Shown piece after piece: positions 1 through 64,000 of a stretch of DNA of 64,000 nucleotides; the first letter of the stretch is position 1, and every line of letters starts with the position of its first letter. The position numbers and the translations under genes were made by a program. The notes under the pieces were generated by a model, which had not been told where the DNA came from, did no database searches, and saw nothing but the letters and a program-made list of their open reading frames with translations. The stretch lies in sequence record NC_054902.1. The stretch is one strand, 5' to 3'. This stretch comes from Enterobacteria phage Aplg8.

Positions 1-90
1 TAAGGCCAAGAATGGAACTAATAGTTCATTATAGACTAAAGCCTCACGCTCACGTTCGGCCTCTACTACGTTCTGAAGATTATGACTCAT
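1..90 (-). CDS. hypothetical protein, N-terminal fragment (gene continues past window start)
   Basis: ATG at 90..88 (minus) just after stop of upstream ORF; reads MSHNLQNVVEAEREREALVYNELLV to the window edge. Confidence 0.3.
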   Translation of the reverse strand, partial: MSHNLQNVVEAEREREALVYNELLVPFLAL

Positions 91-379
91 ATTGTTCCTT
101 ATAACTATCAATGTAGTCCTGTATGTCGAAGAATGACATTTCATATTCTAGGACATTAAGAGCCCGTTCTTCAGTATAGTCAGAACCAAAGACGATAGTG
201 ATTTCACCAGGCTTCATATGGTTGAAATCGACACTAAAAGGAATACGAGAACAGACTTCATCTTCCATATCTACGATAACACTACGACACACTTCTCGGT
301 TAACCTGATAAAGCTCTGCAAGTTCTTCACAACGAATAACAAGTTCAGTGGCAGGATTTTCTTTGATTTTAGTAAACAT
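80..379 (-). CDS. hypothetical acidic protein (weak candidate for Arn-like anti-restriction protein)
   Basis: 99-aa Asp/Glu-rich ORF, five ORFs below motA where T4 carries arn; identity not verified. Confidence 0.4.
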   Translation of the reverse strand: MFTKIKENPATELVIRCEELAELYQVNREVCRSVIVDMEDEVCSRIPFSVDFNHMKPGEITIVFGSDYTEERALNVLEYEMSFFDIQDYIDSYKEQYES

Positions 380-453
380 AGTCTTTACCCTTATGTTTTT
401 GTTTGCGTTTAGATTGAAGTTCTGATTTCTTCTTGTACTTATGGACAGAAGCC

Positions 454-681
454 TTATTGAAATCGTGTTTTGCTACAAGATTGTTCATAATGATTTATAA
501 CCTCGTTTAAACATTTACTAGTGAAAGAAAACTTTTTAGCCACAGAGCATTCGATAATGTGCTCTTTCAAATCTTTAGAGTTAGTATAACCCATCTCAGT
601 AATAAAGTGGCGAATTAAAGCTTTATTCTTATCATTAACAGAATTAAAATAATCTGCTTTAGAATCAATTATTCTCATCAT
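454..681 (-). CDS. hypothetical protein
   Basis: 75-aa ORF in arn-motA interval; tight packing with neighbours; no recognisable motif. Confidence 0.4.
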   Translation of the reverse strand: MMRIIDSKADYFNSVNDKNKALIRHFITEMGYTNSKDLKEHIIECSVAKKFSFTSKCLNEVINHYEQSCSKTRFQ

Positions 682-946
682 CTAATTTCCTTAATTGATA
701 CTGCAACGAGCTAATAATTTCTTCGTTCATTTTAATATACATGTCGCGCAAGAAAGGTTTTAACCCGTCACGAATAATTGCTAACGTATCACCTTTACAT
801 AAATTAACCAAATAAGGATGGTCTAAAGCATCCCAACCAGGCTGATTAGCATACATACCATAATTTTCTTCCATCATAGCATTCAGGCGTTTGATATGAT
901 TAATGTTGGCTTCAATAGCATCAATCTGGAGTTGTTTAAGATTCAT
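665..946 (-). CDS. hypothetical protein
   Basis: 93-aa ORF, overlaps neighbours by a few nt as typical for T4 operons. Confidence 0.45.
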   Translation of the reverse strand: MNLKQLQIDAIEANINHIKRLNAMMEENYGMYANQPGWDALDHPYLVNLCKGDTLAIIRDGLKPFLRDMYIKMNEEIISSLQYQLRKLDDENN

Positions 947-1407
947 TAGTAAAGGTCCTCAGAGTAAAGTTCTTTTTCACTACCACCACGTTCAATACGT
1001 ACTTGTCCAGCGTAAGTTGCAATAATCATTGCTTCTTCACGTGTCCAATAATTACTATATTGGTCAATAAACCCTTGGTCATCATCACAAACTTGTTGAG
1101 TAACTAATTGAGGTTTAACTACATCTAAAACTTCTGCCATATCTTTAGAATAATGACGAGCACCTGGAATAATAAGAGTTCGTCCATCTTTTAATTTAAA
1201 ACGGTTGGCTGCACAGACAATTCGTCGTTGATACTTTTGGTTTTCATCCCAGTACGCAGTCTGCCAACAGATTTCAGGAACTTCTTTCAGAATATCTTCT
1301 TCTGTGCATTTATAACCATGCGCTTTAAATTTTTCAACAAGACTTTCTGGAGTTTCACGAGATAAAGGAACATTCAGCATTTTTAAACGATTAACAAACG
1401 GGTTCAT
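946..1407 (-). CDS. hypothetical protein
   Basis: 153-aa ORF, stop/start juxtaposed with flanking ORFs. Confidence 0.5.
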
Positions 1408-1733
1408 TTAAACCATCCTTTAATACGTTGCCACAAAGTTTTCTGTTGAGCTTTGTTAACACCAATTGAACGAATAACTGGTTGAGATTCCTGGAATTCT
1501 TTATAATCAGCAAGGTAAATTTCATAAGCCGCTTGAACAAAAGTACTAATCGCTGCCATAAAGTTCTTGCGAATTCCCATAGAGGCTTCAGAACCACCAC
1601 GGATGATTAAATATTTACCAGTCTTAATCTTTACAATAGTTCCAAGATAAGCTCCATGGTACCAAATATCCCAACCCTCTTGAGTAGGTTCTGCACAACG
1701 ACGAAGTTCATTGACAATTTCTAACTTGTTCAT
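1404..1733 (-). CDS. hypothetical protein
   Basis: 109-aa ORF immediately below motA. Confidence 0.5.
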
Positions 1734-1743
1734 TATTTATTCC

Positions 1744-2379
1744 TCACAGTTCAGATGCTACAGTGATTACAGCTTCAATGTTTTCTACTGAGCGTTTAAT
1801 GTCAAGATACACATTACCGTTTTTAGCGATTTTACATGACATTCCGATATCAGTAAATTTCTGAATATGATGTTCCATCATTTTGTATCCAAAAATTCGC
1901 ATGTTTCCATTGTTGTTAATTTCAAAATTACGAATTCCGTGAGTGCGTTTTTCTAAAATAGCGAGATAGTTACTGCGATAAGTTTCGACCTTTTTAAGAA
2001 CAAATCCATTTTCATCTAAAAGTTTTAACATGAGGTCTTTATCTTCTTCCATATCAGAAGTAATCTCACGAGCTTTACGAGTTGCTCGTTTTTTCAGCAG
2101 TTCCGGAGCATTTTCCTGCGCGTATAAAGTTGCTGCGTTTGAAATAATATCCTGAGCTTCACCTGTAATGATTAATCCATCACCAGATTTCTCCACCAGG
2201 CCTTTTTTAATCAATACCCCAATATTACTATTAACTACTGCGTTACCTAAATCTGGATGCACCTCACGAACTTCTGCAGCTGTAATGAAATCTTTCTTAG
2301 CAATGGTAATTAAAATCGCAGCAGTTTTTTCATTCAGAACATCGTTAGAAGCTTTGATGATGTAAGTTACTTTAGACAT
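1744..2379 (-). CDS. motA: MotA, activator of middle transcription
   Basis: 211 aa; sequence MSKVTYIIKASNDVLNEKTA...ITIAKKDFITAAEVREVHPDLG recognised as T4 MotA; same length as T4 MotA. Confidence 0.93.
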   Translation of the reverse strand: MSKVTYIIKASNDVLNEKTAAILITIAKKDFITAAEVREVHPDLGNAVVNSNIGVLIKKGLVEKSGDGLIITGEAQDIISNAATLYAQENAPELLKKRATRKAREITSDMEEDKDLMLKLLDENGFVLKKVETYRSNYLAILEKRTHGIRNFEINNNGNMRIFGYKMMEHHIQKFTDIGMSCKIAKNGNVYLDIKRSVENIEAVITVASEL

Positions 2380-2420
2380 TTTCTAATCTCCGTAATTCTG
2401 TATCAGTAGTTGATAGTTGT

Positions 2421-2450
2421 ATAGTACCACAGTATGCTTTGGTTGTAAAC
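2421..2450 (-). promoter_or_regulatory. early promoter (GTTTAC -35, 18-bp spacer, TACTAT -10) upstream of motA
   Basis: minus-strand GTTTAC at 2450..2445 and TACTAT at 2426..2421, followed by conserved CAACTATCAACTAC leader shared with 5 other sites. Confidence 0.6.
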
Positions 2451-2470
2451 CGTTTTGTGAAAAAAATTTT

Positions 2471-2502
2471 TGAAATAAAAAAGGGAGAGCCGAGGCTCTC
2501 CC
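2471..2502 (-). terminator. intrinsic terminator (GC-rich hairpin + U tract) after small ORF below gene 52
   Basis: inverted repeat gggagagcc/ggctctccc 2483..2502 followed on mRNA strand by UUUUUUAUUU. Confidence 0.6.
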
Positions 2503-2507
2503 TAAAA

Positions 2508-2657
2508 TTACTGCATGACTGTGATAACTGTCATGATAACACGTTGAATTCCGAACGCAAGAAGACCTCCTGCTACGGCTGGAACAACACCTAAACCCGC
2601 CAGTAAAATGCTACCGGATACTAATGCAGCGCTTGTAATACCTATGAATGGACTCAT
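2508..2657 (-). CDS. small hydrophobic protein (49 aa)
   Basis: hand-translated MSPFIGITSAALVSGSILLAGLGVVPAVAGG...; its ATG overlaps gene 52 TGA stop (ATGA). Confidence 0.45.
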   Translation of the reverse strand: MSPFIGITSAALVSGSILLAGLGVVPAVAGGLLAFGIQRVIMTVITVMQ

Positions 2658-3982
2658 TTGATTTCCTCTAAATCTTTAGTGTATTCGGTAACTACATCAG
2701 TAGTTTTCCAATATTCGTTTTCTTCTTTCTTAGCTTTAGCTTCTTCAGCAAGTTTCTTTGCTTCGTCGGAAGTCATATGAAAAATATTCATTCCGACTAG
2801 TTTATCAACATAAGAAGAATACATCTCAATTTTAGAAAGTTCTTCGGTCAGTTCTTTACGAGTTTTACCTTGAACAACAATTTCACCTGAAATTACTTTC
2901 TTAATGAAATGTGCCTTGGCAAAGGCTAAACGAAAAGCTGACTCAGTTTCTTTGATTTTGTTATCAATTCGTTTTTGGACATAAGTTTTACGAACTTCAA
3001 CAAAGTCTTTAATTAAATCAACTACGTTATCGTAAACTTGCAGTTTTCCTTTCTCATTAATGACGGTAATATTCTGAGAACGACGCTCAATCAACCCGAA
3101 GTCTTTCATAATTTTTGCATGGCGTTCTTCTTCATTATCGCTCAAAGAATATTCTTTACGGAATTTAACTTTGAATCCAAAACCATGCTCACCACAAGCA
3201 TCATCCCATGTAATGAAGCCTTTATCTTCAAGTGGGTCTAAGATTTTACTCACATAAGTTTCACGATCATACTTATACGGAATCTCAGTGATATGCATTT
3301 GAGTTCGTGAAGTAAACTTATATGTTCCACGAATTTCATATTGCCCATCAATTTCAACGACTTCACCACGAAATTCTGGGAATTCTACCTTCGGTTTAGT
3401 TACTTTCTTTCCTTGAAGAGCTTGCAGTACAGCTTTCTTAACAGAAGAAACACTATGAGGAAGAATGTAAGTTGCATAACCAGTTGCAATACCGGAAACG
3501 CCATTAAGAAGAACAGTAGGAATAATAGGCAAATAGAAAGCAGGCGGAATGTGTTCTTTATCTTGATGTACCGGAGCATATTCAGTATCTTTATATACGT
3601 TATAGAAATTTTTACTTACACGAGCAAAAATATAACGACTTGCTGCTGCTTTTTGGACGGTACGAGAACCGAAGTTTCCTTGACCATCTAACAAAGGAAA
3701 GTTATTATTCCAAGTGTTAGCCATCAAAGCCCCCGCATCTTGTGCAGAGTTTTCACCATGGTGATATCCAAGGTCCGCTACACCACCTGCAATAGAAGCG
3801 AGTTTGTGAAACTTATCTTTATTTCCTCGTGCCAAATCAAGAGCTCGAGCAATAACAAATCGTTGAACTGGCTTAAATCCATCAATCATATTTGGAATAG
3901 CACGATTTTCAACCGTGTACATAGCATAAGCCAATGCTTCATTATCAATGATACTTTTTAAATCGCGATTATTCAGTTGCAT
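2654..3982 (-). CDS. 52: DNA topoisomerase II medium subunit gp52 (GyrA-like)
   Basis: 442 aa, same length as T4 gp52; GyrA/ParC-like N-terminal motifs (FKPVQRFVI...); position between motA and rIIB. Confidence 0.9.
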   Translation of the reverse strand: MQLNNRDLKSIIDNEALAYAMYTVENRAIPNMIDGFKPVQRFVIARALDLARGNKDKFHKLASIAGGVADLGYHHGENSAQDAGALMANTWNNNFPLLDGQGNFGSRTVQKAAASRYIFARVSKNFYNVYKDTEYAPVHQDKEHIPPAFYLPIIPTVLLNGVSGIATGYATYILPHSVSSVKKAVLQALQGKKVTKPKVEFPEFRGEVVEIDGQYEIRGTYKFTSRTQMHITEIPYKYDRETYVSKILDPLEDKGFITWDDACGEHGFGFKVKFRKEYSLSDNEEERHAKIMKDFGLIERRSQNITVINEKGKLQVYDNVVDLIKDFVEVRKTYVQKRIDNKIKETESAFRLAFAKAHFIKKVISGEIVVQGKTRKELTEELSKIEMYSSYVDKLVGMNIFHMTSDEAKKLAEEAKAKKEENEYWKTTDVVTEYTKDLEEIK

Positions 3983-3986
3983 AAAT

Positions 3987-4127
3987 TTACCATACTAGTG
4001 AATGTAGTGCCATAATAACATCAGAAATGAAAAGCACGACTTGAATTAATCCAAACATTACTCCATAATATAGTGCTATTAATAAAATAGCAAGGGCTAA
4101 TGAATAGCCCAAGATTTTCTTAATCAT
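3987..4127 (-). CDS. small hydrophobic membrane protein (46 aa)
   Basis: hand-translated MIKKILGYSLALAILLIALYYGVMFGLIQVV...; fills gap upstream of gene 52. Confidence 0.35.
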   Translation of the reverse strand: MIKKILGYSLALAILLIALYYGVMFGLIQVVLFISDVIMALHSLVW

Positions 4128-4278
4128 TAGTAGATAACAACACAAATGTTAAATATGCACACATACCCTGAGCTAAAGCTTGCGAAAACACACTGCTGGC
4201 ATCAATACAGATAGTTAAAACACATGCTACTATCCAACAAATAAATGAAATAACTCCTAATAATTTTGCAATATTCAT
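4120..4278 (-). CDS. small membrane protein, paralogue of Ac (52.1-like)
   Basis: MNIAKLLGVISFICWIVACVLTICIDASSVFSQALAQG...; GAGGAG SD 6 nt upstream; shares SVF.QA.AQG motif with ac product. Confidence 0.55.
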   Translation of the reverse strand: MNIAKLLGVISFICWIVACVLTICIDASSVFSQALAQGMCAYLTFVLLSTND

Positions 4279-4288
4279 AATATTCTCC

Positions 4289-4444
4289 TCAACTATTTTT
4301 AGAACCAATGTACGCGAATAATGATAAAATCGCTAATACGCCCTGAGCTGATGCTTGCAAAAATACTGAAGTTTCTCCAGTTATTACTGTTCCGATGCAT
4401 AAAAAGAACCAACAGAAAAAGGCTATACCGTGAACAAATTTCAT
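4289..4444 (-). CDS. ac: Ac-like small membrane protein (acridine sensitivity locus), 51 aa
   Basis: hand-translated MKFVHGIAFFCWFFLCIGTVITGETSVFLQASAQGVLAILSLFAYIGSKNS; position between 52 and stp as in T4. Confidence 0.6.
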   Translation of the reverse strand: MKFVHGIAFFCWFFLCIGTVITGETSVFLQASAQGVLAILSLFAYIGSKNS

Positions 4445-4451
4445 ATTTTCC

Positions 4452-4532
4452 TCACTGGCGTCCGAAGACGCCTTTGGTTTTAAGATTGTTACGATAGAAC
4501 TGCATCACGTGTTCGTTGTGGAAATTACTCAT
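4452..4532 (-). CDS. stp: Stp peptide (26 aa), activator of host PrrC anticodon nuclease
   Basis: hand-translated [26 protein letters not shown] matches T4 Stp as remembered; ATG overlaps ndd stop (TAATG). Confidence 0.85.
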
Positions 4533-4990
4533 TAATATGCCTGCAAAACGAATTTAAAGTTATCAGCCAACATACGGTTCATTTCTTCAAGTGTTTGATA
4601 CTCAGAATGATGATTACGAGTAAACGCCAAAGCTAACTGACCTTTACCAAATCCTGTCGTCAGAGGTTTCATCTTAGAAGCAGGCAGATAAAATACTGTG
4701 TATGGAACATTGTTATTTGCAATAGTACGTGCAAGCTGAGACCGACGTTGACGAATATGACTTAGAACTGCACTGAATCCTTGCTTAGAACGCTGATTAC
4801 CTACATAAAATCGTGCAGACACGCATGGATTACTAAATGGACGACCATCTAATTTACTTACTAAAAAGTAAAATCCAGGTTTAGATAAAATATCTTTATG
4901 CGGAGTTCCCAAAAACCATTCACCACCCTTGATTGTACCAATAACAGTAGCACCTGCGTTGTTCAGATCAGTAACAGTCATATATTTCAT
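4532..4990 (-). CDS. ndd: Ndd nucleoid disruption protein
   Basis: 152 aa from [13 protein letters not shown] with GAGGAAA SD; position after stp as in T4; track ORF start trimmed to SD-supported ATG. Confidence 0.8.
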
Positions 4991-5048
4991 ATTAATTTCC
5001 TCTAAATTATTTTCTACTCCAAGGCCGCATGAATACGCGGCCATTAAA

Positions 5049-5264
5049 TTAATCGTCACAGTCGACGCTCAATTCCCAAAACTCTTCTACGGTATAAGTT
5101 TCAGTATCATTTTCAATACAGAAACGTTCATTACTGTTATTTGCTAAAGTAGCATTAACTGTCGGTTTCTCGCTAGTGCTCTTAAGAGGTGAAATACGAA
5201 TTAACTGATCACCGTTATCTAAACAGAAAATTTCACCAACTTTTACATCTTTAAAACTTTTCAT
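5049..5264 (-). CDS. hypothetical protein (ndd.1 position)
   Basis: 71-aa ORF, acidic C-terminus. Confidence 0.5.
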
Positions 5265-5379
5265 AATTCACCTCAAGGAGTATAAAATCCAAATGCAGTT
5301 GTTGACCATCCCATCCAATACGGAAAATTTGCACCAATGTAAAACATAAGAATATAAAACCAAATGTTTAGTAAATTCA

Positions 5380-5598
5380 TCATTTTACACCATTCCAAAT
5401 TGTTTCAACTACGGATTTTAAACCATTTTGATGAATATCCATTCCGACTACCGCCATCAAATAGATTCCAACTACAACTGAACCTAAGGCAAAAATCAGC
5501 ATGAAAATGAATAAAGCCGGAAAAATATTATCGAAAAACCATTCAATAAATGTAAAAGCACTGCGTTTACGCTTCATATTTTCCTCACATAAATCCAA
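5380..5598 (-). CDS. hypothetical membrane protein
   Basis: 72-aa ORF with long hydrophobic segment. Confidence 0.45.
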   Translation of the reverse strand: MDLCEENMKRKRSAFTFIEWFFDNIFPALFIFMLIFALGSVVVGIYLMAVVGMDIHQNGLKSVVETIWNGVK

Positions 5599-5698
5599 AG
5601 TAAACGTTTAATACATCAATCATTAAAACGATTGGGAATATACTCAAAACTACTAGTATTATAACTACATTCCATATAGCTTTAACAATCTTTTTCAT
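5585..5698 (-). CDS. small hydrophobic protein (37 aa)
   Basis: MKKIVKAIWNVVIILVVLSIF...; GGAGGAACAG SD; track ORF N-terminus is read-through of promoter/leader. Confidence 0.45.
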   Translation of the reverse strand: MKKIVKAIWNVVIILVVLSIFPIVLMIDVLNVYFGFM

Positions 5699-5726
5699 TT
5701 TCTGTTCCTCCGTAGTTGATAGGGTA

Positions 5727-5756
5727 ATAGTACCACGGAAGAACAGTCTTGTAAAC
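5727..5756 (-). promoter_or_regulatory. early promoter
   Basis: GTTTAC (5756..5751) - 18 bp - TACTAT (5732..5727) on minus strand. Confidence 0.55.
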
Positions 5757-5941
5757 AACTTTTTTAAAAATATTCGTAATAAATGTGAATACCAACTACT
5801 ACCGCTGAAACCTGTGCAACCCACCACGCACAAGCAATAAGTACAGAATTCAAAATTTTCATAATAACCTCATCACAAAAGTAAATGTTAAACAAATTAC
5901 TGGAATACTAATTAACCAAACAAAACACCACCATAGTGAAC

Positions 5942-6205
5942 TCATAACTCAATCTCAGCGATTTTCATTTCATTACTATTAATAGCCGCTTTAAGACTAT
6001 CTGAAAGAATTACATTCCAGTGGTCATTCATATGACCATTAACTAAGCGTGTAATTTCTTCAGGAGTTGAAAAATAAGGCTGATCAGACTCCCAATGCGA
6101 TAATCCTAAGCGAGTATAAATCATGCCTTCATCATCACTAGAATATTCAACTGACACAAACTCATCAGTTATTTTATGTTTAGCGTAATAAAATTTAAAT
6201 TTCAT
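5942..6205 (-). CDS. hypothetical protein
   Basis: 87 aa from MKFKFYYAKHK; upstream part of track ORF is promoter/leader read-through. Confidence 0.5.
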   Translation of the reverse strand: MKFKFYYAKHKITDEFVSVEYSSDDEGMIYTRLGLSHWESDQPYFSTPEEITRLVNGHMNDHWNVILSDSLKAAINSNEMKIAEIEL

Positions 6206-6239
6206 TTTATTCTCCAAATCCGTATCAGTTGATAGTTGT

Positions 6240-6269
6240 ATAGTACCACGGTCCTTGTGGTACGTAAAC
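6240..6269 (-). promoter_or_regulatory. early promoter
   Basis: GTTTAC (6269..6264) - 18 bp - TACTAT (6245..6240); conserved leader CAACTATCAACTGATACGG. Confidence 0.55.
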
Positions 6270-6285
6270 TGTTTTGTGAAATTTT

Positions 6286-6843
6286 TTAAATGGAAAGATA
6301 CCATCCGTTGTAGTTGCTTTTTCTTACAACCCTACGAAGGTCTTCTCTGTCACCGATGAACTTCGGAGTGTACTGGATGACACCTGGATGAATTTCTTTA
6401 GTGTTGAATATAATTATACAGTCAGCGACTTGATGATTTAGAATGGGCCCTAGATTTATTCCAGAACCATATGGATACTCTCCGCTGCATCCTGTTGTTA
6501 CCGAAATCCAACGTGAGTCAGTTTGATGTGTCTTAACTTCTACGCGAAGCCCGCAATATTTTGGATGCGCCAATACATCCCATGCATATGTGTACGGATC
6601 ATCGACATCTTCTTGGCCTTTATTGACATATCCGCTTAGCCAATCTGCCACAAAAAACTCTGCGTACACAGCGATACGGCATCTTTCGATAACTTCTGCC
6701 TTATCCTGGTTCGGGTTTTGTTTTAAAGAGTATCTTACAGTATCAGCAATTTTGACCTTCATTTCATTGGTTAAATCGCTGTTCGATAGAGTAAATGTCG
6801 GAATCTGAAATAGTCTCTGTAACCCAGGATTCGTTTTCTGCAT
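6286..6843 (-). CDS. denB: DenB, endonuclease IV (dC-DNA specific)
   Basis: 185 aa, same size and position (just left of rIIB) as T4 denB. Confidence 0.7.
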   Translation of the reverse strand: MQKTNPGLQRLFQIPTFTLSNSDLTNEMKVKIADTVRYSLKQNPNQDKAEVIERCRIAVYAEFFVADWLSGYVNKGQEDVDDPYTYAWDVLAHPKYCGLRVEVKTHQTDSRWISVTTGCSGEYPYGSGINLGPILNHQVADCIIIFNTKEIHPGVIQYTPKFIGDREDLRRVVRKSNYNGWYLSI

Positions 6844-6926
6844 TTAAACTTTCCTTTATGTCGGAATCACTGATATTCATATAAATCATAATTTCTCTTA
6901 AAACAAAAGGGCCGAAGCCCCTTATT

Positions 6927-7121
6927 TTATTTGAATTGTGCAATTCTTTTCTCTAGACACTCAGCATAAGATTTCATTGAGATGAACTGTGAAAGCAGCA
7001 GTTCTTGCTCAACTGCACTAACCGTTAGAAACTTTGTGCTTTCTAAAAATTTGCTCAGTGCATTAATTTTGAGCATTAATTGATCGTATTCTTCTTTTAC
7101 TCGTGCTTGATAACCTAACAT
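6927..7121 (-). CDS. hypothetical protein
   Basis: 64-aa ORF between denB and rIIB, flanked by UUCG hairpins. Confidence 0.5.
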   Translation of the reverse strand: MLGYQARVKEEYDQLMLKINALSKFLESTKFLTVSAVEQELLLSQFISMKSYAECLEKRIAQFK

Positions 7122-7149
7122 AATTTTCCTTAGTTAAGGGCCGAAGCCC

Positions 7150-8088
7150 TTATTTAAATTGTTCAGTAACGTCTTCAACTACTTCGTATTGGCAGGTACG
7201 CATTTTAGCATCGTTGTAATCAATCGGAATTGATACTACATCACGTGGATGTACTTTAACTTTTACAACTCGGCTAGTTGAACTGCCAAAGTGACGAATA
7301 TAAGATTTAGAACACACATGCAGACCACGAGAACAAGTTTGTGTATCATCGTCATTCACACGAGTACGCGGCATTTTAACTACTTTACCAGGACTGTTAT
7401 CAAAGGTGTTTGAGTGACAGTCAAAGTAGTTGTCACGAACTACTTTCCAAGCATAGAAGTAACCATCTTCTGTAATTTCAATATCGTTTGCTACCAAGAA
7501 ATCAAAGAGTCGAGATACCGCTTTCTGGCTTGGGTTTTCCAGCAGATTTTCCAAGAACGGAAAATAAAATTCAAAGTTTTCACCTTTTTCCATCGAATCG
7601 AGAATACGATCAACTAAACCAGACCGTAATTCGATATTTTGATAGAACAAGCTTCCGCCTTCAATTCGAACATCGCCGGAAATATATTTTTCAACAGCGC
7701 GACGAACATTAATTTTTTGTGCCGCTTCTTCCAGCTTATCCGCTACAAGCAGATTAAGAATTTCCTGGAAGTTTGAATGAGTATTAGGAGTTGCGTTATA
7801 AGTTACACCGTCAACAGTAATTGAAATGAATTTTTTAGATGCATTCCAAATAATGTCAGATTTAGCAACTGGAGCAATAACTTCATCGCTATTAACTTTA
7901 ACTGTAATATCACCGCTAATAGTAACTTTAGGGTGTTTAGCTTCTTCAGCATTTTTCAAAACACGACGGATTGTGTCAACCGATACATCCTTCCAATAAG
8001 CTAATTCCTGCTGAGTGTAATTACCGCTTGAATACAGTTTAACAATTTCAGCTTGTTCGTTTTTGGTCAGGCATTTAATATTGTACAT
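7150..8088 (-). CDS. rIIB: rIIB protein
   Basis: 312 aa (T4 rIIB length); adjacent to rIIA; MYNIKCLTKNEQAEIVKLY N-terminus. Confidence 0.9.
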   Translation of the reverse strand: MYNIKCLTKNEQAEIVKLYSSGNYTQQELAYWKDVSVDTIRRVLKNAEEAKHPKVTISGDITVKVNSDEVIAPVAKSDIIWNASKKFISITVDGVTYNATPNTHSNFQEILNLLVADKLEEAAQKINVRRAVEKYISGDVRIEGGSLFYQNIELRSGLVDRILDSMEKGENFEFYFPFLENLLENPSQKAVSRLFDFLVANDIEITEDGYFYAWKVVRDNYFDCHSNTFDNSPGKVVKMPRTRVNDDDTQTCSRGLHVCSKSYIRHFGSSTSRVVKVKVHPRDVVSIPIDYNDAKMRTCQYEVVEDVTEQFK

Positions 8089-8099
8089 AATTTTCCTTA

Positions 8100-10277
8100 T
8101 TAGGCCGCAAGGGCCTTCATAGTTTTAGCGATTTGGGAAACTTCATCATCACTTAAAGAACTGCGATATCCGATGAAGTCGGAAACAATACGGAATTTCT
8201 TGGTAAACTCAGCAACCATTTTATCACTGTTTTTTGAAGCATTATTTGATAATACATCAAAAAGATTAGTTACTGTCCAGATGTCATGACCGATGGTATC
8301 TTTTCCACCATTAAAATATACACCGCGCAATGAACTAACTATATTAGCGAGTCGTGTATATTCTTCAGAAACTTCATCTGTACTGAAGTACTTCATCATA
8401 AAATCTAGTTCAGGATACTTGATAATTTTATCAATATATCGTTGAGCTGAACTTGAATAACCTACATACTTATCATAATCTACATCATCAAAAGCATCTA
8501 CATATAAATCACGCAAAGCTTCAAAAATACATTGGCACTGACCAAGCTCTTTTACCTTTTTCTGCAAAAGCGGACGAATAACATAAAATTCATTAATGCC
8601 AATAAGATTAGCCATACGAATCAAAATATTCATAGATGGATGACAAAGTGATGTAGTACCATCCATAGAGAAAATATCAGAACGATGCATATACGCTACA
8701 TAACCAGTAATTTCATCTGCTTCTGACGTAAGTGTAAATAGTTCCTCTTTTTCCCAGCGCCCGTCTTTAATTTCAAACTTAAATGCTGTAGCAGCTTTAG
8801 GACGAGGAGCTTTACTTTTAACTACCTTTGGAATATAGCTTTTAACTAAAGCTTCAATTTCTGACAAATAATGAATGTTAACTTCATCACTTTCAAACAT
8901 CGCCATAATATCAGGAAGTAAATCAATCTGCGATTCTACTTCTGGGTTAATAAACAAAAGGCGTTCGTTATGATGAATATTCAAAGTGTTATTAAATTCA
9001 CTATCATCTAACGCATGTGCTAATCCACGAACAATATTAACACGATTTTTAATATTATCAATAACGATATTAATTTTTGTTGTATTAATACCAAACAGAC
9101 GATAACTTGATGCAACGGCTGAAGTTTCATGACTTTGCTTAATGCGCTTCAGTCGAGGGTCAAGATTTACTTCATACACAACTCCTGCATTGCATAACTT
9201 ACTGTCAGGTTCAAACATGCTCTGCATCTTTTTATATGACAGATTTTTAGTCGTGAATTTGACTGAATTACTAATCATATAATCTCGAGCAGAATACCCC
9301 ATCTTCATTAATTCACGATATGTGTGACGAGGAGATGTAGATTCTTTAAATCGTTTTACATCTTCATTAAATGCTTTCTCACTAAGCTCTTTAACTCGTT
9401 CAATAATATTTTTACGAGTGCGATCATCTAATGAAAGAGCTTCACGTGATGGAGCAATATCAAGTGAACCCATTGGAAATTTAATGTAATTCACTTCATT
9501 ACGAATGCTTAGCCAGTTACGGTCTCTAATAACACCATCGATAGGATAAACAATACCACCATAGATAGCATATAATCCACCACGATCAGGCCAGTATCTT
9601 TCTGGATTTACACCGTAATAGTCATCAAAATCCGGAAAATAGTCAATTTCACGGTCAAGACCATTAATGATAGCCAAATCTTTGAACGGCCGCATGATAT
9701 AAGAAACTTCATAAGCAAAGTTTCTAAAGTCTTTTTCTTCAACTGGAACTACGATTTCAATACCAGTTTTATCATCTGGACCCATTTCTTTTACGAATGT
9801 AGGTTTAATCTGTGGTCCATCGCCATCCATGTAAGCTACATAACCACGAATTTCACCTTTATGATACGAAGTAATACTAAATGTATCAGTATAACTAAAC
9901 GGAGATTTAGAACCTAAACCAAACCCGCCAATAAAGTCATTAGATTCAGCCTTAGATGAACTGAAGTATGAATTATACAGACCAGGAGAATTATCATCAC
10001 CCTGAATATCAAAATCACTCATACCCGGACCAAAATCTCGACAAACAAATCGTGGATCTAATCGTCCTGGAACTTGAATGATAAATTTTTCAGGATTTCC
10101 ATTAAGTGCATGAGCATCAATCATGTTAGTAATCAATTCACGGACTACTGCGCGAATCTTGTTTGTATACAAATCAGATGACAGAATTTTAAATACTTTA
10201 GGATTTGCTGCGATGCTAAATGCTTTTGATTTAGAACCATTGCCAAGAATTGTTTCTTTTTCAGTGGTGATAATCAT
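8100..10277 (-). CDS. rIIA: rIIA protein
   Basis: 725 aa (T4 rIIA length); HATPase-like N-terminal domain; 11-nt rIIA-rIIB junction. Confidence 0.92.
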
Positions 10278-10287
10278 AATTTCCTCA

Positions 10288-10491
10288 TTAATTCATATTA
10301 CGCTTAATAACTTCAGCAACTTCTAGTAGTTCATCTTTAGTTGCGGTGTCTGATTGAATTTTATCTCTAATATCCTTAAAGCGGTTTTTAAACTCTTCGG
10401 CTTCTCCCATATCGAAAAAGCGTTGAATGATTCTATATTCTCGATGAACTGCTTTATCAAAAAGTTCTAAATTTACTTTATATGATTTCAT
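10288..10491 (-). CDS. hypothetical protein rIIA.1
   Basis: 67-aa ORF directly upstream of rIIA, as in T4. Confidence 0.6.
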
Positions 10492-10516
10492 TTCAATATC
10501 CTCATTTGCCCAATTA

Positions 10517-10546
10517 ATTATACCACATCCTTGTGGTAAAGTAAAC
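10517..10546 (-). promoter_or_regulatory. early promoter (GTTTAC / TATAAT)
   Basis: minus-strand GTTTACTTTACCACAAGGATGTGGTATAAT; -35 at 10546..10541, -10 at 10522..10517. Confidence 0.7.
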
Positions 10547-12366
10547 TACTGGCTCATCCATTCTTTGCGAAGGTCAGCATTATCTCCCATGAGCATTTCA
10601 AAAAGCTCTTTCCAGTTCTCAGGAAGTTTAACAACATCATATACTGGATTTTGAATCATCTCACGATATTCAGATTTTTCCAAAGAGCCAAGTCCTTTAA
10701 TATAACGGATGCTATGTTTAGGTAGAGCATCTTTGGCACTCTCATATTCAGCGACTGTATAAAACCATTCTTGTTTTTTACCGACCTGAGCGATGATTAC
10801 AGGAGTTTTGACAAAGCGAATTCGTCCTTGCTCAAACAATTCTGGCCAATTACTAAAAAACCCGAGCAGAGAAGGATAAATGCTTCCTAGACCATCATGG
10901 TCAGCATCAGTCATAATAGCAATATTGCGATAATTCAAGTTTTCAGCTTTTTCACCAAGAACTAGACCAGTGATTGCGCAAATATCAAATAGTTCTTTGT
11001 TTTTAAGCATATCGGCATATGACATACCCCAGCTATTAAGAACTTTACCGCGCAATGGATAACCACCATGAAGTTCTTTATCGCGAACATCAATAAGATA
11101 TCCGATAGCTGAATCACCCTCAGTCAAGAACAATGTAGTGTCAGCATCTTTACCGCAAAGATTCGCTTTGATATGTTTGTGAACCTTAGCTTTAGAAGCC
11201 TTTTTAGCTGCTTTAGTTTCTGCTGCTTTTTCTGCCGCCAATTTACGAGCCAAAGCAGCTTCAATAATCGGCATTAAAATTGCTTCATTATTTAGAATAG
11301 CGCGTGAAATCTTTTTAGCATCAAGTTGAATATGACTACGGATTTCACCAAATGGAGAAGTCAAACGCTCTTTAGTTTGAGAATCAAATCGCATGTTTTT
11401 CATATCACGAACAAACATAACGATAGTCAAACATTCTTTGACACGCGCTTTGGTTACATCAATTTTGAACTTACGTTTGATTTGTGGAATAAGGTCTTCA
11501 CAAATATCATCCATAACACAGTCAATGTGATGGCCACCATTCTTAGTATGAATGTTATTGACGTATGTTAATTGACGAAAACCATCCGGTGAACGACCAA
11601 CCGCAATAGAACAATTTTCTTGTTCTTGAACGATAGCATGTTCATCATATTGGCGTGCGTATTTCTTAAAATTACCCTGAACCTTTTTACCATTAAAGGT
11701 AAATTGAATATCAGGATAAACAACAGCAAGTGTTTGGAGACGATCTAGTGTAATGTCAAGATAAACTTGGGACAGCTCATTAGTTTCAAATGACATAAAA
11801 TCAGGAATGAAAGTAACACGAGTTCCTTTCCATTTTCCAGGAATATCTTCCCATGATTTATTTTCCATGCCATTTGAGCAACGAACTACAATATTATTTT
11901 GACCATCGCCAGTTTCACCGACAAACATCACAGAAAAAATGTTTGTCAAACTAGAACCAACACCGTTCATACCGCCAGTGACGCGTTCTTTATCATCACC
12001 GAAGTTACCACCTGCTTTTGGAATAGTCCATGCGGCAACAGGACCAGGAATTTCTTCACCGGTAGGTGTTTTAACCATCGCTTGTGGAATACCGCGACCG
12101 TTATCTTCAACTGTTACTTGATTGTTTTTAATAGTAACATTAATTTTATTTGCGAATTTAAACTTAGTACGAATACCTTCATCTACTGAGTTATCGATAA
12201 TTTCATCAATAAGCTTAACAAGACCAGGTACATACTGAACACTTTCCCATTTACCAAACAGAAAGCGCTCATGCATTTCATTAGCAGAAGAGCCAATGTA
12301 CATGCCACTACGCTTTTTGATATGTTCAATATCGCTCAGAATTTTAATTTCATTCTTAATCATCAC
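10546..12366 (-). CDS. 39: DNA topoisomerase II large subunit (GyrB-like), uninterrupted gene 39 (39+60 fused)
   Basis: 606 aa; N-terminal GHKL ATPase matches T4 gp39, C-terminal 120 aa match T4 gp60 (...NVAIMTDADHDGLGSIYPSLLGFFSNWPELF...) in one frame. Confidence 0.93.
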   Translation of the reverse strand: MMIKNEIKILSDIEHIKKRSGMYIGSSANEMHERFLFGKWESVQYVPGLVKLIDEIIDNSVDEGIRTKFKFANKINVTIKNNQVTVEDNGRGIPQAMVKTPTGEEIPGPVAAWTIPKAGGNFGDDKERVTGGMNGVGSSLTNIFSVMFVGETGDGQNNIVVRCSNGMENKSWEDIPGKWKGTRVTFIPDFMSFETNELSQVYLDITLDRLQTLAVVYPDIQFTFNGKKVQGNFKKYARQYDEHAIVQEQENCSIAVGRSPDGFRQLTYVNNIHTKNGGHHIDCVMDDICEDLIPQIKRKFKIDVTKARVKECLTIVMFVRDMKNMRFDSQTKERLTSPFGEIRSHIQLDAKKISRAILNNEAILMPIIEAALARKLAAEKAAETKAAKKASKAKVHKHIKANLCGKDADTTLFLTEGDSAIGYLIDVRDKELHGGYPLRGKVLNSWGMSYADMLKNKELFDICAITGLVLGEKAENLNYRNIAIMTDADHDGLGSIYPSLLGFFSNWPELFEQGRIRFVKTPVIIAQVGKKQEWFYTVAEYESAKDALPKHSIRYIKGLGSLEKSEYREMIQNPVYDVVKLPENWKELFEMLMGDNADLRKEWMSQ

Positions 12367-12390
12367 TTATCCTCGTTTGGTTTCGGGAAT

Positions 12391-12417
12391 ATTATACTCC
12401 GGTAATCATAAAGCTAA
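12391..12417 (-). promoter_or_regulatory. MotA-dependent middle promoter upstream of gene 39
   Basis: minus-strand TTAGCTTTA (MotA-box-like) - 12 bp - TATAAT. Confidence 0.5.
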
Positions 12418-12433
12418 AGGCCCGAAGGCCTTT
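12416..12433 (-). other. UUCG-tetraloop RNA hairpin (AAAGGCC UUCG GGCCUUU)
   Basis: perfect 7-bp inverted repeat with cgaa loop on plus strand, intercistronic. Confidence 0.65.
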
Positions 12434-12702
12434 TATTTAAAACGAATAGTTGAATCCTTAAAGAACAGCCCAGAACATACTGTTCCTTCTACTTTCTGCC
12501 CAGTAGGTCCAATAGCACGAAATCCAGTATGTTGGAAATCATTTTCAGAACAACCAAACCAATTATATCCAGTGATTTCAATATTAGTAAAACCACTTGA
12601 AGATAAAACTTTGGTTGCATTATCAGCATCAGTACATCCTGCTAAAGACACTGCTAATACTAATGCCGCGATAGAACGATTAATATATTTCATAATTTTC
12701 AC
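12433..12702 (-). CDS. putative lipoprotein
   Basis: 89 aa; signal peptide with lipobox LAGC near N-terminus. Confidence 0.55.
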   Translation of the reverse strand: MKIMKYINRSIAALVLAVSLAGCTDADNATKVLSSSGFTNIEITGYNWFGCSENDFQHTGFRAIGPTGQKVEGTVCSGLFFKDSTIRFK

Positions 12703-13070
12703 TCAAATTTAATGGCTTGAAGAAGACTAATAATTCTCAAGCGACTTCTTTCATCTTTAACTGTAAAAGAAAGAGGGTCACCAGATTTCATAGTAATAGT
12801 ACATTCAAAATCAAAATCTTCTGTGACTTCTTCGAAGAAGTCAAATTCTTCATCATAAATTAGAACATTACTCTGACAACTATGAAGAATTTTTCCATCA
12901 TTTCCAGATGCTGTACTAATCATTGTAACATTATGACCTTTCATATCTTCAACGATAAATTCACTAGTCAATATTACGGCATTAATAGAACTATTCCTAT
13001 TACTAGCAGAAAGTAGATATTTCTGTTCTTCACCTTCACGAATACGATATTTCTTACCGATTTTAAACAT
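12699..13070 (-). CDS. hypothetical protein
   Basis: 123-aa ORF, 4-nt overlap with downstream gene. Confidence 0.55.
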   Translation of the reverse strand: MFKIGKKYRIREGEEQKYLLSASNRNSSINAVILTSEFIVEDMKGHNVTMISTASGNDGKILHSCQSNVLIYDEEFDFFEEVTEDFDFECTITMKSGDPLSFTVKDERSRLRIISLLQAIKFE

Positions 13071-13072
13071 AA

Positions 13073-13249
13073 TTACCCTTTAAGTAAGTCGTAAAATCCA
13101 CCATTCACATGCTTAGGAGCAGAAGGCCGACGAATAGACAGACGATGACATTTAGGGCAAACATCATTTTCTCGTTCAGAAATCTTTTTAATTTTTTCAT
13201 ATTCATGCCCGCAATCTTCGGATTGGCATTTATAATCATACATTGGCAT
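13073..13249 (-). CDS. FmdB-like zinc-ribbon micro-protein (58 aa)
   Basis: hand-translated MPMYDYKCQSEDCGHEYEKIKKISERENDVCPKCHRLSIRR...; two CxxC pairs. Confidence 0.5.
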   Translation of the reverse strand: MPMYDYKCQSEDCGHEYEKIKKISERENDVCPKCHRLSIRRPSAPKHVNGGFYDLLKG

Positions 13250-13251
13250 AA

Positions 13252-13677
13252 TTATTCCTTAAAGTGAGCTTTCAACATCTGATACAAGGACCATGCATGT
13301 TCATTATTTTCAATAGTAACTTTCATGACTGGGAATTCTGTGAAATCTTCTATTTGTTCTTGCTCTTTCTCTTCCTGCTCTTGCTCTTCAACTGCCTGAT
13401 ATGGATTTTCCACTTCATCAAAGAACCCAGCTTCGTTAGTAGAAAGCCAAATAAAGTTTTCGTCAAGGATATCACCATGTGTTGCATATCCAACTGTGCC
13501 AGTAGATGTCACAATTTTAGTAGGACGACCAAGATGGTCAACATCTAAAATTTTAAAAGGATGCATACCTAAACGGCGTGCATAGATTCCGTTATCAGTA
13601 TGATCTTTAATAAAATTTTCTTGAGCTTGTTTATTTTTAAATTGATACCATTTATTAACTTCAAATCTAATAGCCAT
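13252..13677 (-). CDS. goF: GoF-like protein (mRNA metabolism modulator)
   Basis: 141 aa, matching T4 goF length and position; acidic [11 protein letters not shown] tract. Confidence 0.55.
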
Positions 13678-13892
13678 TAATAAATTTCCTTCCAGTAAGT
13701 TGTACCGTCTTCAGTGATTTCACGGAATACACCATAAATCGGTTGTTTATCACCAACCTTTTCATACACATAAACCGAAGTCAAGTGAGTAAACTTGATG
13801 GTGTGTTCCTTTTGAACTACTACCAAATCTGGATCGAATAATACATCTTCAAATTCGTCATTAGTGCAATTCTGAACAATTTTACGTTTCAT
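13677..13892 (-). CDS. cef: Cef-like protein (modifier of suppressor tRNAs)
   Basis: 71 aa from MKRKIVQNC with GAGGAAA SD; size and position match T4 cef. Confidence 0.5.
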
Positions 13893-13905
13893 TACAATTT
13901 CCTCA

Positions 13906-14187
13906 TTAATTGAACAGTGGAGCAATGCGTTTCAGAAGAGTAGCAGCACCTTTGGCGAATTTTACATCATGAAAAACAGTTTCTTCTTCCGTTACAACAC
14001 GAGCTTTAATGTTTTCACAATCCCAATTTTTGCGAACAATCTTCAAAAGCTGCAGTAAATCTTTACATTCAGCAATATCGATAACACATCCACGAGAATC
14101 TTCCATTATCGCACGATAACCGTAAGCCATACCATAATTGTTGAAAGATTGCTCGATGATAATTAAGTTTTCCATTTTATTCTCCAA
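13906..14187 (-). CDS. hypothetical protein
   Basis: 93-aa ORF downstream of an early promoter-like element. Confidence 0.5.
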   Translation of the reverse strand: MENKMENLIIIEQSFNNYGMAYGYRAIMEDSRGCVIDIAECKDLLQLLKIVRKNWDCENIKARVVTEEETVFHDVKFAKGAATLLKRIAPLFN

Positions 14188-14282
14188 GTTGTTTTCTGTA
14201 TCAGTAGTTGATATTGATATAGTACCATAATCAACTACTGATGTATATAGTTTTATGAAAAAATTTTAAACTTTATGCAAAT

Positions 14283-14702
14283 TTATGCTAAAGCTGCTTC
14301 GCACCATTTTTTAATTTGGAATTCAGGAACTACCATGAACTGGCCTGCAAAAACAATATTGTAGAGCTTGACACCATCTTCTACCCAACGGTCCGAAATA
14401 AAACCAGCGACTTGATTCGTTGTCCATGGAGTTCCATCTGTTGCCGCCGCAATTGTGAATTTATGGTCTTTTACAACTAAAACTGAAGAACAAAGTTTCC
14501 ATTTAAATGCGCTTTCTTCTGGCTCAATGAACTGACTTGAGACATAACCAATGTTACCATCAGCGTCACGAACTTTAACCTCGTTACGACCAAAAACTGG
14601 ATCACTTACAGAAAGAACTTCAACCAGCTTTCCTGCAACTTTAGAACGAGAAGCAACGGATACATATACGTAATCACCAGTAGAGAGATTTACAATATTC
14701 AT
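14283..14702 (-). CDS. hypothetical protein, member of three-gene paralogue family
   Basis: 139 aa; C-terminal motif FISDRWVEDGVKLYNIVFAGQFMVVPE shared with next two ORFs. Confidence 0.6.
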   Translation of the reverse strand: MNIVNLSTGDYVYVSVASRSKVAGKLVEVLSVSDPVFGRNEVKVRDADGNIGYVSSQFIEPEESAFKWKLCSSVLVVKDHKFTIAAATDGTPWTTNQVAGFISDRWVEDGVKLYNIVFAGQFMVVPEFQIKKWCEAALA

Positions 14703-14711
14703 AATAATTCC

Positions 14712-15185
14712 TTAAGCTTTACGAGGAGAAGCATAACGAGTGATTTCAGATTCTTCAACAACCCGGAAGTCACCTAAAAATACAATATTGTATAGCTTTT
14801 TACCGTCTTCAATCCATTGGTCTGTGATGAAGCCACACATCCTATCAGTTTTACTTGGACCAGCGAAATCATCAATATAATCGAATTCTTCATCAGTTAC
14901 AAATTCAACGCCTTTACACAACGCCCATTTAAATTGTGCATTAGACTCAGTGGATTCAACTTCTTCAACAGAAGCAAAATGAGAGCTAACACGAGTTTCC
15001 AGAAATTTAGGACTTACGTAAGCGTACTGAGTTTCAGTTTTTCCAGAACTAGGAATGATTCGAACTTTAACTTCTATAACACGACCAGTACCATTAGTAC
15101 GAAGTCCTACCACTTCAACTAGACGACCTGCAGCTTTAGAACGAGATGCAGACGATACACGCTTAATTTCACCGATAGTAATCAT
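14712..15185 (-). CDS. hypothetical protein, paralogue family member
   Basis: 157 aa; C-terminal motif FITDQWIEDGKKLYNIVFLGDFRVV. Confidence 0.6.
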   Translation of the reverse strand: MITIGEIKRVSSASRSKAAGRLVEVVGLRTNGTGRVIEVKVRIIPSSGKTETQYAYVSPKFLETRVSSHFASVEEVESTESNAQFKWALCKGVEFVTDEEFDYIDDFAGPSKTDRMCGFITDQWIEDGKKLYNIVFLGDFRVVEESEITRYASPRKA

Positions 15186-15257
15186 AATTTTTCTCTCTTT
15201 GCTGTTAAGATTTATTCTCCATGAGAGCCATTATAACAGGCTCTCTATAAAGTAAAC

Positions 15258-15752
15258 TTAATTAAGGATATTAATTACTGCACTACGTGGAACTACACTA
15301 AAATCACCTGCATGAACAACGTTCAGAAGTTCAACACCGTCTTCAATCCACTGATCAGTTACCCATCCACTCACTGGACCTGCGAACGGACGTCGAATTG
15401 AAACAGCTTTACACAACAAATCAGTAGGCTCAATAGGCTTAACCAGAGTACCGTACATACAAGCGATATCCATATCAATACAGATGTCTTTAACGGGTTC
15501 TACTTCTTCAATCAACAGTTCAAAGTCGGTGCTTGGAAGGGCGGTAGTAGAAATTGTACCGTATGAATTTTTAATTTCTAAGAATAACCAAGGGCCTTCA
15601 GCTTGTTTGATGAAGTTAACAATAGTGAAACTATTACCTTGAGTGGCGCCTAAAATTTCACAAAACTTTTCATAAGCTCGCACTGAAGCACCATACCAGT
15701 TGATTTGCTTTTCGTCTTTCAGGATGTAAGTAGCTGTAGTACTGATATTCAT
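15258..15752 (-). CDS. hypothetical protein, paralogue family member (MotB position)
   Basis: 164 aa; C-terminal motif WVTDQWIEDGVELLNVVHAGDFSVVP. Confidence 0.6.
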   Translation of the reverse strand: MNISTTATYILKDEKQINWYGASVRAYEKFCEILGATQGNSFTIVNFIKQAEGPWLFLEIKNSYGTISTTALPSTDFELLIEEVEPVKDICIDMDIACMYGTLVKPIEPTDLLCKAVSIRRPFAGPVSGWVTDQWIEDGVELLNVVHAGDFSVVPRSAVINILN

Positions 15753-15764
15753 GATGTTTTCCCC

Positions 15765-16268
15765 TTAATCTAAGGTAATAAAGCCTTTTAATTCGGCATG
15801 TGACTTGCGGAACATTACTTGATGACCGCCAATGATAACTTGGTCATCAGGTACTTCGTATACAGCGAGATAAAATCCTTTAGAAGCTAATTCTTCACGC
15901 TCTTCTCGTGTGAACCATCTCATCATATCATATTCGCTAGCGAAAGCAAAATGATAAAGAGCTATAAACCATCCTGGAATATAGTGATCTACGCCTACAT
16001 ATTCTTCTTTCTCAAAATTAGTATTAATTGCTATATTAGCATTTTTAACTAATAATTTGTCTTCATGCGGCACAGGAATTCTTTTATTATCATTACTATG
16101 ATGCATAAAATTAGGTCTGTCATAACCTACGTGTAATAACCACTCTTCACTCCATGAATCTATTATACTCCTGTACGGAGTTATTTGAACACAAAGATCT
16201 CGACGTATTGTTATAGCATCTTCATAATTAAGAATACTAAATGATGATTCAACACGATAAATTTTCAT
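15765..16268 (-). CDS. hypothetical protein
   Basis: 167 aa from MKIYRVESSF; track ORF N-terminus is upstream leader. Confidence 0.5.
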   Translation of the reverse strand: MKIYRVESSFSILNYEDAITIRRDLCVQITPYRSIIDSWSEEWLLHVGYDRPNFMHHSNDNKRIPVPHEDKLLVKNANIAINTNFEKEEYVGVDHYIPGWFIALYHFAFASEYDMMRWFTREEREELASKGFYLAVYEVPDDQVIIGGHQVMFRKSHAELKGFITLD

Positions 16269-16331
16269 TTTATTATCCTCAGTAGCTATGGTGTTATAAT
16301 ACCACAACTAACCGAGGAAGTAAACAACTTT

Positions 16332-17015
16332 TTATCGTTTTGTTGGAAGAGACAGAGGATCGCACTCTTCCTCTGACGGAGCATCTTCAAGACCCATAGC
16401 GTATCGCAAAGCATACTTCATCATCAGGATGTCTTTCGCACAGTCATGAATAGAATCATGCGCAACGAATCCATCTAAGGTTCCCTTTGGAAGAGGACAT
16501 GTTGTCATATCACGAACAAGCAGAAGTGCTTCAATTCTGGTACGAATATCACGCTGATTCCAGAATTTACATGGTTCTAACTTAAATGTGTCAAGCTCAT
16601 TCTCAGAAACACCATTAAGACGTTGAATATCACGAATGAGATCGACTAAAATTGGAAAATCAAACGACATTCCACGGCACCAGCCTTGAGATTTCCAAGG
16701 ATCGATATTATGTGCATTGATGTAATCATTAAATTTTGCAATACCGTCGATAGTGCTTACATCTTCATCGGATGGTGCAATATTTTTTCGAGCTTCAGGA
16801 GATTGATTTTTCCACCATTCGATAGTGCTTTTAGTAAAAAGACGATGTCCTTTTTGGCTTTTTAAATCAAATTTGATTTTAATGCCACGTGAAACTAATT
16901 CATCAAACGTTTCAACTACTTCTGGGTTAGGGTCAAAAGCAATTACAGCCAAATCAATAACAGCTGCTTTTTCACCGCTTCCCATTGTTTCAAAATCTAT
17001 AATAAAATCAAACAT
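16332..17015 (-). CDS. dexA: DexA exonuclease A (DnaQ-like 3'-5' exonuclease)
   Basis: 227 aa (T4 DexA length); DEDD-type exonuclease motifs (FDFETMG..., HDSIHDCAKD); position next to dda. Confidence 0.85.
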   Translation of the reverse strand: MFDFIIDFETMGSGEKAAVIDLAVIAFDPNPEVVETFDELVSRGIKIKFDLKSQKGHRLFTKSTIEWWKNQSPEARKNIAPSDEDVSTIDGIAKFNDYINAHNIDPWKSQGWCRGMSFDFPILVDLIRDIQRLNGVSENELDTFKLEPCKFWNQRDIRTRIEALLLVRDMTTCPLPKGTLDGFVAHDSIHDCAKDILMMKYALRYAMGLEDAPSEEECDPLSLPTKR

Positions 17016-17257
17016 TAAATTTTCCTTGCTAAATCGCGAATTTGACCTACAGTATAATCTTGGATATAAACTTTATTAATAGGCTCATCAATAAATTTTG
17101 CCATAGATTCAATATCTTTTTGCATCTCTTCAAGACTGTATATTATCTTTAAAGCTTTTTCGCGAATAGTAATATTTTCAGGACCAGAATTTTTCTCAAT
17201 GACAGCTTTAACATTTGTCATAAGAGATTTAAACTGCTGCAAACTTAATTCAATCAT
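17015..17257 (-). CDS. small hypothetical protein (tandem paralogue a)
   Basis: 80 aa from MIELSLQQF; start overlaps stop of upstream ORF (ATGATTGA). Confidence 0.45.
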   Translation of the reverse strand: MIELSLQQFKSLMTNVKAVIEKNSGPENITIREKALKIIYSLEEMQKDIESMAKFIDEPINKVYIQDYTVGQIRDLARKI

Positions 17258-17510
17258 TAATAACCGCCTTATAAAGATGGCTAATTTCACCTAAAATGTA
17301 ATCACTGATTGTAACAGTTTTTACTTCACCACAAAAGAATTCTAACGCAATTAAATCTCGTTCAATTTCTTCTAATTGAAGCATTAACTTGCCAGATTCA
17401 ATTTTTACATTTCTACGATTTTTACTATAAGCTATTTCATAAATTTCGCTCACTTTATCTTGAAGCAGATAAAACTGGTCTTTAGTTATTTCCACGAATA
17501 GCTTCCTCAA
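17250..17510 (-). CDS. small hypothetical protein (tandem paralogue b)
   Basis: 86 aa; shares QF...LEE...DY..G.I pattern with ORF a. Confidence 0.45.
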   Translation of the reverse strand: MRKLFVEITKDQFYLLQDKVSEIYEIAYSKNRRNVKIESGKLMLQLEEIERDLIALEFFCGEVKTVTISDYILGEISHLYKAVIND

Positions 17511-17742
17511 ATTTAATTAGTAATTTACAGACACTTTCATCTAGTGTAATTACCGTATCTGTATTACTGTGATATGATTGTTTTTCAATTCGTTTAATTG
17601 CTAATATAGTATCACTTATAAGATAAAGCTTATGAAGGAGCTCAGCTCCTGTTACCATAACATCGAGATTATCTTGCTTATTAGTATGCTTCCTTATACC
17701 ATCTATTAGACGATTTAAATATTTTGAATTGATGTTAATCAT
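17482..17742 (-). CDS. small hypothetical protein
   Basis: 86-aa ORF between dda and dexA. Confidence 0.45.
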   Translation of the reverse strand: MININSKYLNRLIDGIRKHTNKQDNLDVMVTGAELLHKLYLISDTILAIKRIEKQSYHSNTDTVITLDESVCKLLIKFEEAIRGNN

Positions 17743-17748
17743 ATAGCC

Positions 17749-19068
17749 TCACACATAAAACACATCATAACGACCACGTGTTACACCAACATAAAGAAGT
17801 TGTTGAGCTAGTTCAGCATCTGCATAATGAATACAAGGCGTATAAATGAAAGCACGGTCTACAGACATACCCTGAGCTTTATGGAATGTTGATGCAGGAA
17901 GTGCTTTCACTTTACTAAACTGTGATTTAGCATCCCAAAAATCACTCCACGGAGCCTTTCCGCCTTTATTCCAATTTTTATAAGTTTCTGCCGTTTTACC
18001 TAAAAACAGGTTAAACTTATATAGCTCTTCATCAGATGAAATTATTTTAATCTTTTCACGATAATATTCATCATCGCCGTAAGTTTCTACTGTTAAATCC
18101 CAATGACGAATTAAGTATTCTCCAGGAACACCACGAGCTTTAACAAACGTTGATGTATACTCTGCTTCTATAATACGAACTAATTGTCCATTATTAAAAA
18201 TAATTTCTGATACAGGCTTTCCATCAATTTTATATGTTTTAATTAATGGTTCCTGCATTACAATAATTTCACCAACAATAAAATCTTTATCAGTTTCAAA
18301 AATCTTTTTACGAATAATATTGTTTAACTTGTCAACAGATTTATTCGTAAATGCCATTACGCGATTTTCAAACAAATCATCTAGTGATTTGACGATTGAA
18401 AAATAATTTACCATAAAATCGCGTAAAGCGGTATCACCAGTAAATCCACGTACTCCATGCCCGTCAACAACTTTATCATAAATCCACTTACCGTTACGAA
18501 CGTCAGTAGCTACATCAATAATAGGAGCATTACTGCGTTTAACTTCAGTGAGTTCACACTGATAAAAATCTTTATGCGTAAAGAATGGACTGATATAAGC
18601 AGTATTTTCTCCTGGGTCAACAGGTCTAATTTGCTTATTATCACCTATTCCAATTATAGTACACCACGGCGGGATAGTTGAAAGCAGAATTTTAAATAGC
18701 TTTCTATCATACATTGACACTTCATCGCAGATTAATACTCTGCATTTAGCTAAATCTGGTACTTCCTTCTGCTCAAAGAGGACATTTTCTTCATATGTTA
18801 CCGGGTTAATTTTGAGAATACTGTGAATAGTACTCGCTTCTTTCCCTGATAGTTTTGAAAGAATCTTTTTAGCTGCATGAGTAGGAGCTGCTAAAATAAT
18901 GCCAGTTTCGCCCGTAGATATTAAGGCTTCAATGATGAACTTAGTAAGAGTAGTCTTACCAGTACCAGCAGGTCCATTAATAGTTACATGATGTTTCTTT
19001 TCTTTAATAGCCCTCATAACAATGTTAAAGGCATTTTTCTGGCCTTCAGTCAAATCATCAAATGTCAT
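17749..19068 (-). CDS. dda: Dda DNA helicase (SF1B)
   Basis: 439 aa (T4 Dda length); Walker A GPAGTGKT; helicase motifs. Confidence 0.92.
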   Translation of the reverse strand: MTFDDLTEGQKNAFNIVMRAIKEKKHHVTINGPAGTGKTTLTKFIIEALISTGETGIILAAPTHAAKKILSKLSGKEASTIHSILKINPVTYEENVLFEQKEVPDLAKCRVLICDEVSMYDRKLFKILLSTIPPWCTIIGIGDNKQIRPVDPGENTAYISPFFTHKDFYQCELTEVKRSNAPIIDVATDVRNGKWIYDKVVDGHGVRGFTGDTALRDFMVNYFSIVKSLDDLFENRVMAFTNKSVDKLNNIIRKKIFETDKDFIVGEIIVMQEPLIKTYKIDGKPVSEIIFNNGQLVRIIEAEYTSTFVKARGVPGEYLIRHWDLTVETYGDDEYYREKIKIISSDEELYKFNLFLGKTAETYKNWNKGGKAPWSDFWDAKSQFSKVKALPASTFHKAQGMSVDRAFIYTPCIHYADAELAQQLLYVGVTRGRYDVFYV

Positions 19069-19376
19069 CGTAAATTCCCTGCAATTGGTATACTAACAAT
19101 ACGCCCAGTATCTAAAATTCGCCGATATAATCTTTGTGTGTCTACATCAGGCTTAACATGTTTAACTTCTATTTTATTAAACCAAAACTTGCGTGGAGTC
19201 TCAACTAATCTTGGAATTCCCTTACCTAAAGCTAATCGATACTGCTCTTTAAGAGTAGTAAATACTTTATCAGCAATATTCCATTCAAAAAATACAGCAG
19301 GACGATGTTCATCAAGCGGAACTGGCGCCGTAAATCCGTCTTTGTCTCGGTAAACTATCGCATATACATAAACCAT
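19065..19376 (-). CDS. hypothetical protein (dda.1 position)
   Basis: 103-aa ORF with 4-nt overlap on dda. Confidence 0.55.
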   Translation of the reverse strand: MVYVYAIVYRDKDGFTAPVPLDEHRPAVFFEWNIADKVFTTLKEQYRLALGKGIPRLVETPRKFWFNKIEVKHVKPDVDTQRLYRRILDTGRIVSIPIAGNLR

Positions 19377-19377
19377 A

Positions 19378-20133
19378 TTATCCTCGGATAAGTTTAAAAA
19401 TTGAACAATTTAGCGGGTATCCTCTTTTCAGTTTAAGTTTATCAATAAAAGACAAGTTTTGATACCGCTCTACACCTTGAATAATTTTATCACACATATC
19501 ATATTGCATTTCTGCTTCTGACAACTTTTTCACAATTTTCCAATCCGAGCCTTTAAGAAGAACGTTCAGTTTAACAACTTCAGCGCCTTCTGCTATGCGA
19601 GAACCATCAATACGAGCTTTAAGTGCTATAATTCTTAGCTTAATGTCAGAGGTCTGTTTTGATTTAGAAAGCTGAGAAATGTGTTCAATTCGGTTTTCAC
19701 GTTTTTTCTGTATAGCTTTAATTTGATTATAAGTCTTTTTGATTTTAGCCCATTTCTTTTCATCTAAATTTAGTTTATGAACTTTTTTCGCAGATGAACG
19801 ACCAATTCGCAAAGCAAACAAATCACGTTTTTCAATTAACTCCTCTAAAGTATAATCAGAACGAAATGTATTATACTTTTTCTTTACTGCAATAACATTC
19901 CCTTTAATGTATCCAACGTTATTATCAAAACGTTCTAATGATAATTTCTCTCCTTCAATACGATTATCAAAAGGTTCTCCCGAGTAAGCACAAACTTTTT
20001 GATCTAAAATGTTCTTAATGTAATTGAAGTCTAAGTTAAAATCTTTAGAACGTCTTTTTGCAGATGCCTGAGTATGCTCTAAACGACGTTTAATTTTACG
20101 AATTTGGTTATTAGACATATTATGCAGTTTCAT
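19378..20133 (-). CDS. srd: Srd-like protein (sigma-factor-like)
   Basis: 251 aa, very basic; size and position after dda.1 match T4 srd. Confidence 0.6.
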   Translation of the reverse strand: MKLHNMSNNQIRKIKRRLEHTQASAKRRSKDFNLDFNYIKNILDQKVCAYSGEPFDNRIEGEKLSLERFDNNVGYIKGNVIAVKKKYNTFRSDYTLEELIEKRDLFALRIGRSSAKKVHKLNLDEKKWAKIKKTYNQIKAIQKKRENRIEHISQLSKSKQTSDIKLRIIALKARIDGSRIAEGAEVVKLNVLLKGSDWKIVKKLSEAEMQYDMCDKIIQGVERYQNLSFIDKLKLKRGYPLNCSIFKLIRG

Positions 20134-20255
20134 ATTTTTATCACATCTTACGGACGATTGACTACTATACTATAACATTTTTACTTTAACTTGTAAACAA
20201 CTTTATGTAAAAATGCTTTAAAAATTTCATGGTATAATGAATCTAAGTCCTTCCA

Positions 20256-20858
20256 TTATAGATTAAATCCTTCAAAATCAAGAGTATAGATAGTGTATGT
20301 TGAATACTTTTTGTACTCATATCTATCTGCAATTTTAAATACACTTCCAGCTGGTATCATTACTTCTTGTTCATCTGAAACTAATTCCATATTACGATAA
20401 CGATGGCTATCCGGAAACTTAAAGTTTGGATTGTATTCTTTACAGCGTAGAGCTTTTATAGCATACTCCTGGAAATTGAATACCATAGGAGCTTTGAATT
20501 CAAAAATAACTTGTGTGTTGTATTCTAATCCAGAAGCAAAATGTAGAGCTATATTTTTATCATATGAAGCTGATACTACTTTATCAAATGTAATAATATC
20601 AATTCCTTGATTTAACACCTGCTTAGTCTCAACTGGAACACCTCTCCAAAGAGGTTTATCGTTTGGAACCAAACGAGATTTGATTATTTCATTTAACCAA
20701 GTATGGTCATCTGGCTTATTAGTAATACAATGAATTAAAAGTTCAATTTCAGATAAATTAAACCCTTCAGAAAGTAATTCTTCACGAATAGAAGCACGCA
20801 CCGATGCATCCATTGATTTTATTTTAAAATCTTTTAGTTGCATTACTGAGTATTTCAT
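20256..20858 (-). CDS. modA: ModA ADP-ribosyltransferase
   Basis: 200 aa; tandem with 207-aa paralogue; position srd-modA-modB as in T4. Confidence 0.7.
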   Translation of the reverse strand: MKYSVMQLKDFKIKSMDASVRASIREELLSEGFNLSEIELLIHCITNKPDDHTWLNEIIKSRLVPNDKPLWRGVPVETKQVLNQGIDIITFDKVVSASYDKNIALHFASGLEYNTQVIFEFKAPMVFNFQEYAIKALRCKEYNPNFKFPDSHRYRNMELVSDEQEVMIPAGSVFKIADRYEYKKYSTYTIYTLDFEGFNL

Positions 20859-21478
20859 TCAACTACCTCAATATCATAAACTTTAAATGTTCCAAATGAA
20901 TCGTGTAATTTTTCTTTTGAAATAGAAGTTATTTTATACTTTCCAATTGGAATCATCCATTCTTGTTCATGTGCAATCATCATTAAGTTATCAGTACGTT
21001 CTGAATCTAATCCATCAGTATCTTCATATGTATACTTAAACTCAGTATTAGGAGAAGAAAGTATAATATCGCTGATATGGTCAGAGTAATTAAAAGCTTT
21101 ATCCGTTTTTAAGCGAAGTACTATTTCAGTGAAATATTCAGCATAAGAAAAAGAACACGCTGTATGCAAACTAGTAGTAAATGAATCTACTCTGTTCGTT
21201 GAAAACACTTCTCCAACTTGTAAATCTTTAATGAGTTCTTTTGTCGATTTTGATATACCACGATATAGCTGATACGGCGATTTAGTTAAATGCTTTTTAA
21301 CGATTTTATTCAACTGTTGGTGAAGAGCTTCATTCTTTTTGGCTTCCATACATTGCCAAAGAACTGACTGTTCAAAGTCAGTAAATTTTTCACAGACCTT
21401 TTTATACATATCATATTGAAAATCAACACTTTCAGCTTTTATAGATAGCTGTTCAACATCTGCAAGATTAATAATCAT
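20855..21478 (-). CDS. modB: ModB ADP-ribosyltransferase
   Basis: 207 aa; overlaps modA by 4 nt. Confidence 0.7.
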   Translation of the reverse strand: MIINLADVEQLSIKAESVDFQYDMYKKVCEKFTDFEQSVLWQCMEAKKNEALHQQLNKIVKKHLTKSPYQLYRGISKSTKELIKDLQVGEVFSTNRVDSFTTSLHTACSFSYAEYFTEIVLRLKTDKAFNYSDHISDIILSSPNTEFKYTYEDTDGLDSERTDNLMMIAHEQEWMIPIGKYKITSISKEKLHDSFGTFKVYDIEVVE

Positions 21479-21545
21479 GATAGCCTCCGTATACTTCAGA
21501 AGCTATCATATCATTGTTAGGAAGGAAAGTAAACAACTTTTTGAA

Positions 21546-21728
21546 TTATTTTGCCCAGGGAGCCCAGGGCGGAGGGTCAAGATGGTATGAAGCTAGTTCT
21601 TCTAGAAGAGCATCTGGGGCTTCAATTCCATAATTCTGTAATACTATACGGTATTCTTTCTTATAATCACTAGAATCATTCTGGATATTCGTAGAATGAT
21701 TATCTTCTAACATCTCAAATAAATCCAT
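21546..21728 (-). CDS. hypothetical protein
   Basis: 60-aa ORF. Confidence 0.4.
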   Translation of the reverse strand: MDLFEMLEDNHSTNIQNDSSDYKKEYRIVLQNYGIEAPDALLEELASYHLDPPPWAPWAK

Positions 21729-21736
21729 ACTAATTC

Positions 21737-22207
21737 CTAGCGATAAAAACCAAATTGACGATTAGCTTCAATAATCTTTCTTTCTTCTTCGGACATTCTC
21801 CAACGTAGTCCAACATCAAAATGAGCCCAGACCATCTTAACAAATGCATTTATATCTTTAATATCTTCAATAATGAATGTTTTACTTTTAGAAGGTTGAC
21901 TCGCTAATTTAACTTTATCGTCTTCAAACATGTCAAAAAGACCATATTCATGAGCTCTTTTATAGCCTTTAATAGTTAAAGCTTCAGAAGAAGAAAATGG
22001 TGAATCTGTATTCTGCAAAATATCTTCAGTATGCTTTATAATTAGAATAATATTTTCTGGATATTTTCTTTCTTTTATATCTTTAATTAAAATATCCGGA
22101 TTTTCTGCTAAAGGAATAATTAACGAGCATTTTTTATCAAGTGTATTTACTGATTTACCTTCTTTAGACATAAATCCTATTGAATACAGTTTTGCTACTT
22201 CAATCAT
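21737..22207 (-). CDS. hypothetical protein
   Basis: 156-aa ORF. Confidence 0.5.
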
Positions 22208-22364
22208 GTGATTTCCTCTTGCCTACTAATGGACCATCAGGAATTTTGTTTTCCTGGATATATTTCTCATTTTCTTCCATCATTTTACTACCGATTTTAA
22301 GAAGCAAATCTAAGGCTTCATTTGCTTTATCCTTAGCCTCTTCTAACGTCATGTTCTTGTTCAT
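22200..22364 (-). CDS. small hypothetical protein (54 aa)
   Basis: hand-translated [27 protein letters not shown]...; ATGA overlaps at both ends. Confidence 0.4.
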
Positions 22365-22564
22365 GATTTATCCCCATAGATGTCTCTCATCAATTTAAGC
22401 ACTGAGCGTTCTAATTTCTTTTCTTTCTCAGCACTAATCATTGATTTCATCCATTCTTCTGATTCGTTCTGCATTTCTTTATTTGCCTGTTCAACCCAAC
22501 CATCATCAATATACATTGAGTTTGGTCTACTGAACCATTCAAGCATCTTCTTCAGAACTTTCAT
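22361..22564 (-). CDS. hypothetical protein
   Basis: 67-aa ORF. Confidence 0.45.
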
Positions 22565-23024
22565 TTGTTTTACCTAAAACAATAGTAGGAGCATCGTCAA
22601 ATTCATGAATTTTTAGCAATTTTGGATTTAAATTATTCCATACATAATAAATAAAGTATGATAAAGCATCTTCACTCGCAATTATAAATTTATTTCCTTC
22701 ATTTATTTTCCAGTCATATACTGAATCGTACGAATAAAAAGATAAAGGATTACCATTATATTGTTCTGCGCTAACATTAATGTATTCGGATTTAGTAAAT
22801 GCTTCAATTGCTCTAAACGGACTATTTGGCACAGTTTCAATAATTCCGATCTTTTTAAGTTTTATTTCAACATCTTCTGGAACTGGCATTGAAACGAAAT
22901 TTTCTACGAGATACATAGGGTTACAATAACCCCTATCAATCACTACGGCTACAGTAATTGGAACATCTTTAGCAAACGACATGCTATTACTGCTAATATA
23001 CATTTCAAACAAAATCGCTTCCAT
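22539..23024 (-). CDS. mrh: Mrh-like protein
   Basis: 161 aa from MEAILFEMY with GAGGAAAA SD; length equals T4 Mrh. Confidence 0.45.
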
Positions 23025-23032
23025 AATTTTCC

Positions 23033-23374
23033 TCAATCGCAAGATGTAGATGAACAACCAGAATCACAAGAACTTCCACATGAATCACCTGCCCATACAT
23101 GAACAGGAACATTGGTGTCATATGAATCAGAACTAGACTGTGTATTTTGTGTGTTAGATGATGCAGTAGGTGTTGACCAGCGCCAAGGATTTTTATAATA
23201 TTCTTGGGCTTCTTCATAAGTCATAGTAACTGCTTCTACTGTTCCATCTCCCATATAAACATACTCAACTACAGTTAAAGGAAGGTAGTCATTTGAAATA
23301 GGAACTACACCTTCTCCAGGAGTCGTAGAGAAAAAATCCGTAAAGAAACTTTTAAACCAATTAAAAATAAACAT
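23033..23374 (-). CDS. hypothetical protein with Cys/Ser-rich C-terminal tail
   Basis: 113 aa ending ...[20 protein letters not shown]. Confidence 0.5.
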
Positions 23375-23580
23375 TACAAAAAGCCTCTTTTGAATTCGAC
23401 TTGCTTCTCACCATAATCATATCGAATCTCTGCATTAAATTCGACAGAACCATCTGCGTACATCATAAATGAATGCACAACAACTTCTGTAGACCATGGT
23501 TGTAGTTCATATTTCTTCATTACATGCCGTGAAATGATAATATCTAAATCTTCATTTGGTTTAATCCAACGATTTAACAT
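23374..23580 (-). CDS. hypothetical protein
   Basis: 68-aa ORF downstream of an early promoter (GTTTAC...TATAAT at about 23595..23630). Confidence 0.5.
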   Translation of the reverse strand: MLNRWIKPNEDLDIIISRHVMKKYELQPWSTEVVVHSFMMYADGSVEFNAEIRYDYGEKQVEFKRGFL

Positions 23581-23644
23581 AGTGCTCTCCTCTATAAGAT
23601 AATTCTATTATACCATACTCATTTTGGAAAGTAAACCATTTAAA

Positions 23645-23671
23645 TGAAAAAAGGACTCCCGAAGGAGTCCT
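23645..23671 (-). terminator. intrinsic terminator after soc
   Basis: hairpin aggactcc-cgaa-ggagtcct 23652..23671 followed on mRNA by UUUUUU. Confidence 0.6.
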
Positions 23672-23676
23672 TGAAT

Positions 23677-23922
23677 TTATTCACCAGTTACTTTCCACAA
23701 ATCTTCATTTGCAGCAATCCATTCAGTACGTTGATTTTCTTCATATACTGTAGAATATGCTGCTTTTTCTGAAGGGAATGTCTGATAATGAGCACCAGAA
23801 ATTTTGTGAACGTCAGAATAAAGAGGGAAAGCTACAGAAATTTCCTTTCCTTCAATTTTCTTATTTCCATCTAATTTCTGCTCAAATGTTTTGATATTAA
23901 CATAACCGCGAGTACTAGCCAT
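23677..23922 (-). CDS. soc: Soc small outer capsid protein
   Basis: MASTRGYVNIKTFEQKLDGNKKIEGKEISVAFPLYSD... recognised as T4 Soc; 81 codons. Confidence 0.93.
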   Translation of the reverse strand: MASTRGYVNIKTFEQKLDGNKKIEGKEISVAFPLYSDVHKISGAHYQTFPSEKAAYSTVYEENQRTEWIAANEDLWKVTGE

Positions 23923-23935
23923 GTAATTCTCCTTT

Positions 23936-23943
23936 TATTTAAA
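23936..23943 (-). promoter_or_regulatory. late promoter-like TTTAAATA box upstream of soc
   Basis: minus-strand TTTAAATAAAAGGAGAATTACATG; one mismatch to the TATAAATA late consensus. Confidence 0.45.
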
Positions 23944-24148
23944 TTACATGATTATTTATAATAAATTCTCGCGGAACGTTAAAATACCCAATTTTAGTTA
24001 ATATAACAATATCGCCGTTAATAATTACCGGAGAATAATCGGCTGGAGCATTAAATTTCCAATGGGCTCTAATATTATATCCATCAGAACCAAATGCTCG
24101 ACTAGCCGGTCTCCCGGCTTTTTGCCACGCGTAGAAATCAAATTTCAT
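23939..24148 (-). CDS. hypothetical protein (soc.1 position)
   Basis: 69-aa ORF between soc and 56, where T4 carries segF. Confidence 0.5.
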   Translation of the reverse strand: MKFDFYAWQKAGRPASRAFGSDGYNIRAHWKFNAPADYSPVIINGDIVILTKIGYFNVPREFIINNHVI

Positions 24149-24339
24149 TTTGAATGATCTATAATTAATTTTAAATCTTCTTCACTGACAAAAATTTCGT
24201 CAGGACCTTCTATAACTTCAACCATACGAAGTTGATTAGTTAAGAGCTCACATACGAGCTCCTTGTTATAATCTTTAAATAGCTGGTCAATACGTTTCTT
24301 GCGGGCTTTCTTAAGCTGGCGTTTATTTAAACGAGCCAT
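24145..24339 (-). CDS. hypothetical protein (soc.2 position)
   Basis: 64-aa ORF. Confidence 0.5.
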   Translation of the reverse strand: MARLNKRQLKKARKKRIDQLFKDYNKELVCELLTNQLRMVEVIEGPDEIFVSEEDLKLIIDHSK

Positions 24340-24857
24340 TAATAGCCTCTGTCTTGACGAGCGAAGTTTTCAGCATTTTTCAGATAATAAAGTTTAAATA
24401 TTTCTTCAGCTGACATTCCAAGAGCAATGAATTTATTCATGAAAAAGTGAAATTGATCAATCAGTTCAAATTTAATTTCAAGTTGATCTTCAGGAGATAA
24501 ATCTTGAATTTTCTTGGATTGCATTTCAGAATAACGTTTCTTCCAAGGTTTCCATACAGCAGAAGCTTCTTTTTCACCATTACTCATACCACCAAGAGAA
24601 GTATATAGCTCGCGAGTTTCGTCTGCGATATAATCGTCTTGGTTTCGCAGCCAAGCAAGAACTTCTCCTGCAGTTTCAAGTGAATCAGGATGACGATTTG
24701 TTTCTGGTTTATCATTAGCCAAACGAATCTGTAAATGCCGCTGCATATCAAGCATAACCTGCAGTGGGTCAATATTGTGCATAATATTCTCAGCATATGC
24801 ACGATTTGCTTTATCAACACCTTCGATCAAATGAGCACATTCATTAAAGTAAGCCAT
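24339..24857 (-). CDS. 56: gp56 dCTPase/dUTPase (MazG-like NTP pyrophosphatase)
   Basis: 172 codons from MAYFNECAHLIEG; MazG-like motifs; C-terminus ...YYLKNAENFARQDRGY. Confidence 0.85.
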   Translation of the reverse strand: MAYFNECAHLIEGVDKANRAYAENIMHNIDPLQVMLDMQRHLQIRLANDKPETNRHPDSLETAGEVLAWLRNQDDYIADETRELYTSLGGMSNGEKEASAVWKPWKKRYSEMQSKKIQDLSPEDQLEIKFELIDQFHFFMNKFIALGMSAEEIFKLYYLKNAENFARQDRGY

Positions 24858-24891
24858 TATTTTTCCTTTCAATTCATGGGTTAGTAGATTA

Positions 24892-24917
24892 ATTATACAA
24901 TAAATATATAAAGCAAT
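24892..24917 (-). promoter_or_regulatory. MotA-dependent middle promoter for gene 56
   Basis: minus-strand ATTGCTTTA (perfect MotA box) - 11 bp - TATAAT. Confidence 0.65.
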
Positions 24918-24928
24918 AAGGAGGACAT

Positions 24929-25129
24929 ATGATACAAAAATTAATGGCACTTGTTAATGCCATAAAAGGTAATAAGAAACGTATAGCTTTTACTATTTCT
25001 GCTATGGTAGGAATTTTACTCTGGAACTTTATTTTATCACCTGTTGCAATTGCACATGGTATTAATATTCCAGTAGTTACTCTTGATACATTCGTAGATT
25101 TAGCATTTGCTTTAGTTGGGTTAATTTAA
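24929..25129 (+). CDS. small hydrophobic protein (66 aa), plus-strand
   Basis: AAGGAGG SD 5 nt before ATG; AATAAATA late-promoter-like box at 24897..24904; two hydrophobic segments; fills otherwise non-coding 56-61 gap. Confidence 0.5.
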   Translation: MIQKLMALVNAIKGNKKRIAFTISAMVGILLWNFILSPVAIAHGINIPVVTLDTFVDLAFALVGLI

Positions 25130-26154
25130 ATCTTAGCATATTTAGATAACCTCATTTTAGCCATCAACCCCTGGGCAATATTATTTTTCATATATTCCAT
25201 AATTTGTTCAGGGGTTGCACCTTCCTTTCTAATCATATCATTAACATCTTTTGATTTCCAGGGAGATTTATCCCAAAACATAACTCTTTCTCCTGCATCA
25301 ACTAATTTAGTCATTCGTTTGATAGTGTCAGGATGACGAGGTTCATTATCTAAAACCCACACACGTCTATCTTTAAATGGAACAACTTCTAGGTCTAATT
25401 GACCACCCGTAATAGCTATACCATTTTCAATAAAAAGTGAATCTATAGGTCCTTCTAGAACATATACATCACCATCTTTAACTCGTTCGACTCCATAGAT
25501 TTTTGTTGCTTCAGGATAAGCTTTGATGGTGATATATTTTTGGGGAGCATCTTTCTTTAATGCACGTCCTTGAAAAGACTCAGCTTTTCCATTAGCATTA
25601 TAAATTGGAATAACAAGACGAGGCTCAGAAATTTCCTTTTTGTATGTTCCCGGTGCTATGCTATTAACTAATTTAGGCCATTCGGTTGTAAACCAAAGAT
25701 ATTTCCATTTATCCTTTGGAATACAACGAGCTTTTACATATTTTATAATTGGATGGTCTTCCGCCAGTTTATCTAATCTAACACATGACGGAAGAGATTT
25801 AATTATTTTCTTCTCAGGTTGCTTAGGAAGTTCTTTAGGTTTTTCTACTGGACGACTTTTACCTTTTTCTTTTCTTATTTCAAAGATATACTCACGATAT
25901 AAATCAGGTTCAAACTCCTTTAAATATATTCCGATTGGTGCATGATAATTACAGTTATAACAATGAATATTTCCTTCATTATTATCACCATAATACCATC
26001 CACGAGCTTTATTCTGGTCGGTTTTTGAATCTCCACAAACAGGACATCTAAACCGCAATTTAAAAGTTGAACTATTATTTACTTGTGTGAATTTAGGTAA
26101 ATGAGCTAATGCACGGTATGCAAACTCATTATCAATCCAAGGTATTGATGACAT
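25126..26154 (-). CDS. 61: gp61 DNA primase
   Basis: 342 aa (T4 gp61 length); N-terminal zinc ribbon CPVCGD...CYNC; Toprim-like core. Confidence 0.9.
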   Translation of the reverse strand: MSSIPWIDNEFAYRALAHLPKFTQVNNSSTFKLRFRCPVCGDSKTDQNKARGWYYGDNNEGNIHCYNCNYHAPIGIYLKEFEPDLYREYIFEIRKEKGKSRPVEKPKELPKQPEKKIIKSLPSCVRLDKLAEDHPIIKYVKARCIPKDKWKYLWFTTEWPKLVNSIAPGTYKKEISEPRLVIPIYNANGKAESFQGRALKKDAPQKYITIKAYPEATKIYGVERVKDGDVYVLEGPIDSLFIENGIAITGGQLDLEVVPFKDRRVWVLDNEPRHPDTIKRMTKLVDAGERVMFWDKSPWKSKDVNDMIRKEGATPEQIMEYMKNNIAQGLMAKMRLSKYAKI

Positions 26155-26156
26155 TT

Positions 26157-26321
26157 TTACTCTTCTTTTTCTTTAGATTCCTCTTTCTTCTTTTTAGGAA
26201 TCTGTTCAGGACCTTTATTTACTACAGCACCTGACGTTGTTCCAGTAGAGATATTTTCAGGATTACCGCCTGAATCTCCAGCGACCATATCTTCTTTAAT
26301 AAATTCTTTATATGTTTTCAT
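26157..26321 (-). CDS. hypothetical protein (61.1 position), 54 aa
   Basis: hand-translated MKTYKEFIKEDMVAGDSGGNPEN...KKKKEESKEKEE. Confidence 0.45.
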   Translation of the reverse strand: MKTYKEFIKEDMVAGDSGGNPENISTGTTSGAVVNKGPEQIPKKKKEESKEKEE

Positions 26322-26322
26322 A

Positions 26323-26949
26323 TTAACCTCTATTCATAAAAGCATTAAAAATTTGGTCATCAATAGAAACATTTACTTTAGACTGTTTTTCAGATGGCAA
26401 TTCATATCCACATATTACAATTTTGTGATCAATATCAAAATATACAGAAGCAATATGATTAATGATGTTTTCAGTAAAGTCTAAATCAACATCAATATCT
26501 TTTTGACCACAGCCCAAAGGATAAATAATGCGAGTAATTCGATTATCTTTAACAAAGATTCCACCGACATACTCTGTACTGCGTTTAAAGTCTACACGCC
26601 GACGAAATGAAAAATATTCAGGCTCTTTATGAGCTCGGCTCATAGGACACAACGAATAACTAGAATAAGAGATGTCAAATCCTACGCCTTCGATATGAGC
26701 CAAAGTGTCATGATTAAACCAATTATAATCGTACGCCAAATCCATTAGATTATAATATGTAAAAGGCACCGGATTAACATCATTAGTCACAAGCATGTAA
26801 TTAGCAACTGCTATAATTTCATTGTTTTTAACGAATACAAACCGTGATTGATGCGAATGACCTGGACCCGCGTTTTCACGATTAATGATATAACACTGGG
26901 CACCTTTATATTTGTATGTATCTTTGCACTTGTGCATTTGATAGAGCAT
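26323..26949 (-). CDS. hypothetical protein at the T4 61.2 position (possibly AdfA-like anti-DarT factor)
   Basis: 208-aa ORF; assignment positional only. Confidence 0.55.
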   Translation of the reverse strand: MLYQMHKCKDTYKYKGAQCYIINRENAGPGHSHQSRFVFVKNNEIIAVANYMLVTNDVNPVPFTYYNLMDLAYDYNWFNHDTLAHIEGVGFDISYSSYSLCPMSRAHKEPEYFSFRRRVDFKRSTEYVGGIFVKDNRITRIIYPLGCGQKDIDVDLDFTENIINHIASVYFDIDHKIVICGYELPSEKQSKVNVSIDDQIFNAFMNRG

Positions 26950-27242
26950 TATTCACCTACCACTTCAGCGATGATATTTTTGTTATTAAAGTTTTTATCG
27001 CAATACAGAACATAATTATACTGCATTACACCACCAGACTTAAGTTGTTTTTGCACTTCAGCTTTCATTTCAGGACGATCACGCTCAACGATATTCATAA
27101 TATCCGCTTCAATTTGAGTTTCAACTTCAGTCTGATCCGCAGTCATAGACCATTCGCACAAATCTTTATCATAACCTGCCATAGCAGGCTGAGCAGCGCA
27201 AGAAGCTAAAGCAAAAATTGTAGCAAAGATAAATTTTTTCAT
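26949..27242 (-). CDS. sp: Sp (spackle) periplasmic protein
   Basis: 97 aa with N-terminal signal peptide MKKFIFATIFALASCAAQPAMA; matches T4 Sp size and position. Confidence 0.75.
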   Translation of the reverse strand: MKKFIFATIFALASCAAQPAMAGYDKDLCEWSMTADQTEVETQIEADIMNIVERDRPEMKAEVQKQLKSGGVMQYNYVLYCDKNFNNKNIIAEVVGE

Positions 27243-27270
27243 GATAATCTCCTCAGTAGTTTATGTTTAT

Positions 27271-27300
27271 ATAGTATCTCAATTTCCAACAAAAGTAAAC
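27271..27300 (-). promoter_or_regulatory. early promoter
   Basis: GTTTAC (27300..27295) - 18 bp - TACTAT (27276..27271). Confidence 0.55.
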
Positions 27301-27302
27301 AG

Positions 27303-27557
27303 TTATTTTAAAATTTCTGCGTAATCACATGTTACAAACTGTTTCTCTAGCTTGACGATTTTACGAAAGTATCTTTTACATTGACGAATCTGTCGCTTAG
27401 TAGGGCGCACAGCAAACTTAATAAATTCCACTCGACCAAATGGAGGGCTTTCTTCTGATGGAATATCTAACACCAATTCCCACGTATCTGCAATAAGTGC
27501 TTTGAATTGCGTATTTTTCCTGACGTTATACGGAGTAGGTTTAAATAAAACAATATG
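27303..27557 (-). CDS. hypothetical protein at the T4 61.4 position (possibly TifA-like)
   Basis: 84 aa from MHIVLFKPT with GAGGA SD; lies between sp and dmd. Confidence 0.5.
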   Translation of the reverse strand, partial: HIVLFKPTPYNVRKNTQFKALIADTWELVLDIPSEESPPFGRVEFIKFAVRPTKRQIRQCKRYFRKIVKLEKQFVTCDYAEILK

Positions 27558-27561
27558 CATA

Positions 27562-27744
27562 TTATCCTCGGCAATCCACTTCACATACTTTCTTGTCATC
27601 AATGAAAGCTTTAACTAATGCTTTATTAACTTCAGCATATTGAGTAGTAGCCCATTGAACGTCATCTTTCATCATTGTGGTTTCTTTAGTAAACATGCTT
27701 TCATTCTTAAACCACCCCATAAAAACTACCTTTACCAATTCCAT
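27562..27744 (-). CDS. dmd: Dmd, antitoxin against host RnlA/LsoA
   Basis: 60 aa, MELVKVVFMGWFKNESMFTKE...; size and position immediately below gene 41 match T4 dmd. Confidence 0.8.
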   Translation of the reverse strand: MELVKVVFMGWFKNESMFTKETTMMKDDVQWATTQYAEVNKALVKAFIDDKKVCEVDCRG

Positions 27745-27773
27745 AACAATCTCCTCATTTAACCAACAAGACT

Positions 27774-27803
27774 ACTATACCATAGTCTTGTCAGCTTGTA
27801 AAC
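27774..27803 (-). promoter_or_regulatory. early promoter overlapping gene 41 stop
   Basis: GTTTAC (27803..27798) - 18 bp - TATAGT (27779..27774). Confidence 0.55.
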
Positions 27804-29230
27804 TAAAATTTTAATTCATTCGCCAAAGCATCTAACTGAGCTCGAGTGGATTCATTTCTTTGATAGCGATTCTGCTCAGCCTGAATCTGTTGTGAACCTG
27901 CTACTTCGTTCACTTCAGTTGGAGTAGAATCTTGTTCAATTTCTACCCATTTCTGATTTCCTTTTTGAACACCCATCAAAAACTTATTCCATTTGTTCTT
28001 ATCGCCATATCGTGATTTGATTTGCTTAATGAGTTGTTGTTCAGCAGCTGCTAGCTCCTCGGTTTCAATGACCGCAAGCATAAAATCAGCTGTTGCTGGA
28101 AGACCAGCAGATTCTGCAATATCGCTCATGTTAACATCAGAAGAGTCCCAAGCTTGTTTACCGACCTGTGCTGCAGTCCAAAGAACAGTTTCGGTTTCAA
28201 CAGCAAGAGCACGCAATTCCTCTGCAATAGCTTTAACAGTTGTGTAACTATTTTCTGAATAAACTCGGATGCGACAAGATTTACAAATACCTAGATAGTC
28301 GACAATAATGATTGTTGGAACAAAATTCTTTTTGAGCTTCAATTCATTCAAGAGAGACCTGAATGTATTAGCGTCTGCTCCACCAGTAGGATACTGTTTA
28401 ACGATTAAACGACCGAGGGTAGATTTCTCACGCCATTTTTCCATTTTTCCTTTATACTCGGCGTAAGAAATATGTCCATCATCAATATCGTCAAGAGAAA
28501 CATCGAGCATATTAGCATCAATACGTTTAGCACAGACTTCTTCTGCCATTTCCATGGAGATATAAAGAACGTTATGACCAAGCTGCAAATAATCTGCTGC
28601 TAATGAACAAAGTCCTAATGATTTACCAACGTTAACGCCAGCCATTAAAACGTTCAGTGTTCCAGTCTCAGCTCCGCCTTTAGTAATTTTGTTTAGAATT
28701 CTGAGTTTAAATGGAACCTTACGAGCTTTATTCATATAAGATAGCCAACGCGCTTCGTAGTCATCCATCCAATCATGACCAACGTAACTATCAAATGAAA
28801 TTGATAATGCTTGGCGCATGATGTCAGGAATAGCACCAACATCCGGCATTTTCTTATTTCGTTTTTCCGGAGGAAGTTCAGCATTAGTTTGAATTTCGAT
28901 TATTTTAGACGTAGCATTAAACATCGCCCTTTGCTGAACATATTTTTCTGTTTCTTTTACTAACCAACTGTGGTCTTCCGGAGAATCAGCTAGTTTTGAA
29001 ATAAGTGTTTTTACACCAGAATATTCTGTTTCAGTAAATGAACTATTTTCTAATGCAACATTTAACGCATTAATAGATGGAACGCTATGGTACTCATTAA
29101 CATGAGATTTAATTAATTTGAATGTATTTTTAGCTGGACCACTTTCAAAATATTCTGAATCCATATATGGCCAAACTTTTGAAAAATAAGCTTGATCAAA
29201 TATAAGATGAGAAAGAATAATTTCTACCAC
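27803..29230 (-). CDS. 41: gp41 replicative DNA helicase (DnaB-like)
   Basis: 475 aa (T4 gp41 length); Walker A GVNVGKS; DnaB-family architecture. Confidence 0.92.
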   Translation of the reverse strand: MVEIILSHLIFDQAYFSKVWPYMDSEYFESGPAKNTFKLIKSHVNEYHSVPSINALNVALENSSFTETEYSGVKTLISKLADSPEDHSWLVKETEKYVQQRAMFNATSKIIEIQTNAELPPEKRNKKMPDVGAIPDIMRQALSISFDSYVGHDWMDDYEARWLSYMNKARKVPFKLRILNKITKGGAETGTLNVLMAGVNVGKSLGLCSLAADYLQLGHNVLYISMEMAEEVCAKRIDANMLDVSLDDIDDGHISYAEYKGKMEKWREKSTLGRLIVKQYPTGGADANTFRSLLNELKLKKNFVPTIIIVDYLGICKSCRIRVYSENSYTTVKAIAEELRALAVETETVLWTAAQVGKQAWDSSDVNMSDIAESAGLPATADFMLAVIETEELAAAEQQLIKQIKSRYGDKNKWNKFLMGVQKGNQKWVEIEQDSTPTEVNEVAGSQQIQAEQNRYQRNESTRAQLDALANELKF

Positions 29231-29239
29231 ACTTACTCC

Positions 29240-29602
29240 TTAAAAGAATTTAAACTTTTTCTTTGACCTTTTATTAAATGCATCTTGTAGTTGCATTGTA
29301 ATACATTTTTCTACATGAGGAGCTAACTCAGCTTTTCTTTCTTGGTCAAGAACAGCAAAGTCCATTACAACCTTTCCATCAACCCAATCCAGTTTAGTTA
29401 CATACACTATATGTGTAGAACCATCTTCTAGTTTAATGACAATCTCCTGGATAACATTTTCCATGGCAGATTTAATTATCTTAAGAGATTCATTAAAAAG
29501 ACGTTCTTTTCTTTCTTCTTCCCCCTCCGAAGAGGGGGATTCGTCGATAATTTCTAGATCTAAATCTAAATCATCTTTATTCATTAAATTCTTCCATATC
29601 AC
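29240..29602 (-). CDS. 40: gp40 head vertex assembly chaperone
   Basis: 120-aa ORF between uvsX and 41 as in T4; contains an internal UUCG hairpin. Confidence 0.65.
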   Translation of the reverse strand: MIWKNLMNKDDLDLDLEIIDESPSSEGEEERKERLFNESLKIIKSAMENVIQEIVIKLEDGSTHIVYVTKLDWVDGKVVMDFAVLDQERKAELAPHVEKCITMQLQDAFNKRSKKKFKFF

Positions 29603-30758
29603 TTAACTGTTCGAGGTCAGTTTCTAAATCAGCTGCTGATTTACTTTTACTTTCTGGAGATTTAAATTTTTCAACCTTTGAGTTAATCAATTCATCAACT
29701 TCAGCTTCAACAATTTCATTACTATCAATAGCACCTAATTGATAAGCACGTTTAATAGCATCTCGGAATGGTTGATGCTTAAATAAAGGACCCCAGAATG
29801 TAGTGCAGTTGGTATCTTTTGCACGCCAAGATTTTTCTTCGCGAATCATCTCGCCGGTTTCTTCGTCAAGAAATTCACGAGCATACCAGCCATTTTTAGG
29901 TTTTACTACAAATCCTAATTCTAGAGCCATATCTAACAATCCAGAATAAGGATCGATACCACCGTCAAATTTAACATCAATAAAGAATTTACTTTTTTCT
30001 TTAACGGTACGAGATTTTTCTACATTTAGAACAAATTGATACCCCTGAAGATCAGAACCATCTTTAATCTGGCGTTTACCGATAATGAATACAGTATCAG
30101 CCGAATACATTACGCCTGTACCACCTGTCATCACGGTTTTACTAAACATTTCAATTGTTTCAATTGTATGGTTAACCGCAACGCACGGAATATTTTTAAT
30201 GCTAAAATAAGGAGTAACAATACGGAATAATGACTTCAGTGATTTAGCACGAGTCATATCTGCCACAGATTTTTCATTCAAGGCATCTTCCGTTTCTTTC
30301 TTAGAAGCCATATTACCAATTGAGTCGATGAATACTATAACCTTTTCACCACGCTCAATAGCTTCAAGCTGATTCACCATATCAATTTTCAGCTGTTCAA
30401 CTGACTGGATTGGCGTATGAATTACTCGTTCCGGGTCAACTCCCATGGATCGCAAATAAGCTGGAGTAATACCAAATTCGCTATCATAGAATAGACAAAC
30501 CGCGTCAGGATATTTGTTCAAATACGCCGCAACCATAGTCAAAGACATATTTGATTTAAAGTGTTTAGAAGGACCTGCAAAAATAGTTAAACCAGACTGC
30601 ATGCCGCCATCAATCGCACCAGAAATAGCAATATTAAGCATTGGGATTTTTGTACGGATTACATCCTTTTCATTAAAGAATTTAGATGTAGTCAGTTCAG
30701 CAGTCATTTTAGAAGTGGAAGCTTTAATCAAACGGGATTTTAAATCTGCAATAGACAT
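29577..30758 (-). CDS. uvsX: UvsX recombinase (RecA-like)
   Basis: 393 aa; sequence ...KIPMLNIAISGAIDGGMQSGLTIFAGPSKHFKS... matches T4 UvsX. Confidence 0.93.
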   Translation of the reverse strand: MSIADLKSRLIKASTSKMTAELTTSKFFNEKDVIRTKIPMLNIAISGAIDGGMQSGLTIFAGPSKHFKSNMSLTMVAAYLNKYPDAVCLFYDSEFGITPAYLRSMGVDPERVIHTPIQSVEQLKIDMVNQLEAIERGEKVIVFIDSIGNMASKKETEDALNEKSVADMTRAKSLKSLFRIVTPYFSIKNIPCVAVNHTIETIEMFSKTVMTGGTGVMYSADTVFIIGKRQIKDGSDLQGYQFVLNVEKSRTVKEKSKFFIDVKFDGGIDPYSGLLDMALELGFVVKPKNGWYAREFLDEETGEMIREEKSWRAKDTNCTTFWGPLFKHQPFRDAIKRAYQLGAIDSNEIVEAEVDELINSKVEKFKSPESKSKSAADLETDLEQLSDMEEFNE

Positions 30759-30835
30759 TCATTTTTTCCATAGGCATCATTATATTTTCCTCACTGGTTA
30801 AAGATAGAGTAATTATAACACAATAAATTTAGGCA

Positions 30836-31684
30836 TTAATCAACTGCTATTGGATGAATAGCATTAAACTTATGAAATGCTTCTGATTTTTCTTTACGCG
30901 AAACACACATGCGAAGAACCTTTAATGGCTCGTCTTCTTCACCCAACGATTTTCGTTTTTCAATATTCGACGTTTTCCAACGAGCTTGCTCTGGAAACTC
31001 TCTATTGATTTGCTCAAGCGCTCTATTATGTTTAGAATTACTACGAATTGAACTACACCCACCAGGAGCTTGCGCTTTACCTGATACAACCAGATATTTG
31101 AACAAGGCCAAATGCGGATAACCTTGATTAATTAAATTGAGAAATGCATACATATCTTCGCACAAATCAATTTTTCCATACCCAATTTGTTCTGTCGTAA
31201 GTTTTCCGAGGTCATACCATGTATTCGTGAATCCATATGAATTTTCACGATAATTACCCCAAGATGAAGTAATTTTAAAAATAGGTAGACGAGCATGGCC
31301 ATGATAATACCCGCAATCCATGGCATCCTCAACATATTGAATCAATTCATAGAACTGTTCACGAGTCAATTGATTGACTTTATCTACGCAACGACGATCA
31401 TCTCTTTTTCGCATTGAACTCATACGAATAGTAGTATCATCGTCAATCATCCAGATTCGTTGGCCTGCATACATATCAGTAATTGCTTTACGAGTACCGG
31501 CAATTCCGTTTACATCATCAGGAATAGTTATAATTTTAGCTCTAGACCCATAGGCATCATAATAAGCTTTTTCTTCATGTTCACGCACTACAATATGGGG
31601 TTCATAATCAGTCGGAAACATATCAAGGGCAGAAACTGCCCCTACACGTTGATAACTTGGAATTACGAATTGAATCATTTCCAC
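30836..31684 (-). CDS. GT-A fold glycosyltransferase, probable beta-glucosyl-HMC-alpha-glucosyltransferase (T2/T6-type)
   Basis: 282 aa with DxD-like IDDDT motif; occupies uvsX-42 slot where T4 has 351-aa beta-gt. Confidence 0.6.
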   Translation of the reverse strand: MEMIQFVIPSYQRVGAVSALDMFPTDYEPHIVVREHEEKAYYDAYGSRAKIITIPDDVNGIAGTRKAITDMYAGQRIWMIDDDTTIRMSSMRKRDDRRCVDKVNQLTREQFYELIQYVEDAMDCGYYHGHARLPIFKITSSWGNYRENSYGFTNTWYDLGKLTTEQIGYGKIDLCEDMYAFLNLINQGYPHLALFKYLVVSGKAQAPGGCSSIRSNSKHNRALEQINREFPEQARWKTSNIEKRKSLGEEDEPLKVLRMCVSRKEKSEAFHKFNAIHPIAVD

Positions 31685-32415
31685 TCACCGTTATAATCTT
31701 TTTTCACAATATGAGTTTCGCCAGTATTCCACCAATGATCAACCAAGTAAAAATGACGAGAATATACATGAAGACTTCCAACATTCCATATAATAGAACC
31801 TGCTTTATACTGACGAGTTGAATCGCCGGCATTCAAATCAGATACTAATTTATCTAATACGTATTTTTGCCATGCATAATCATTACGGAATCCGAAGACC
31901 ACGTCATTTGAGCGCATGCTTACTACTGCATTGACTTTCTTATCACGAATCAGGTACTGTACTGTATTAGTACACATGAAATCTGACATACCATCTTTAT
32001 TGTAGTCAAATTGCATGGATGGACGAGTATAAATCATGATACCACGTCGAGAATCAGGATTTTGACCAAGTTCAGCTAAACACATATCATACTGGGCATA
32101 GTTATCTTCTGACCAAATAGCCCAACCATAATTCGAGTTAATTTCGCCTTTAGAAGATGCTACCTGCTGCCAAATCTTTGGTGTTTCGCCTGGAATATCT
32201 TTGACAAACAGACTTTGAGACTTGTACCATTCAAGTTCACGCTGAATGTATTCATCATTAAGAGCGCCAAAAATAAAGGGTTCATCTGCTACAAATGATG
32301 CGCCAATAATTTCAATAGTTTTAACACCGGTTTTATCAACTACGAAATCTTTTTCTTTTAATGCAAGCCCCAAATGAAGACGGATTTCTTCAACTGTCAT
32401 AGAGTCACTAATCAT
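31675..32415 (-). CDS. 42: gp42 dCMP hydroxymethylase
   Basis: 246 aa (T4 gp42 length); thymidylate-synthase-like fold. Confidence 0.88.
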   Translation of the reverse strand: MISDSMTVEEIRLHLGLALKEKDFVVDKTGVKTIEIIGASFVADEPFIFGALNDEYIQRELEWYKSQSLFVKDIPGETPKIWQQVASSKGEINSNYGWAIWSEDNYAQYDMCLAELGQNPDSRRGIMIYTRPSMQFDYNKDGMSDFMCTNTVQYLIRDKKVNAVVSMRSNDVVFGFRNDYAWQKYVLDKLVSDLNAGDSTRQYKAGSIIWNVGSLHVYSRHFYLVDHWWNTGETHIVKKDYNGEWK

Positions 32416-32568
32416 TTAAACCTCAATTGATACATTCATATTTAAATTGTAACAGTAATAAACCCCACCCTATGATAAGAGTTGGAATCATAGCAGGAAC
32501 TGTTACGCTATAGTATATACTTATTATAACCATCAAGATTAAAAGCAACACTGTTATAATTTTGCTTT

Positions 32569-32820
32569 TCATTCTTTCTCTCTGATGATAATTACCTGAT
32601 TTGGCTGTGCAGACTTTTTAGTTTCACCAGCAATTGACCAAATAAATGTAATAAACCAACCAATAATTGACCAGTTAAACAGTAAAGATGTGAAAAAGAT
32701 TCCTACTGTCGATTTTGACCCACGCATCAAGGCGATAAACCATGGAAGCATGTATATAATAATAGCCAACACACCTGAAACTAAAACCATAAAAATTGAA
32801 CCTGCTACTAAAGTTTCCAT
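32569..32820 (-). CDS. imm: Imm superinfection immunity membrane protein
   Basis: 83 aa with two TM helices; between 42 and 43 as in T4. Confidence 0.7.
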   Translation of the reverse strand: METLVAGSIFMVLVSGVLAIIIYMLPWFIALMRGSKSTVGIFFTSLLFNWSIIGWFITFIWSIAGETKKSAQPNQVIIIREKE

Positions 32821-32827
32821 GTTTTCC

Positions 32828-33208
32828 TCACTTAGTCAAATTTTTTACACATGAATTATAAGAATTCACTACATACTCCATCGGAGCATTTTTACCAGTA
32901 CGCCATTGGTAATTATTAGCCCAATTAGCCCAAATTTCGGCGCAGTAGTTTTCAATTTTTTCTTCGCGTGTAATTACATCAGAATTACGATATGCTTGAG
33001 CAGATTCATCTGGACGAATAGCTTCGTCAAAATTCGCCTGCATTTGTTCGACTGTTTGCTTTGGAGCTTCTTTATAACACTTGACATTAGGATTATAAAA
33101 TTTGCTTGAACAGTTTACAATTTTTCCTACATCAGACTGATTTACTACCGGTCCTTGAGCTATACAACCAGTAAGACCTAATGCAATAACCAAAATAGCG
33201 ATTTTCAT
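32828..33208 (-). CDS. putative lipoprotein
   Basis: 126 aa; signal peptide with lipobox LTGC. Confidence 0.55.
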   Translation of the reverse strand: MKIAILVIALGLTGCIAQGPVVNQSDVGKIVNCSSKFYNPNVKCYKEAPKQTVEQMQANFDEAIRPDESAQAYRNSDVITREEKIENYCAEIWANWANNYQWRTGKNAPMEYVVNSYNSCVKNLTK

Positions 33209-33218
33209 AATAATTTCC

Positions 33219-33455
33219 TCAAATGCAAGTAGTAATTACTCCAGTAGTGCTTATGCAGGTATTACCCATTTGCACACCTAAAGATCCATTTGTATTCACA
33301 TGAAGATTATCATCAATTTTAACTGATATTTTACCATTAGTGTGAATAACGGTGCTAGATTCAATCACAGGTTGAGTATCATTTTCAACACTAACAAATG
33401 GAACTGCTGCTAATGCAACTAAACAAACTGCTAAGCATCCCATAACAATTTTCAT
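33219..33455 (-). CDS. secreted/membrane-anchored small protein
   Basis: 78 aa from MKIVMGCLAVCLVALAAVPFVSV; N-terminal signal sequence. Confidence 0.5.
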   Translation of the reverse strand: MKIVMGCLAVCLVALAAVPFVSVENDTQPVIESSTVIHTNGKISVKIDDNLHVNTNGSLGVQMGNTCISTTGVITTCI

Positions 33456-33489
33456 TTTATTCTCCAAATCCGTATTAGTTGATAGTTGT

Positions 33490-33519
33490 ATAGTACCATG
33501 GAAGAACAGTCTTGTAAAC
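33490..33519 (-). promoter_or_regulatory. early promoter
   Basis: GTTTAC (33519..33514) - 18 bp - TACTAT (33495..33490); conserved leader. Confidence 0.55.
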
Positions 33520-33599
33520 AGTTTTGTGAAAATTTTTTAGGGAATTCTAAAGGTCCAGAATCATCTGTTTTTCATAAGTATAGATTTATATTACTTGTA

Positions 33600-33623
33600 T
33601 GAAAAAGGGACCCGGAGGTCCCC
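33600..33623 (-). terminator. terminator-like hairpin after gene 43
   Basis: gggacc-cgga-ggtccc stem-loop 33607..33622 followed on mRNA by UUUUUC. Confidence 0.5.
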
Positions 33624-33635
33624 AGATTTATTCTA

Positions 33636-36332
33636 TCAGCCAAACAGGAAGTCTAACGAAGCTTTTTCTTCATAGTCCATACCAGCCGATTCACACATAC
33701 CCGCAAGCGGTTTAACAAACGATTTTTGGAACAAAGTTGAGTAGTCAATCCAAGACAGTACGTCAGAACGAATTTCTTTTGGAAGTTCTGTGCCCGACGG
33801 CCAAGCAATACACTTGTCACCAAATGGATTTCCTTCACGTAATGGAAGAACCATTACTTTATTTCCATCCAAAATTGGAGCTACACCCAGACCATTAACA
33901 GCTCGACGATAAGTTAGCACACCACGAATATGGAACGGGCATTTAAATCCTGGCCAACCTTTATCATCATATTTCGCTATATCGTTCGCAGTTTTTACTT
34001 CAGCAATAACTTTATAGTCAAGTTGACGATATTCTTTCTCGAAGTTCTTGTAATATTCTTGGACAGACTCTTCACCTTCCTGAAGAATACGACGAATACT
34101 TTCTTCGAGAGCTTCTTGCACTGCTTTTGGTGTTGAACTCTGCTGAGTTTCCATACCCATGATTTTTAGATGCGGTTCAGCAAATCGCTTATCTTCCATA
34201 TCATAAACGTTCAGAGCATAACGCTTTTTCGCTTTCCAAAATCCGCCAACGCCTTTTGAACCAAGTGGAGGGCAAGAAATAGCTTCACGGTCCATATGCA
34301 TCAGATGCTCGCGGTTATTCATATAATCACATAACTCACGATATGCAACATCAATCATAGGTTCCATCTTTTTCTTACCGAACTGATTCATGAATTCAAC
34401 TAAATCGTTCTGCTCTTTGAATCGGTCAAGACCAACTTTTTCAATAACTTTATCTACACAAACATATACCGAATCAGTATCACCTGCTGCGATGAAATCT
34501 TCGCCATTAGTTCCACATACTTTATTCAGATACTCATTAATTTTACGAGCAATCCACTGAATACCGACTTGACCAAAAATTGTAATAGCAGTAGCATTTC
34601 GCAAATCATAGTAGCGGAAATGAATATTACCAAGAGCACCGTAAAGGCTGTTAATAAGAATTTTACGGTTCAGCTGATTTGTATTAGCAAGTGTAGCCGC
34701 TTTTTCACATTCTTCAATCAAACTATTGAGAACAGATTCAGTATAATTCGATAGTTCATTTAAGAAATCATCACTGAACTTAACATATCGTTCAACTTCA
34801 GGTTTAGTTGAACAAGACCCTGCGCCTTTCATAATAATCTTTTTAATAGCTTCGGCATTCATTTCTTCAGCGAACATTTTCTTTTTCCAATCTTTACGCT
34901 GGAAAAATACTTTAGCGATTTCCTTTGGAATGATACCTTCTTGATGCTTATCATACATCCATCCATTCGGAGAACAAGAATATTCATCACTCGGTTTAGG
35001 AGCTGTTCCTGCGATATATTCATGAATTGGATGAACTTTAAACTGCCCACGAATAGTCTCAGGACTAATGTTAACCTGACGAATAATGCTCGGATACAGA
35101 GACGTCAAGTCAAAACTCATAATATATCGACGAGCAATTGGTTTAGGTTCAAACACAAATGCACCCGGAAAACTCTGTTTAACATGCGAACCTTGTTGAG
35201 GAATAACCTTATGTTCACCTTTCAATGAGTTAAAAATAATAGCATCCCAGGTTTTAATAGGACTCATTACACCGGAAAAAGGCATTTTAGCGTAATAAGA
35301 CATACTTAAAACTAGATCGATAAACCCGCGAATTTTATCAATTGCTTGAACTGATTCTACGTCAATGATGTTATAACTAATGTATCGTTGATGATTAGTC
35401 TCACGAAGTTTATTAATAGGACCGTCGTATGGTAATTTACCTTTTTTGGTTTCATGTTGAGCAACTGATTCCAAAGAGAATGACGGCAAATTAGTAAAAG
35501 CGAATTTCTTGTACAAATCTAAATAATCAAGAATAGATACGCCATCAATAGAATAAATTTCTTTGCTACCGTACATATTTTGAATTAATTTAGATTTTAC
35601 TCGACCGATTGGAGAGAAGCGTTTCATACTACGTTCACCGAGAACCATTTTAACGCGATTCATGATATACGGAACGTCAAATCCCTCAATATTCCAACCG
35701 GTAAAAATAGCAGGTCGTTTCTGTTCCCAAAGATTAATATATTCCATGAGCATATCACGCTCATTATCGAATGGCATATAAATTACTCGGTCAAGAATTT
35801 CTTGAGGAACTTCATCACCACCTTCACAGTCAAGCTTAGCAGCTAACTTTGCATCCCATTTTGATACTGAACCATACATTGAATTCAAAAGGTCGAAAAC
35901 ATAAAAACGATCATCAATTGAATCGTAATGAGTGATAGCATCAATTTCATATTCAGCTTTCATTGGGTCAGGAAATTTATCACCAGTAACCTCAATGTCA
36001 CAGTTAGCTACACGAACAAATTTTCGGTCATAAACAATTTCTGAACCGTATGTATCACTGATATAAGCGAGTTTAAAATCGTTCATACCGAGAGCTTCGA
36101 GACCGATGTCTTCCATTCGTTTCATCCAATCTCGAGCATCTTTCATTGATGAAAATTTTTGAGGAGCGCAATTTTTACCATAGATGTCTTTGTACTTTGA
36201 CTCTTCCTTACAATGCCTAAACATAGTCGGAAGATATTCTACTTCACGAGTACGTTCCTTTCCGTTTTCATCAATATAACGTTCAACAATGTTATTTCCG
36301 ACTGTTTCGATAGAGATATAAAATTCTTTCAT
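33636..36332 (-). CDS. 43: gp43 DNA polymerase (family B)
   Basis: 898 aa (T4 gp43 length); MKEFYISIETVGNNIVERYIDENGKERTREVEYLPTMF N-terminus; exo and pol motifs (YGDTDS). Confidence 0.95.
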   Translation of the reverse strand: MKEFYISIETVGNNIVERYIDENGKERTREVEYLPTMFRHCKEESKYKDIYGKNCAPQKFSSMKDARDWMKRMEDIGLEALGMNDFKLAYISDTYGSEIVYDRKFVRVANCDIEVTGDKFPDPMKAEYEIDAITHYDSIDDRFYVFDLLNSMYGSVSKWDAKLAAKLDCEGGDEVPQEILDRVIYMPFDNERDMLMEYINLWEQKRPAIFTGWNIEGFDVPYIMNRVKMVLGERSMKRFSPIGRVKSKLIQNMYGSKEIYSIDGVSILDYLDLYKKFAFTNLPSFSLESVAQHETKKGKLPYDGPINKLRETNHQRYISYNIIDVESVQAIDKIRGFIDLVLSMSYYAKMPFSGVMSPIKTWDAIIFNSLKGEHKVIPQQGSHVKQSFPGAFVFEPKPIARRYIMSFDLTSLYPSIIRQVNISPETIRGQFKVHPIHEYIAGTAPKPSDEYSCSPNGWMYDKHQEGIIPKEIAKVFFQRKDWKKKMFAEEMNAEAIKKIIMKGAGSCSTKPEVERYVKFSDDFLNELSNYTESVLNSLIEECEKAATLANTNQLNRKILINSLYGALGNIHFRYYDLRNATAITIFGQVGIQWIARKINEYLNKVCGTNGEDFIAAGDTDSVYVCVDKVIEKVGLDRFKEQNDLVEFMNQFGKKKMEPMIDVAYRELCDYMNNREHLMHMDREAISCPPLGSKGVGGFWKAKKRYALNVYDMEDKRFAEPHLKIMGMETQQSSTPKAVQEALEESIRRILQEGEESVQEYYKNFEKEYRQLDYKVIAEVKTANDIAKYDDKGWPGFKCPFHIRGVLTYRRAVNGLGVAPILDGNKVMVLPLREGNPFGDKCIAWPSGTELPKEIRSDVLSWIDYSTLFQKSFVKPLAGMCESAGMDYEEKASLDFLFG

Positions 36333-36350
36333 AGATATTCCTTAGTTTAT

Positions 36351-36368
36351 AGCCCGAGTTATTAGGCT
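36351..36368 (-). promoter_or_regulatory. gene 43 translational operator hairpin
   Basis: mRNA GAGCCUAAUAACUCGGGCUAUAAACUAAGGAAUAUCUAUG: 5-bp stem, 8-nt loop abutting SD. Confidence 0.65.
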
Positions 36369-36392
36369 CTTGATATATTATACTCCAAATAA

Positions 36393-36406
36393 GGGGCCGA
36401 AGCCCC
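36393..36406 (-). other. UUCG-tetraloop RNA hairpin between regA and 43
   Basis: ggggc-cgaa-gcccc inverted repeat; TATAAT -10 element follows at 36382..36377 (minus). Confidence 0.6.
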
Positions 36407-36410
36407 TTGC

Positions 36411-36779
36411 TTAATTACCAATCGTATATTTAGGAACGAGTTTCCATTCATGTTTTTGTTTAAAAGAAATAACTCGGAAGTTATTAGTTAAATCTTTCAT
36501 AAAAGTTCTTTGACCAGGAACGATTTCAATCAGTCCCCAATCTTCTAACAACCATGCAATCGAATCACGACGAACTTCATCTTCTTCTGTCATTTCAACT
36601 TGACGGCCATCCATACGAAGCATTTCTTTAAAATGAACGATATAGTATAGTCCTTTTTTCTGAAGAATATGACAGGACTGATACAGAACTTTATCTTTAT
36701 TATTAGCAATTCCCATACGAGTCAAAGTTTCTTTTACTTTCAGAAAATCTTCAGGTTTTTTAAGAGTAATTTCAATCAT
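36411..36779 (-). CDS. regA: RegA translational repressor
   Basis: 122 aa (T4 RegA length); position between 43 and 62. Confidence 0.85.
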   Translation of the reverse strand: MIEITLKKPEDFLKVKETLTRMGIANNKDKVLYQSCHILQKKGLYYIVHFKEMLRMDGRQVEMTEEDEVRRDSIAWLLEDWGLIEIVPGQRTFMKDLTNNFRVISFKQKHEWKLVPKYTIGN

Positions 36780-36780
36780 T

Positions 36781-37344
36781 TTACCATTCCAATGCTAGTT
36801 TTTTGAGTTGTTTCTGTTCTTTTACGTTCTTAGTCACTTCTTTCAAAAAATCATCCGTGACTAAACCTTTTAGTTCTTTTAATACTAAAGGAAGTTTTCC
36901 ATTTTTAGTAAGAATTGATTTATAGTTAATTGCATCATTTGTATTAACTTGATACCGCTTAGCAAGTAACTTAATAATCAATACTTCGGTGGAATCTTCA
37001 ACTAGTTTTGCCCATTTACCATATCTTTTACCACGAGGAACTGCAGCCATTAGATAATTAAAATGGGCTTCATCACTTAAGCCTGATCCAATTAAATTCA
37101 TAGCATATACGGCTGGCATGCACTCTGGAAATTGTGATAATGCATTTTCAACCATGAATTTTGAATAATCTTTTTGAGCAATAGAGCATTTAGTTTTATT
37201 ATTAATAGCTCCAATTATTTCAAAAAATTCATTTTCAGCTTTTTCTTTAAAAGAATCAGCAGCGGATTGGACAGCTGTCCAATCTTTAGAATACCAAGCA
37301 ACTTGATGCTCGTTTAATTGAATATCATCTTCAAATAAGCTCAT
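36781..37344 (-). CDS. 62: gp62 clamp loader small subunit
   Basis: 187 aa from [22 protein letters not shown]. Confidence 0.9.
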
Positions 37345-37345
37345 A

Positions 37346-38305
37346 TCACTTCCACTGCATTTCACATGCTAACTGAATGAAAAGATAAGCTAAATGCAAT
37401 TCAGTATTAGCTGCAATACCATGATACTGATTATTTTCGCCGACAATTTCGTACATACGAATAATACTCTGTGGAGTTACACGTGAATAGATTTCTTCGG
37501 CAAGTTTACCCACGAACCACGAATAATCGGCTGCATATTTTGGTGCTAAAGCTCTGAGTTGTTTAACATCTTTATTTTTGAGAGACTCAAGAACATCATC
37601 AATAGCACCACGATCGTTAGTAACCAGTGATAAAATACCAGCATCCAAAACACCTTTAGATGAATAACTATCGAGCTCGCCAATAGTTTTACGAAAATCA
37701 GGAAAATTCTTTTTAACCAAAGCTGCTACAACTTTCATATCAGCTATAGCAATACCTTCATGTTTACAGATTTCAGTCAATCGACGAATCATCTGCTTCA
37801 TCATTTCAATTTTATCTTCATCGGTCGGTTGACCGAACGTAATAACTCGGCAGCGTGACTGAAGTGGTTTAATAATACCATCAATATTGTTAGCAGTAAT
37901 AATAATACTACAGTTCGAACTATAAGCTTCCATAAAGGAACGAAGATGTCGCTGAGACTCTGCTAATCCTGAGCGGTCAAATTCATCAATAACGATTACT
38001 TTTTGACGCCCATCAAATGAAGCGGCGCTAGCAAAATTAGTCAAAGGACCACGAACGAAATCAATTTTACAGTCTGATCCATTTACAAACATCATATCAG
38101 CATTTACATCATGACACAATGCTTTCGCTACAGTTGTTTTACCTGTTCCTGGAGAAGGAGAATGAAGAATAATATGTGGAATCTTACCTTTACTTGTAAT
38201 AGATTTAAAGGTTTCTTTATCAAAGGCGGGAAGAATACATTCATCGATAGTAGATGGACGATATTTCTGTTCAAGAATGTGTTCTTTTTCATTTACGGTA
38301 ATCAT
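37346..38305 (-). CDS. 44: gp44 clamp loader ATPase subunit (RFC-like AAA+)
   Basis: 319 aa from [22 protein letters not shown]; Walker A GTGKTT. Confidence 0.92.
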
Positions 38306-38340
38306 AATTTCCTCATTCAAGTTTTAGTGTAAATTATAAA

Positions 38341-38352
38341 GGGCCGAAGCCC
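38341..38352 (-). other. UUCG-tetraloop RNA hairpin between 45 and 44
   Basis: gggc-cgaa-gccc inverted repeat. Confidence 0.55.
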
Positions 38353-38356
38353 TCTA

Positions 38357-39043
38357 TTAAAAATCGTGGGTAGAATCAGCTTCAAGAGCTACTACATAAT
38401 TCGCGTGTTCACCTTCAAATTTAGCAGCACCTTGTTTACCTTTTGCCCAGAGCAGAAGTTTATAATTTCCTGGTTGCATTTTCATATTTGCCATATTGAT
38501 AATGAAATTAAATGTATTTTCACCATCATAATCACCAAGAGTCAAAGAATATTTAACACGGGTAAGAGCAGAATCTTCTACTTTATTAAAACCGTTAATT
38601 ACGATTTTACCTTCTTTTACCGTGATAGCAATTGTATCAATCTGCAGACCACGAGATACACGCAACAGCTGTTGAAGGTCTTCAGCTTTAATTTCAGTAA
38701 CAACAGATGCTACCGGGAATGGAATTGGTTTATTAGGAGCAACTACTGTACTCGGATCGGCTGCTGGCCAAAAAATTGTTGAACGGGCATCAGCAATTTT
38801 AATATTACCATCTTCTGACTGGGAAATTTCTGCATCGTCATTAACTAGAGACAGAATACCGAGAAAACCGTTCAAATCGTAAATCGCTACATCAAAATCA
38901 ATAGTGTCAGAAATATTTGCTTCCGCATAAGTTGTACCATTAACTGCGCGAGTCATAATAAATTGACCGGATTTAAGCATAATACCAGAGTTAATAGTAG
39001 CGAAATTTTTAAGCAGAGCAGTAGTATCTTTAGACAGTTTCAT
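38357..39043 (-). CDS. 45: gp45 sliding clamp
   Basis: 228 aa (T4 gp45 length); MKLSKDTTALLKNFATINSGIML N-terminus. Confidence 0.92.
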   Translation of the reverse strand: MKLSKDTTALLKNFATINSGIMLKSGQFIMTRAVNGTTYAEANISDTIDFDVAIYDLNGFLGILSLVNDDAEISQSEDGNIKIADARSTIFWPAADPSTVVAPNKPIPFPVASVVTEIKAEDLQQLLRVSRGLQIDTIAITVKEGKIVINGFNKVEDSALTRVKYSLTLGDYDGENTFNFIINMANMKMQPGNYKLLLWAKGKQGAAKFEGEHANYVVALEADSTHDF

Positions 39044-39098
39044 GTAATTTCCTTCAATTCAAATGAGATTTAATTTTATAACTAATTTAATAAAGCAA

Positions 39099-39488
39099 TT
39101 AACGATTAAAATCAGCCGCAATTGTTTCCGCAACAATTTGAGCAGCAACAATTAGACGTTCATCTGCATTACCACAATAATCATCTTCAAGGCGTTCACC
39201 ACATGAAGTCATAATAAATTTAGCACCGGCGTTTAGAGATTCTGTAGTATGTTTGCGCATTAGTTCAATCCATTTATTACTTACTTCACGATCGATAGCT
39301 TCATAATACGCATGACGAGCAGGTGCAGATTTAATTTTGTTCTGAATAACTTCCATTGCGTTATCAGAAAGAGACAAAACCCATGCTCGACGGATTTTAT
39401 TTTGGTTTTGTGGATTTGATTCAGAACGCACGTGTTTTGGCTGAATATCTTTTACATCAACAGTATAATTCACAGTAATTTTAGTCAT
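39099..39488 (-). CDS. rpbA: RpbA RNA polymerase-binding protein
   Basis: 129 aa (T4 RpbA length), immediately after 45. Confidence 0.75.
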
Positions 39489-39497
39489 AATACACCT

Positions 39498-39689
39498 TTA
39501 GTCATAATAATCAGTAACAGTCCAAGCTTCATTTCTATTGGACATTATTTTTGTATATTCTGCTTTAAATGCATTCCTAAGCATATATTCAGTAACTATA
39601 TGCTCTTCATTAGAAAAATTATTTCTCAGAATATATCGTTTTATTTCAGGAAAAGTTAATAGATGCTGTCCAGTTGAATATTCTGCCAC
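39498..39689 (-). CDS. hypothetical protein (45.2 position)
   Basis: 63-aa ORF. Confidence 0.5.
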   Translation of the reverse strand: MAEYSTGQHLLTFPEIKRYILRNNFSNEEHIVTEYMLRNAFKAEYTKIMSNRNEAWTVTDYYD

Positions 39690-39699
39690 AGTTCCTCCG

Positions 39700-39707
39700 T
39701 ATAAATA
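39700..39707 (+). promoter_or_regulatory. late promoter TATAAATA (plus strand) for the HNH gene
   Basis: exact TATAAATA 33 nt upstream of ATG at 39741, with AAGGA SD in between. Confidence 0.6.
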
Positions 39708-39740
39708 TGTTTATCACTCGCTGTATCAAAAGGATATGTT

Positions 39741-40457
39741 ATGAATTATAAACTAATTTATGAAAAGTTAATCTCTAATGCTAAATCTCGAAAACTTGAT
39801 TGCTATACTGAATCTCATCACATTATACCACGCTGTTTAAATGGCAGCGATGATGCCTCAAACTTAGTAGATTTAACACCAGAAGAGCACTATGTAGCTC
39901 ATCAACTTTTAGTAAAAATTTATCCTTCTGAACCAAAATTAGTCTATGCTGCTAACATGATGACAGTTTCCACGAAATACGCTAAACGTAACAATAAAAC
40001 TTTCGGTTGGATTCGTCGTAAACTCTGGGAAATAGAAAAGAATAAAGAATTCTCCCAGGAGACACGAAAGAAAATGTCTGATGCAGTAGCTAATAAAGCA
40101 AGACTAACTTGTCCACATTGCGGTAAGTCCGGATTAAGCGGGAATATGAATCGATGGCATTTTGATAACTGCCCGAATCACCCTAATCCTAAAGTTAGAC
40201 CACCGATGTCTAAAGAACACAGAAATAATATCTCAAACGGGCTTAAAGCAATCATTCTTGAAGAAACATCCTGCGAATTCTGCGGAATGATAGGCAAGAA
40301 ATGCGTTATCGCAGCGCATAGAAATTTCTGCAAGAAAAATCCAAATGGACGCAAGAAAACTGAAAAGACTGGTACTTGCGTCCATTGTGGTAAAGTTACC
40401 ACTTTCGGAAATTTATCAAGATGGCATAATGATAACTGTAAATATAAACCTAGCTAA
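39741..40457 (+). mobile_element. free-standing HNH homing endonuclease gene (Mob-like), convergent with gene 46
   Basis: 238 aa; HNH motif ESHHIIPRCLNGSDDASNLVDLTPEEHYVAHQ; three C-terminal zinc-ribbon repeats CxxC...RWHxDNC; only long plus-strand ORF among minus-strand early genes. Confidence 0.8.
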
Positions 40458-42138
40458 TCTTAGCTAAACTAAATCTACCAACTTTTTCCATTTGAATATG
40501 CTGACCATATTCTTGTGGGTCATGGTCTTTATGCGAAATTATGAAGAAGTTGGTATCCTTCAAACCATCTAAAATTTTAGCTACATTTTTAATACCTTCA
40601 GCATCAAATGCACCGTCATACACTTCATCAAGAAATAAACAACTTATTTTAACACCTGAAACTTTTTCAGCAATATCACGCCAAGTAAATAAAAGAGCAA
40701 TATCAATTCGTGCTTTTTCACCTTGACTGAATGAAGCATAACTAAAATCTTCACGACCACGGGATTTAATTGTCTCATTAAATTCTTCATCTAATGTAAA
40801 CACATAATCCGCTTCCATTATTTTAAGATAATGGTTAATCTGCTTATTAAATAATGGAATGTACTTTTTAATAATAGCACCTTTAATACCAGAATCTTTG
40901 AGCATATCAGTCAAAATTCCTCGGTGGTATTTTTCCATTACTAAATTAGTTTTTGTCTTAACAATTTTATCAAGTTCTTCTTGAAGCAGTGCTATTTCAT
41001 CAGCATGGTCAATAAACTCAGAAGATGCTTTTTCTATAGCTGCTTTAACTTTTTTAGCTTTATCTACCGTCGTGATTAGAGATTGCTTTTTATTGCGAAT
41101 ATCATTTGCCAACGACTGCTGAGTTTTAATATTATCTCGGTATTCATCAACAAGAACTTTTAAATTATCACGGTGTGTTGAAAGCTGTTCAAACGAATGC
41201 GTACATTCAGAAACTTTATCTTTAATTTTAGAAACAACTTTATCACCGGAACTTAATTGTGACAAGCAGGTTGGACATAATCCACCTTCGTGATACATAT
41301 TAATGACTTTATTATACGAGTCAATTTTTGATTTAATTAAAACTGCTTCTTGACCGATTTTATTAAATGCATCAGTCGGGTCTTCATCCAAAACAATATT
41401 AACTAATCTTTCATTAGCTTCTTCTATTTCCGATTTTAGCGTTCTAGCTTCTTTTGCCAAATCATCATACATATTTTGTAGACGAGTAAGGTTGTCACCC
41501 GTTAATTTTTTCTGGCGTTCAACGTTATCATTATATATTTTAATTTGTTGGATAATACTATCTTTTTTAACATCAAGCACTTGGTTTTGTGAATTTAATT
41601 CACGTATTAGTGCTTTATTAAGCTTATCCATTTCAGCTAATGTTCCTACCTCAAGCAGGTCTTCCACAAGCTTTCTTCGCGCAGGGGTCGACAAACCCAT
41701 GAAAGGGGTATACCCTGCTGTACCAAGGACAACAATCTGCTTGAAACTGGCATATGACATTCCGATAAGCTGTTCAAATTCTGCTTGGAAATCTTTACTG
41801 CTGGCAGATTCATTAAGACGTGTACCGTTAACGGTGATTTCGAAAACGTTTGGTTTTTGTCCTCTTTTGATATAGTACTTTTTCTCATCATATTCCATCC
41901 ACAATTCAACTAAAAGTTCTTTCTTATTTGTGCTGTTTATTAATTGACCTTTCTTTACATCACGAAATGGCTTGCCAAAAAGCCCAAATGTGATGGCTTC
42001 TAACATAGTAGACTTACCACCGCCATTTCGTCCAGTAATAAGAGTTTTTTGAACCTTATCTAATTGAATGTCAACTCCATTTTGACCAACTGACATTATA
42101 TTTTTATATTTTACTCTATTAAGTTTAAATGATTTCAT
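40450..42138 (-). CDS. 46: gp46 recombination nuclease subunit (Rad50/SbcC-like ATPase)
   Basis: 562 aa; Walker A GRNGGGKST, coiled-coil with CPTC zinc hook, signature/Walker B near C-terminus. Confidence 0.92.
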   Translation of the reverse strand: MKSFKLNRVKYKNIMSVGQNGVDIQLDKVQKTLITGRNGGGKSTMLEAITFGLFGKPFRDVKKGQLINSTNKKELLVELWMEYDEKKYYIKRGQKPNVFEITVNGTRLNESASSKDFQAEFEQLIGMSYASFKQIVVLGTAGYTPFMGLSTPARRKLVEDLLEVGTLAEMDKLNKALIRELNSQNQVLDVKKDSIIQQIKIYNDNVERQKKLTGDNLTRLQNMYDDLAKEARTLKSEIEEANERLVNIVLDEDPTDAFNKIGQEAVLIKSKIDSYNKVINMYHEGGLCPTCLSQLSSGDKVVSKIKDKVSECTHSFEQLSTHRDNLKVLVDEYRDNIKTQQSLANDIRNKKQSLITTVDKAKKVKAAIEKASSEFIDHADEIALLQEELDKIVKTKTNLVMEKYHRGILTDMLKDSGIKGAIIKKYIPLFNKQINHYLKIMEADYVFTLDEEFNETIKSRGREDFSYASFSQGEKARIDIALLFTWRDIAEKVSGVKISCLFLDEVYDGAFDAEGIKNVAKILDGLKDTNFFIISHKDHDPQEYGQHIQMEKVGRFSLAKIS

Positions 42139-42153
42139 TTTGTATCCAATTGT

Positions 42154-43008
42154 TCACAATGAAGAAAATTCTTTAACTAAAGCCTGTAATGAAGCCTCTA
42201 TTGGATATCCATTCTTAACTAACATTTTCCTAAACATTACATGTTTAGGACGATTATATGATATCCACAATTCATACAATTTATCTTTATTATCCCAATG
42301 ATAGCCTTTTCGTCGAGATGCTATATGAGCTTTTCTAATCTCCGGATTTTTCCAACTAGCAGCTACTGAATTTGATATAGCTATTTTATATTCAGGTTTT
42401 GATAAAGCAGCACGAACAGCCTTTTGGTGTTTAATTTTATTTTCTTCGTTATTAAACCATTCCCTTGAAGCCATTGAAATTTTTTGTTTTGTTTTAAAAT
42501 TATTTAATCTTTCTTTATTATCTTTCCTATTTTTTGCTACTGAAAAATATTTTAATGCCCTTTCTCTAGCAGCATTTCTATTTTGCGGATTTGAATAATA
42601 CTGTTGAAGCCTTTTTGATATTGTGTCACTTACATCTTGTTTTATAAAACTATATTCAGCAGCTATTAAATCAACTTCGGCTAAAGATAAATTTTTATAT
42701 GTTTTTCCTGACATCATTCTATTTAAAGCATTTAGCATTTTTCCATTTTTACCTTTTGCTAATAAGAAGTGTGCTTTAAAATGATTAAAATGACTTAAAT
42801 TAACTAAATTCCATGTAGATTTTAAATATTCAGGAAATATTGATTTAGGAAGCACGTGGTGTGCTTCCGTTTTACCTGGAGTTTTAACAGTTGAATTCAC
42901 AGAAATAAAATTAATGTAAGACTTGGCGTCTTCTTCACTCAACGCTAATTTTTCAACTAATTCCTTTATTAAAAATTCATCATTAATGTCAAGTTTAAAA
43001 TTCTTCAC
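42154..43008 (-). mobile_element. HNH homing endonuclease gene with NUMOD-like repeats
   Basis: 284 aa; HNH-like TEAHHVLPKS...NLVNLSHFNHFKAH; C-terminal repeated basic helix motifs; inserted between 46 and 47. Confidence 0.7.
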
Positions 43009-43220
43009 AAAAGATTCCTTTTAATGTATCTTTTAGACCATTCTATCATATCATCATAATCTAAAAAGTATTCATCAAATTCAGCCATGCAAACAACGCC
43101 TTGTGCTGTTTTTGATGTAATATAAATTATTCCAACATATCTAGAATCTTCTTCGGTATAATCAATGTTTGCTATGAATTCATCATTAATGTCAAATGTC
43201 GAAAACTTCACAGTATGCAT
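43005..43220 (-). CDS. hypothetical protein (46.1/46.2 position)
   Basis: 71 aa from MHTVKFSTFDINDEF; first codons duplicated at start of the adjacent HNH gene. Confidence 0.45.
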   Translation of the reverse strand: MHTVKFSTFDINDEFIANIDYTEEDSRYVGIIYITSKTAQGVVCMAEFDEYFLDYDDMIEWSKRYIKRNLL

Positions 43221-43455
43221 CCTTAATACAAGATACAGCCATATCTCGTAATGATTTAGGTGTGTCATTATCTAAAATGTTGAAGTTAAAAGATACAGCC
43301 CAGTCAGTGCAGACTGTAACCTTTTTAATACAATTATCTTCAACTTCTAGCGGTTCAAACCAATATTCAATAATTTCTTTATGCCCAATATCATCTTTTA
43401 CTTCGCATTCAAAATGCTGACTCATCATGACATCTTTAAATTCATCAAAAATCAT
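43192..43455 (-). CDS. hypothetical protein (46.1/46.2 position)
   Basis: 87-aa ORF, 4-nt overlap with gene 47. Confidence 0.5.
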   Translation of the reverse strand: MIFDEFKDVMMSQHFECEVKDDIGHKEIIEYWFEPLEVEDNCIKKVTVCTDWAVSFNFNILDNDTPKSLRDMAVSCIKDAYCEVFDI

Positions 43456-44471
43456 TGTGTTGCCTCTACATATAACTGATTTGCATATTGAATAAGTGCT
43501 TCACGATCAGAATCAGTGATGTCTGGAATTGCATTAATGTATTCTTCCATTAACGTCTGAAGAGATTGAACTTCAACTTCTTCACTGTCATCTGACTCGA
43601 CAGAGTTATCAATCTTTGACACAACTCGTAATGAATGCACAACTTTTTCTAGTTCAGATTCGAACTTCGTCAGATTTTTGTCTACCTCAGTTACTATAAC
43701 ACGTACTGATAGATTTGTAAAATCTTTATAGTCAATTTTTCCTTTAAATGGATAATGAATTCTACGATGCCAGGTAGTGTTGTTTGGAATAAATTCCATT
43801 CGTTCTGTTTTTGTATCAAACATCCAGAACCCGCGAGGGTCATTCTCGTCACCTGCAGTTAGTGTCCATGGTGTCCCAATATATCTGACGTTAGCAGCCT
43901 CAGAGATAGTATGGAAGTGACCAGACCACACTTCTTTATAAGTCTTAAGGAAATCAGGTTCAAGACCGTGAGATTTCATTCCTTTATAAAAATAAAATCC
44001 ATTCAGTTCCCAGTGACCAACACAAAAAGAAGCAGAAGAAGTTTTTATGTGCTCGAGAATTTCACCAGTATTTTCTTCACACATCCAAGGAATTAAATCA
44101 ATTAAACATCCGTCAAAATCTACTGTAGTAGGCTTATCATATACTTTAACATTAGGATATTTAGCCAAAAGCTCAGTAGAGGCATTTGGAGTTAAAGTAT
44201 TTTTAAAGTGCATATCATGGTTTCCTACAACAGTATGCAGGGTAATACCAGCATCATCAAGCATTTGAACTATTTCACGAGCGAACTCCATAGTTTTATG
44301 TGTGATTGCTTTTCGCACATCAAAAATATCACCATATTGAATCCAGGTAGTAATTCCATTTTTCTTAGAATATTCTATTGCTTGTTTAATTCCATCTAAC
44401 TGAATGGATTGAACCCACTCATCATCGGCTTTAACGCCTAAATGCCAATCACCTAAATTTAAAATTTTCAT
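43452..44471 (-). CDS. 47: gp47 recombination nuclease subunit (Mre11/SbcD-like)
   Basis: 339 aa (T4 gp47 length); calcineurin-like phosphoesterase motifs (GDWH, GNHD). Confidence 0.92.
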   Translation of the reverse strand: MKILNLGDWHLGVKADDEWVQSIQLDGIKQAIEYSKKNGITTWIQYGDIFDVRKAITHKTMEFAREIVQMLDDAGITLHTVVGNHDMHFKNTLTPNASTELLAKYPNVKVYDKPTTVDFDGCLIDLIPWMCEENTGEILEHIKTSSASFCVGHWELNGFYFYKGMKSHGLEPDFLKTYKEVWSGHFHTISEAANVRYIGTPWTLTAGDENDPRGFWMFDTKTERMEFIPNNTTWHRRIHYPFKGKIDYKDFTNLSVRVIVTEVDKNLTKFESELEKVVHSLRVVSKIDNSVESDDSEEVEVQSLQTLMEEYINAIPDITDSDREALIQYANQLYVEATQ

Positions 44472-44608
44472 ATATCAAGAACCGTCATTGAAATGCAAAA
44501 TAAAATTATTGAAATAAACCCATCTGGTGTGCTAAAGAAACCAATCCAGCATGCTCTAGTGAATAGATAAAATGCGAGAAAAAGTATCACATATCCAAGA
44601 AATATCAT
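44468..44608 (-). CDS. small hydrophobic protein (46 aa)
   Basis: hand-translated MIFLGYVILFLAFYLFTRACWIGFF...; stop overlaps gene 47 ATG. Confidence 0.35.
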   Translation of the reverse strand: MIFLGYVILFLAFYLFTRACWIGFFSTPDGFISIILFCISMTVLDI

Positions 44609-44631
44609 TATATCAAACTCCGTATAAAGCT

Positions 44632-44649
44632 AAAGGGCCGAAGCCCTTT
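44632..44649 (-). other. UUCG-tetraloop RNA hairpin overlapping agt stop
   Basis: aaagggc-cgaa-gcccttt inverted repeat; U-rich on both strands. Confidence 0.6.
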
Positions 44650-45850
44650 ATTTTGTAATAATGTCAAACTGTTCTTTAAAGCAGAAGCTTGAATCTTGAT
44701 GCTGATACAAAAATTCATAAGCTTTTTCGCGTTCACGGTCATAAAGAGTTCGGTCAGATGACAGTTCTTTAATACGTTCAAACGTTGATTCCATGTCATT
44801 TTCATCAAACCAAATGATACCGCTATCATGCGAGGTCAAAGGAGTATTATCAACACGGAATTTTAAATTTTCGCCAGTAGATTTCCAAAATACCGGAATT
44901 GTTCCACATGCACCAAGCTCGAGATGAGTATATTCTAAAGAACGTTGTAGATATTTTTTATCCAACTTACTCAACTGATAACCAAATCCGGATTTACTCA
45001 TGCGTTCAAGCATTTCGCTATTTACATAACGGTCAAGAATTTGCGTTGGCAAATTAGGAGCAATTTTAATTTGGTCTACTTGATGAAGACGATAATACTC
45101 GTATGGAATTCCTTTTTCTTTAATAGGAATGAACGCTGGAGAACGTTCCAGACCTTCCATAATAGTACTTAGTCCTGCAGGTTTAAGATGTTTTTCATGA
45201 AAATCAAACATCTGATAAAAACCTTTCCATGTAGTCGTACGACCAATCCAACGGTTGATATTCATGTTAATTTCAGAAACATCTTTCCAGTAGGTTGACC
45301 GAACCTTCGCAATATCCATAGGAGGCTGAAAGTTATATACTGTCGGTGCTTCTTCAATATCATCAAACAGAGAAACTGTTTCAGGATACCATTCTTTCAT
45401 CAGAACTTTATTAAAATCACCATTATCAGAATGGCTAAAAATAACATCAGCTCGACGAACAGTTTCTTCTAATCCCAAATTTCGGCGCAAAGAAAGAGAA
45501 GAATGGTCATGTTGATAAACTACAACACGAACCGAAGGTTTAATGTTATCAATAATTTTTTTATAGTTATTAATAGTGTCTTCTTCAACCGAAGTAGCAG
45601 GAACTGAATTGATAATTAGAATATCACAATCATTTACCAGCTTAAGTGTTTTATCATATTCTTTTGCCAATAAAACCGGAATTGAAAATGATTTATAATC
45701 ATGCGCGCAATTACGAGTAAATGATTTATCTTTAGCATAAACCAAAGTTACTTCATGACCATTCTTAATAAACCAATCACGTTGCTCAAGAGAAAATTTA
45801 GTTACACCACAACCTTCAAGACCTCGAGCCATAAAAATACATACTTTCAT
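44648..45850 (-). CDS. agt: alpha-glucosyltransferase
   Basis: 400 aa (T4 alpha-gt length); position between 47 and 55. Confidence 0.85.
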   Translation of the reverse strand: MKVCIFMARGLEGCGVTKFSLEQRDWFIKNGHEVTLVYAKDKSFTRNCAHDYKSFSIPVLLAKEYDKTLKLVNDCDILIINSVPATSVEEDTINNYKKIIDNIKPSVRVVVYQHDHSSLSLRRNLGLEETVRRADVIFSHSDNGDFNKVLMKEWYPETVSLFDDIEEAPTVYNFQPPMDIAKVRSTYWKDVSEINMNINRWIGRTTTWKGFYQMFDFHEKHLKPAGLSTIMEGLERSPAFIPIKEKGIPYEYYRLHQVDQIKIAPNLPTQILDRYVNSEMLERMSKSGFGYQLSKLDKKYLQRSLEYTHLELGACGTIPVFWKSTGENLKFRVDNTPLTSHDSGIIWFDENDMESTFERIKELSSDRTLYDREREKAYEFLYQHQDSSFCFKEQFDIITK

Positions 45851-45874
45851 TTAATATCCTCTTTGTTTTGGTTT

Positions 45875-45900
45875 ATTTTACCAAAAATTTATAAAGCAAT
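45875..45900 (-). promoter_or_regulatory. MotA-dependent middle promoter for alpha-gt
   Basis: minus-strand ATTGCTTTA - 11 bp - TAAAAT. Confidence 0.6.
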
Positions 45901-45920
45901 ATAGGAGCCGAAGCTCCTAT
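45901..45920 (-). other. UUCG-tetraloop RNA hairpin
   Basis: ataggagc-cgaa-gctcctat 8-bp inverted repeat immediately upstream of MotA box. Confidence 0.65.
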
Positions 45921-46093
45921 CCACATAATACGCCATACAGAGGCTCGTTAGAACTTTTAAATTTTATGCGCTTATATTTTATAGTTCCTTCTGCTTTAGC
46001 TTTATCATGAGACGCTTTAAAGAGTCTCATCATTTCCTCTTTAGAGGAACGAATTTTATTATAATCTATTTCAGAAGTCTGGGTGTTCATCTT

Positions 46094-46300
46094 TCATAAC
46101 TGCCACCATTTTTTGACTTGATAAGAATCAACCCACACTTTCATATTAGGGTCTGCTCTTACAATAGGAGGATTAACTTCTTTAATTGAACTATCATGGT
46201 ATTCTTTTTCAGAAATTTTCACACAAAGATGACCATTCAAAGATTCAGTAAATCCTGCATTAATTTTAAGACGCTTGAATTTTACGTGTGTAAGCATCAA
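46094..46300 (-). CDS. hypothetical protein
   Basis: 68-aa ORF. Confidence 0.45.
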   Translation of the reverse strand: MMLTHVKFKRLKINAGFTESLNGHLCVKISEKEYHDSSIKEVNPPIVRADPNMKVWVDSYQVKKWWQL

Positions 46301-46583
46301 TCATATCCTCAATTTGCGATCTAGTAGTCTTCCAAAGAATACTGATGAGTTCATCGTTATATGGCTGTTTTAGAATATCCCGACTTTTCTTGATAGCATA
46401 TTCGTATTGAGCAAAATTATTATTTTCAGCTGCAATCTGAGCGTGCTTATAAAGACGATTCAGTTCGCGTTTGTTTTTAGACAATAACTTATTTGCTTTT
46501 CTTTCTGCTTCAAGACGGTTCTTTTCTTCAATAGAAGAAATAAGCTTTTCCACTTCATCATTAATTTCGGGTTTATCAGTCAT
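46266..46583 (-). CDS. hypothetical protein
   Basis: 105-aa ORF, predicted helical. Confidence 0.5.
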   Translation of the reverse strand: MTDKPEINDEVEKLISSIEEKNRLEAERKANKLLSKNKRELNRLYKHAQIAAENNNFAQYEYAIKKSRDILKQPYNDELISILWKTTRSQIEDMIDAYTRKIQAS

Positions 46584-46584
46584 A

Positions 46585-46803
46585 TTATTTCTCTAATATA
46601 AAATAAAAATCATCATCTGTTAAATGATACCGATAGTTTAATTCTACACCATTAGATTTAAAAGCGGTATCATACGGATTTTCTGGATCAATATCAATGT
46701 CAAGAGCTAAAACTTCCCTGAGATACATTTTAAGTAAATAGGGAATAGCTTCAACTTCAGGTATTTCTTCCAAGAATCCGGAGAGGTTAATCGTTAGCCT
46801 CAT
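46585..46803 (-). CDS. hypothetical protein
   Basis: 72-aa ORF directly below gene 55. Confidence 0.5.
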
Positions 46804-47344
46804 ATAAAAAATCCAAACTAGGAGAATCGTCTACAACACTTTTCTTTTCAGCCCCCGGTGTTCTATAGGTTGATTCTTCGTAATGCGTCATTTTATCATA
46901 GATGTCTTGAATAAAAGTTTCATCTACTAACGCAACCATATCGTCGTCACGGCTGTCATAGACATTGTGAACGAAGTAACTATATTTCTTTGCAACTTCC
47001 TTACGTTCTTTTTTAATACGTTGGACGAATGCATTAAAACAAGCTTGAGTTATATATGCATGTGGGTTTTTATATTTCGTTTCATCAAAATTATGAAGCC
47101 CCTTAATAGAAGCTTCTATACCATCTGCAATCATTTCTTGTTTCCAAGACTGGGTGTATCCTGAAAAGTTGAAACGTTTAGATAAGCCTTCTGCAATAAG
47201 CATAATGGCTAATCCGATAGTATCATTCTGACGAACTACTTTATTTGGGTCTTTATTATTTGCTAATTCTGTTTTCCAATCAATAATAGCTTGTAAAAGC
47301 TCTTTATTGTTTACGTAATTATATTTAGGCTTAGTTTCTGACAT
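46787..47344 (-). CDS. 55: gp55 late-transcription sigma factor
   Basis: 185 aa from [23 protein letters not shown]. Confidence 0.9.
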
Positions 47345-47422
47345 TTTCACCTCTTAGCTCAATTCATAGATCTATTATATCATAATATTTGAAGATCTAT
47401 CTTAAAGCATAGAGGATATCAG

Positions 47423-47692
47423 TTATCTAAGTAAACAGTATGCTTGGAACACTTTCTCCATCATCTTTTTAAATTCATGAATATCTATATAATGACTAGT
47501 TAGATCAGCATGATATAAAAAGTCTAAAAACTTTTCATGTGTACTAACATATTCACTTTCATTTAATTCAGAAACATGGCTTTCCCAATATCCAACACCA
47601 GTCTTATTTGGGAAAAATGAAATTTTCATGTATTGGTCAACATAGAAAATGCCATAATTTTCAATAGTAATAGAAATATTAATAAATTTCAT
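47423..47692 (-). CDS. hypothetical protein
   Basis: 89-aa ORF. Confidence 0.45.
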   Translation of the reverse strand: MKFINISITIENYGIFYVDQYMKISFFPNKTGVGYWESHVSELNESEYVSTHEKFLDFLYHADLTSHYIDIHEFKKMMEKVFQAYCLLR

Positions 47693-47904
47693 ACATTCAT
47701 CAACTTAGCCGCTCCAAGAGCTGCATCTAGTGAATCAAATTGGTCAACATATTCAATCAATTCGCCGTAATTGGCATATAACCACCATTGGCTAAATTCA
47801 TACTCAAGGATGAATCCATTTCCTTCAATTTGAGTTAAACCATTGCCGTTTGTATTTACTTCATATCCGGAAAGACGCAAATCGTTAATAAGAGCTTCGT
47901 TCAT
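47689..47904 (-). CDS. hypothetical protein
   Basis: 71-aa ORF. Confidence 0.45.
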   Translation of the reverse strand: MNEALINDLRLSGYEVNTNGNGLTQIEGNGFILEYEFSQWWLYANYGELIEYVDQFDSLDAALGAAKLMNV

Positions 47905-47906
47905 AA

Positions 47907-48233
47907 TTATACCTTAGTAATTTTCAGGTCTGCAAATTTTTTCTTGCGTTGATTTTTCATGCGACGAATAGTTTTATCGGAAATTTCATGCTTTTGATAA
48001 GCTTTAGATTCTACACCAAAAGCTTTAACATCAAATTCTGACAAGATATATTGAACCAACAATTCACGGACAGTATTGCGTCCAATCTTCTGATCATTCT
48101 GTTTCATCATTTGATGAAGCTCTTTTTCCCATTTATCCAAAATTTGAGGAGTTACAATATCGCCTTTTTCTAGCAAAGAAACTACTTTATCATATGCGTA
48201 AGAATTGATGGCGTTTTTAATTTGAATAGTCAT
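47907..48233 (-). CDS. hypothetical protein
   Basis: 108-aa ORF, basic C-terminus. Confidence 0.5.
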   Translation of the reverse strand: MTIQIKNAINSYAYDKVVSLLEKGDIVTPQILDKWEKELHQMMKQNDQKIGRNTVRELLVQYILSEFDVKAFGVESKAYQKHEISDKTIRRMKNQRKKKFADLKITKV

Positions 48234-48285
48234 ACATTATCCTCAATTGCATTAAAATTTTATTATCCAAAAAGGGCCGAAGCCC

Positions 48286-48486
48286 TTAGCTAAACCGTTT
48301 GGCACCCTTCCAGCCTTCGTACATCATTGCGGCTGATATTAATATTGCTCCTGAGCAACTTGAATATTTGTGATTCCAAAACCAGTTTAGAAAAACTTCG
48401 TCATCAATACCTTGGGCTATCATATTTTCAAAGAACTGACGACGAGCTTCAGCAATTCGTTGCGATAATTTAGATTCGGGATTCAT
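48286..48486 (-). CDS. hypothetical protein
   Basis: 66-aa ORF followed by UUCG hairpin at 48274..48285. Confidence 0.45.
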   Translation of the reverse strand: MNPESKLSQRIAEARRQFFENMIAQGIDDEVFLNWFWNHKYSSCSGAILISAAMMYEGWKGAKRFS

Positions 48487-48618
48487 TTAAATTTTCCAGT
48501 TACCATTTTCATCAATAAATTTAATCCAGTCATTTACTGACCACTTAGTTGTATCGCCTTTTGGAGTAACATTTAAAGTATATAGCCCTTGCTTAAAAAG
48601 CATTCGTTTGATATTCAT
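48487..48618 (-). CDS. small hypothetical protein
   Basis: 43 aa from MNIKRMLFKQG; start chosen to avoid 77-nt overlap. Confidence 0.3.
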   Translation of the reverse strand: MNIKRMLFKQGLYTLNVTPKGDTTKWSVNDWIKFIDENGNWKI

Positions 48619-48625
48619 ATTTTCC

Positions 48626-48919
48626 TCAGCTGTAACGATAACACTCGTTTGATTTACGTTTAGCAACTCGTTGAGAAGTATTATAATCAAAATCATCGTC
48701 AATGTAAACTGATTTTTTCAACTTTCTTACTTCACCACGTAATTGGCGATTTAGCTCATCTTTAACTTCTGAATCAATGCCTTTCATTCTACGCCATTTA
48801 TCTGAGCGAAAAATGTTTTCAACCATATCTTTATGACTTACCCCATCAGGGGCTTTACGCTTTCCGAAATAGTCATAATCACGAACTTTCAAGTCTTTAC
48901 GACGATACGTTTTACCCAT
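48626..48919 (-). CDS. hypothetical basic protein
   Basis: 97 aa from MGKTYRRKDLK. Confidence 0.4.
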   Translation of the reverse strand: MGKTYRRKDLKVRDYDYFGKRKAPDGVSHKDMVENIFRSDKWRRMKGIDSEVKDELNRQLRGEVRKLKKSVYIDDDFDYNTSQRVAKRKSNECYRYS

Positions 48920-49094
48920 GGAGTTTAATTTCCTTAGCAACTGAACTAAATACAGCACGATCACAAATCATGTGTTTATGTAACTTGAGTATAATATAGC
49001 AAACTTCAAAACTATTTACATGAGTAACACGAACAGCATTACCATTAATGAGATAATACTGTCCCTTTTTAATTTCTTTATCAACCACAACCAT
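48912..49094 (-). CDS. hypothetical protein
   Basis: 60-aa ORF downstream of early promoter at about 49130..49165. Confidence 0.4.
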   Translation of the reverse strand: MVVVDKEIKKGQYYLINGNAVRVTHVNSFEVCYIILKLHKHMICDRAVFSSVAKEIKLHG

Positions 49095-49252
49095 ATCAAT
49101 TCCTCAAAGGTAATTCATGTGTTAATAATACCACAGTTTGAGCTCGTTGTAAACAACTTTGTGAAAATTATTTTAGGGAATGATAAGAAGGGAACGATAG
49201 CTTAGAATGGTAATATACAGAATGTAAGAAAGAAAGGCCCAGAGGGCCCGTC

Positions 49253-49561
49253 TCAGTCTTCTATGATATCTCTATCATATCCAAGTGAAATGAGAGTTTC
49301 TTTGAAGTGTTTAATGTTCTTTTGTCTAGAATCATTAATGAAAATGACTGGATAACGAATGTTAAGAGATGTGAATCCAGCGCGTTTAGCAAGAGATACA
49401 ATCAGTGGACGATCATACTCAATCTTACCATTATTTGTAAGAACTTTATAGAAAGTAAAAGGAGCATTGAGCTCCTTTAGAAGTTTTGTAACTGATTGAC
49501 ATCCAGGACAACGACCTACTTCATCTGGAATTCCATAGACTTCAATCTTATTTTGTTTCAC
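49253..49561 (-). CDS. nrdH: NrdH-like glutaredoxin
   Basis: 102 aa; CPGC redox motif; adjacent to nrdG/nrdD. Confidence 0.75.
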   Translation of the reverse strand: MKQNKIEVYGIPDEVGRCPGCQSVTKLLKELNAPFTFYKVLTNNGKIEYDRPLIVSLAKRAGFTSLNIRYPVIFINDSRQKNIKHFKETLISLGYDRDIIED

Positions 49562-49563
49562 AA

Positions 49564-49776
49564 CTATTCCTTACTAAGAGCAGCATTCAGCTTGTTAGTA
49601 ATTTTATCCAGACGCTTATTGAACTCACTAGAAGATAAGCCCTTTTCTGGAGAAATTAAACTAATAACGAAAAATACAACAATAAAAGGAATAAGGAAAA
49701 TAGCTCCAACTGCCATAAACAGAAAGAATGTTACAGTTGTAAGAAAATCAGCTAAACCTTTACGAAATTTATACAT
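49564..49776 (-). CDS. small membrane protein
   Basis: 70 aa with central TM segment. Confidence 0.45.
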   Translation of the reverse strand: MYKFRKGLADFLTTVTFFLFMAVGAIFLIPFIVVFFVISLISPEKGLSSSEFNKRLDKITNKLNAALSKE

Positions 49777-49891
49777 ATTTTACCCTTAATTGATTAACCA
49801 AGCATTGATAAGCACTAAACTATATTGCGAATAAAATTCTGGACCAAAATGAAAAATCATATCATTTATAGTATCCATAATGTAATTCAAT

Positions 49892-50362
49892 TTAATCATG
49901 TGTCCACACCCCATCGGTATTTGACCAAAGTCGCTGATTATCTGATCCTCGCCACAGCTTTTTAGTCGGAAGATTTTTCTCATACTTCCCATCAATAATA
50001 ACATCAACATATTTAAGCATTTCTAGTTGTTTAATATCTTCAAACTTATATCCTGTCCACAACCAAATGCTTTTATTGGGATAAAGATTTTTAATAGTTT
50101 GAACCACAGAGTGAATCACGTCTCTGTTATCAGGATAGAGAGGGTCTCCTCCAGTTATAGTTAATCCTTCTATATAATCATTATTCAAACATTCAATTAA
50201 TTGCTCTAGTGTTTCACCAGTGAATGGAATACCATTTCTAGCATTCCATGTTGATTTATTATAACACCCTTCACATTTATGCAAACAACCTGTAACGAAA
50301 AGAACGACCCTGCAACCAGGGCCATTCACAAAATCACAGGGATAAAATCTATCGTAATTCAT
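49892..50362 (-). CDS. nrdG: NrdG anaerobic ribonucleotide reductase activase (radical SAM)
   Basis: 156 aa; Cys cluster CLHKCEGC; overlaps nrdD by 4 nt. Confidence 0.88.
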   Translation of the reverse strand: MNYDRFYPCDFVNGPGCRVVLFVTGCLHKCEGCYNKSTWNARNGIPFTGETLEQLIECLNNDYIEGLTITGGDPLYPDNRDVIHSVVQTIKNLYPNKSIWLWTGYKFEDIKQLEMLKYVDVIIDGKYEKNLPTKKLWRGSDNQRLWSNTDGVWTHD

Positions 50363-52176
50363 TGGTGTTTAACCCTATGCATGATTTCTTTATTTTTACC
50401 GAGATTAAATCCGCGCTCGTTCGGATTTCCCAAATAACCACATGTTCTTCTTATGGTATTCATCTTTTTAGGATCAGTTTCTCCACAAATAGAACAAACA
50501 AATCCGTTTTCAGTAGGAGTCATTTCATGGGTACTTCCGCATGTAAAACACTTATCTACTGGCATGTTAACACCAAAATAATCTAAATGTTGTGCAGCAT
50601 AATCCCACACGGCCTCAAGACCTTTTAAGTTATTTTTCATATCAGGAAGTTCAACATAAGAAATGTGACCACCTGTCGCAATGAAATGATATGGCGCTTC
50701 ACGAGAAATCTTTTCAAACGGAGTAATATTTTCTTCTACTGAAACATGGAAACTGTTAGTGTACCAGCCTTTATCGGTAACATCTTTTACACTTCCATAT
50801 TTTTCTGTATCAAGTTTACAGAAGCGATAACAAAGGTTTTCAGCAGGAGTCGAATACAAACTAAAAGCAAACCCAGTTCTTTCAGCCCACTGTTTAAGAC
50901 GAGCATTCATTTTAGTTAAAATTTCTTGTCCAATGTCACGACCGACAAGAATATTCAATTCATGAATACCAATGTATCCTAAAGACACTGAACTTCTACC
51001 GTTTTTAAATAACTCAATTATGTCGTCATCAGGTTTAAGACGAACCCCGAATGCACCTTCTTGGTAAAGAATAGGAGCAACAGTCGCTTTAACTCCTTTT
51101 AAGGAACTAATTCTACACATCAAAGCTTCAAAACACAGATCCATTCGTTCATTGAATAATTCAACAAATTTCTGTTCATTGAACTGTGTTCCAATATAAG
51201 AATCTAACGCGATGCGAGGAAGATTCAGTGTTACAACACCAAGATTATTACGTCCATCAAGAATTTCATTACCAGTCGAATCTTTCCATACGCTCAAGAA
51301 ACTACGACAACCCATTGGAGAAACAGGAATAGATGAGCCAGTGATAGCTTTATTGTTCTTAGCTGAAATAATATCAGGATACATTCTTTTGCTTGCGCAC
51401 TCTAGAGCAAGCTGCTTAATATCGTAGTTCGGATCGTCTTTATAAAGATTAACACCTTCTTCAACGAACATAACAAGCTTAGGGAAAATAGGAGTTATCC
51501 CATCACGACCGAGACCTTTAATACGATTTTTCAGAATTGCTTTCTGAATCATTCGTTCAGTCCAGTCAGTTCCTGTACCAAATGTAATTGTTACAAAAGG
51601 TGTTTGTCCGTTTGAACTAAAGAGAGTATTTACTTCATATTCATAAGCTTGGAACGCATCGTATACGTCTTTTTCTGTTTTAGATTGGGCATAATTCAAC
51701 GCATCAGCGATTTGCCATTTTTCTGCATCCTCAATATGTTTTGCATAGGTGCGTTTAACATAAGGAGAAAGGACTTTGTCTACATTTGCAAAAGTCGTTC
51801 CACCGTATTGATGGGAAGCAACCTGTGCAGTAATTTGTGCCATAATTGCAGTAGCAACACCGATTGATTTAGGAGTTTCAATCTGTGCATTACCGAGCTT
51901 AAATCCGTTCTCAAGCATTCCTTTTAAATCTACTAAACAGCAATTAGTAAATGGAAGAGCAGGGGAATAATCAATATCATGGAAATGAATAATTCCGCTT
52001 TCATGCGCTTTCATAATAAAAGACGGGACCATATTTTTGGCAATGTGTTTAGACACAATACCAGCCATAAGGTCCCGTTGAGTTGGAAAAACACGAGAAT
52101 CTTTATTAGCATTCTCGTTCAAAAGGTCTTTATTAGTTTTATGAATCAATCCTTCAATTTCTTTTTCAATTGTCAT
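50359..52176 (-). CDS. nrdD: NrdD anaerobic ribonucleoside-triphosphate reductase, uninterrupted (no intron)
   Basis: 605 aa continuous ORF; glycyl-radical motif near C-terminus and C-terminal Zn ribbon CFTCGS...CSICG. Confidence 0.93.
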   Translation of the reverse strand: MTIEKEIEGLIHKTNKDLLNENANKDSRVFPTQRDLMAGIVSKHIAKNMVPSFIMKAHESGIIHFHDIDYSPALPFTNCCLVDLKGMLENGFKLGNAQIETPKSIGVATAIMAQITAQVASHQYGGTTFANVDKVLSPYVKRTYAKHIEDAEKWQIADALNYAQSKTEKDVYDAFQAYEYEVNTLFSSNGQTPFVTITFGTGTDWTERMIQKAILKNRIKGLGRDGITPIFPKLVMFVEEGVNLYKDDPNYDIKQLALECASKRMYPDIISAKNNKAITGSSIPVSPMGCRSFLSVWKDSTGNEILDGRNNLGVVTLNLPRIALDSYIGTQFNEQKFVELFNERMDLCFEALMCRISSLKGVKATVAPILYQEGAFGVRLKPDDDIIELFKNGRSSVSLGYIGIHELNILVGRDIGQEILTKMNARLKQWAERTGFAFSLYSTPAENLCYRFCKLDTEKYGSVKDVTDKGWYTNSFHVSVEENITPFEKISREAPYHFIATGGHISYVELPDMKNNLKGLEAVWDYAAQHLDYFGVNMPVDKCFTCGSTHEMTPTENGFVCSICGETDPKKMNTIRRTCGYLGNPNERGFNLGKNKEIMHRVKHQ

Positions 52177-52646
52177 TTTAAACTCTTTCTAAGCTGCTTC
52201 TTAAATGAAGCTATTAATTGTGTTTTAGTGTCAGATTCATTATATTCAAATCCTCTTTGAAGCATCTCAGCCATCATTTCCTCTTTTCCTAAACGAGAAA
52301 ATTCCTTTGATTTATCTCCAACGAAGTTAGGGTGAATATTATTTTGGGTGTAATCGGATTTTAAATAAGTAAGTAAATTTTCTAACCATTCAAGATAATC
52401 AACGCCTTGTCCCTTTAAGCCGGAACGATTAAATTTGTGCTTCATTTGACCTTCCGCTGCATTGCAGAGATTACAGAGCAATCCACGTACCTTTCCTGCT
52501 TTTTGTCCATTTAATTCATGATCATGGTCAAGGTGATTAGCTTGAACATCAGGATTTAGTTCTCGTTGGCAAATTAAGCATTTACCGTTTTGTGCATTAT
52601 AAAATTTCTGTTTTTCTTCTTTATATAATTTGCCAGTCAATAACAT
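52173..52646 (-). CDS. 49: gp49 endonuclease VII (Holliday junction resolvase)
   Basis: 157 aa; MLLTGKLYKEEKQKFYNAQNGKCLICQRELNPDVQANHLDHDHELNG recognised as T4 endo VII. Confidence 0.95.
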   Translation of the reverse strand: MLLTGKLYKEEKQKFYNAQNGKCLICQRELNPDVQANHLDHDHELNGQKAGKVRGLLCNLCNAAEGQMKHKFNRSGLKGQGVDYLEWLENLLTYLKSDYTQNNIHPNFVGDKSKEFSRLGKEEMMAEMLQRGFEYNESDTKTQLIASFKKQLRKSLK

Positions 52647-52652
52647 AATAAA

Positions 52653-52677
52653 ACCCTTACCTTAAATAGATAAGGGT
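52653..52677 (-). promoter_or_regulatory. gene 49 RBS-sequestering hairpin with adjacent late-promoter-like box
   Basis: mRNA ACCCUUA-11 nt loop-UAAGGGU, 3' arm covers SD 7 nt before AUG; AATAAATA box abuts 5' arm. Confidence 0.55.
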
Positions 52678-52688
52678 ATTTATTATTT

Positions 52689-52865
52689 TCAAGTATTGTA
52701 AAACATTCGATGCAATCGCTTATATTGTCGAATCATCTTTTTAGTAGGACGAGAATAAGTTCCTATACAAGTGGTCATATTAGGGTCAGTAGGACTTCCT
52801 TTAATAAAAAGTTTCCAAACCTTACCACCATTTAACTTTTCAGTATAAATTAATTCGGTTTTCAT
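52689..52865 (-). CDS. small basic protein (58 aa)
   Basis: hand-translated MKTELIYTEKLNGGKVWKLFIKGSPTDPNMTTCIGTYSRPTKK...; TAATG start-stop overlap. Confidence 0.4.
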   Translation of the reverse strand: MKTELIYTEKLNGGKVWKLFIKGSPTDPNMTTCIGTYSRPTKKMIRQYKRLHRMFYNT

Positions 52866-53329
52866 TAAAACGCTCGGTCAGAAAAAGAAATTTGAGTTTC
52901 AAGCCATTCAATATATTCTGCCGCGGCTTGCATTAAATTTCCTTCGTAATCATCAATATCTTTTTTCAACGCCGATTTAGATAATGCATATGAAATGCGT
53001 TCACCCTGAAATCCAGCTTTAGGTTTATGAATAACTTGATCAATTCGTTCTACGACTTCTTCAATTTCGCCATTTTCTGCGGATTCAGTATTCCACAAGC
53101 ACCAATATGTAATTGGCTTATCATAGATGTTAATAATCTTTCCATCAGAAAGTTCAATTTCAATAATTCCAGTGTCAGGCTCTATATCATCTTCACATTC
53201 TTTTGCAAGTTCACGAACTTTAAAGACAGTACCTGCACTAAGTTCCGGCCAGTAATTACACAGCCCTTTATCAGCACGATTAATTCTAAACCACTTATCT
53301 ACTGCAATCATACCCCATCTCCATATCAA
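52865..53329 (-). CDS. hypothetical protein
   Basis: 154-aa ORF. Confidence 0.5.
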   Translation of the reverse strand: MIWRWGMIAVDKWFRINRADKGLCNYWPELSAGTVFKVRELAKECEDDIEPDTGIIEIELSDGKIINIYDKPITYWCLWNTESAENGEIEEVVERIDQVIHKPKAGFQGERISYALSKSALKKDIDDYEGNLMQAAAEYIEWLETQISFSDRAF

Positions 53330-53434
53330 TTAAGTCATTTATCGTCGGTTCATTATATACTGTTTCTTCATCAGTGTAAACCGGTTCTTTCGGCTCTGGC
53401 TCTACAGTTTCCCATCTAGCCGCCCACCAAGGTT

Positions 53435-53755
53435 TTATAGTGTAATCCATTCTCGTACTGTCTGAGTTACTACACGTTCACGGGGCTCGACTAGTTCAAC
53501 AGTCGGAACTGCATAATACCAGTCAGAATGATAAGAACCTGACCGAGATTCATTTACAGCCACATGTACATTATGTTTTGGACTAAAGTAAACACACTGA
53601 CGATATTGACATTTACCATCTTGCACCCAGTCTTCTATTTCGACAGGTTTAAGATAATCGGAAAAATCGAAATCATAGTTTTCCGAAAATGCATCATGGT
53701 CTTCGATGATTTCGCTCAGAACTGCATCAACATCTAATTTATTTTCAATAGTCAT
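53435..53755 (-). CDS. hypothetical protein
   Basis: 106-aa ORF. Confidence 0.5.
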   Translation of the reverse strand: MTIENKLDVDAVLSEIIEDHDAFSENYDFDFSDYLKPVEIEDWVQDGKCQYRQCVYFSPKHNVHVAVNESRSGSYHSDWYYAVPTVELVEPRERVVTQTVREWITL

Positions 53756-53938
53756 TTTTCACCAATTAATTTCGCAATTTATTAAGTTCTTCATCATCAA
53801 TCCAGGATTCTAGTCCTGATGGCAGGTCACATTCAATTTCCCAAAGAAGTTCTTCAATTTTCTGAAGACGATCTAGTTCTTCGGCTGGAATAGTAACCAT
53901 TGACGGAGCTCGTGATACATTAATATCGTAAATCATAT

Positions 53939-54154
53939 TTACCCCAATTTAACCATACAATCGCCGTATTTCCACTTAGAAATAGACTTTTCACCATTAG
54001 AATAATAAACTTCGAGTTTAGCACGATTATTTTTAATTTGAATAACCTTGGCTGTCATCAAAGTTCCATACCCATAATAAACTGCAACTTCATCACCTAC
54101 ATATACCGCGCTTCCGCGGTAATCATGAATATAGTCAGTTCCTTCGAGCATCAT
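53939..54154 (-). CDS. hypothetical protein
   Basis: 71-aa ORF, 4-nt overlap with nrdC. Confidence 0.5.
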   Translation of the reverse strand: MMLEGTDYIHDYRGSAVYVGDEVAVYYGYGTLMTAKVIQIKNNRAKLEVYYSNGEKSISKWKYGDCMVKLG

Positions 54155-54414
54155 TTAAAATATTCTCGCAGTTGGTCAAATCCACCAATATGACTTCCAT
54201 CAGGAGCAAATACCTGAGGCATTGTCAAGCCGATTTGAGTATCACGACCTAGTTTAGTCAGAAGCTCAGCGATTTTCTCATCATCAAAAACACCTTTTTC
54301 CGGCATAATGTTGATAAATTCAAACGGCTGTTTCTTCACAGTCAAAAGACGTTTTGCATTATCGCAATACACGCATTTATGAATGTTGCTATCATAACCA
54401 TATACTTTAAACAT
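54151..54414 (-). CDS. nrdC: NrdC thioredoxin/glutaredoxin
   Basis: 87 aa (T4 NrdC length); CVYC redox motif. Confidence 0.85.
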   Translation of the reverse strand: MFKVYGYDSNIHKCVYCDNAKRLLTVKKQPFEFINIMPEKGVFDDEKIAELLTKLGRDTQIGLTMPQVFAPDGSHIGGFDQLREYFK

Positions 54415-54415
54415 A

Positions 54416-54658
54416 TTATTCCTTAATTCCTAGTACTTGTTTAAAAGTCTCGTCGTAATCAAGACTTTGGCCCGTTTGTTCTTTATGTTTGTATATAATA
54501 TCACTTACTTCTGATAGCATATTTTTATATGAACGAGTTAAAGCAGATTTAAGCACGCTGTATCTATCAGGAAATTTACCATGTTCATTATAATAAGCTA
54601 TTGCTAATTCACGGACTGCCTTTTCAGCAGTCTCCATATATTCTTTACGCTTGGTCAT
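54416..54658 (-). CDS. hypothetical protein
   Basis: 80 aa from [15 protein letters not shown]; start overlaps upstream ORF end. Confidence 0.45.
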
Positions 54659-54941
54659 TTTCTTCTCGGTCAAATCGGTGTTTACAATGGCGACATTTAT
54701 AACGAAGATTATTAGTCTGCCAATGGACCAATTGCACCTGTTCAGTTCCACATTCAGGGCAATTAGGAACGTTTTTAGAAGCCCTTTCGCGACGTTCAAC
54801 CATAGCCATAATAGCATCCCATGCTGGAGGTTTAAAATCTAAATCGTCAGTAACTAGCAGTCCTTTATCAAACCCAGCGCATGGAGTCCATTCAGGAAAA
54901 TCTGAAGCTTCGGCAATATCTTCTAATAAACGCTTTTTCAT
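54645..54941 (-). CDS. zinc-ribbon protein
   Basis: 98 aa; CPECGTE...CRHCKH four-Cys ribbon. Confidence 0.5.
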
Positions 54942-55864
54942 TTCAGTACCTCAATAGCATCACGTAAACCATTTGCTTTGGCGGTTAAAGCCTTAATAAC
55001 TTTAGTATGCTCTTCAATCTGTTTTTCAACTTCAATCAAACGGGCACTGAGATATTCGCGTTCTTCTTTCATAGTATCATTCCCATGATTGGGCTTTGGC
55101 GTAGGTTTAAATTTATTAGGGTCCTTTAACTTAATAACAACTTTAGTTTCAAACAGTGAAAGACCATAATTCGTATTATCATCAAAGGATTCAACTACGT
55201 CCATTTTAGACAATAACGTACGAAGATTATAAGTCAAAGAACGAATCGTTTTATTATGTTTATTAGCTTCACATGGTTTCATATATGGAAGATTTTTATA
55301 TATTTCATGCGGAGCACAAACAATAATTGACAATTCAAATGGTCCATTCTGTGATGATGGAATGAATTTAGCCGTAACCCAATCTTTTACATTTACATTA
55401 ATAGTACGATCATCGCCATGACAAAACAGTCTACGAGAATGCTTAAAAAGCATATTCACATTATTATTAAATTCGTGTGAAAACTCACTGGCAAATTTTT
55501 CTTTACTATTTTTAGAAAACCATTCTTCTAAATAAGTTCTTTTCACGTCATTAATAATATTAAATGTAACAACATTAGCATTTGATACATTAGTCTCAAT
55601 GTAGCTTGGATACATAAATTTTTTAACATTATTAACAGCTATCACAGAAGATAGTAATCGGGAACGTTTGAACCACTCGAGCAAAGAACCAAGAGAATGT
55701 GAATACGCATTTTGTGTATCTTTACAAATATGGTTTTCCCATCCAATATAGTCTAAAAAATCACGAAGAATATTATTGATTGCTGCTCTGTGTCCTATCT
55801 GATAATTACGATGTTTAGTAATAAGACTGTCAAAATAATCAATATAATGTTTACGAGTTTTCAT
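54938..55864 (-). CDS. hypothetical protein, tandem paralogue A (C-terminal coiled coil)
   Basis: 308 aa; heptad-rich C-terminal 45 aa; weak similarity to next three ORFs. Confidence 0.6.
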   Translation of the reverse strand: MKTRKHYIDYFDSLITKHRNYQIGHRAAINNILRDFLDYIGWENHICKDTQNAYSHSLGSLLEWFKRSRLLSSVIAVNNVKKFMYPSYIETNVSNANVVTFNIINDVKRTYLEEWFSKNSKEKFASEFSHEFNNNVNMLFKHSRRLFCHGDDRTINVNVKDWVTAKFIPSSQNGPFELSIIVCAPHEIYKNLPYMKPCEANKHNKTIRSLTYNLRTLLSKMDVVESFDDNTNYGLSLFETKVVIKLKDPNKFKPTPKPNHGNDTMKEEREYLSARLIEVEKQIEEHTKVIKALTAKANGLRDAIEVLK

Positions 55865-55916
55865 GTTCTTCTCACTTGGTTAATGATTTATACTCCGAGC
55901 CATCCTTGGCTTTAAA

Positions 55917-56918
55917 TTACTTAATTAACTGTAAAGCTTGTTCAAGACGATCCAGGCGATTAACAGATTCTTCCCAAATCCTTTTAGCCTGCTCATATTC
56001 TTTCTGCGCTTTATTAGAAATTTCTAGAACTTCTTTATAAGCTTTTTCTAGTGCAATAACTTCTGGACGAATTTCTACAGGTTCAGGCGAATCATCAAGA
56101 CATTCCATTAGTTCCTCAAGGGTAGTTTCTTCTTTAGGAGTATTCACAATTTCATCACATTTTTGTTGGTAAATTTCTTTACTAGTAAGTGAATAAGTAC
56201 ATTTCACTTCACGAAGACTAACTACAATTTTATATCCTTCCCAACCGCATATATTCTTAAAAGGATATGTATGAATATTTTCTACTGTTTCCATACAAAG
56301 TAATGCGGTCTCTAATTGACGAGTTATAGTGCTAGCAATTGAGAAAAATTTATTAATGTTCTTTTGGTTAGTTTCTGGTGTAAAAAATCCATAATTCACA
56401 AAAATAGCTACTTTATTTTTATCAAGCTCATATTCTTTTATGATAATCATATCAGAAGCCAAAGGATGAATTTGACGATAATCGCCATAGCATAATTTAG
56501 AAGCTGATTTTAAAATTTGCTTTTTGAAAAGTCTGAAATTACTAATCCAACGACGAGTAAAAATATTCTCAGGGTCTTCTTTATTATTAAGATGATAAGA
56601 ATTAACATCACCGAACCAATTATATCCTACTACATCTTTAGTTCGTTTAATTTCTTTCCCAAAATTACCAAGAATATCCCGATTAACCAAATATGAAAGA
56701 AGACGAGACTCTTTAAAGGTTTTCTTGATAACATCTTTATCTACACGGCTAGAAATTTTACGAATTTCATGAATAAATTTAGTAGAAGAAACAATACTTG
56801 CATCAACACTATTGAGCCATTGATTGATAATAGAAAGAACGATATTTTGACCAAACATCGGTATAGCTTTATCATCAATAACGCTATTGAATGATTTGAT
56901 ATATTCGTTACGAGTCAT
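55917..56918 (-). CDS. hypothetical protein, tandem paralogue B
   Basis: 333 aa from MTRNEYIKSF with GAGGAG SD; coiled-coil C-terminus. Confidence 0.6.
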   Translation of the reverse strand: MTRNEYIKSFNSVIDDKAIPMFGQNIVLSIINQWLNSVDASIVSSTKFIHEIRKISSRVDKDVIKKTFKESRLLSYLVNRDILGNFGKEIKRTKDVVGYNWFGDVNSYHLNNKEDPENIFTRRWISNFRLFKKQILKSASKLCYGDYRQIHPLASDMIIIKEYELDKNKVAIFVNYGFFTPETNQKNINKFFSIASTITRQLETALLCMETVENIHTYPFKNICGWEGYKIVVSLREVKCTYSLTSKEIYQQKCDEIVNTPKEETTLEELMECLDDSPEPVEIRPEVIALEKAYKEVLEISNKAQKEYEQAKRIWEESVNRLDRLEQALQLIK

Positions 56919-56946
56919 ATTAATCTCCTCAGTAGAAAGTAAGAAC

Positions 56947-56976
56947 ATTATACCACATCCTTGTGGCAAAGTAAAC
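56947..56976 (-). promoter_or_regulatory. early promoter (GTTTAC / TATAAT)
   Basis: minus-strand GTTTACTTTGCCACAAGGATGTGGTATAAT. Confidence 0.7.
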
Positions 56977-57995
56977 TAGTTCAGTGCATTTAGTGCATTG
57001 TTCAGTTTAGAACGTTGCTTCGTGAGATTTTTGACTTTTTCTTGTGCTTTTTCTAGCATCTTTTCAGCTTCTAACACTTCATTGGTCGCTTTAACGAGTT
57101 CATCATCTACTGCCTTAAGGGACTTCTCAATCGCATCCGCGTGCCATTTTTCAACAGGTTTAAGACTCGGATTTTCAATAGGAAGAAAATTCACTTTATT
57201 GAATTTCCATGCATCTTTATTACCTGAACTATACATCCAAAATTTAGGATCATTTGACGAGTAATTAGATAAATTTAAGTTATCTTGCACTTCCTGCTTT
57301 TTCTCTTGCGGGACTTCGTCCTTTCTCAAAAAATCGTATTTAAATGAAACGATCATATCAAGTTCATATGTTGTCGTATCTAATTTAAATCGTTCGAAAT
57401 GCTGCGAAATCTTAGATTGAACAGCAGCAACAACATCCATATACTTAAATGCTTCTGTCAGCTGTGATTTAAGACATTCACAAATTGAAAGAGAATTTTT
57501 TGTATTAGGTTTAAAGCTAATTCGTGCAGTTCTATTATTTTCTTTTAATGGTCTTACTTCCATCTGAAGAGTATAACCATCAAATTTCAGGTTCTTTAAG
57601 TTAATATCAGAACCTTTTAATCGACTAGCCGTCGACAAAATTTGCTTTAATTGTTTACGGAATAGAGCAATAAATCTCCATTCAATACGATAATGATTTG
57701 GATTGAAAAATCCAGATGATAAATCGACCTTACTCTGACCAACACCTTGAACAAATAGAGGATTTTTATAATCAATAGTTTTACAGAAATCGGTGAGCTG
57801 CTCACGAGCAGTCATTTGAGTAATATACCCTGCTTCATTAAAATGACGTAACCATTCACTGCTATTCATATACTTAAAGTGAATGGAACTATTAACTCTA
57901 TCAGGGTCTAAATTATTTTGGCACAAAAATGTCATAACATCACGAGTATAGCTGGCATTACGAACCATATCTTCAATTTGAGAACGAGTTTTCAT
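56976..57995 (-). CDS. hypothetical protein, tandem paralogue C
   Basis: 339 aa; coiled-coil C-terminus. Confidence 0.6.
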   Translation of the reverse strand: MKTRSQIEDMVRNASYTRDVMTFLCQNNLDPDRVNSSIHFKYMNSSEWLRHFNEAGYITQMTAREQLTDFCKTIDYKNPLFVQGVGQSKVDLSSGFFNPNHYRIEWRFIALFRKQLKQILSTASRLKGSDINLKNLKFDGYTLQMEVRPLKENNRTARISFKPNTKNSLSICECLKSQLTEAFKYMDVVAAVQSKISQHFERFKLDTTTYELDMIVSFKYDFLRKDEVPQEKKQEVQDNLNLSNYSSNDPKFWMYSSGNKDAWKFNKVNFLPIENPSLKPVEKWHADAIEKSLKAVDDELVKATNEVLEAEKMLEKAQEKVKNLTKQRSKLNNALNALN

Positions 57996-58003
57996 GGTGT
58001 TCC

Positions 58004-58912
58004 TTAAGATTTAAGTAAATCAACAATTTTAATTAATTTTTCACGCTCAGATTTAGCTTTACTACTCAATCCAGATAGTCTGAAAATTTCATCGTCATAC
58101 TGTTGAATAGAAATATTCAGCTCTTCAATTTGCTTATTAAAATAATCAATTTGCTCAGAATGTTTTTCATTACTGCGAACTGGTACAGGTTTTGTAGGAA
58201 ATTTAGTTAAACTGGATTCATCCGGGCGATAAATTAAAATGCAATTTGAACCAATCGGGCATTTAGCACCAGATGAATATTCTAACGTTCCAGCTTCTTT
58301 TAAAACTTCAAAAGCTAAACAGAGATGATGCCCCATATTAACATAATCTGTAGAGCGAGCTCTGATATAATAATCATCGCCGCGAATACTAAATTTAAAG
58401 CATTTAAGGTCTTCTGTATTATTGGTCTTAAAAATCATTTGTTTATCTAGACCTTTAGCTAATCGAGCGCCTAATGCTAATAATCGTCGTTGATTTTCCC
58501 ACAAATCCGCAATCATTTGATCGAATGACAATTTCGGCATTAGTCTACCATAAAGGTCATATCCTTTATTATAATTGCGAAGAATTTCACTCGCGTTAAT
58601 ACGAGACAACGCTCCAATTTTATTAAGGGCTTTCATGATGCGATTAGATAAACCCATTCCAGACCCGTTTGTTCGTTGTAAATGTTTATCTAATCCAAAC
58701 CCAATATCAACTTTAAATTTATCTAAAATTTCAGCATGAACATCTCTGTCAATAACATTCAAATCCAAAGTTGGGTTAAATCTATGAAAAAATTTATCTG
58801 ACTCTCCACGACGAAGTACAGTCCATTCATTCAATTTTTTATTAACTAAAGATTTAATTACTGCATTGACATTATTAATTACTACTGACATATTTTCCTC
58901 ACTCAATTTCAA
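58004..58912 (-). CDS. hypothetical protein, tandem paralogue D
   Basis: 302 aa; coiled-coil C-terminus. Confidence 0.6.
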   Translation of the reverse strand: MKLSEENMSVVINNVNAVIKSLVNKKLNEWTVLRRGESDKFFHRFNPTLDLNVIDRDVHAEILDKFKVDIGFGLDKHLQRTNGSGMGLSNRIMKALNKIGALSRINASEILRNYNKGYDLYGRLMPKLSFDQMIADLWENQRRLLALGARLAKGLDKQMIFKTNNTEDLKCFKFSIRGDDYYIRARSTDYVNMGHHLCLAFEVLKEAGTLEYSSGAKCPIGSNCILIYRPDESSLTKFPTKPVPVRSNEKHSEQIDYFNKQIEELNISIQQYDDEIFRLSGLSSKAKSEREKLIKIVDLLKS

Positions 58913-59306
58913 TTTTACTAAATACGCAGAATATGATGGAAAAGACTATATAAGCACCACACACAGATTGAACTAATACCATTCCAAAGAACCAAACAAT
59001 ATTATCAAACAATGTCTGTTTTACGTCGAAAGGACGTAAACTTACAGTAATATTATCACCTTTTTCTATTGAAGAATACATCTCCGGTGAAATATATTCG
59101 CTAAATCTATAACCGTCATTTAGTTCATATACGGCAATAAACGATAAACTAGACCCCTTTCCTTGAGTTCCTGTAAAGGTATTAACTACAGTAACATCAT
59201 AATCTTTATAATGCATATAATCATTAATTGCGTAATAACCATATGCAATTACTATACATAAACAACATATCAATAAATTCAATCTTTTAATTATCAACTG
59301 TTTCAT
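58899..59306 (-). CDS. membrane protein (2 TM)
   Basis: 135 aa; hydrophobic N- and C-terminal segments. Confidence 0.5.
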   Translation of the reverse strand: MKQLIIKRLNLLICCLCIVIAYGYYAINDYMHYKDYDVTVVNTFTGTQGKGSSLSFIAVYELNDGYRFSEYISPEMYSSIEKGDNITVSLRPFDVKQTLFDNIVWFFGMVLVQSVCGAYIVFSIIFCVFSKIEIE

Positions 59307-59335
59307 AATAATCTCAATTAAAAGGGCTTAGAACC

Positions 59336-59359
59336 ATTATACCATCCTTGGTATAAAGC
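59336..59359 (-). promoter_or_regulatory. MotA-dependent middle promoter
   Basis: minus-strand CGCTTTA - 12 bp - TATAAT. Confidence 0.5.
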
Positions 59360-59361
59360 GG

Positions 59362-59889
59362 TTATGCGAGTACCGTCTTTAACCGTTCTTCAAACTTCCG
59401 AAGAGTATTCTGGCGTTCAGCTCTTTGCTTTTTGTAAGTTTCAATACGCTCTGAAATGAGAGTGTATCGTTCATTTACTGATTCTTTCATAAAATCAGGA
59501 ATTTCACGAGAAGCTTTAATCTCGTCAAATTTATCAATAACAGCTTGCTCTTCAGCAATTAAGTTATCATACATCAAAATATCTTTCTTGATGAACTCAA
59601 TATCTTCTTGAGTTACACGAGATAATTTAGATGCTTTATCCTTTTTGTACTGTTCATTAGTATCACGAGACCAGTGTAATGTACGATTTTTATTCGTATT
59701 CTTGTAAATTTCTACAATACCGATCTCGTCAATAATAACGATCCAATTCCAACGGGATTTGTAAATTTGTCCTCCATCAACAGTGATTTCACCTCCAATT
59801 GAGATGTCATTAAAGAACTTGCTTTGTGCTTCTGATTTAAATTTACCATCGTTGTAATTTACCAGGTTGAAAATATCTTTAGCGTTCAT
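59362..59889 (-). CDS. hypothetical protein
   Basis: 175 aa from MNAKDIFNLV; track N-terminus is promoter/leader read-through. Confidence 0.5.
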   Translation of the reverse strand: MNAKDIFNLVNYNDGKFKSEAQSKFFNDISIGGEITVDGGQIYKSRWNWIVIIDEIGIVEIYKNTNKNRTLHWSRDTNEQYKKDKASKLSRVTQEDIEFIKKDILMYDNLIAEEQAVIDKFDEIKASREIPDFMKESVNERYTLISERIETYKKQRAERQNTLRKFEERLKTVLA

Positions 59890-59917
59890 TTTGTGTTCCT
59901 CCGTAGTTGATAGTTGT

Positions 59918-59947
59918 ATAGTACCACAGAGGAACGGTCTTGTAAAC
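59918..59947 (-). promoter_or_regulatory. early promoter
   Basis: GTTTAC (59947..59942) - 18 bp - TACTAT (59923..59918). Confidence 0.55.
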
Positions 59948-59949
59948 AA

Positions 59950-60264
59950 CTAAAAGAAACTTCTTTCACAATTTTTTCCACTGAACCACGCACTCACTGC
60001 TTTCTTAGTCTCAGGAGCAGTGTTATCCATAAACCATTCAAAGGCAGCCTTTTTATGATTCTGGAGGGCTTCTCGGGCTTTAATCTGCTCACGGTCTATT
60101 AACATTAACATATGAGCCTTTCTTGTCACCATGGGCTTCTTATGATTTTTTGAATACTCCCAATCATTTGTCCATCGCATCGTTGTTGCGAACTGATGAA
60201 CCGCGTCTTTAATTTTAGTTTCATAAATTTCACGAGCCTTTGAGTATAACATCACTACCTCCAT
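59950..60264 (-). CDS. hypothetical protein
   Basis: 104-aa ORF. Confidence 0.45.
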   Translation of the reverse strand: MEVVMLYSKAREIYETKIKDAVHQFATTMRWTNDWEYSKNHKKPMVTRKAHMLMLIDREQIKAREALQNHKKAAFEWFMDNTAPETKKAVSAWFSGKNCERSFF

Positions 60265-60353
60265 TTACCAGTTTAATTCTAGTCATCTTTTTAATGGCAG
60301 TCCATATAATCTATTTCTGAACTGCCTTTTTGTCATAGAAGTCCTCTTATGAA

Positions 60354-61322
60354 TTATTTCAGAAGAGTAACCTCAGCGATTTCTTCCCAACCGTTTTTGT
60401 CGGTCATAATAAAGTCAGCAAGATAAAGAGCAGTACGCAGTGAAACATTGCGTAAACGATTAACATTGACTTTCATCCATGATAATGCTTTATAAGTTTC
60501 TTCATCAGAAAGACCGCGTTTTTGCATCATGTCAGTTGAAAGAATAACATCTTCAACCCTGACCATAATTTCTTCATTAGTGTGAACACCCAAATCCAAA
60601 TAAACTGAGCGGGACACTAATGCTTGTAAATGTGGAGCAAGTTTAGTACCACGGTCTAATTCGCGGTCAATATCAACGTTTGTGATAAAAACAATCGTTC
60701 CTTTAAATTCAAACTCACGCTCAATGCCTTTTTCTTCTAAGTAAGAAGATGCAGTGCTCCAGCAGACTTTACGGGTCTCTCCAGTGTCCAGAGCAGCTTT
60801 CAAAAGATTAAGAATGTCCATATCAGAGAAAACATCCACATCATCAATCAAAAGGACAGAATTCTCTTCACGATTATTCCAGAGCTGTTCATAAAGACCG
60901 ATACCAGAGATTTTACCGTTAATGCTTTTATATTCAATGTATCCAATATCATTTGCTTTATTTAAAGCTTTATCTAAAGAATACGTTTTACCAATGCCTG
61001 CCGCACCAGAGATAATTAATGAACGAATGTTTCCGTTAATAATACCATTCGTCATCATTCCCATAACATTAAATCTTTTATTAATGCGGGTTTTCATATC
61101 TTCATATGATTCTTTAACTTCTTCAACTTTTACACCATCATATGAAATGTCTGATTTGTAAACCCAAACACCGCGACGCTTACCGTCAATTTCAACAAAA
61201 ACTTTACCATCTCCTTGTGCATCCACCGGAGCATTATCTGGGAACCATTCGCCTAAGAGCTCAAAAGTTCCAGAGATTTCTTTGCCAAAGTAGATACCCT
61301 TATTGATAGTTACAGTTTTCAT
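60354..61322 (-). CDS. AAA+/P-loop ATPase of unknown function
   Basis: 322 aa; Walker A ISGAAGIGKT, Walker B-like LLIDDVD. Confidence 0.7.
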   Translation of the reverse strand: MKTVTINKGIYFGKEISGTFELLGEWFPDNAPVDAQGDGKVFVEIDGKRRGVWVYKSDISYDGVKVEEVKESYEDMKTRINKRFNVMGMMTNGIINGNIRSLIISGAAGIGKTYSLDKALNKANDIGYIEYKSINGKISGIGLYEQLWNNREENSVLLIDDVDVFSDMDILNLLKAALDTGETRKVCWSTASSYLEEKGIEREFEFKGTIVFITNVDIDRELDRGTKLAPHLQALVSRSVYLDLGVHTNEEIMVRVEDVILSTDMMQKRGLSDEETYKALSWMKVNVNRLRNVSLRTALYLADFIMTDKNGWEEIAEVTLLK

Positions 61323-61379
61323 TTTATTCTCCTTTGATTTGATAGGACTACTATAACATAGTCCTATCAGTTTGTATAC

Positions 61380-61580
61380 TTATTTTGACATTTCTTCGAT
61401 GTCACGACGATACCCGTCACGAACTTCACGAAGAGCTTCAAGGCCACACATAGGCTCGATACCAGTAATGTGAACTTGATTAATCTGATACTCTACATCT
61501 TCTAACTGAGCGAAAACATAACGACGTTCAGCTGCACAACCAGATTTAGCTTTACCGAAACGTTTATTCAAAGTAGTCAT
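61380..61580 (-). CDS. hypothetical protein
   Basis: 66-aa ORF with GGAGA SD, downstream of early promoter. Confidence 0.5.
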   Translation of the reverse strand: MTTLNKRFGKAKSGCAAERRYVFAQLEDVEYQINQVHITGIEPMCGLEALREVRDGYRRDIEEMSK

Positions 61581-61618
61581 TTTGTATCTCCAATTTACTC
61601 ATTTGTTTTGATAGGTCT

Positions 61619-61648
61619 ATAGTATCAACAACTACAGACCATGTAAAC
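61619..61648 (-). promoter_or_regulatory. early promoter
   Basis: GTTTAC (61648..61643) - 18 bp - TACTAT (61624..61619). Confidence 0.55.
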
Positions 61649-61667
61649 CGTTTTATGAAAAATTTTT

Positions 61668-61697
61668 GAAATAAAAAAAGGGAGCCCGAAGGCTCCC
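61668..61697 (-). terminator. intrinsic terminator after nucleotidyltransferase gene
   Basis: gggagcc-cgaa-ggctccc hairpin 61680..61697 followed on mRNA by UUUUUUUAUUU; 3 nt after stop. Confidence 0.7.
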
Positions 61698-61699
61698 TA

Positions 61700-62713
61700 T
61701 CATTTATAATAACTTCGGTGGTTTTCAAGATAGACCTTCTCAAGGAAGTCATCCCAGAAACTCATGTCTACTGTTTTAGGCATACCGTTCTTAGAAGCTT
61801 CAGTAGATGCTGCTTCTACTTGATCGACCACATCTTCTAAAAACTCTTGAACAGTTTTAAATGGATGCTTACCCAGCTTCACGTCGAGAATAAATGGAGC
61901 ATCTTGGAGTGGATAAACCAAGTCACCAGTTTTGTAAATTTCCAATAGTTGGAGTCCACCACGGCAAGCATGACTCAGAGCTTTCCAGTCAATACCTTCA
62001 TTGGCTTCGGCCTTACGAGCACGTTCACCATATTCAGCATCTAATTTGTTCAGTGACTGCTTAAGCTCAATAAGAGAAAGCGTTGTCTGATATTTACGAC
62101 CCAGCACTGTATAGAACGTTTGTGGACCTGTTTTCTCATGATTATGGAATACCCATTCACAGAACTCGTTTTCTGGAAGACGATGCTTAATATCTTCAAC
62201 TTTAATGCGACGCTGCTTAATAGAACCATCTTCTTGGTAATCAACCCATTGCTCAGGGATTTGATTAACTACTTTCAATACATCGCGTAATGCAGCCAAA
62301 CGAGAACCCTTGACACCATATTTAGAAGCTTGCTTGCGAACATATCCTAAATAGGATTTCATGTTAGTCGTATAAAAACGAGAACGGTTGTCTTGAATAA
62401 ACTTCCACACGTCAGGCAAATCAGATTTAACCACTAGTTCAGGTGGAGTGTGAAGCATATCCAATGCTACAGTTTCACCATCTGCTGCTAATTTAAAGAA
62501 ATATTTAAGACTGTATAGTTCATGGTCAATATCATCTTTAGTGTTTTTAGATGATGTGTTGTTAGTGTTTTTACTCATATGCTCTTTAACATTTCCGATA
62601 AGAATATCGCGAGCAGGAGGAACAAAGATTTCTTTAAAATCTACATCAGATTCTGGGGTAGAAGTTCCATAAAGATGACTACCAAAATAGCTTTTCATTA
62701 CTGTTTTCATCAT
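61700..62713 (-). CDS. minimal (MNT/pol-beta-type) nucleotidyltransferase domain protein
   Basis: 337 aa; N-terminal motif FGSHLYGTSTPESDVDF fits the GS-x9-13-DxD NTase signature. Confidence 0.6.
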   Translation of the reverse strand: MMKTVMKSYFGSHLYGTSTPESDVDFKEIFVPPARDILIGNVKEHMSKNTNNTSSKNTKDDIDHELYSLKYFFKLAADGETVALDMLHTPPELVVKSDLPDVWKFIQDNRSRFYTTNMKSYLGYVRKQASKYGVKGSRLAALRDVLKVVNQIPEQWVDYQEDGSIKQRRIKVEDIKHRLPENEFCEWVFHNHEKTGPQTFYTVLGRKYQTTLSLIELKQSLNKLDAEYGERARKAEANEGIDWKALSHACRGGLQLLEIYKTGDLVYPLQDAPFILDVKLGKHPFKTVQEFLEDVVDQVEAASTEASKNGMPKTVDMSFWDDFLEKVYLENHRSYYK

Positions 62714-63171
62714 TCAGCCTTATATTCAATAACAGGACATACTTTAGCTTTACGAGCTTTTAAAAATTCAACGATAACCGATTTCTTGGGTTGAATAGGA
62801 GGTAAACCTTTATACGCCCTATCAATATTTTCTACGTGTAAAGCATAATCCTTTTTCCATTTATAATCTTTATATTTTTCACGCAAATGTGCAGGAATAA
62901 CAAATGAACCGATAATAAGTAAAACAACCAAAAGCGCAAGTATAAATGCTGATGGAAGCAAAGTCCATAAACTACCAAAAATAAGCCAACGTTGTAGGCT
63001 TTCTGCACAAATAATTGTTAGCCCTACGAGTATAGCACATCCAAAAATAGAAACGAAAAATGTAGGAATGACAATAGACCAAAAATATGCGCATAGTGTC
63101 TTAGGTCGTTGCCATTCATCGTTAAACAATTTGAATAATTTATAGTGCCAAGAGTTTTCATTAATAATCAT
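62710..63171 (-). CDS. integral membrane protein
   Basis: 153 aa with 3-4 predicted TM helices. Confidence 0.5.
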   Translation of the reverse strand: MIINENSWHYKLFKLFNDEWQRPKTLCAYFWSIVIPTFFVSIFGCAILVGLTIICAESLQRWLIFGSLWTLLPSAFILALLVVLLIIGSFVIPAHLREKYKDYKWKKDYALHVENIDRAYKGLPPIQPKKSVIVEFLKARKAKVCPVIEYKAE

Positions 63172-63173
63172 AA

Positions 63174-63695
63174 TTATCCTCTCATTGAAGGCGTAACAGT
63201 TGTTAAATACTTAATCATAGCTTCAGCTTCTGATTTTGATAATGAAATTTCTCCATTGTTTTGACGAATAGAAATAAAATCCGGATGACGGTCACCACCA
63301 GCTTTTAAAACACACATATAAGTATCAACTTCATCTTCAATATTTGAAATGATTGAAGCAGTTCCACATGAATGCGGTTTTTGATAAATCAATGCAGCTT
63401 TTCTTCCGCCATTTGACTGTTCATAAACTTTTAATACATCAAACAAATCACTTCTTTTATCAATAGCTAAAATGTTATTTTCATCTTCAATGTTAAATCC
63501 TTCGGATACTTCATAAAGTGTCACCCATAAATCGCCAATATCAATAACAGCGTTCACTTTTCCATGACTTTCAAGAGCATGACAAATTTTCTTGATTTCG
63601 TCATAACTCATTTTAATAATATCATCTCCTTGAATAAGAAAGATGTCATTTTTAAATTCAACACGAATTAAACCACTTCCACTTGAAATAAACAT
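63174..63695 (-). CDS. hypothetical protein
   Basis: 173-aa ORF. Confidence 0.5.
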   Translation of the reverse strand: MFISSGSGLIRVEFKNDIFLIQGDDIIKMSYDEIKKICHALESHGKVNAVIDIGDLWVTLYEVSEGFNIEDENNILAIDKRSDLFDVLKVYEQSNGGRKAALIYQKPHSCGTASIISNIEDEVDTYMCVLKAGGDRHPDFISIRQNNGEISLSKSEAEAMIKYLTTVTPSMRG

Positions 63696-63701
63696 ATTTC
63701 C

Positions 63702-63971
63702 TCACTTTGAAATCATAGTTGGAATGACAGAATCAAGATAAGTCTTTAGCGCAATAGCTTCGTCTTTGGTAAATGTGACAATATGTGCTCGAGAATCATC
63801 ATTTTGGCGAACAAGTACGACATCGCCATCTTCATAAGAAGTCTTGACATCCAAAGTCGTAGTATAGTTTGCAGCTACTGGATTAATAATGTTAGCACCG
63901 CGATCTTTAGCCCATTGAAGTTTAGCCTTTTCGGGTGTTTCGACTGTTTCAGATTCTAAGAATTCTTTCAC
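63702..63971 (-). CDS. hypothetical protein
   Basis: 89-aa ORF; C-terminus resembles that of the preceding ORF. Confidence 0.45.
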   Translation of the reverse strand: MKEFLESETVETPEKAKLQWAKDRGANIINPVAANYTTTLDVKTSYEDGDVVLVRQNDDSRAHIVTFTKDEAIALKTYLDSVIPTMISK

Positions 63972-64000
63972 CTTGGCAACGAATGTTGCCCAATTGTTGA

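Follow-up and report, generated by a model that had tools for sequence, protein, structure and literature searches.

A glycosyltransferase gene of the T2/T6 type in the uvsX-42 interval of Enterobacteria phage Aplg8

Introduction

The stretch of DNA analysed here, hereafter the window, comprises 64,000 nt of Enterobacteria phage Aplg8 (NC_054902.1) and, taken as a whole, shows about 97% identity to genomes of Tequatrovirus, among them KMB23, KIT03, RB51/RB68 and T6. Between uvsX and gene 42, the place of the 351-aa β-glucosyltransferase (β-gt) in T4, it carries an open reading frame that a first-pass annotation had read as a different kind of glycosyltransferase. This raises the question of which enzyme occupies the interval, and of which modification the DNA of this phage would carry as a result.

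In the published two-step pathway, α-gt places an α-glucose on 5-hmC and a second enzyme, βα-gt, adds a β-1,6 glucose to yield gentiobiosyl-hmC (PMC13216743, PMC6024577, PMC11078745). The α-gt and ba-gt genes occur together, without b-gt, in T2, T6 and RB3, 5, 6, 7, 9, 10, 14, 27, 32, 33, 51 and 68 (PMC6024577), and the T4-like pair of α-GT and β-GT has been found in only 6 of 753 genomes (PMC13216743). The combination of α-gt with a TAGT enzyme is the majority arrangement in T4-like coliphages, and the α plus β pair of T4 is rare.

Position, start codon and genomic context of the gene

The sole long reading frame of the interval in the ORF list spans positions 30836..31684 on the minus strand, with 282 codons counted from a GTG. 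An ATG at 31678-31676, two codons inside this frame, defines an 843-nt coding sequence (30836..31678, minus strand) with a 280-aa product, here termed βα-gt (also ggt or TAGT); its assignment draws on the ORF list, PF20691, PHROG 842, near-identical relatives and an ATGA overlap. The overlap is formed by this ATG and the TGA stop of gene 42 (31677-31675). The purine-rich GGTGAGTGGAA precedes the ATG, the minus-strand letters around the start reading ...AACGGTGAGTGGAAATGATTCAA..., and the same 280-aa start is annotated in T2, AR1, Solly, CP, EL, Geo and BGP. Because of the ATGA overlap, the upstream purine-rich element and the shared annotation, the ATG at 31678 is taken as the most likely start and preferred over the GTG at 31684, 282 aa being a mechanical ORF length. 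The earlier description of a 282-aa protein in the uvsX-42 slot hence holds for the slot and for the intact reading frame but not for the length, which is more likely 280 aa.

Upstream of βα-gt lies gene 42 (31675..32415, minus strand), encoding a dCMP hydroxymethylase (PF00303) 97% identical to T4 gp42, and the ATGA overlap, as read from the sequence, couples translation of the two genes. On the downstream flank lies the uvsX recombinase gene (29577..30758, minus strand; PF21134, T4_UVSX_C, and PF00154, RecA), which is outside the modification system and only bounds the slot. The order 42, βα-gt, uvsX is common to the window, AR1, T6, T2, BGP, EL, Geo, Solly and CP.

The 77 nt that separate the βα-gt stop codon from the start of uvsX (30759-30835, minus strand) include AATGCCTAAATTTATTGTGTTATAAT, which resembles a T4 middle promoter in having a MotA-box-like TGCCTAA and, after it, an extended -10 element. 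A promoter scan of positions 30600-33700 returned 17 promoter-like matches against a shuffled expectation of 13.2 ± 3.2, which is not above expectation, and no promoter is claimed. The sole clear feature in a terminator scan of the same region was a terminator-like hairpin at 33606-33623 (both strands), after gene 43 (DNA polymerase). This strong GC-rich hairpin, GGGACCCGGAGGTCCC, is followed by a T-run and looks like an intrinsic terminator bounding an imm.1-imm-42-βα-gt transcription unit.

Family assignment and distribution

The βα-gt protein matches the TET-associated glycosyltransferase family PF20691 with 38.9 bits (gathering threshold 27.5), residues 5-209 aligning to positions 2-205 of the 205-position model. 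This was its sole match in a Pfam scan at E ≤ 10, and precomputed annotation assigns the same domain to 11 of its homologues. The protein also matches PHROG 842 (phrog_842, "beta-glucosyl-HMC-alpha-glucosyltransferase") over residues 2-277 with E = 2e-89. It differs at a single position of 280 from the proteins of AR1 and CP (279/280 each), and comparison with the T2/T6 enzyme returned the expected glycosyltransferase homology, with 278/280 identical residues in both T2 records checked and 276/280 aligned codons in T6 (MH550421). The earlier claim of a GT-A nucleotide-sugar transferase of the T2/T6 kind is borne out by the family matches and by this identity.

Megablast searches recovered 473 phage records in which the gene is 90-99% identical in nucleotide sequence; many are labelled beta-glucosyl-HMC-alpha-glucosyltransferase, and they come from T-even phages of Escherichia, Shigella, Yersinia, Salmonella and Citrobacter. 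With tblastn, 687 phage records matched; beyond the megablast set these include about 200 from phages of Klebsiella and Enterobacter, with 60-80% identity, and a few more distant ones. The gene is very probably a T2/T6-type β-glucosyl-HMC-α-glucosyltransferase, a TAGT enzyme of GT-A fold that adds the second glucose onto α-glucosyl-hmC. The present analysis established the identity of the gene, its fold class, the conservation of the motif, the synteny and which partner genes are present or absent; the chemistry, the knockout phenotype and the LC-MS of a phage with an identical enzyme (Solly) were taken from published work.

T4 β-gt, on the other hand, shows no detectable similarity to the βα-gt protein (BLASTP, best E = 2.2), its Pfam family (PF09198) has no match in this protein (Pfam scan, E ≤ 10), and no homologue of it was found in the 64-kb window (tblastn, best E = 1.5). 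These results agree with the initial view that the slot holds a protein other than the 351-aa enzyme of T4.

Modification genes in the window

The first-pass annotation had also taken α-gt to be present, and the gene lies at 44648..45850 (minus strand), encoding a GT-B DNA α-glucosyltransferase (PF11440, E = 4e-237) 91% identical to T4 α-gt and identical at 399 of 400 positions to both the Solly and the T2 α-gt. The window further encodes a dCTPase/dUTPase, gene 56 (24339..24857, minus strand), whose product has 98% identity with gp56 as annotated in T6. The modification gene set of the 64-kb window hence consists of gp42, gp56, α-gt and βα-gt, without β-gt, and no long ORF that could represent dam lies between genes 56 and 61.

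In the proposed pathway, gp56 would keep unmodified C out of phage DNA and gp42 would make the hm-dCMP precursor, so that with gp56 and a dNMP kinase encoded elsewhere hmC would replace C. The α-gt enzyme would then move glucose from UDP-glucose to 5-hmC in α linkage, creating the acceptor for βα-gt, which would add a second glucose, with inversion, to the 6-OH of the α-glucose to form β-1,6-glucosyl-α-glucosyl (gentiobiosyl) hmC.

Two further ORFs, at 39741-40457 (plus strand, 238 aa) and 42154-43008 (minus strand, 284 aa), sit as insertions within the set of replication and recombination genes around 46 and 47. Both carry His-rich HNH-like motifs, such as 'ESHHIIPRCL'; the Pfam HNH model scored 16.9 bits on the former, below cutoff, and did not match the latter. 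In T6, an ORF of equal size (T6ORF054) adjoins gene 46. The two inserted ORFs are probably mobile genes of the homing-endonuclease type.

Acidic motif, predicted fold and candidate catalytic residues

The acidic IDDDT motif reported in the first-pass annotation was located at 31433..31447 (minus strand). It corresponds to I78-D79-D80-D81-T82 in 280-aa numbering (residues 80-84 in the 282-aa reading), a DXD-type motif after β-strand 4, and its three aspartates are invariant across 10 homologues, down to 32% identity, in two alignments. DXD motifs bind a divalent cation and the UDP diphosphate in GT-A enzymes generally, and D79-D81 are presumed to do so here; the DDD motif would thereby hold the metal and the UDP diphosphate during transfer. 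By likeness to the "ED" motif of GT2 enzymes, we infer that the invariant pair E174-D175 is a candidate for the catalytic base.

A PDB sequence search with the βα-gt protein returned nothing meaningful (best E = 1.6, an unrelated PNPOx-like protein), indicating that members of the TAGT family are without a solved structure, and the fold was for this reason read from a predicted model. An AlphaFold2 model built from a 10-sequence alignment, with the T2 sequence excluded, reached a pTM of 0.72 and a mean pLDDT of 70. The nucleotide-binding N-terminal half is modelled confidently (pLDDT 84-95 over residues 1-80), with a β-strand at 74-77 directly before D79-D80-D81, and residues 126-151 and 203-211 are poorly defined loops (pLDDT < 50). 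The model presents a single Rossmann-like α/β/α domain with structural likeness to solved GT-A enzymes, which is consistent with a GT-A fold. Model confidence is moderate, and the proposed catalytic residues are hence candidates.

Predicted modification pattern and alternative readings

Published analyses tie this gene content to gentiobiosylated DNA. Deletion of ba-gt in T6 leaves α-glucosyl-hmC only and abolishes gentiobiosyl-hmC (PMC11078745), and phages of the Durham collection with α-GT and TAGT contain gentiobiosyl-mdC and no β-glucosyl-mdC by HPLC/MS (PMC13390438). In Solly and CP, DNA contains about one third 5-hmdC and two thirds α-gentiobiosyl-mdC, and in EL, BGP and Geo the hm : glc : gent ratio is roughly 1:2:2 (PMC13390438). 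In T2, 70% is reported to be α-glucosyl and 5% gentiobiosyl (PMC11078745).

Because the βα-gt protein is identical to that of Solly at 280 of 280 positions and the α-gt protein at all but one of 400, we infer that Aplg8 DNA would follow the T6/Solly pattern rather than that of T2. The predicted composition is roughly two thirds gentiobiosyl-hmC and one third bare 5-hmC; mono-α-glucosyl-hmC would be scarce and β-glucosyl-hmC absent. Gene identity, synteny, the α-gt partner and the LC-MS of Solly thus lend support to the T2/T6-style α-glucosyl plus gentiobiosyl modification suggested at the outset.

The presence of the gene does not by itself fix the amount of disaccharide, since near-identical T2 enzymes yield only about 5% gentiobiosyl-hmC. 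It is therefore conceivable that the Aplg8 orthologue works as poorly as that of T2, leaving mostly mono-α-glucosyl-hmC and a few percent gentiobiosyl-hmC. The T2 system matches the window at 278/280 and 399/400 positions, yet gives this low yield (PMC11078745), and over the 100 nt examined at the start codon T2, Solly and the window do not differ. We nevertheless consider a poorly working enzyme unlikely, given that the window enzyme is the same as that of Solly, with its two thirds gentiobiosyl-mdC, that it keeps Arg11, which in the family alignment is replaced only in T2 (by His), and that the exact T2 haplotype around codon 11 was found in only 8 of 440 records, all of T2 or SV76.

A TAGT-family transferase with a donor or acceptor unlike those of the T2/T6 enzyme, using for instance another sugar or transferring directly to 5-hmC, would find precedent in the diversity of the family, in which solitary TAGTs occur in phages without α/β-GT and some TAGTs are paired with a β-GT (PMC13216743). 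Such a specificity is highly improbable, since the protein is 99-100% identical to its counterparts in T2, AR1 and Solly, phages with gentiobiosyl-hmC, and shares with them the synteny and the α-gt partner; the identity to the T2 and Solly enzymes likewise rules out an RB69-type arabinosyl or other-sugar transferase. For a chance open frame or a decayed pseudogene nothing was found beyond the caveat that translation probably does not begin at the GTG at 31684. The frame is intact and full-length, retains every invariant residue of the family, has conserved counterparts in hundreds of phages and is linked to gene 42 by translational coupling; the probability of this reading is negligible, sequence homology already refuting it. 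The T2/T6-type βα-gt with a Solly-like product hence remains the preferred reading.

Allele differences among related phages

The T2 gene was compared in PV958097 (locus piece 2007-2849) and AP018813 (locus piece 7283-8125; both in piece numbering) with window positions 30836-31678. Where the window encodes Arg11 and Pro251, both T2 records encode His11 and Ser251, and apart from R11H and P251S the two-enzyme system of T2 differs from that of the window and Solly by one conservative change in α-gt. With T2 excluded, every sequence of the family alignment has Arg11, which lies in the loop following β1, a nucleotide-contacting region of GT-A enzymes. The count of the T2 codon-11 haplotype given above refers to a phage GenBank collection; scans of IMG/VR returned no match for His11 and three for Arg11, too few to be informative.

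From sequence comparison, T2 βα-gt may be a hypomorph. A broader and tentative proposal, which we rate as possible but rather less than even in likelihood, is that the βα-gt allele, rather than α-gt or expression, determines how much gentiobiosyl-hmC is made, with the Arg11/Pro251 form fully active and the R11H and/or P251S form of T2 hypomorphic. If true, it would explain a 60-year-old difference between T2 and T6, and the modification pattern, hence the sensitivity to Brig1 and BapA, would become predictable from the βα-gt sequence. Whether or not it is true, the window gene stays an ordinary member of its family.

Both public T6 records carry lesions in this gene that the window does not share. 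In MH550421 (locus piece 10827-11669), one of the four codon differences is an amber stop, TAG replacing Gln10, and the CDS is annotated from an internal Met (261 aa). In AP018814 (locus piece 635-1474), a 3-nt deletion removes one GAT of (GAT)3 and turns IDDDT into IDDT. Such lesions are odd for a phage known for 72% gentiobiosyl-hmC and may be laboratory-stock mutations or sequencing errors. BGP, EL and Geo share a βα-gt allele of their own with seven substitutions (I50V, M89I, R95K, C97R, V101I, A202S and Q203H). The α-gt comparison covered EL and Geo, in which the protein is of T4 type (four differences between EL and T4; 33-34 from the window). The combinations of βα-gt and α-gt alleles seem to track the modification ratios, BGP, EL and Geo being intermediate.

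Implications and comparison with known systems

The βα-gt of Aplg8 is an already known enzyme at a known place, and nothing in the window gene is new: the gene and its fold class, how widely it occurs and the knockout phenotype have all been published. The value of the analysis lies in a correct annotation and in a phenotype prediction, α-gentiobiosyl-hmC of the T6/Solly type versus the mix of α- and β-monoglucosyl-hmC of T4. Loss of ba-gt renders T6 more susceptible to the glycosylase Brig1, for which the DNA of the mutant becomes a substrate in vitro (PMC11078745); the glucosidase BapA frees glucose from T6(Δg-gt) DNA and yields only background from wild-type T6 DNA (bioRxiv 10.64898/2026.02.25.707755). 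The disaccharide would hence alter which modification-dependent defences act, blocking the action of Brig1 on α-glucosyl-hmC, as in vitro, and leaving BapA no detectable glucose to release, as from gentiobiosyl-rich T6 DNA, and enzymes of the GmrSD/BrxU type would still restrict gentiobiosyl-hmC DNA. This link between the gentiobiosyl pattern and an altered Brig1/BapA sensitivity, with GmrSD/BrxU restriction persisting, could be useful when T-even phages are selected or engineered for therapy or as sources of restriction-resistant DNA.

T4 β-gt is the positional analogue of βα-gt, lying in the same uvsX-42 interval, using UDP-glucose as donor and forming a β linkage onto phage DNA. The two sequences are nonetheless unrelated, T4 β-gt being a GT-B enzyme (PDB 1JG7, PMC13216743) of PF09198 and βα-gt a GT-A enzyme, and the acceptors differ, bare 5-hmC for the former and α-glucosyl-hmC for the latter. 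T4 also has segA between uvsX and β-gt, whereas in the window uvsX directly follows βα-gt; the only trace of segA in the window was one weak 32-residue tblastn match (E = 0.006, 42202-42297), not accepted as a homologue. GT-A enzymes of the GT2 family, such as TarP (6H1J) and bacterial cellulose synthase, are 9-16% identical to βα-gt in sequence and act on glycan, lipid or teichoic acid, in contrast to the DNA-borne glucose that serves βα-gt as acceptor.

Within the TAGT family, βα-gt matches the full PF20691 model above its gathering threshold and belongs to a T-even subgroup with a C-terminal extension of about 70 residues (residues ~210-280) relative to that model. This subgroup presumably acts with hmC made by gp42, not with hmC made by TET/JBP. 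The T2/T6 enzyme (ba-gt / ggt; UniProt Q06717 and Q06718 according to PMC6024577) is the same gene in the same slot, with the same α-gt partner and the same Pfam and PHROG families. In its lack of dam the window resembles T6, for which the record annotates none in the stretch from gene 56 to gene 61; T2, EL, BGP and Geo differ from it in this respect (PMC13390438). The closest counterpart is Solly (OY720021), in which Solly_044 encodes the identical βα-gt protein from a gene 98.2% identical at the nucleotide level.

Follow-up and report, generated by a model that had tools for sequence, protein, structure and literature searches.

Homing endonuclease genes (HEGs) of the Mob type are a well-known cause of the patchy gene content of T-even phages, and in itself the gene described here adds nothing new to them. 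HEG carriers classically become immune through disruption of the insertion site, as with the intron-encoded HEGs. The T4 endonuclease MobE nicks nrdB at nt 122–126, a polymorphic stretch beside a conserved block coding for FFWRPEE. Its C-terminal module is presumed to contact the conserved block, and the polymorphisms presumably protect genomes that carry mobE (PMC2790892). In T4, segD is the only HEG that is opposed to its neighbours, and it has no identifiable promoter (review PMC2988022). Phage RB32 contains two mob-like HNH HEGs, and RB51 contains one that is mob-like and one other HNH gene (Petrov et al. 2010, PMC2993671). Two further papers report beneficial roles of phage HEGs (PMC11620839, PMC13096335).

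Here we investigate a HEG in a 64-kb segment of a Tequatrovirus (T4-like) genome (the window, meaning the whole stretch of DNA that was analysed). Over positions 39000–41200 its identity to the phages slur07 and T4_ev240 is 99.0%. The minus strand carries gene 44, gene 45 (38357–39043), rpbA (39099–39488), gene 45.2 (39498–39689; Pfam Gp45_2, 4e-34), gene 46 (40450–42138; 562 aa, a Rad50/SbcC-like recombination nuclease subunit) and gene 47 (43452–44471). Between 45.2 and 46, on the plus strand, is a free-standing HNH HEG of the MobE family, at 39741–40457 and 238 aa long. This ORF and its HNH motif had been picked out in an earlier sequence-only reading of the same DNA, and all of the coordinates given there are correct. 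They include the convergence with gene 46, where the TAA of the HEG (40455–40457) and the TAG of gene 46 (40452–40450 on the minus strand) leave an overlap of 8 nt. This 3' overlap varies in size: RB51 and F2 have 4 nt, Lw1 and KLB23 have 14 nt, and IME281 and MN01 have none. T4 has no endonuclease gene at the site, as the reading had stated, and 55 bp alone separate its genes 45.2 and 46. A second HEG is present at 42154–43008, which means that gene 46 is flanked by both. The two are distributed independently: T2 has only the second, and fFiEco06 and Ozark have only the first (the gene at 39741–40457). Elsewhere in the window mobB is missing, with window position 45841/45866 joining T4 37817/38679.

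The protein matches PHROG 655 (phrog_655, 'homing endonuclease') at E 1e-68. In BLASTP against T4 MobE it is 43% identical across aa 1–120 (E 2e-29) and 34% over its whole length. At E ≤ 1e-10 the family numbers 2279 homologues, and many of these carry Pfam NUMOD3. The N-terminal HNH (beta-beta-alpha-metal) nuclease domain, assigned from the invariant HNH columns and the model, covers aa 1–100 (39741–40040, plus strand), and within it the HNH motif ESHHIIPRCLNGSDDASNLVDLTPEEHYVAHQ spans aa 24–55. Across an alignment of 36 relatives, E24, H26, H27, P30, G35, N41, H50 and H54 of this core are invariant. The Pfam HNH score of the protein is 16.9 bits, under the threshold of 21.4. The PHROG match, the similarity to MobE and the invariance of H26, H27, N41, H50 and H54 bear out the earlier assignment to the HNH homing-endonuclease family. 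The comparison with the Mob proteins, I-TevIII and I-HmuI that had been suggested gave a divided result: MobE matches, but to I-HmuI and I-TevIII there is no significant match in sequence or fold. A relationship to the RNA-guided IscB nucleases (NCBIfam NF040563) was rejected at 23 bits against a cut-off of 175, with only the HNH segment matched.

An AlphaFold model built on the alignment has a mean pLDDT of 90, and 96 in the HNH region. The nuclease core is predicted to form two strands and then a helix (strands 24–27 and 42–45, helix 47–60). It is followed in the model by a helical linker, two short helices at NUMOD3-like sequences, and three modules that each consist of a beta-hairpin plus a helix. 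Whole-chain fold searches of the model returned weak HNH matches only, as expected because of this beads-on-a-string architecture. From alignment and model, the first NUMOD3-like helix (FSQETRKKMSDA) with CCHC finger 1 (C124, C127, H140, C144) is at 40050–40172, and the second (MSKEHRNNISNG) with CCHC finger 2 (C177, C180, H191, C195) is at 40203–40325, both on the plus strand. CCHC finger 3, at the C-terminus (C213, C216, H229, C233; 40377–40439, plus strand), is the last of the modules and is invariant in the 36 sequences. In the model both FSQETRKKMS and MSKEHRNNIS form helices. Pfam NUMOD3 is present in relatives at the position of the NUMOD3-like helix, and T4 nrdB.1 also matches at the aligned positions; the NUMOD3 profile (PF07460) itself finds no match in the window's protein at E ≤ 0.1.

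The Cys modules had been described as three zinc-ribbon repeats. Three CxxC...H...C modules do exist, but in the model each is a beta-hairpin and a helix, the form of a CCHC finger. Each has one CxxC, a His and a Cys; a zinc ribbon would need two CxxC knuckles and a three-stranded sheet. Pfam zinc-ribbon profiles match relatives below threshold only, and none of the curated Pfam families captures the three modules. The best Foldseek matches are to C2H2-type finger arrays, at E 0.01–0.1. As modelled, the modules are CCHC fingers rather than zinc ribbons, with metal binding predicted. T4 nrdB.1 encodes a finger to which the last module shows 58% identity. In the T4 reference this name is given to the detached 3' portion of mobE, which holds its NUMOD3 segment and C-terminal finger.

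What would drive expression of a gene that faces its neighbours? An exact T4-type late promoter box, TATAAATA, is present on the plus strand at 39700–39707, 33 nt upstream of the HEG, where it abuts the Shine-Dalgarno sequence of 45.2 on the opposite strand. The Shine-Dalgarno sequence of the HEG, AAGGA at 39730–39734, is 6 nt ahead of the ATG at 39741 and within a conserved 5'UTR element, TATCAAA..AGG. Both motifs had been noted in the sequence-only reading. There are 2 copies of TATAAATA in the 64-kb window, compared with 10.4 +/- 3.5 in shuffled sequence. The motif is therefore avoided in this early-gene window, being five-fold depleted, and the match upstream of the HEG is beyond chance. 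All seven orthologues examined, which represent five genera, have a (TA)TAAATA box 33–37 nt ahead of the ATG. At this distance RB51, IME281 and F2 have the box as in the window, MN01 has CATAAATA, and Lw1 and KLB23 have the TAAATA core, and the position is kept though the upstream gene junctions differ. This conservation supports a predicted late plus-strand transcript of the HEG from its own promoter. Folding of the 5'UTR into a structure that masks the ribosome-binding site is within the range of shuffles (z -0.8, -1.4 and +0.3). An operator for autorepression of the I-TevI type, which would make the promoter region similar to the homing site, was also considered and rejected, since the best ungapped matches of 39690–39745 to T4 33247–33620 (12/16, 14/20 and 15/24) are at shuffle level.

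At the junction of the stop codons, a direct and inverted repeat, TAGCTA-ATCT-TAGCTA, reaches across both stops (40451–40466). It had been noted as a tandem TAGCTAA duplication at 40451–40467. TAGCTAA-TCT-TAGCTAA is present, but it is not a conserved junction feature, as RB51 lacks it; since TAGCTA is palindromic, the 'tandem duplication' can just as well be read as a 6-bp hairpin, of about -5.6 kcal/mol, which is indistinguishable from shuffles (z -0.04). Roles as a target-site duplication or a terminator were rejected on its absence from RB51, its non-significant energy and a terminator scan that is blank at the junction. Unrelated hairpins, AAGCCTC-N5-GAGGCTT, are found at the same junction in IME281, MN01 and F2. 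The T4 intergenic elements that are displaced by the cassette are a hairpin of -22 kcal/mol (z -5) and a middle promoter motif that resembles a MotA box. A MotA-like motif also occurs antisense within the HEG, at 40250–40225, and is conserved only in close relatives and weakly in MN01; we regard it as no more than a candidate.

To the earlier reading the HEG looked like a lineage-specific insertion, but it is not restricted to one lineage. The same gene is in about 57 Tequatrovirus records, and at least four genera besides Tequatrovirus have orthologues at this site. By protein identity of at least 95% it is found in 58 GenBank/RefSeq phage records, with RB32, RB51 and slur07 among the carriers, and the ORF is intact and 95–100% identical in all Tequatrovirus carriers. 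Of 604 matching records, only 58 cover the ORF. We counted 57 natural-DNA carriers and left out phage Ac3 (OK040907), which the protein search returns as the 58th carrier but which we took to be odd or recoded; its DNA is about 82% identical to RB51 throughout, with the base composition equalised. Presence and absence of the HEG varies within each of the three genera surveyed, Tequatrovirus, Dhakavirus and Pseudotevenvirus. It occupies the site in 9 of 55 matching records of Dhakavirus (IME281, Bp7 and MX01; HEG 64% identical to that of the window) and in 24 of 62 of Pseudotevenvirus (Lw1 and phages of Cronobacter and Enterobacter; 44–48%). Orthologues are also found, with occupancy not counted, in Gaprivervirus phage MN01 (61%), in F2 of the divergent species Tequatrovirus efftwo (58%) and in Slopekvirus phage KLB23 (43%). 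All of the orthologues in the 45.2/46 gap share the orientation converging on gene 46. In RB16 this gap is occupied by an unrelated endonuclease gene, of the HNH_3-AP2 type, and the site is therefore a hot spot.

Identities between genera for the HEG and for gp46 are 64/63, 48/40, 61/66, 43/41 and 67/77%, so that divergence of the HEG roughly parallels that of gp46. The exception is F2. Its HEG is 68% identical to that of IME281 and 58% to that of the window, and its gp46 is 79% identical to that of the window and 62% to that of IME281, a discordance that indicates transfer between lineages. This parallel divergence with one exception points to a history of long residence with occasional transfer, rather than to a lineage-specific insertion. 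A copy of the HEG that is 75% identical in nucleotides is present at another locus in a Yersinia phage. Because a search of IMG/VR found no near-identical copy (best 64%), the GenBank phage set was used for the population analysis. GenBank annotates the gene as 'homing endonuclease', its annotation goes back to RB32/RB51, and the RB51 entry has the note 'RB32ORF054w, similar to mobB, putative site-specific intron-like DNA endonuclease'. It is probably among the mob-like genes counted for RB32 and RB51 by Petrov et al. (2010, PMC2993671). Our literature search found no paper characterising the protein. The HEG is neither new nor lineage-specific; it is an annotated but uncharacterised member of a well-known family.

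Nor is the cassette a simple insertion. The window differs from T4 by a replacement that changes the start of 45.2 and the last residues of gp46 and brings with it a divergent tract of about 215–260 nt of gene 46. Alignment with T4, which the sequence-only reading had called for, places the boundaries at the start codon of 45.2 and about 17 nt inside gene 46. At the left break the window has GTG and an extra Ala codon where T4 has ATG. At the right break gp46 ends in ..GRFSLAKIS instead of the ..GRFTVMV of T4 (TVMV to SLAKIS), and in the HEG-free relatives it almost always ends in ..GRFTVM(V/E/Q). IME281 shows the same kind of change at the N-terminus of 45.2 relative to JS10.

Beyond the right break, differences from T4 are concentrated at the 3' end of gene 46. 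Of the 68 mismatches in the gene, 44 are within 40470–40731, and they are dense up to 40668. The HEG-linked divergent tract comprises the 72 codons at the 3' end, which encode gp46 from Walker B onwards (40453–40668, minus strand), with sparser differences to 40731. The remaining 1.4 kb of the gene is about 1.8% different, and on the 45.2 side there are 4 mismatches in 484. The tract has 22 codons with non-synonymous and 14 with synonymous changes, which makes it a truly distinct allele of these 72 codons. Taken as 273 nt, the tract is bimodal in the phage collection, with 58 records at least 97% identical and the next best at 84.9%. Every one of the natural HEG carriers (57/57) has the carrier-type tract, and none has a T4-like one. 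A single genome, KMB22, has the carrier-type tract without the HEG and is a natural recombinant. Its junction is the T4-like 55 bp, its sequence is T4-like to 40497 and carrier-type from 40516 or before, and the crossover, between 40497 and 40516, is inside a single long identical block. KMB22, although one genome, is the product that would be expected if conversion from a break in gene 46 ended short of the HEG. As a donor of the window's tract, the phage collection contains nothing above 84.9% outside the carriers, and among IMG/VR relatives T4 is nearest at about 80%.

The same asymmetry recurs independently in two other genera. Between IME281 and JS10 there are 64 mismatches in 240 nt of the 3' end of gene 46 and then about 1.5% difference, with 1 mismatch in 548 on the 45.2 side; between Lw1 and Miller there are about 89 mismatches in 230 nt, and then about 4%. 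In all three genera a block that is 17–30% divergent covers the last ~63–72 codons of gene 46, and the 45.2 side is ~98–99.8% identical. For the first two pairs (window/T4 and IME281/JS10) the dense tract starts at the codon right after ..FTWRDIA, and for Lw1/Miller it starts about 10 codons nearer the C-terminus. The empty junctions differ, T4 having the 55-bp spacer with its hairpin and JS10 and Miller having gene overlaps of 4 nt and 7 nt, respectively. In every lineage the 45.2/46 junction is rewritten on both sides, and among carriers it is the most variable spot, as seen between the window and RB51. Travel of the tract between genera together with the HEG was rejected, the tracts of the window and IME281 being 68% identical and no closer than their HEG-free counterparts.

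We consider it probable that this is a functional free-standing HEG of the MobE family that homes by a cut or nick in the 3' end of gene 46 in HEG-free phages, with co-conversion. The best-supported type of mechanism is intronless homing of the MobE/SegG type, as inferred from these comparisons. In this model late transcription of the HEG would start from its own TATAAATA and run against the early and middle genes around it, and in a mixed infection the protein would bind the 3' part of gene 46 in a related HEG-free phage. A nick or cut would fall near the boundary of the conserved ..ALLFTWRDIA coding block and the polymorphic Walker-B region, about 60–260 bp from the gene 46 stop, a position taken solely from the linkage. 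The break would be resected and then repaired by the T4 recombination machinery from the HEG-carrying genome as template, and the HEG would be copied in along with the stretch to the break, that is the last ~63–72 codons of gene 46. The carrier genome would be protected because this stretch differs by 17–30% in nucleotides. Over time only the interval from HEG to break would stay linked. Such homing would explain why the block is one-sided and sharply bounded and why it recurs in three genera with different empty junctions, as well as the absence of carriers with a T4 block and the existence of KMB22. Low homology in the 20%-diverged block alone would suppress recombination and keep the HEG linked to it without selection. 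The parallel divergence of HEG and gp46 would also fit a gene that has long been inherited vertically and at present moves little. A DNA word common to the MobE site and the gene 46 boundary was sought and rejected, the only one being TTGGCGT (Trp-Arg codons), in opposite orientation relative to the polymorphic side.

Is the target in gene 46, or is it the empty 45.2/46 junction (T4 ~33247–33315) into which the cassette has gone? In the second case an active endonuclease would recognise the junction, insertion would destroy the site, and the gene 46 tract would be passenger DNA from the donor. Disruption of the insertion site is the classical immunity of carriers, and the rewriting of the junction on both sides in every lineage and its variability between the window and RB51 fit with it. 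The empty junctions, however, are wholly different between genera, and yet related endonucleases share the site, which is better explained by a conserved coding target in gene 46. A cut at the junction is also expected to give roughly symmetric co-conversion; the 45.2 flank is nearly unchanged in all three pairs (~98–99.8% identical), and none of the 57 carriers has a T4-like tract. The cut made by MobE itself lies about 120 nt into its flanking gene, away from its own insertion point. We regard a junction target as unlikely, and a target in the 3' end of gene 46 as the preferred reading.

Two further explanations concern whether the gene is mobile and whether it is expressed, and both are less probable still. 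It is improbable that the protein is a resident one that is no longer mobile or has been domesticated, either as a relic like T4 SegD/I-TevIII or as a nuclease with a role in interference with competing phages or some other host-beneficial role, with the patchiness due to loss and ordinary recombination. Such a resident would be expected to diverge roughly in parallel with gp46 through long co-residence, as the HEG does, and to this can be added the intact ORF, 95–100% identical in all Tequatrovirus carriers, and the beneficial roles of phage HEGs reported in the papers cited above (PMC11620839, PMC13096335). Loss is harder to reconcile with empty sites that are clean, genus-typical junctions with no deletion scars; the discordance of F2 indicates transfer between lineages, the Yersinia phage has its copy at another locus, and the catalytic residues are invariant. 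A competitive benefit, moreover, is compatible with homing, as both would use the same cutting activity. Very improbable in our judgement is that TATAAATA is fortuitous and the HEG silent, or read by stray plus-strand transcription as was proposed for the antisense segD in T4. Lw1 and KLB23 have the TAAATA core only, and segD, likewise opposed to its neighbours, lacks an identifiable promoter (PMC2988022), but the motif is five-fold depleted in the window and is nevertheless 33 nt from the ATG, and its position is kept in seven orthologues of five genera despite differing upstream junctions.

Returning to homing through gene 46, a wider proposal can be made, although we hold it only tentatively and think it rather doubtful. 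In at least five genera a single endonuclease lineage may have remained the partner of the gene 46 3' end, its array of fingers and NUMOD3 helices reading the conserved block for the signature motif (..ALLFTWRDIA) and its HNH domain nicking the polymorphic Walker-B region next to it. The C-terminal ATPase half-site (Walker B, D-loop and H-loop; ~63–72 codons) would then be a portable, self-immunising cassette. If true, gp46 would have its alleles replaced in modular fashion by a selfish nuclease whose own breaks it processes. What is added here is the HEG-linked block of gene 46 in three genera and the KMB22 recombinant, which lead to a testable prediction of the cut site for an uncharacterised Mob enzyme. 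The case illustrates how Mob-type elements can exchange a portion of an essential recombination ATPase among phages. For phage-therapy genomics, the source of many carriers, it means that differences in the 3' end of gene 46 among near-identical isolates reflect a cassette and not ordinary divergence.

Among the known systems, T4 MobE (Wilson & Edgell 2009, PMC2790892) is the most similar. The N-terminal HNH domains are 43% identical, both proteins have NUMOD3-like helices and end in the same CCHC finger, and both genes are free-standing between conserved genes, with a polymorphic stretch of a flanking essential gene beside a conserved coding block. They differ in location, mobE being between nrdA and nrdB and the present HEG at 45.2/46, and in expression, as mobE is promoterless and co-transcribed with nrdA whereas the HEG is opposed to its neighbours and has its own late promoter motif. 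The HEG protein has three CCHC fingers and MobE has one. For MobE both nicking and mobility have been demonstrated; for the HEG they are predicted. T4 MobB, which is named in the annotation of RB51 and RB32, is likewise a mob-class HNH gene in an intergenic position with its own upstream promoter (PMC2988022), but its match to the HEG is a weak local one at the DNA level, 68.6% over 121 nt in the HNH motif. Judged on these alignments, MobE is the closer paralogue. The genetic logic proposed for the HEG, a cut within the adjacent conserved gene and obligatory co-conversion of everything from the cut to the HEG, has been shown by experiment for endonucleases of a different nuclease family.

The HEG protein shares with I-HmuI and I-TevIII an extended two-part design, in which an HNH domain is joined to a separate DNA-binding module, and nicking is a plausible outcome for such a design (discussion in PMC2790892). 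Those two enzymes are intron-encoded, unlike the free-standing HEG. Finally, the locus resembles the HEG islands of Barth et al. (2023, PMC10448857). That concept comes from T5orf172 and IPA-HNH genes of the ICP1 type, and the two HEGs of the window differ in being distributed independently; as in those islands, however, an essential gene is bracketed by two HEGs, here gene 46, and these are at the edges of essential-gene alleles that have been exchanged.

Gene 46 in the window is flanked by more than the first homing endonuclease gene (HEG), the MobE-family HNH gene between 45.2 and 46. A second HNH homing-endonuclease ORF of 284 aa (window 42154–43008, minus strand; phrog_655, 8e-45) lies between 46 and 46.1, where the T4 genes overlap and carry no insert. 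This leaves gene 46 with a HEG on each side, a 'HEG island'. T2 is among the 70 carriers of the second HEG in the 516 matching records, and the distribution of this gene is independent of that of the first; the RB51 copy is frameshifted. In phage RB16, the gap between 45.2 and 46 is occupied by an unrelated HNH_3-AP2 endonuclease gene, co-oriented with gene 46 (RB16 locus L124, 1228–1803), and another putative HEG is present directly upstream of gene 46. HEGs have repeatedly landed at both ends of gene 46.

The 3' side of gene 44 is a further replication-gene landing site for the family of the first HEG. The HEGs adjacent to gene 44 have a related HNH domain: the aligned N-terminal part (aa 1–116 to 1–201) is 40–58% identical. 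In these more distant T4-like phages (IMG/VR contigs L013, L029, L031, L032, L035, L037, L040 and L043), the HEGs begin 2 nt past the stop of the homologue of gene 44, which encodes a clamp-loader protein. Additionally, Yersinia phage vB_YenM_P8 contains a HEG copy (84754–85443, hit H284) with 75% nucleotide identity to the IME281 HEG, which adjoins the topoisomerase II medium-subunit gene and is thus at a different locus from that of IME281. Alignment to T4 revealed that T4 mobB is missing from the window at 45841–45866. These two positions align with T4 37817 and 38679, and therefore approximately 24 bp here replaces approximately 860 bp holding T4 mobB.

Two records are unusual. Phage vB-Eco-KMB22 (OR539217) has the carrier-type gene 46 tract, the divergent 3' block otherwise linked to the first HEG, in a HEG-free genome (locus L120, 1487–1771), with the crossover between window positions 40497 and 40516. 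Phage Ac3 (OK040907, locus L128) encodes the RB51-type HEG protein, yet its DNA has only ~82% identity to RB51 throughout the full 2.9 kb, with near-equal base composition. To judge from its sequence, the Ac3 record looks like a recoded or back-translated one.

The T4 46-45.2 spacer contains TGCTTTA-N11-TATAAT, which is removed by the cassette comprising the first HEG and its rewritten junction. Antisense within this HEG is a MotA-box-type middle-promoter motif, TGCTTTA-N12-TATTAT (window 40225–40250, minus strand), ~540 nt upstream of 45.2. Could this candidate be an embedded replacement promoter? Or, is it a chance match, for which about 0.1 would be expected per HEG? In the orthologue comparison, the motif is conserved in RB51, weakly so in MN01, and missing from the IME281, F2, Lw1 and KLB23 HEGs.

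The T4 spacer also generates a strong hairpin in the minus-strand transcript (T4 33239–33319; locus L001, 9240–9320), with a folding energy of -22.1 kcal/mol and a z of -4.96, equalled by 0 of 200 shuffles. HEG carriers have lost this hairpin. Common to IME281, MN01 and F2 is a 7-bp GC-rich hairpin, AAGCCTC-N5-GAGGCTT, spanning the HEG stop codon (3700–3725 in IME281 locus L003; around 1905–1930 in MN01 and F2 loci L125 and L126). Its position is the same as that of the TAGCTA palindrome in the window, yet the two sequences are unrelated.

Follow-up and report, generated by a model that had tools for sequence, protein, structure and literature searches.

The ORF and its neighborhood

Some Tequatrovirus genomes carry an open reading frame (ORF) between gene 46.1 and gene 46 that others lack, which raises the questions of what this ORF encodes, how it entered a translationally overlapping gene pair, and which DNA its product might attack. 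The ORF is considered here in Enterobacteria phage Aplg8, in a stretch of 64,000 nucleotides from record NC_054902.1 (the window). The minus-strand gene order in this Tequatrovirus window is 55, a-gt, 47, 46.2, 46.1, the ORF, 46, 45.2, rpbA, 45 and 44. With a probability of roughly 0.7, and largely by analogy, the ORF is read here as a free-standing homing endonuclease gene of the Mob family (MobD-like, HNH) that lies within the opening codons of gene 46 and homes in the style of MobE.

42154..43008, minus strand: predicted homing endonuclease ORF of the MobD-like HNH family, 284 aa, GTG start (ORF list; PHROG 655)
40450..42138, minus strand: gene 46, Rad50/SbcC-like, the bracketed and likely target gene (ORF list; record annotations)
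43005..43211, minus strand: gene 46.1 (DUF5487), with its stop coupled to the endonuclease start (Pfam DUF5487, E=4e-49; PP01 annotation)

The 284-aa minus-strand ORF described in a first-pass annotation made from the sequence is present in the ORF list with a GTG start, and the two strings quoted from it are exact, TEAHHVLPKS being residues 47–56 and NLVNLSHFNHFKAH residues 67–80. A chance feature is excluded because the 284-codon ORF matches its family profile at E=8e-45. The gene shares its strand with genes 47, 46.2, 46.1 and 46 and has the layout of a Mob-type gene, namely a free-standing cassette in the orientation of its neighbors, with a GTG overlapping the 46.1 stop and with host expression signals. 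A sigma-70 promoter scan of the endonuclease gene, run together with a terminator scan, did no better than on shuffled sequence and gave no convincing promoter for the gene itself. The T4 late promoter (TATAAATA) is absent from the endonuclease coding strand, and the single MotA-box-like match in the promoter scan falls inside the ORF.

A predicted HNH endonuclease of the Mob family

Profile searches place the protein among phage homing endonucleases. Nearly its whole length (residues 1–282) matches PHROG 655, 'homing endonuclease', at E=7.8e-45, and residues 14–132 match PHROG 12434, 'HNH endonuclease', at E=4e-15. Searched by tblastn, 50,697 phage records include annotated mobD genes of the T4-type phages RB10, RB59 and VR26, which align over 83% of the query at about 30% identity, and many genes labeled 'Mob-like'. 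The putative catalytic center lies in the N-terminal part of the protein.

42769..42867, minus strand: HNH catalytic motif, residues 48–80 (EAHHVLPKS...WNLVNLSHFNHFKAH) (homologue alignments; structure model)

Across alignments of 50–58 homologues, E48, H50, H51, P54, H76 and H80 are invariant and N67 is at least 90% conserved. The protein has the HH...N...H...H pattern of the HNH (His-Me finger) motif, and its spacing is canonical, HH-15-N-8-H-3-H (H50-H51, N67, H76, H80). In an AlphaFold2 model (pLDDT 82 for the whole protein and 90 for residues 1–130), the motif residues are distributed over a strand at 47–51, a strand at 68–72 and a helix at 73–84. Comparison of the family profile with PDB sequences weakly aligns the HNH motif of McrA with HH..N..H..H (E=0.57) and gives a weak match to the I-TevI DNA-binding domain (E=0.03). 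A phmmer search of PDB sequences with the protein itself returned only noise, and three structure searches yielded helical-repeat matches only and did not recover an HNH structure.

The HHpred/Pfam comparison that had been proposed as a check, run with Pfam, gave a divided result: neither HNH nor NUMOD models reached significance, and the case for HNH identity comes from the invariant motif together with the PHROG families and the relatives. Specifically, the Pfam HNH models (PF01844 and related) gave nothing at E<=1 for the ORF protein and an NCBIfam scan of it gave nothing, while 10 of 50 aligned relatives match PF01844. Because of the motif and family evidence, the protein is assigned to the Mob-family HNH endonucleases; by its membership in PHROG 655 and its mobD matches, it is predicted to be a free-standing HNH homing endonuclease of the T4 Mob family.

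The remainder of the protein appears suited to binding DNA.

42310..42615, minus strand: basic alpha-helical repeat region, residues 132–233, presumed DNA-binding array (repeated turns; AlphaFold2)

This C-terminal half (residues ~132–233) is rich in lysine and arginine and comprises four to five helix units, each organized about a turn of the form W/Y-x-N-P-E/Q-x-R/K (residues 140, 187, 204 and 221). AlphaFold2 predicts helices over residues 109–233, mostly with pLDDT above 85, followed by a low-confidence C-terminal region of three helices. The repeated short basic helix motifs noticed in the first-pass annotation are real features of the protein, but the NUMOD label is not supported. Pfam NUMOD1 and NUMOD3 gave nothing at E<=1, and the ORF protein scored 3.3 bits against an ad hoc NUMOD3 HMM derived from relatives, within the shuffled range (maximum 5.5). 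NUMOD3 is matched by 29 of 50 relatives, all of them among the more distant ones. Judged by these profiles, the C-terminal half is a different basic helical repeat and not NUMOD-bearing.

Insertion by duplication of the gene 46 start

The absence of the gene from T4, suggested in the first-pass annotation, is correct: in T4 the 46.1 stop directly overlaps the GTG of gene 46, and the difference from the window is a clean 870 bp. This net insert has the same junctions in six other carriers, and the suggested synteny comparison of the 46–47 interval across T-even genomes resolves it as an 870-bp element present or absent at a single site among otherwise near-identical Tequatrovirus genomes. The T4 junction reads ...AAAAGGAATCTTTTGTGAAGAATTTTAAACTT/AATAGAG... 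(the slash marks the point of insertion), in which gene 46 begins at the GTG and this codon shares bases with the TGA of 46.1; the T4 gene 46 start is indeed annotated as GTG (M10160, 'gtg start codon'). Four short segments describe what the insertion did to this site.

42991..43008, minus strand: left copy of the gene 46 start, 18 nt (GTGAAGAATTTTAAACTT), forming the first 6 endonuclease codons, with a GTGA overlap with 46.1 (alignment with T4 and T2)
42974..42992, minus strand: 19 nt (TTGACATTAATGATGAATT) identical to 46.1 codons 6–13 (repeat search)
42139..42153, minus strand: spacer of 15 nt that belongs to the insert and offers the re-created gene 46 start a weak GGA Shine-Dalgarno (sequence inspection)
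42121..42138, minus strand: right copy of the gene 46 start (ATGAAATCATTTAAACTT), the functional gene 46 start in carriers (alignment)

The left copy runs straight into the endonuclease ORF, so the first six endonuclease codons are those of gene 46. Because the first 18 nt of gene 46 are now present twice, the endonuclease starts from the AAGGA Shine-Dalgarno and GTG that originally served that gene. The 3' end of the element consists of TGA, the 15-nt spacer and then ATGAAATCATTTAAACTT/AATAGAG, and gene 46 in carriers restarts at an ATG supplied by the element, with the weaker GGA. The two copies of the gene 46 start are identical at 14 of 18 positions, including all of the last 9 nt, and the right copy is the same in all six other carriers examined.

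Immediately downstream of the borrowed codons, endonuclease codons 7–13 (DINDEFL) are encoded by the 19 nt identical to 46.1, the 46.1 copy lying 203 nt upstream. The exact 19-mer (at 43177–43195) is part of a longer 46.1-like repeat of 45 nt with 78% identity. Because of these 19 nt, the 5' end of the endonuclease gene is a chimera of gene 46 and 46.1, which reads as a sign of past homeologous recombination at the insertion spot. The locus thus shows how a homing endonuclease gene enters a translationally overlapping gene pair, by duplicating the start of the downstream gene.

Distribution and decay in Tequatrovirus

The endonuclease gene occurs in about 70 public phage records at 95–100% nucleotide identity, all of them Tequatrovirus. 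Carriers include T6 (intact), T2 (frameshifted), PP01, RB51, RB68, CM8 and PhiZZ23. Some 430 other Tequatrovirus records, every T4 record among them, are without it, for a frequency of 14%. Such presence/absence polymorphism at a fixed site with identical junctions is characteristic of the Mob family. Uninterrupted copies number 57 of 70, and the other 13 are frameshifted or truncated: all seven T2 records share a 2-nt deletion that destroys the reading frame after residue 203, RB51, RB68 and Ac3 have a 1-nt deletion after residue 177, and the MLP2 and G2133 copies are also disrupted.

The gene is not a new discovery, since it is publicly annotated in T2, T6, PP01 and dozens of relatives, and its novelty is correspondingly low. 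The RefSeq label is commonly 'homing endonuclease', with 'mob-like' in one T2 record, and Table 5 of Petrov et al. 2010 (PMC2993671) counts a single 'other HNH' endonuclease gene in T2. A literature search found no paper characterizing this gene.

The same lineage in Gelderlandvirus and Mosigvirus

The nearest relatives outside Tequatrovirus are found in Salmonella phage Melville (Gelderlandvirus) and Escherichia phage G2469 (Mosigvirus). Both homologues, 42–43% identical by protein alignment and 44–45% by tblastn, lie directly 5' of gene 46 and overlap its start; that of Melville is annotated 'MobD-like'. The gene is polymorphic in these genera as well, being present in 5 of 16 Gelderlandvirus records and in 10 of about 155 Mosigvirus records. 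In Mosigvirus it replaces 46.1 (HX01 has DUF5487 at that position), and the Gelderlandvirus slot may be empty (STML-198) or occupied by a 46.1-like ORF (S16) or by the endonuclease gene (Melville). An alignment of the three-genus lineage, used to search IMG/VR, turned up no related locus.

Selection and movement

Among intact copies (n=5), 15 of 18 variable sites are synonymous and 3 are non-synonymous (pN/pS 0.04–0.08), and the endonuclease ORF is under purifying selection. Mean divergence among six carriers is 1.05% for the endonuclease gene, compared with 3.75% for the left flank and 2.5% for the right flank, and flanking haplotypes occur in every combination with presence and absence of the gene. 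Together, these data fit a functional protein that spread across backgrounds more recently than the flanks diverged. General recombination among T-even phages could contribute to this pattern of low diversity and shuffled flanks.

A substitution patch in gene 46 linked to the endonuclease gene

The DNA next to the insertion differs between carriers and non-carriers in a sharply bounded way.

42073..42121, minus strand: endonuclease-linked patch, gene 46 nt 18–66 (gp46 residues ~6–22), candidate target or immunity region (allele comparison)

In the window, 13 substitutions relative to the common endonuclease-free allele fall within 60 nt, against a background of 0–2 per 30 nt. The bounds of the patch are apparent when carriers are paired with non-carriers in each genus and substitutions are counted in successive 30-nt bins along gene 46:

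Window versus Ozark: 11, 4, 4, 1, 0, 1, 0, 1
Melville versus STML-198: 8, 15, 1, 1, 0, 0, 0, 0
G2469 versus HX01: 2, 9, 4, 4, 0, 0, 1, 1

In all three genera, carrier and non-carrier versions of gene 46 are near-identical past nt ~70–120 and show 13–23 differences in the first 60 nt. At the protein level, gp46 of non-carriers in the three genera reads Y-Q-NIMSVG-G-(N/S)-P and that of carriers Y-(K/S)-NIMSVG-Q-x-x; the nucleotide differences fixed across genera lie in gene 46 codons 12, 18 and 19.

Within the phage collection, the common non-carrier patch is found in 360 records and the carrier or T4-type patch in 143. A probe spanning the endonuclease 3' end and the patch detects the carrier type in 70 of 70 carriers and the endonuclease in 0 of 360 records with the common allele. 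So tight an association is expected from physical linkage alone, as the patch abuts the insertion. The 60-nt allele of Ozark, RB6 and FL33 had been considered as a rare resistant variant and was rejected as such, being the majority allele with 360 records.

The carrier-type patch also occurs without the endonuclease gene, in about 73 Tequatrovirus records that include T4. T4 and some 68 other records have a patch that differs from the carrier type by 2 SNPs, and four phages (ELT1, ERS-1, BCH953P2 and CJY920) match exactly the product predicted for a precise deletion between the direct repeats of the element. When IMG/VR was scanned for the DNA pattern of the carrier-type patch, five loci were returned, and none of the five has the endonuclease gene upstream; two belong to another genus, and because these two contigs have the patch without the gene, the association between gene and patch is weakened. 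Similar clusters of substitutions (mosaic patches) are found elsewhere in genes 46 and 47.

Proposed mechanism and competing explanations

Among characterized Mob enzymes, the precedent is MobE. The mobE gene is a promoter-less cassette overlapping the upstream nrdA, and its product nicks nt 122–126 of the downstream nrdB in mobE-free phages; mobE-positive genomes are polymorphic at the nrdB nick site (PMC2790892). By this analogy, the enzyme encoded next to gene 46 most likely works as MobE does and introduces nicks at the 5' end of gene 46 in relatives lacking the endonuclease gene. The protein would be produced in small amounts through translational coupling, again as for MobE. In a cell co-infected by a relative without the gene, the helical C-terminal array would bind the conserved 5' end of gene 46, and the N-terminal HNH domain would nick or cut it there. 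Recombinational repair from the carrier genome would then copy in the endonuclease gene and, along with it, the neighboring ~66 nt of gene 46. Carriers may be shielded from self-cleavage by the substitutions in codons 12 and 18–21, by the split junction, or by both. Copies would later decay, as in the 13 disrupted copies of 70, or be lost by deletion between the 9–18-nt direct repeats, and such deletions would leave empty sites with a carrier-type patch, T4 being an example.

A more specific version of this proposal is that the mobile unit has two parts, the endonuclease gene and a recoded, cleavage-immune stretch of the first ~66 nt of gene 46, that it has persisted at the 5' boundary of gene 46 in at least three genera (Tequatrovirus, Mosigvirus and Gelderlandvirus), and that T4 is an ex-carrier that kept the patch. 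This version is tentative and somewhat short of an even chance. If it is true, gene 46 codons 12 and 18–21 mark the recognition or cleavage site.

The main alternative keeps homing as described but reverses the roles of the two empty sites, so that the susceptible target is the T4-type site and the 'YQNIMSVGG' allele of the 360 records is resistant. The recognition sequence would then be the carrier-type patch, the intact 46.1/46 junction split by the insertion, or both. Splitting of the recognition site by an insertion is a classic route to self-immunity, and the element does split GTGAAGAATTTTAAACTT/AATAGAG and alter 4 of the first 9 nt of gene 46. The gene is also found only beside the T4-type patch, as expected of a recognition sequence, and it is rare (14%) even though the common allele, susceptible on the preferred reading, is plentiful. 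However, every endonuclease-free Gelderlandvirus and Mosigvirus genome examined has the common-type patch, so carriers in those genera must have gained the patch with the gene. The MobE precedent, moreover, puts the immunity polymorphisms in the carrier (PMC2790892). On balance, a T4-type target is unlikely.

Weaker than this alternative, and improbable, is the idea that the gene no longer encodes a mobile nuclease and is instead a decaying relic or a domesticated DNA-binding protein, with the patch an ordinary linked mosaic segment and with inheritance and reshuffling due merely to the intense general recombination that T-even phages undergo. The frameshifted or truncated copies (13 of 70, including all T2 records and RB51/RB68), the failure of fold searches to recover an HNH structure and the comparable substitution clusters elsewhere in genes 46 and 47 all lend it some weight. 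It is harder to reconcile with the strong purifying selection on intact copies, with catalytic residues that are invariant, with an endonuclease gene less diverse than its flanks, and with the recurrence of the same lineage, site and kind of patch in three genera. Finally, the main role of the enzyme could be to benefit the phage by cutting gene 46 of co-infecting relatives (interference competition or marker exclusion), with homing a by-product. In favor of this, gene 46 is needed for recombination-dependent replication. Roles in exclusion or competition are reported for T4 homing endonucleases (PMC2790892) and for an intron endonuclease of PhiPA3. Nevertheless, the sequence offers nothing that separates an exclusion role from plain homing, and the frequent decay of the gene speaks against a strong benefit; a primary role in exclusion is thus quite improbable. 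MobE-style homing into the 5' end of gene 46 is retained as the preferred reading.

A second endonuclease gene at the other end of gene 46

39741..40457, plus strand: a further Mob-type HNH endonuclease gene, independent of the first and placed at the 3' end of gene 46 (PHROG 655, E=1e-68)

The plus-strand ORF overlaps the 3' end of gene 46 (39741..40457 and 40450..42138, respectively). That the 46–47 interval holds an HNH homing endonuclease related to this one had been proposed, and the two proteins do share membership in PHROG 655. Gene 46 is likewise bracketed as suggested, by the plus-strand gene at 39741–40457 and the minus-strand gene at 42154–43008. The plus-strand gene, present in 57 records, assorts independently of the minus-strand gene: RB32, FL08 and Ozark have only the former, PP01 and T2 only the latter, G28, N2 and the window both, and T4 neither. 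Where the plus-strand gene is present, the 3' end of gene 46 is strongly diverged (66–85% identity to T4 over 40530–40730) and gp46 is two residues longer. The two-gene bracket recurs in Mosigvirus G2469, which has a plus-strand counterpart at the same place with 58% amino acid identity.

Significance and comparison with known systems

As a gene, the ORF adds little, being one more Mob-type homing endonuclease gene. Its interest is modest and lies in the start-codon takeover, in a lineage that occupies one site across three genera, and in the gene 46 patch linked to it. The locus is a tidy natural experiment in which one site exists in four states (common empty, T4-type empty, intact gene and decayed gene), with a pattern replicated in three genera and a sharply bounded substitution patch in an essential recombination gene. 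The four states and the patch together yield a concrete prediction of the target or immunity site of an uncharacterized Mob enzyme; to our knowledge, MobE is the only member of the family whose target has been mapped. The patch also suggests that part of the T4 gene 46 sequence may be the footprint of a lost selfish element.

The bracketing of gene 46 resembles the arrangement termed HEG-islands (Barth et al. 2023, PMC10448857), in that an essential gene is flanked on both sides by homing endonuclease genes, here of presumably different specificity. Unlike in HEG-islands, the body of gene 46 shows no unusual conservation from one genus to another (~70–83% nucleotide identity to Mosigvirus G2469, not above neighboring genes), and its two endonuclease genes assort independently. 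For these two reasons, gene 46 is described as bracketed and not as a demonstrably co-mobilized island.

The closest functional parallel is T4 MobE, a free-standing HNH endonuclease encoded between nrdA and nrdB. Both belong to the same family at the PHROG level, and mobE is likewise a promoter-less cassette in the orientation of its neighbors whose start overlaps the end of the upstream gene (PMC2790892). MobE attacks the 5' region of the essential gene that follows its own, where carriers are polymorphic and flanks are co-converted (PMC2790892), the arrangement proposed here for gene 46. The two differ in locus and target (nrdB versus, as proposed, gene 46). In addition, the protein at gene 46 is twice as long as MobE and has a helical repeat array, and its arrival created a second copy of the downstream start codon, the original being taken over by the endonuclease.

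Of the named T4 proteins, MobD is the nearest relative (~30% identity over 83% of the length); it is encoded between nrdC.11 and mobD.1 (PMC2988022). At 30% identity, however, the endonuclease at gene 46 represents a separate lineage with its own insertion site. A likeness in two-part plan is seen with I-HmuI, an HNH nickase of phage SPO1 with NUMOD-type modules, in which an N-terminal HNH domain is followed by an extended region of small DNA-binding modules; some relatives of the ORF protein match the Pfam I-HmuI NUMOD-like and NUMOD3 models. The ORF protein itself has no significant sequence or fold match to I-HmuI, and NUMOD3 is undetectable in it. Furthermore, I-HmuI is encoded within an intron, whereas the endonuclease gene at gene 46 is free-standing.

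The 47-46 junction in related genomes

Mosigvirus and Gelderlandvirus have one slot 5' of gene 46, which is held either by 46.1 (DUF5487) or by the endonuclease gene. The state of this slot is seen at the following loci:

L016, 845-1084
L014, 1074-1196
L015, 990
L005, 3444-4304
L004, 3489-4331

The Gelderlandvirus STML-198 carries neither 46.1 nor the endonuclease gene, and its genes 47 and 46 overlap directly. Because the slot is variously held by 46.1, held by the endonuclease gene or empty in these two genera, sequence comparison identifies the 47-46 junction as a recurrent insertion hot spot.

Empty sites can also bear sequence typical of carriers, that is, of genomes with the endonuclease gene. 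In the four Tequatrovirus genomes ELT1, ERS-1, BCH953P2 and CJY920 (H375-H378), the 46.1/46 junction is empty, two SNPs that are elsewhere a carrier trait (GGAGTT) are present, and the sequence is exactly what a precise deletion of the element is predicted to leave behind. Two IMG/VR contigs from a different T4-like genus, L018 and L022 (gene 46 starting at ~7035 and ~3449, respectively, in oriented coordinates), lack the endonuclease gene, and their genes 47 and 46 overlap via GTGA. Their gp46 N-terminus, VKTFKLNRVKYKNIMSVGQAA, has the carrier-type residues K12 and Q19.

Mosaic tracts in genes 46 and 47

The 3' end of gene 46 is overlapped by a second endonuclease gene:

39741-40457 (+), Mob-type HNH endonuclease gene, on the strand opposite to gene 46

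Adjoining it, the final ~200 nt of gene 46 (40530-40730) share just 66-85% identity with T4, PP01 and T2, compared with 97-100% for the remainder of the gene. The gp46 protein is 562 aa long in the window versus 560 aa in T4. The diverged tract looks like a co-converted foreign tract. A mosaic patch, with 13-16 substitutions per 50 nt relative to T4, lies in the 5' part of gene 47 (~44230-44430). Its distribution (present in the window, PP01, BMB16, PE37, PST, Ozark and FL33; absent from T2, N2, BCPEco001 and RB6) shows no dependence on the presence of the endonuclease gene. BMB16 and FL33 have a comparable patch at gene 46 nt ~360-480.

Repeats and a candidate promoter in the endonuclease gene

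Three sequence features involve the endonuclease ORF:

42974-42992 and 43177-43195, 19-nt exact direct repeat at the 5' ends of the endonuclease gene and 46.1
42848-42868, perfect 8-bp inverted repeat (GGAAGCAC / GTGCTTCC) exactly over the catalytic E-A-H-H-V-L-P codons
42383-42412 (-), MotA-box-like sequence (TGCTTTA, 12-14-nt spacer, TATAAA/TAAAAT) in the 3' part of the ORF

The direct repeat is the core of a wider 45-nt repeat of 78% identity (42965-43009 versus 43168-43212); both ORFs open with GTGAAG and encode DINDEF. This arrangement suggests a past fusion of 46.1 to the endonuclease gene or a homeologous crossover. The inverted repeat, which was picked up by a terminator scan on the strand opposite to the endonuclease gene, may form a hairpin in the mRNA or may have arisen by chance from codon usage. 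As a pattern match, the MotA-box-like sequence could be a candidate middle promoter for gene 46; the frameshifting 2-nt deletion of T2 falls within its spacer. Middle promoters supplied by other T4 endonuclease insertions have been described previously.

Follow-up and report, generated by a model that had tools for sequence, protein, structure and literature searches.

A 19-bp direct repeat at the start of a predicted homing endonuclease gene in a T4-like phage as a probable fossil of a recombination junction

The window, by which we mean the whole 64-kb stretch of DNA analysed here, comes from a T4-like phage of the genus Tequatrovirus (RB51/PhiZZ23-like) and carries, between genes 46.1 and 46, a gene for a predicted homing endonuclease (HEG) whose first codons contain an exact 19-bp copy of the 5' coding end of gene 46.1. 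We consider this repeat to be, more probably than any other reading would allow, the fossil of a recombination junction with a two-step origin, in which the HEG passed through a fusion to codons 1-12 of gene 46.1 as it settled at the 46.1/46 boundary. The HEG is an uncharacterised representative of a well-known class, and its junction is informative; the element as a whole is of an ordinary kind with an unusually readable history.

The locus and the endonuclease gene

The features of the locus are listed below, with positions counted from the first nucleotide of the window.

40450..42138, minus strand: gene 46, Rad50/SbcC-like recombination endonuclease subunit, now starting 870 bp downstream of its former translation start
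42075..42121, minus strand: HEG-associated recoded patch, gene 46 nt 18-64 (codons 6-22), encoding ...YKNIMSVGQNGV...
42121..42138, minus strand: replacement gene-46 start ATGAAATCATTTAAACTT (MKSFKL), cassette-borne, downstream member of an 18-bp repeat
42121..42990, minus strand: inserted cassette, 870 bp relative to empty-site genomes, made up of 17 nt derived from 46.1, the body of the HEG, its stop, a 15-nt spacer and the replacement gene-46 start
42139..42153, minus strand: spacer ACAATTGGATACAAA, 15 nt, from the HEG stop to the new gene-46 ATG, with a weak GGA Shine-Dalgarno-like element
42154..43008, minus strand: HEG, Mob-type HNH homing endonuclease by homology, intact 284-aa ORF whose GTG start overlaps the 46.1 stop (GTGA)
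42974..42992, minus strand: second 19-mer copy, nt 17-35, codons 6-12 (LDINDEF) of the HEG
42991..43008, minus strand: ancestral gene-46 start GTGAAGAATTTTAAACTT (MKNFKL), now HEG codons 1-6, upstream member of the imperfect 18-bp direct repeat
43005..43211, minus strand: gene 46.1, DUF5487, 68 aa counted from the GTG, probable origin of the copied codons
43177..43195, minus strand: resident 19-mer copy, nt 17-35, codons 6-12 (FDINDEF) of gene 46.1
43192..43455, minus strand: gene 46.2
43452..44471, minus strand: gene 47

Gene 46.1 encodes a DUF5487 protein (PF17589, E=2.3e-49, profile positions 1-66 of 66) and keeps the position that it has in T4, between 46.2 and 46. Its start was placed at the GTG at 43211 on the basis of the T4 annotation and of the Pfam match, which runs from the first position of the DUF5487 profile; the 71-aa ORF of the original prediction results from reading this gene from an ATG further upstream.

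The locus measures 1801 bp in the window versus 931 bp in empty-site genomes. In T4, the stop of 46.1 overlaps the start of gene 46 (...AGGAATCTTTTGTGAAGAATTTTAAACTT|AATAGAGTAAAA...), and GTGAAGAATTTTAAACTT is the start of gene 46, at the same place after the 46.1 stop, in T4, PhiZZ30, AR1, RB14 and phiC600P9. The window matches the T4 sequence through AAACTT and then runs on as GACATTAATGATGAATTTTTAATAAAG..., which belongs to the endonuclease ORF, and in alignment the 3' end of 46.1 together with GTGAAGAATTTTAAACTT is identical in genomes with and without the HEG, followed in those that carry it by GACATTAATG... Since the sequence is the same up to AAACTT and then enters the endonuclease ORF, the HEG starts at the ancestral Shine-Dalgarno sequence and GTG of gene 46, and its initiation region is the untouched ancestral one, consisting of AAGGA, seven nt, the GTG that overlaps the stop of 46.1, and the first six codons. 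Occupying this region, the HEG is presumably expressed in coupling with the translation of 46.1, as gene 46 is in T4. At the downstream junction the HEG stop is followed by the 15-nt spacer and then by ATGAAATCATTTAAACTT|AATAGAG...; it is directly observed that gene 46 has been re-equipped with a start codon and a spacer borne on the cassette, and the GGA element of the spacer may contribute to translation initiation. The two gene-46 5' ends flanking the cassette form an imperfect 18-bp repeat, identical at 13 of 18 positions, of which 9 bp (TTTAAACTT) match exactly.

Two further explanations of how the locus might be read were considered and rejected: (i) a promoter or terminator, since no T4 late promoter (TATAAATA) lies nearby and sigma-70-like matches are at background level, and (ii) an RNA structure sequestering either start, of the type known for I-TevI, segB and mobE, since the region folds no better than shuffled sequence. 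The starts of the HEG and of gene 46 are frequently mis-called in annotations of these genomes.

By homology to recognised Mob/HNH enzymes, the HEG is classed as a free-standing HNH (Mob-type) homing endonuclease gene. Its protein is identical to P0005 (PhiZZ23 and others) and matches the profiles phrog_655 ('homing endonuclease', E=7.8e-45) and phrog_12434 ('HNH endonuclease', E=4.2e-15), and tblastn searches aligned it with T4 MobD (30% identity, residues 47-281, E about 2e-11), with the mobC-annotated gene of phage PST (36% identity, residues 30-236, E=1e-21) and with 'MobD-like' genes; sequence searches of Pfam, NCBIfam and PDB returned no significant match. Residues H50, H51, N67, H76 and H80 are invariant in the alignment of the family, and the AF2 model (pLDDT 90) places a beta-beta-alpha unit at residues 47-84, while residues 1-9 are predicted to be unstructured (pLDDT about 66 versus 90 overall). 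Fold searches did not recover an HNH structure. A search of the literature yielded no paper describing the gene or its junction.

The 870-bp cassette is found at the identical position in about 70 of 517 Tequatrovirus records, with flanks 96-99% identical, the HEG being a free-standing ORF between 46.1 and 46 that is polymorphic for presence and absence at one precise site. The ORF is intact in T6 and in many therapeutic-candidate coliphages and frameshifted in T2, RB51/RB68 and MLP2, and these frameshifted copies fit the homing-endonuclease cycle of invasion, decay and loss.

Related endonuclease genes and the recoded patch of gene 46

Three other lineages carry HEGs with 42-45% protein identity to that of the window, placed in the same slot upstream of gene 46, namely, Mosigvirus (phages AV112, F2 and vB_EcoM-172859UKE1), Gelderlandvirus (UoN_LG358_1, Melville and SEA1) and the unclassified Logan contig L019. 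The Mosigvirus allele lacks 46.1: the HEG replaces it and keeps its codons 1-7, such that HEG-bearing (AV112) and HEG-less (HX01) phages have their first 22 nt in common, ATGACGAAGACTGATTATGAAA (MTKTDYE), and continue into either the HEG or 46.1. This allele makes a 46.1::HEG fusion a real state, and Mosigvirus can evidently do without 46.1. The HEG of Gelderlandvirus and L019 begins with an ATG or GTG overlapping the gene-47 stop, and HEG-less relatives hold at that position a 46.1-like gene or nothing. Taken together, the starts in these three lineages indicate that the HEG family repeatedly uses resident start signals.

The comparison also bears on the N-terminus of the window protein. In the orthologous HEGs, one Met and 19 residues precede a conserved Y-x-(N/E)-F motif; in the window protein 30 residues do, an excess of 10 at the N-terminus that roughly matches the 12 codons ascribed to gene 46 and 46.1. 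The 17-nt segment and the codons 7-12 that it encodes are not present in the HEGs of the three other lineages; being identical to 46.1 and absent from the orthologues, these codons were most likely copied from 46.1. The MAFFT alignment is ambiguous at the N-terminus, where it sets DINDEF opposite IDAET of the Gelderlandvirus HEG, so that part of the segment could stand in place of a native N-terminus of weak similarity instead of lengthening it.

Gene 46 itself differs between alleles next to the cassette. About 15 clustered substitutions in nt 18-64 distinguish HEG-bearing Tequatroviruses from AR1-type HEG-less ones, with two fixed differences at 42075-42076, and at the protein level Y(K/S)NIMSVGQ in the former stands against YQNIMSVGG in the latter, a contrast that recurs in Mosigvirus, Gelderlandvirus and L019. 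The recoded patch is common to the four HEG-bearing lineages and absent from their HEG-less congeners, with the exception of T4-type genomes: about 74 T4-type records have the patch and no HEG, about 361 AR1-type records have neither, and about 68 records in this typing are HEG-bearing. Since T4-type genomes hold the patch without the HEG, the link between the two is not absolute; their alleles could result from co-conversion without acquisition of the HEG, or from loss of the HEG between the flanking TTTAAACTT repeats. On sequence comparison, the pattern is what one would expect if a patch resistant to cleavage were co-converted with a homing endonuclease gene, and the endonuclease most likely targets gene 46 at codons about 6-22 in HEG-less alleles, the cassette carrying a putatively resistant, recoded version.

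The repeated 19-mer and its origin

The 19-mer AATTCATCATTAATGTCAA (TTGACATTAATGATGAATT on the coding, minus strand) is exact at 42974..42992 and 43177..43195 of the plus strand at a spacing of 203 bp, as the original prediction had it, and the translations then proposed, LDINDEF for the HEG and FDINDEF for the 71-aa ORF (46.1), are correct; a scan of the 64-kb window allowing 3 mismatches found no third copy. In both genes the 19-mer begins 16 nt past the start codon (GTG at 43008 in the HEG, GTG at 43211 in 46.1). Aligned in register, the two genes agree at 29 of their first 35 nt. The second copy is itself composite, its TT (42991-42992) being the old codon 6 of gene 46 and its other 17 nt belonging to the cassette and being identical to 46.1. 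Codons 7-12 of the HEG are nucleotide-identical to codons 7-12 of 46.1 at the same offset from the start codon, and the similarity between the copies ends abruptly on both sides in the manner of a junction. The earlier suggestion that the endonuclease gene took both its N-terminus and its translation start from the resident gene has to be divided accordingly: codons 7-12 most likely came from 46.1, and the start and codons 1-6 are those of gene 46, in place.

The distribution of the 19-mer among genomes indicates which copy is the older. It occurs once, in 46.1, in the HEG-less T4, PhiZZ30, AR1, RB14 and phiC600P9 and in five IMG/VR contigs, and twice without change in the window, T6 and RB51; the HEG copy has one substitution each in T2 (synonymous) and F26 (Ile to Leu), and the 46.1 copy has one synonymous substitution in MLP2. 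The 46.1 copy is ancestral, as HEG-less genomes are single-copy and HEG-bearing genomes double-copy, and the HEG copy, as judged from these genomes, arrived with or after the HEG and appears to drift freely. The repeat is in this respect the scar tied to the endonuclease gene that had been proposed, the HEG-less genomes checked being without a second copy. As to the earlier idea that a single copy might mark the empty site, HEG-less relatives are indeed single-copy, but the 19-mer does not mark that site: the cassette was inserted 203 bp downstream of the resident copy.

It is improbable that the HEG possessed these 17-19 nt natively, or that they have arisen by chance or convergence, even for an N-terminus rich in D, I, N, E and F in an AT-rich genome. 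Several observations can be read in that direction: MAFFT pairs INDEFLIK of the window protein with IDAETILK of Gelderlandvirus; a distant paralogue, from phage ACG-C40, has MDINF at its N-terminus; in the Gelderlandvirus and L019 HEGs, too, the start codon is followed by TTGAC; and an exact direct 19-mer repeat was present somewhere in 13 of 300 simulated 64-kb windows (second-order Markov; about 4%). Against this, not one of the 300 simulations placed such a repeat within 500 bp, and the match in the window is exact over 19 nt, in frame, at the same codon offset and 203 bp away. Furthermore, the orthologous HEGs, at 42-45% identity, do without such DNA in all three lineages, and besides the abrupt ends of the similarity there is the window protein's excess of 10 N-terminal residues over the family norm. 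The 19-mer is not a generic motif either, since it was found in 6 of 2.9 million IMG/VR contigs, five of them holding the single 46.1 copy of T4-like contigs and one being unrelated. The repeat is well beyond chance expectation, as had been supposed from the outset.

A function that would keep the repeat in place is the least probable of the explanations considered and would take one of two forms: (i) an initiation element downstream of the start shared by both genes, or (ii) a programmed, reversible deletion of 46.1 producing an in-frame 46.1'::HEG. Both ORFs do use AAGGA, 7-8 nt and then GTGAAG to initiate, with coupling to the stop codon of the preceding gene; the copies could recombine without loss of frame, and the window, T6 and RB51 retain both copies perfect. 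However, independent point changes are tolerated in either copy (T2, F26, MLP2), the RNA around both starts folds no better than shuffled sequence (z-scores -0.05 to -0.3), orthologous HEGs work without the segment, and none of the 69 HEG-bearing records holds a deletion product. With folds at background and point changes tolerated, a functional role is unsupported, and the repeat itself is probably without function.

The preferred explanation is that of a junction formed in two steps. The Tequatrovirus HEG would first have existed as an in-frame fusion to codons 1-12 of 46.1, replacing the rest of that gene, in an arrangement resembling the one still present in Mosigvirus, where codons 1-7 are kept. 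Later, as the HEG homed into a HEG-less genome or a break there was repaired, the end at the break, comprising 46.1 and, after it, gene 46 up to nt 18, would have aligned in register with the fusion allele at its 46.1-derived start, which is similar in sequence: between the gene-46 start GTGAAGAATTTTAAACTT and the 46.1 start GTGAAGTTTTCGACATTT, 12 of 18 positions agree, and the last two bases of each are TT. Copying onward from the point of pairing would have left 46.1 intact and the HEG in frame behind the gene-46 start, the 17 copied bases being retained as the second copy of the repeat. Such in-register pairing would explain the identical 16-nt offset.

The fusion intermediate was sought by several routes. 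The junction expected of a 46.1::HEG fusion allele had no match as an exact pattern in IMG/VR, and neither did a 30-mer from its HEG side in JGI metagenomes; in a BLAST search of a synthetic junction against 50,697 phage records, all 69 HEG-bearing records were of the window type (two-piece matches), with no intermediate among them. Every inspected member of the 90% protein cluster of the HEG starts MKNFKLD, and seven synthetic fusion proteins were absent on exact look-up from a 15-billion-protein collection. A general search of IMG/VR for loci related to the HEG protein gave no usable match.

That no collection searched holds the intermediate favours a one-step course of events, in which the HEG came from another lineage, its upstream junction was sealed illegitimately at codon 6 of gene 46, and 14-17 nt were templated from 46.1 by template switching with no fusion stage. 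The left junctions differ in every HEG lineage, which fits illegitimate joining upstream and homologous joining in the conserved gene 46, and the source of the copied bases lies only 203 bp off. We regard this course as unlikely, although less so than the alternatives above, because it leaves the exact 16-nt offset shared with 46.1 unexplained and because Mosigvirus presents a real 46.1::HEG fusion stage in a sister genus.

Known systems and significance

Among characterised elements, a close parallel is T4 MobE, a free-standing HNH homing endonuclease encoded between nrdA and nrdB (PMC2790892; PMC2988022), whose start codon overlaps the stop of the upstream gene, suggesting translational coupling (PMC2988022). 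Free-standing Mob and Seg genes in general have no promoter of their own and overlap the gene before them, and their translation may be coupled (PMC2988022; PMC2790892). MobE and the window HEG are alike in being promoter-less HNH cassettes that lie between two essential-pathway genes and are variably present among T-even phages, and MobE targets a neighbouring conserved gene, as the window HEG putatively does with gene 46. The two differ in that MobE has its own N-terminus, whereas that of the window HEG is chimeric (six codons of gene 46 followed by six of 46.1), and in that the window cassette provides a new start for the displaced downstream gene.

T4 mobC and mobD are of undetermined activity, with unknown targets (Table 1, PMC2988022). 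T4 MobD and the PST mobC product resemble the window HEG in the H-H...N...H motif and in the order of an N-terminal nuclease followed by long helical repeats, but they are sited at nrdC.11/mobD.1 or nrdG/nrdD and the window HEG at 46.1/46. The window HEG is an orthologue of neither; the 'MobD-like' genes in the 47/46 slot of Mosigvirus and Gelderlandvirus are its orthologues. The Mosigvirus 46.1::HEG allele is like the window in its HEG family, its slot upstream of gene 46, its recoded patch and its captured resident start; it differs in that 46.1 is replaced and there is no repeat, whereas in the window 46.1 is intact and its captured codons stand behind a captured gene-46 start.

Intronless homing with co-conversion of flanking markers is known for T4 SegG (gene 32) and SegF (gene 56). 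On comparative evidence the window resembles these systems, in that the patch beside the HEG accompanies it and is distinct from the sequence of HEG-less alleles. Short direct repeats associated with an inserted mobile gene also recall a target-site duplication, and this transposon-like reading was rejected on geometry: the 19-mer copies do not flank the insert, one being part of its 5' end and the other belonging to a different gene, 203 bp further upstream. The 18-bp repeat that does flank the cassette is identical at only 13 of 18 positions, its downstream copy being a diverged, cassette-borne allele, and, unlike a transposon, the cassette has neither a transposase nor terminal inverted repeats.

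The locus records in nature, nucleotide by nucleotide, how a cassette with a selfish endonuclease gene gained expression after its invasion of a new genome. The cassette appropriates a resident ribosome-binding site, start codon and first codons and gives the displaced essential gene a substitute start, and successive recombination events can be read from short repeats. It also nominates a testable target for a Mob-family enzyme, AR1-type alleles being predicted to be sensitive and HEG-bearing or T4-type alleles to be resistant. More tentatively, and with somewhat less confidence than we place in the two-step origin, a single HEG family may home into the 5' end of gene 46 in at least four T4-like lineages, each time with a resistant patch and with upstream, in-frame, illegitimate joins to whichever resident start was available, the 19-mer being the sole trace of an extinct fusion and N-terminal capture being general. 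The resident starts so joined would be the gene-47 stop/start overlap, codon 7 of 46.1 and codon 6 of gene 46. Gene 46 encodes the Rad50-like subunit of the very nuclease by which breaks are processed in homing. If this broader reading is true, N-terminal capture would be a general route to expression for cassettes without initiation signals of their own.

Repeated sequences in the window and elsewhere

Apart from the exact 19-bp direct repeat (19-mer) shared by the Mob-type HNH homing endonuclease gene (HEG) and gene 46.1, the window contains a dispersed family of exact repeats of 17 to 27 bp, exemplified by GTAGTTGATAGTTGTATAGTACCACAG and TTTCATTTTATTCTCCAAATCCGTAT, which may be promoter or intergenic control elements that recur in the phage. 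It also contains several copies of a GC-rich hairpin resembling a repeatedly used intrinsic-terminator stem-loop; one of them lies directly 3' of an alpha-glucosyltransferase-like ORF, adjoining gene 47. The HEG itself contains a palindrome that was flagged as terminator-like on the non-coding strand and that coincides exactly with the catalytic E-A-H-H-V-L-P codons.

About 2396-2432, 5703-5757, 6200-6250, 14194, 33449-33520, 59894-59930 and 61316: exact repeats of 17-27 bp
7136, 38337, 44631 and 48271: GC-rich hairpin AAAGGGCCGAAGCCCTT(A), four copies
42848..42868: palindrome GGAAGCACGTGGTGTGCTTCC, 9-bp stem, within the HEG

An unrelated viral contig (L022; IMGVR_UViG_3300037870_000140, 5817-5835) has a single copy of the 19-mer, which there supplies the -35 hexamer and the spacer of a promoter-like site matching TTGACA-N17-TATAAT perfectly; this match is presumably a coincidence.

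Integrity of the HEG and replacement of gene 46.1

The window, T6, PhiZZ23 and F26 have an intact HEG, but the gene is frameshifted or split in T2 (L011, P0007), RB51 (L014)/RB68 (P0002) and MLP2 (L013). Classic laboratory phages still carry decayed copies of it. A variant of 290 aa from Logan contigs (P0017) has a C-terminal frameshift (…EFLHCEQLDTK) that lengthens the ORF, such that its stop codon overlaps the new gene 46 start (ATGA), recreating a coupled arrangement comparable to the 14-nt HEG/gene 46 overlap in Mosigvirus, Gelderlandvirus and the unclassified contig L019.

Gene 46.1 (DUF5487) is kept in all 69 HEG-carrying (HEG+) Tequatrovirus records. In HEG+ Mosigvirus (L005 versus L008) and Gelderlandvirus (L004 versus L009 and L010), the HEG stands in place of the entire gene, which is also missing from STML-198; gene 46.1 is therefore dispensable in those genera.

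The start of gene 46

The first 15 nt (ATGAAATCATTTAAA) of the replacement gene 46 start carried by the Tequatrovirus cassette (42121..42138, minus strand) are identical to the native gene 46 start of Mosigvirus HX01 (L008, 780-797), which lacks the HEG (HEG-), and this identity may hint at the route that the cassette travelled. Immediately downstream, the gene is recoded:

42075..42121: recoded patch, gene 46 codons 6-22 (compared loci L004, L005, L008, L009, L010, L015 and L019)

The N terminus of gp46 reads Y(K/S)NIMSVGQ in HEG+ alleles from four T4-like lineages and YQNIMSVGG in HEG- congeners. T4 and PhiZZ30 are HEG- and yet possess the HEG+-type patch, the sole differences being at 42075-42076. 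As judged from these sequence comparisons, the patch is probably the target and immunity region of the HEG endonuclease.
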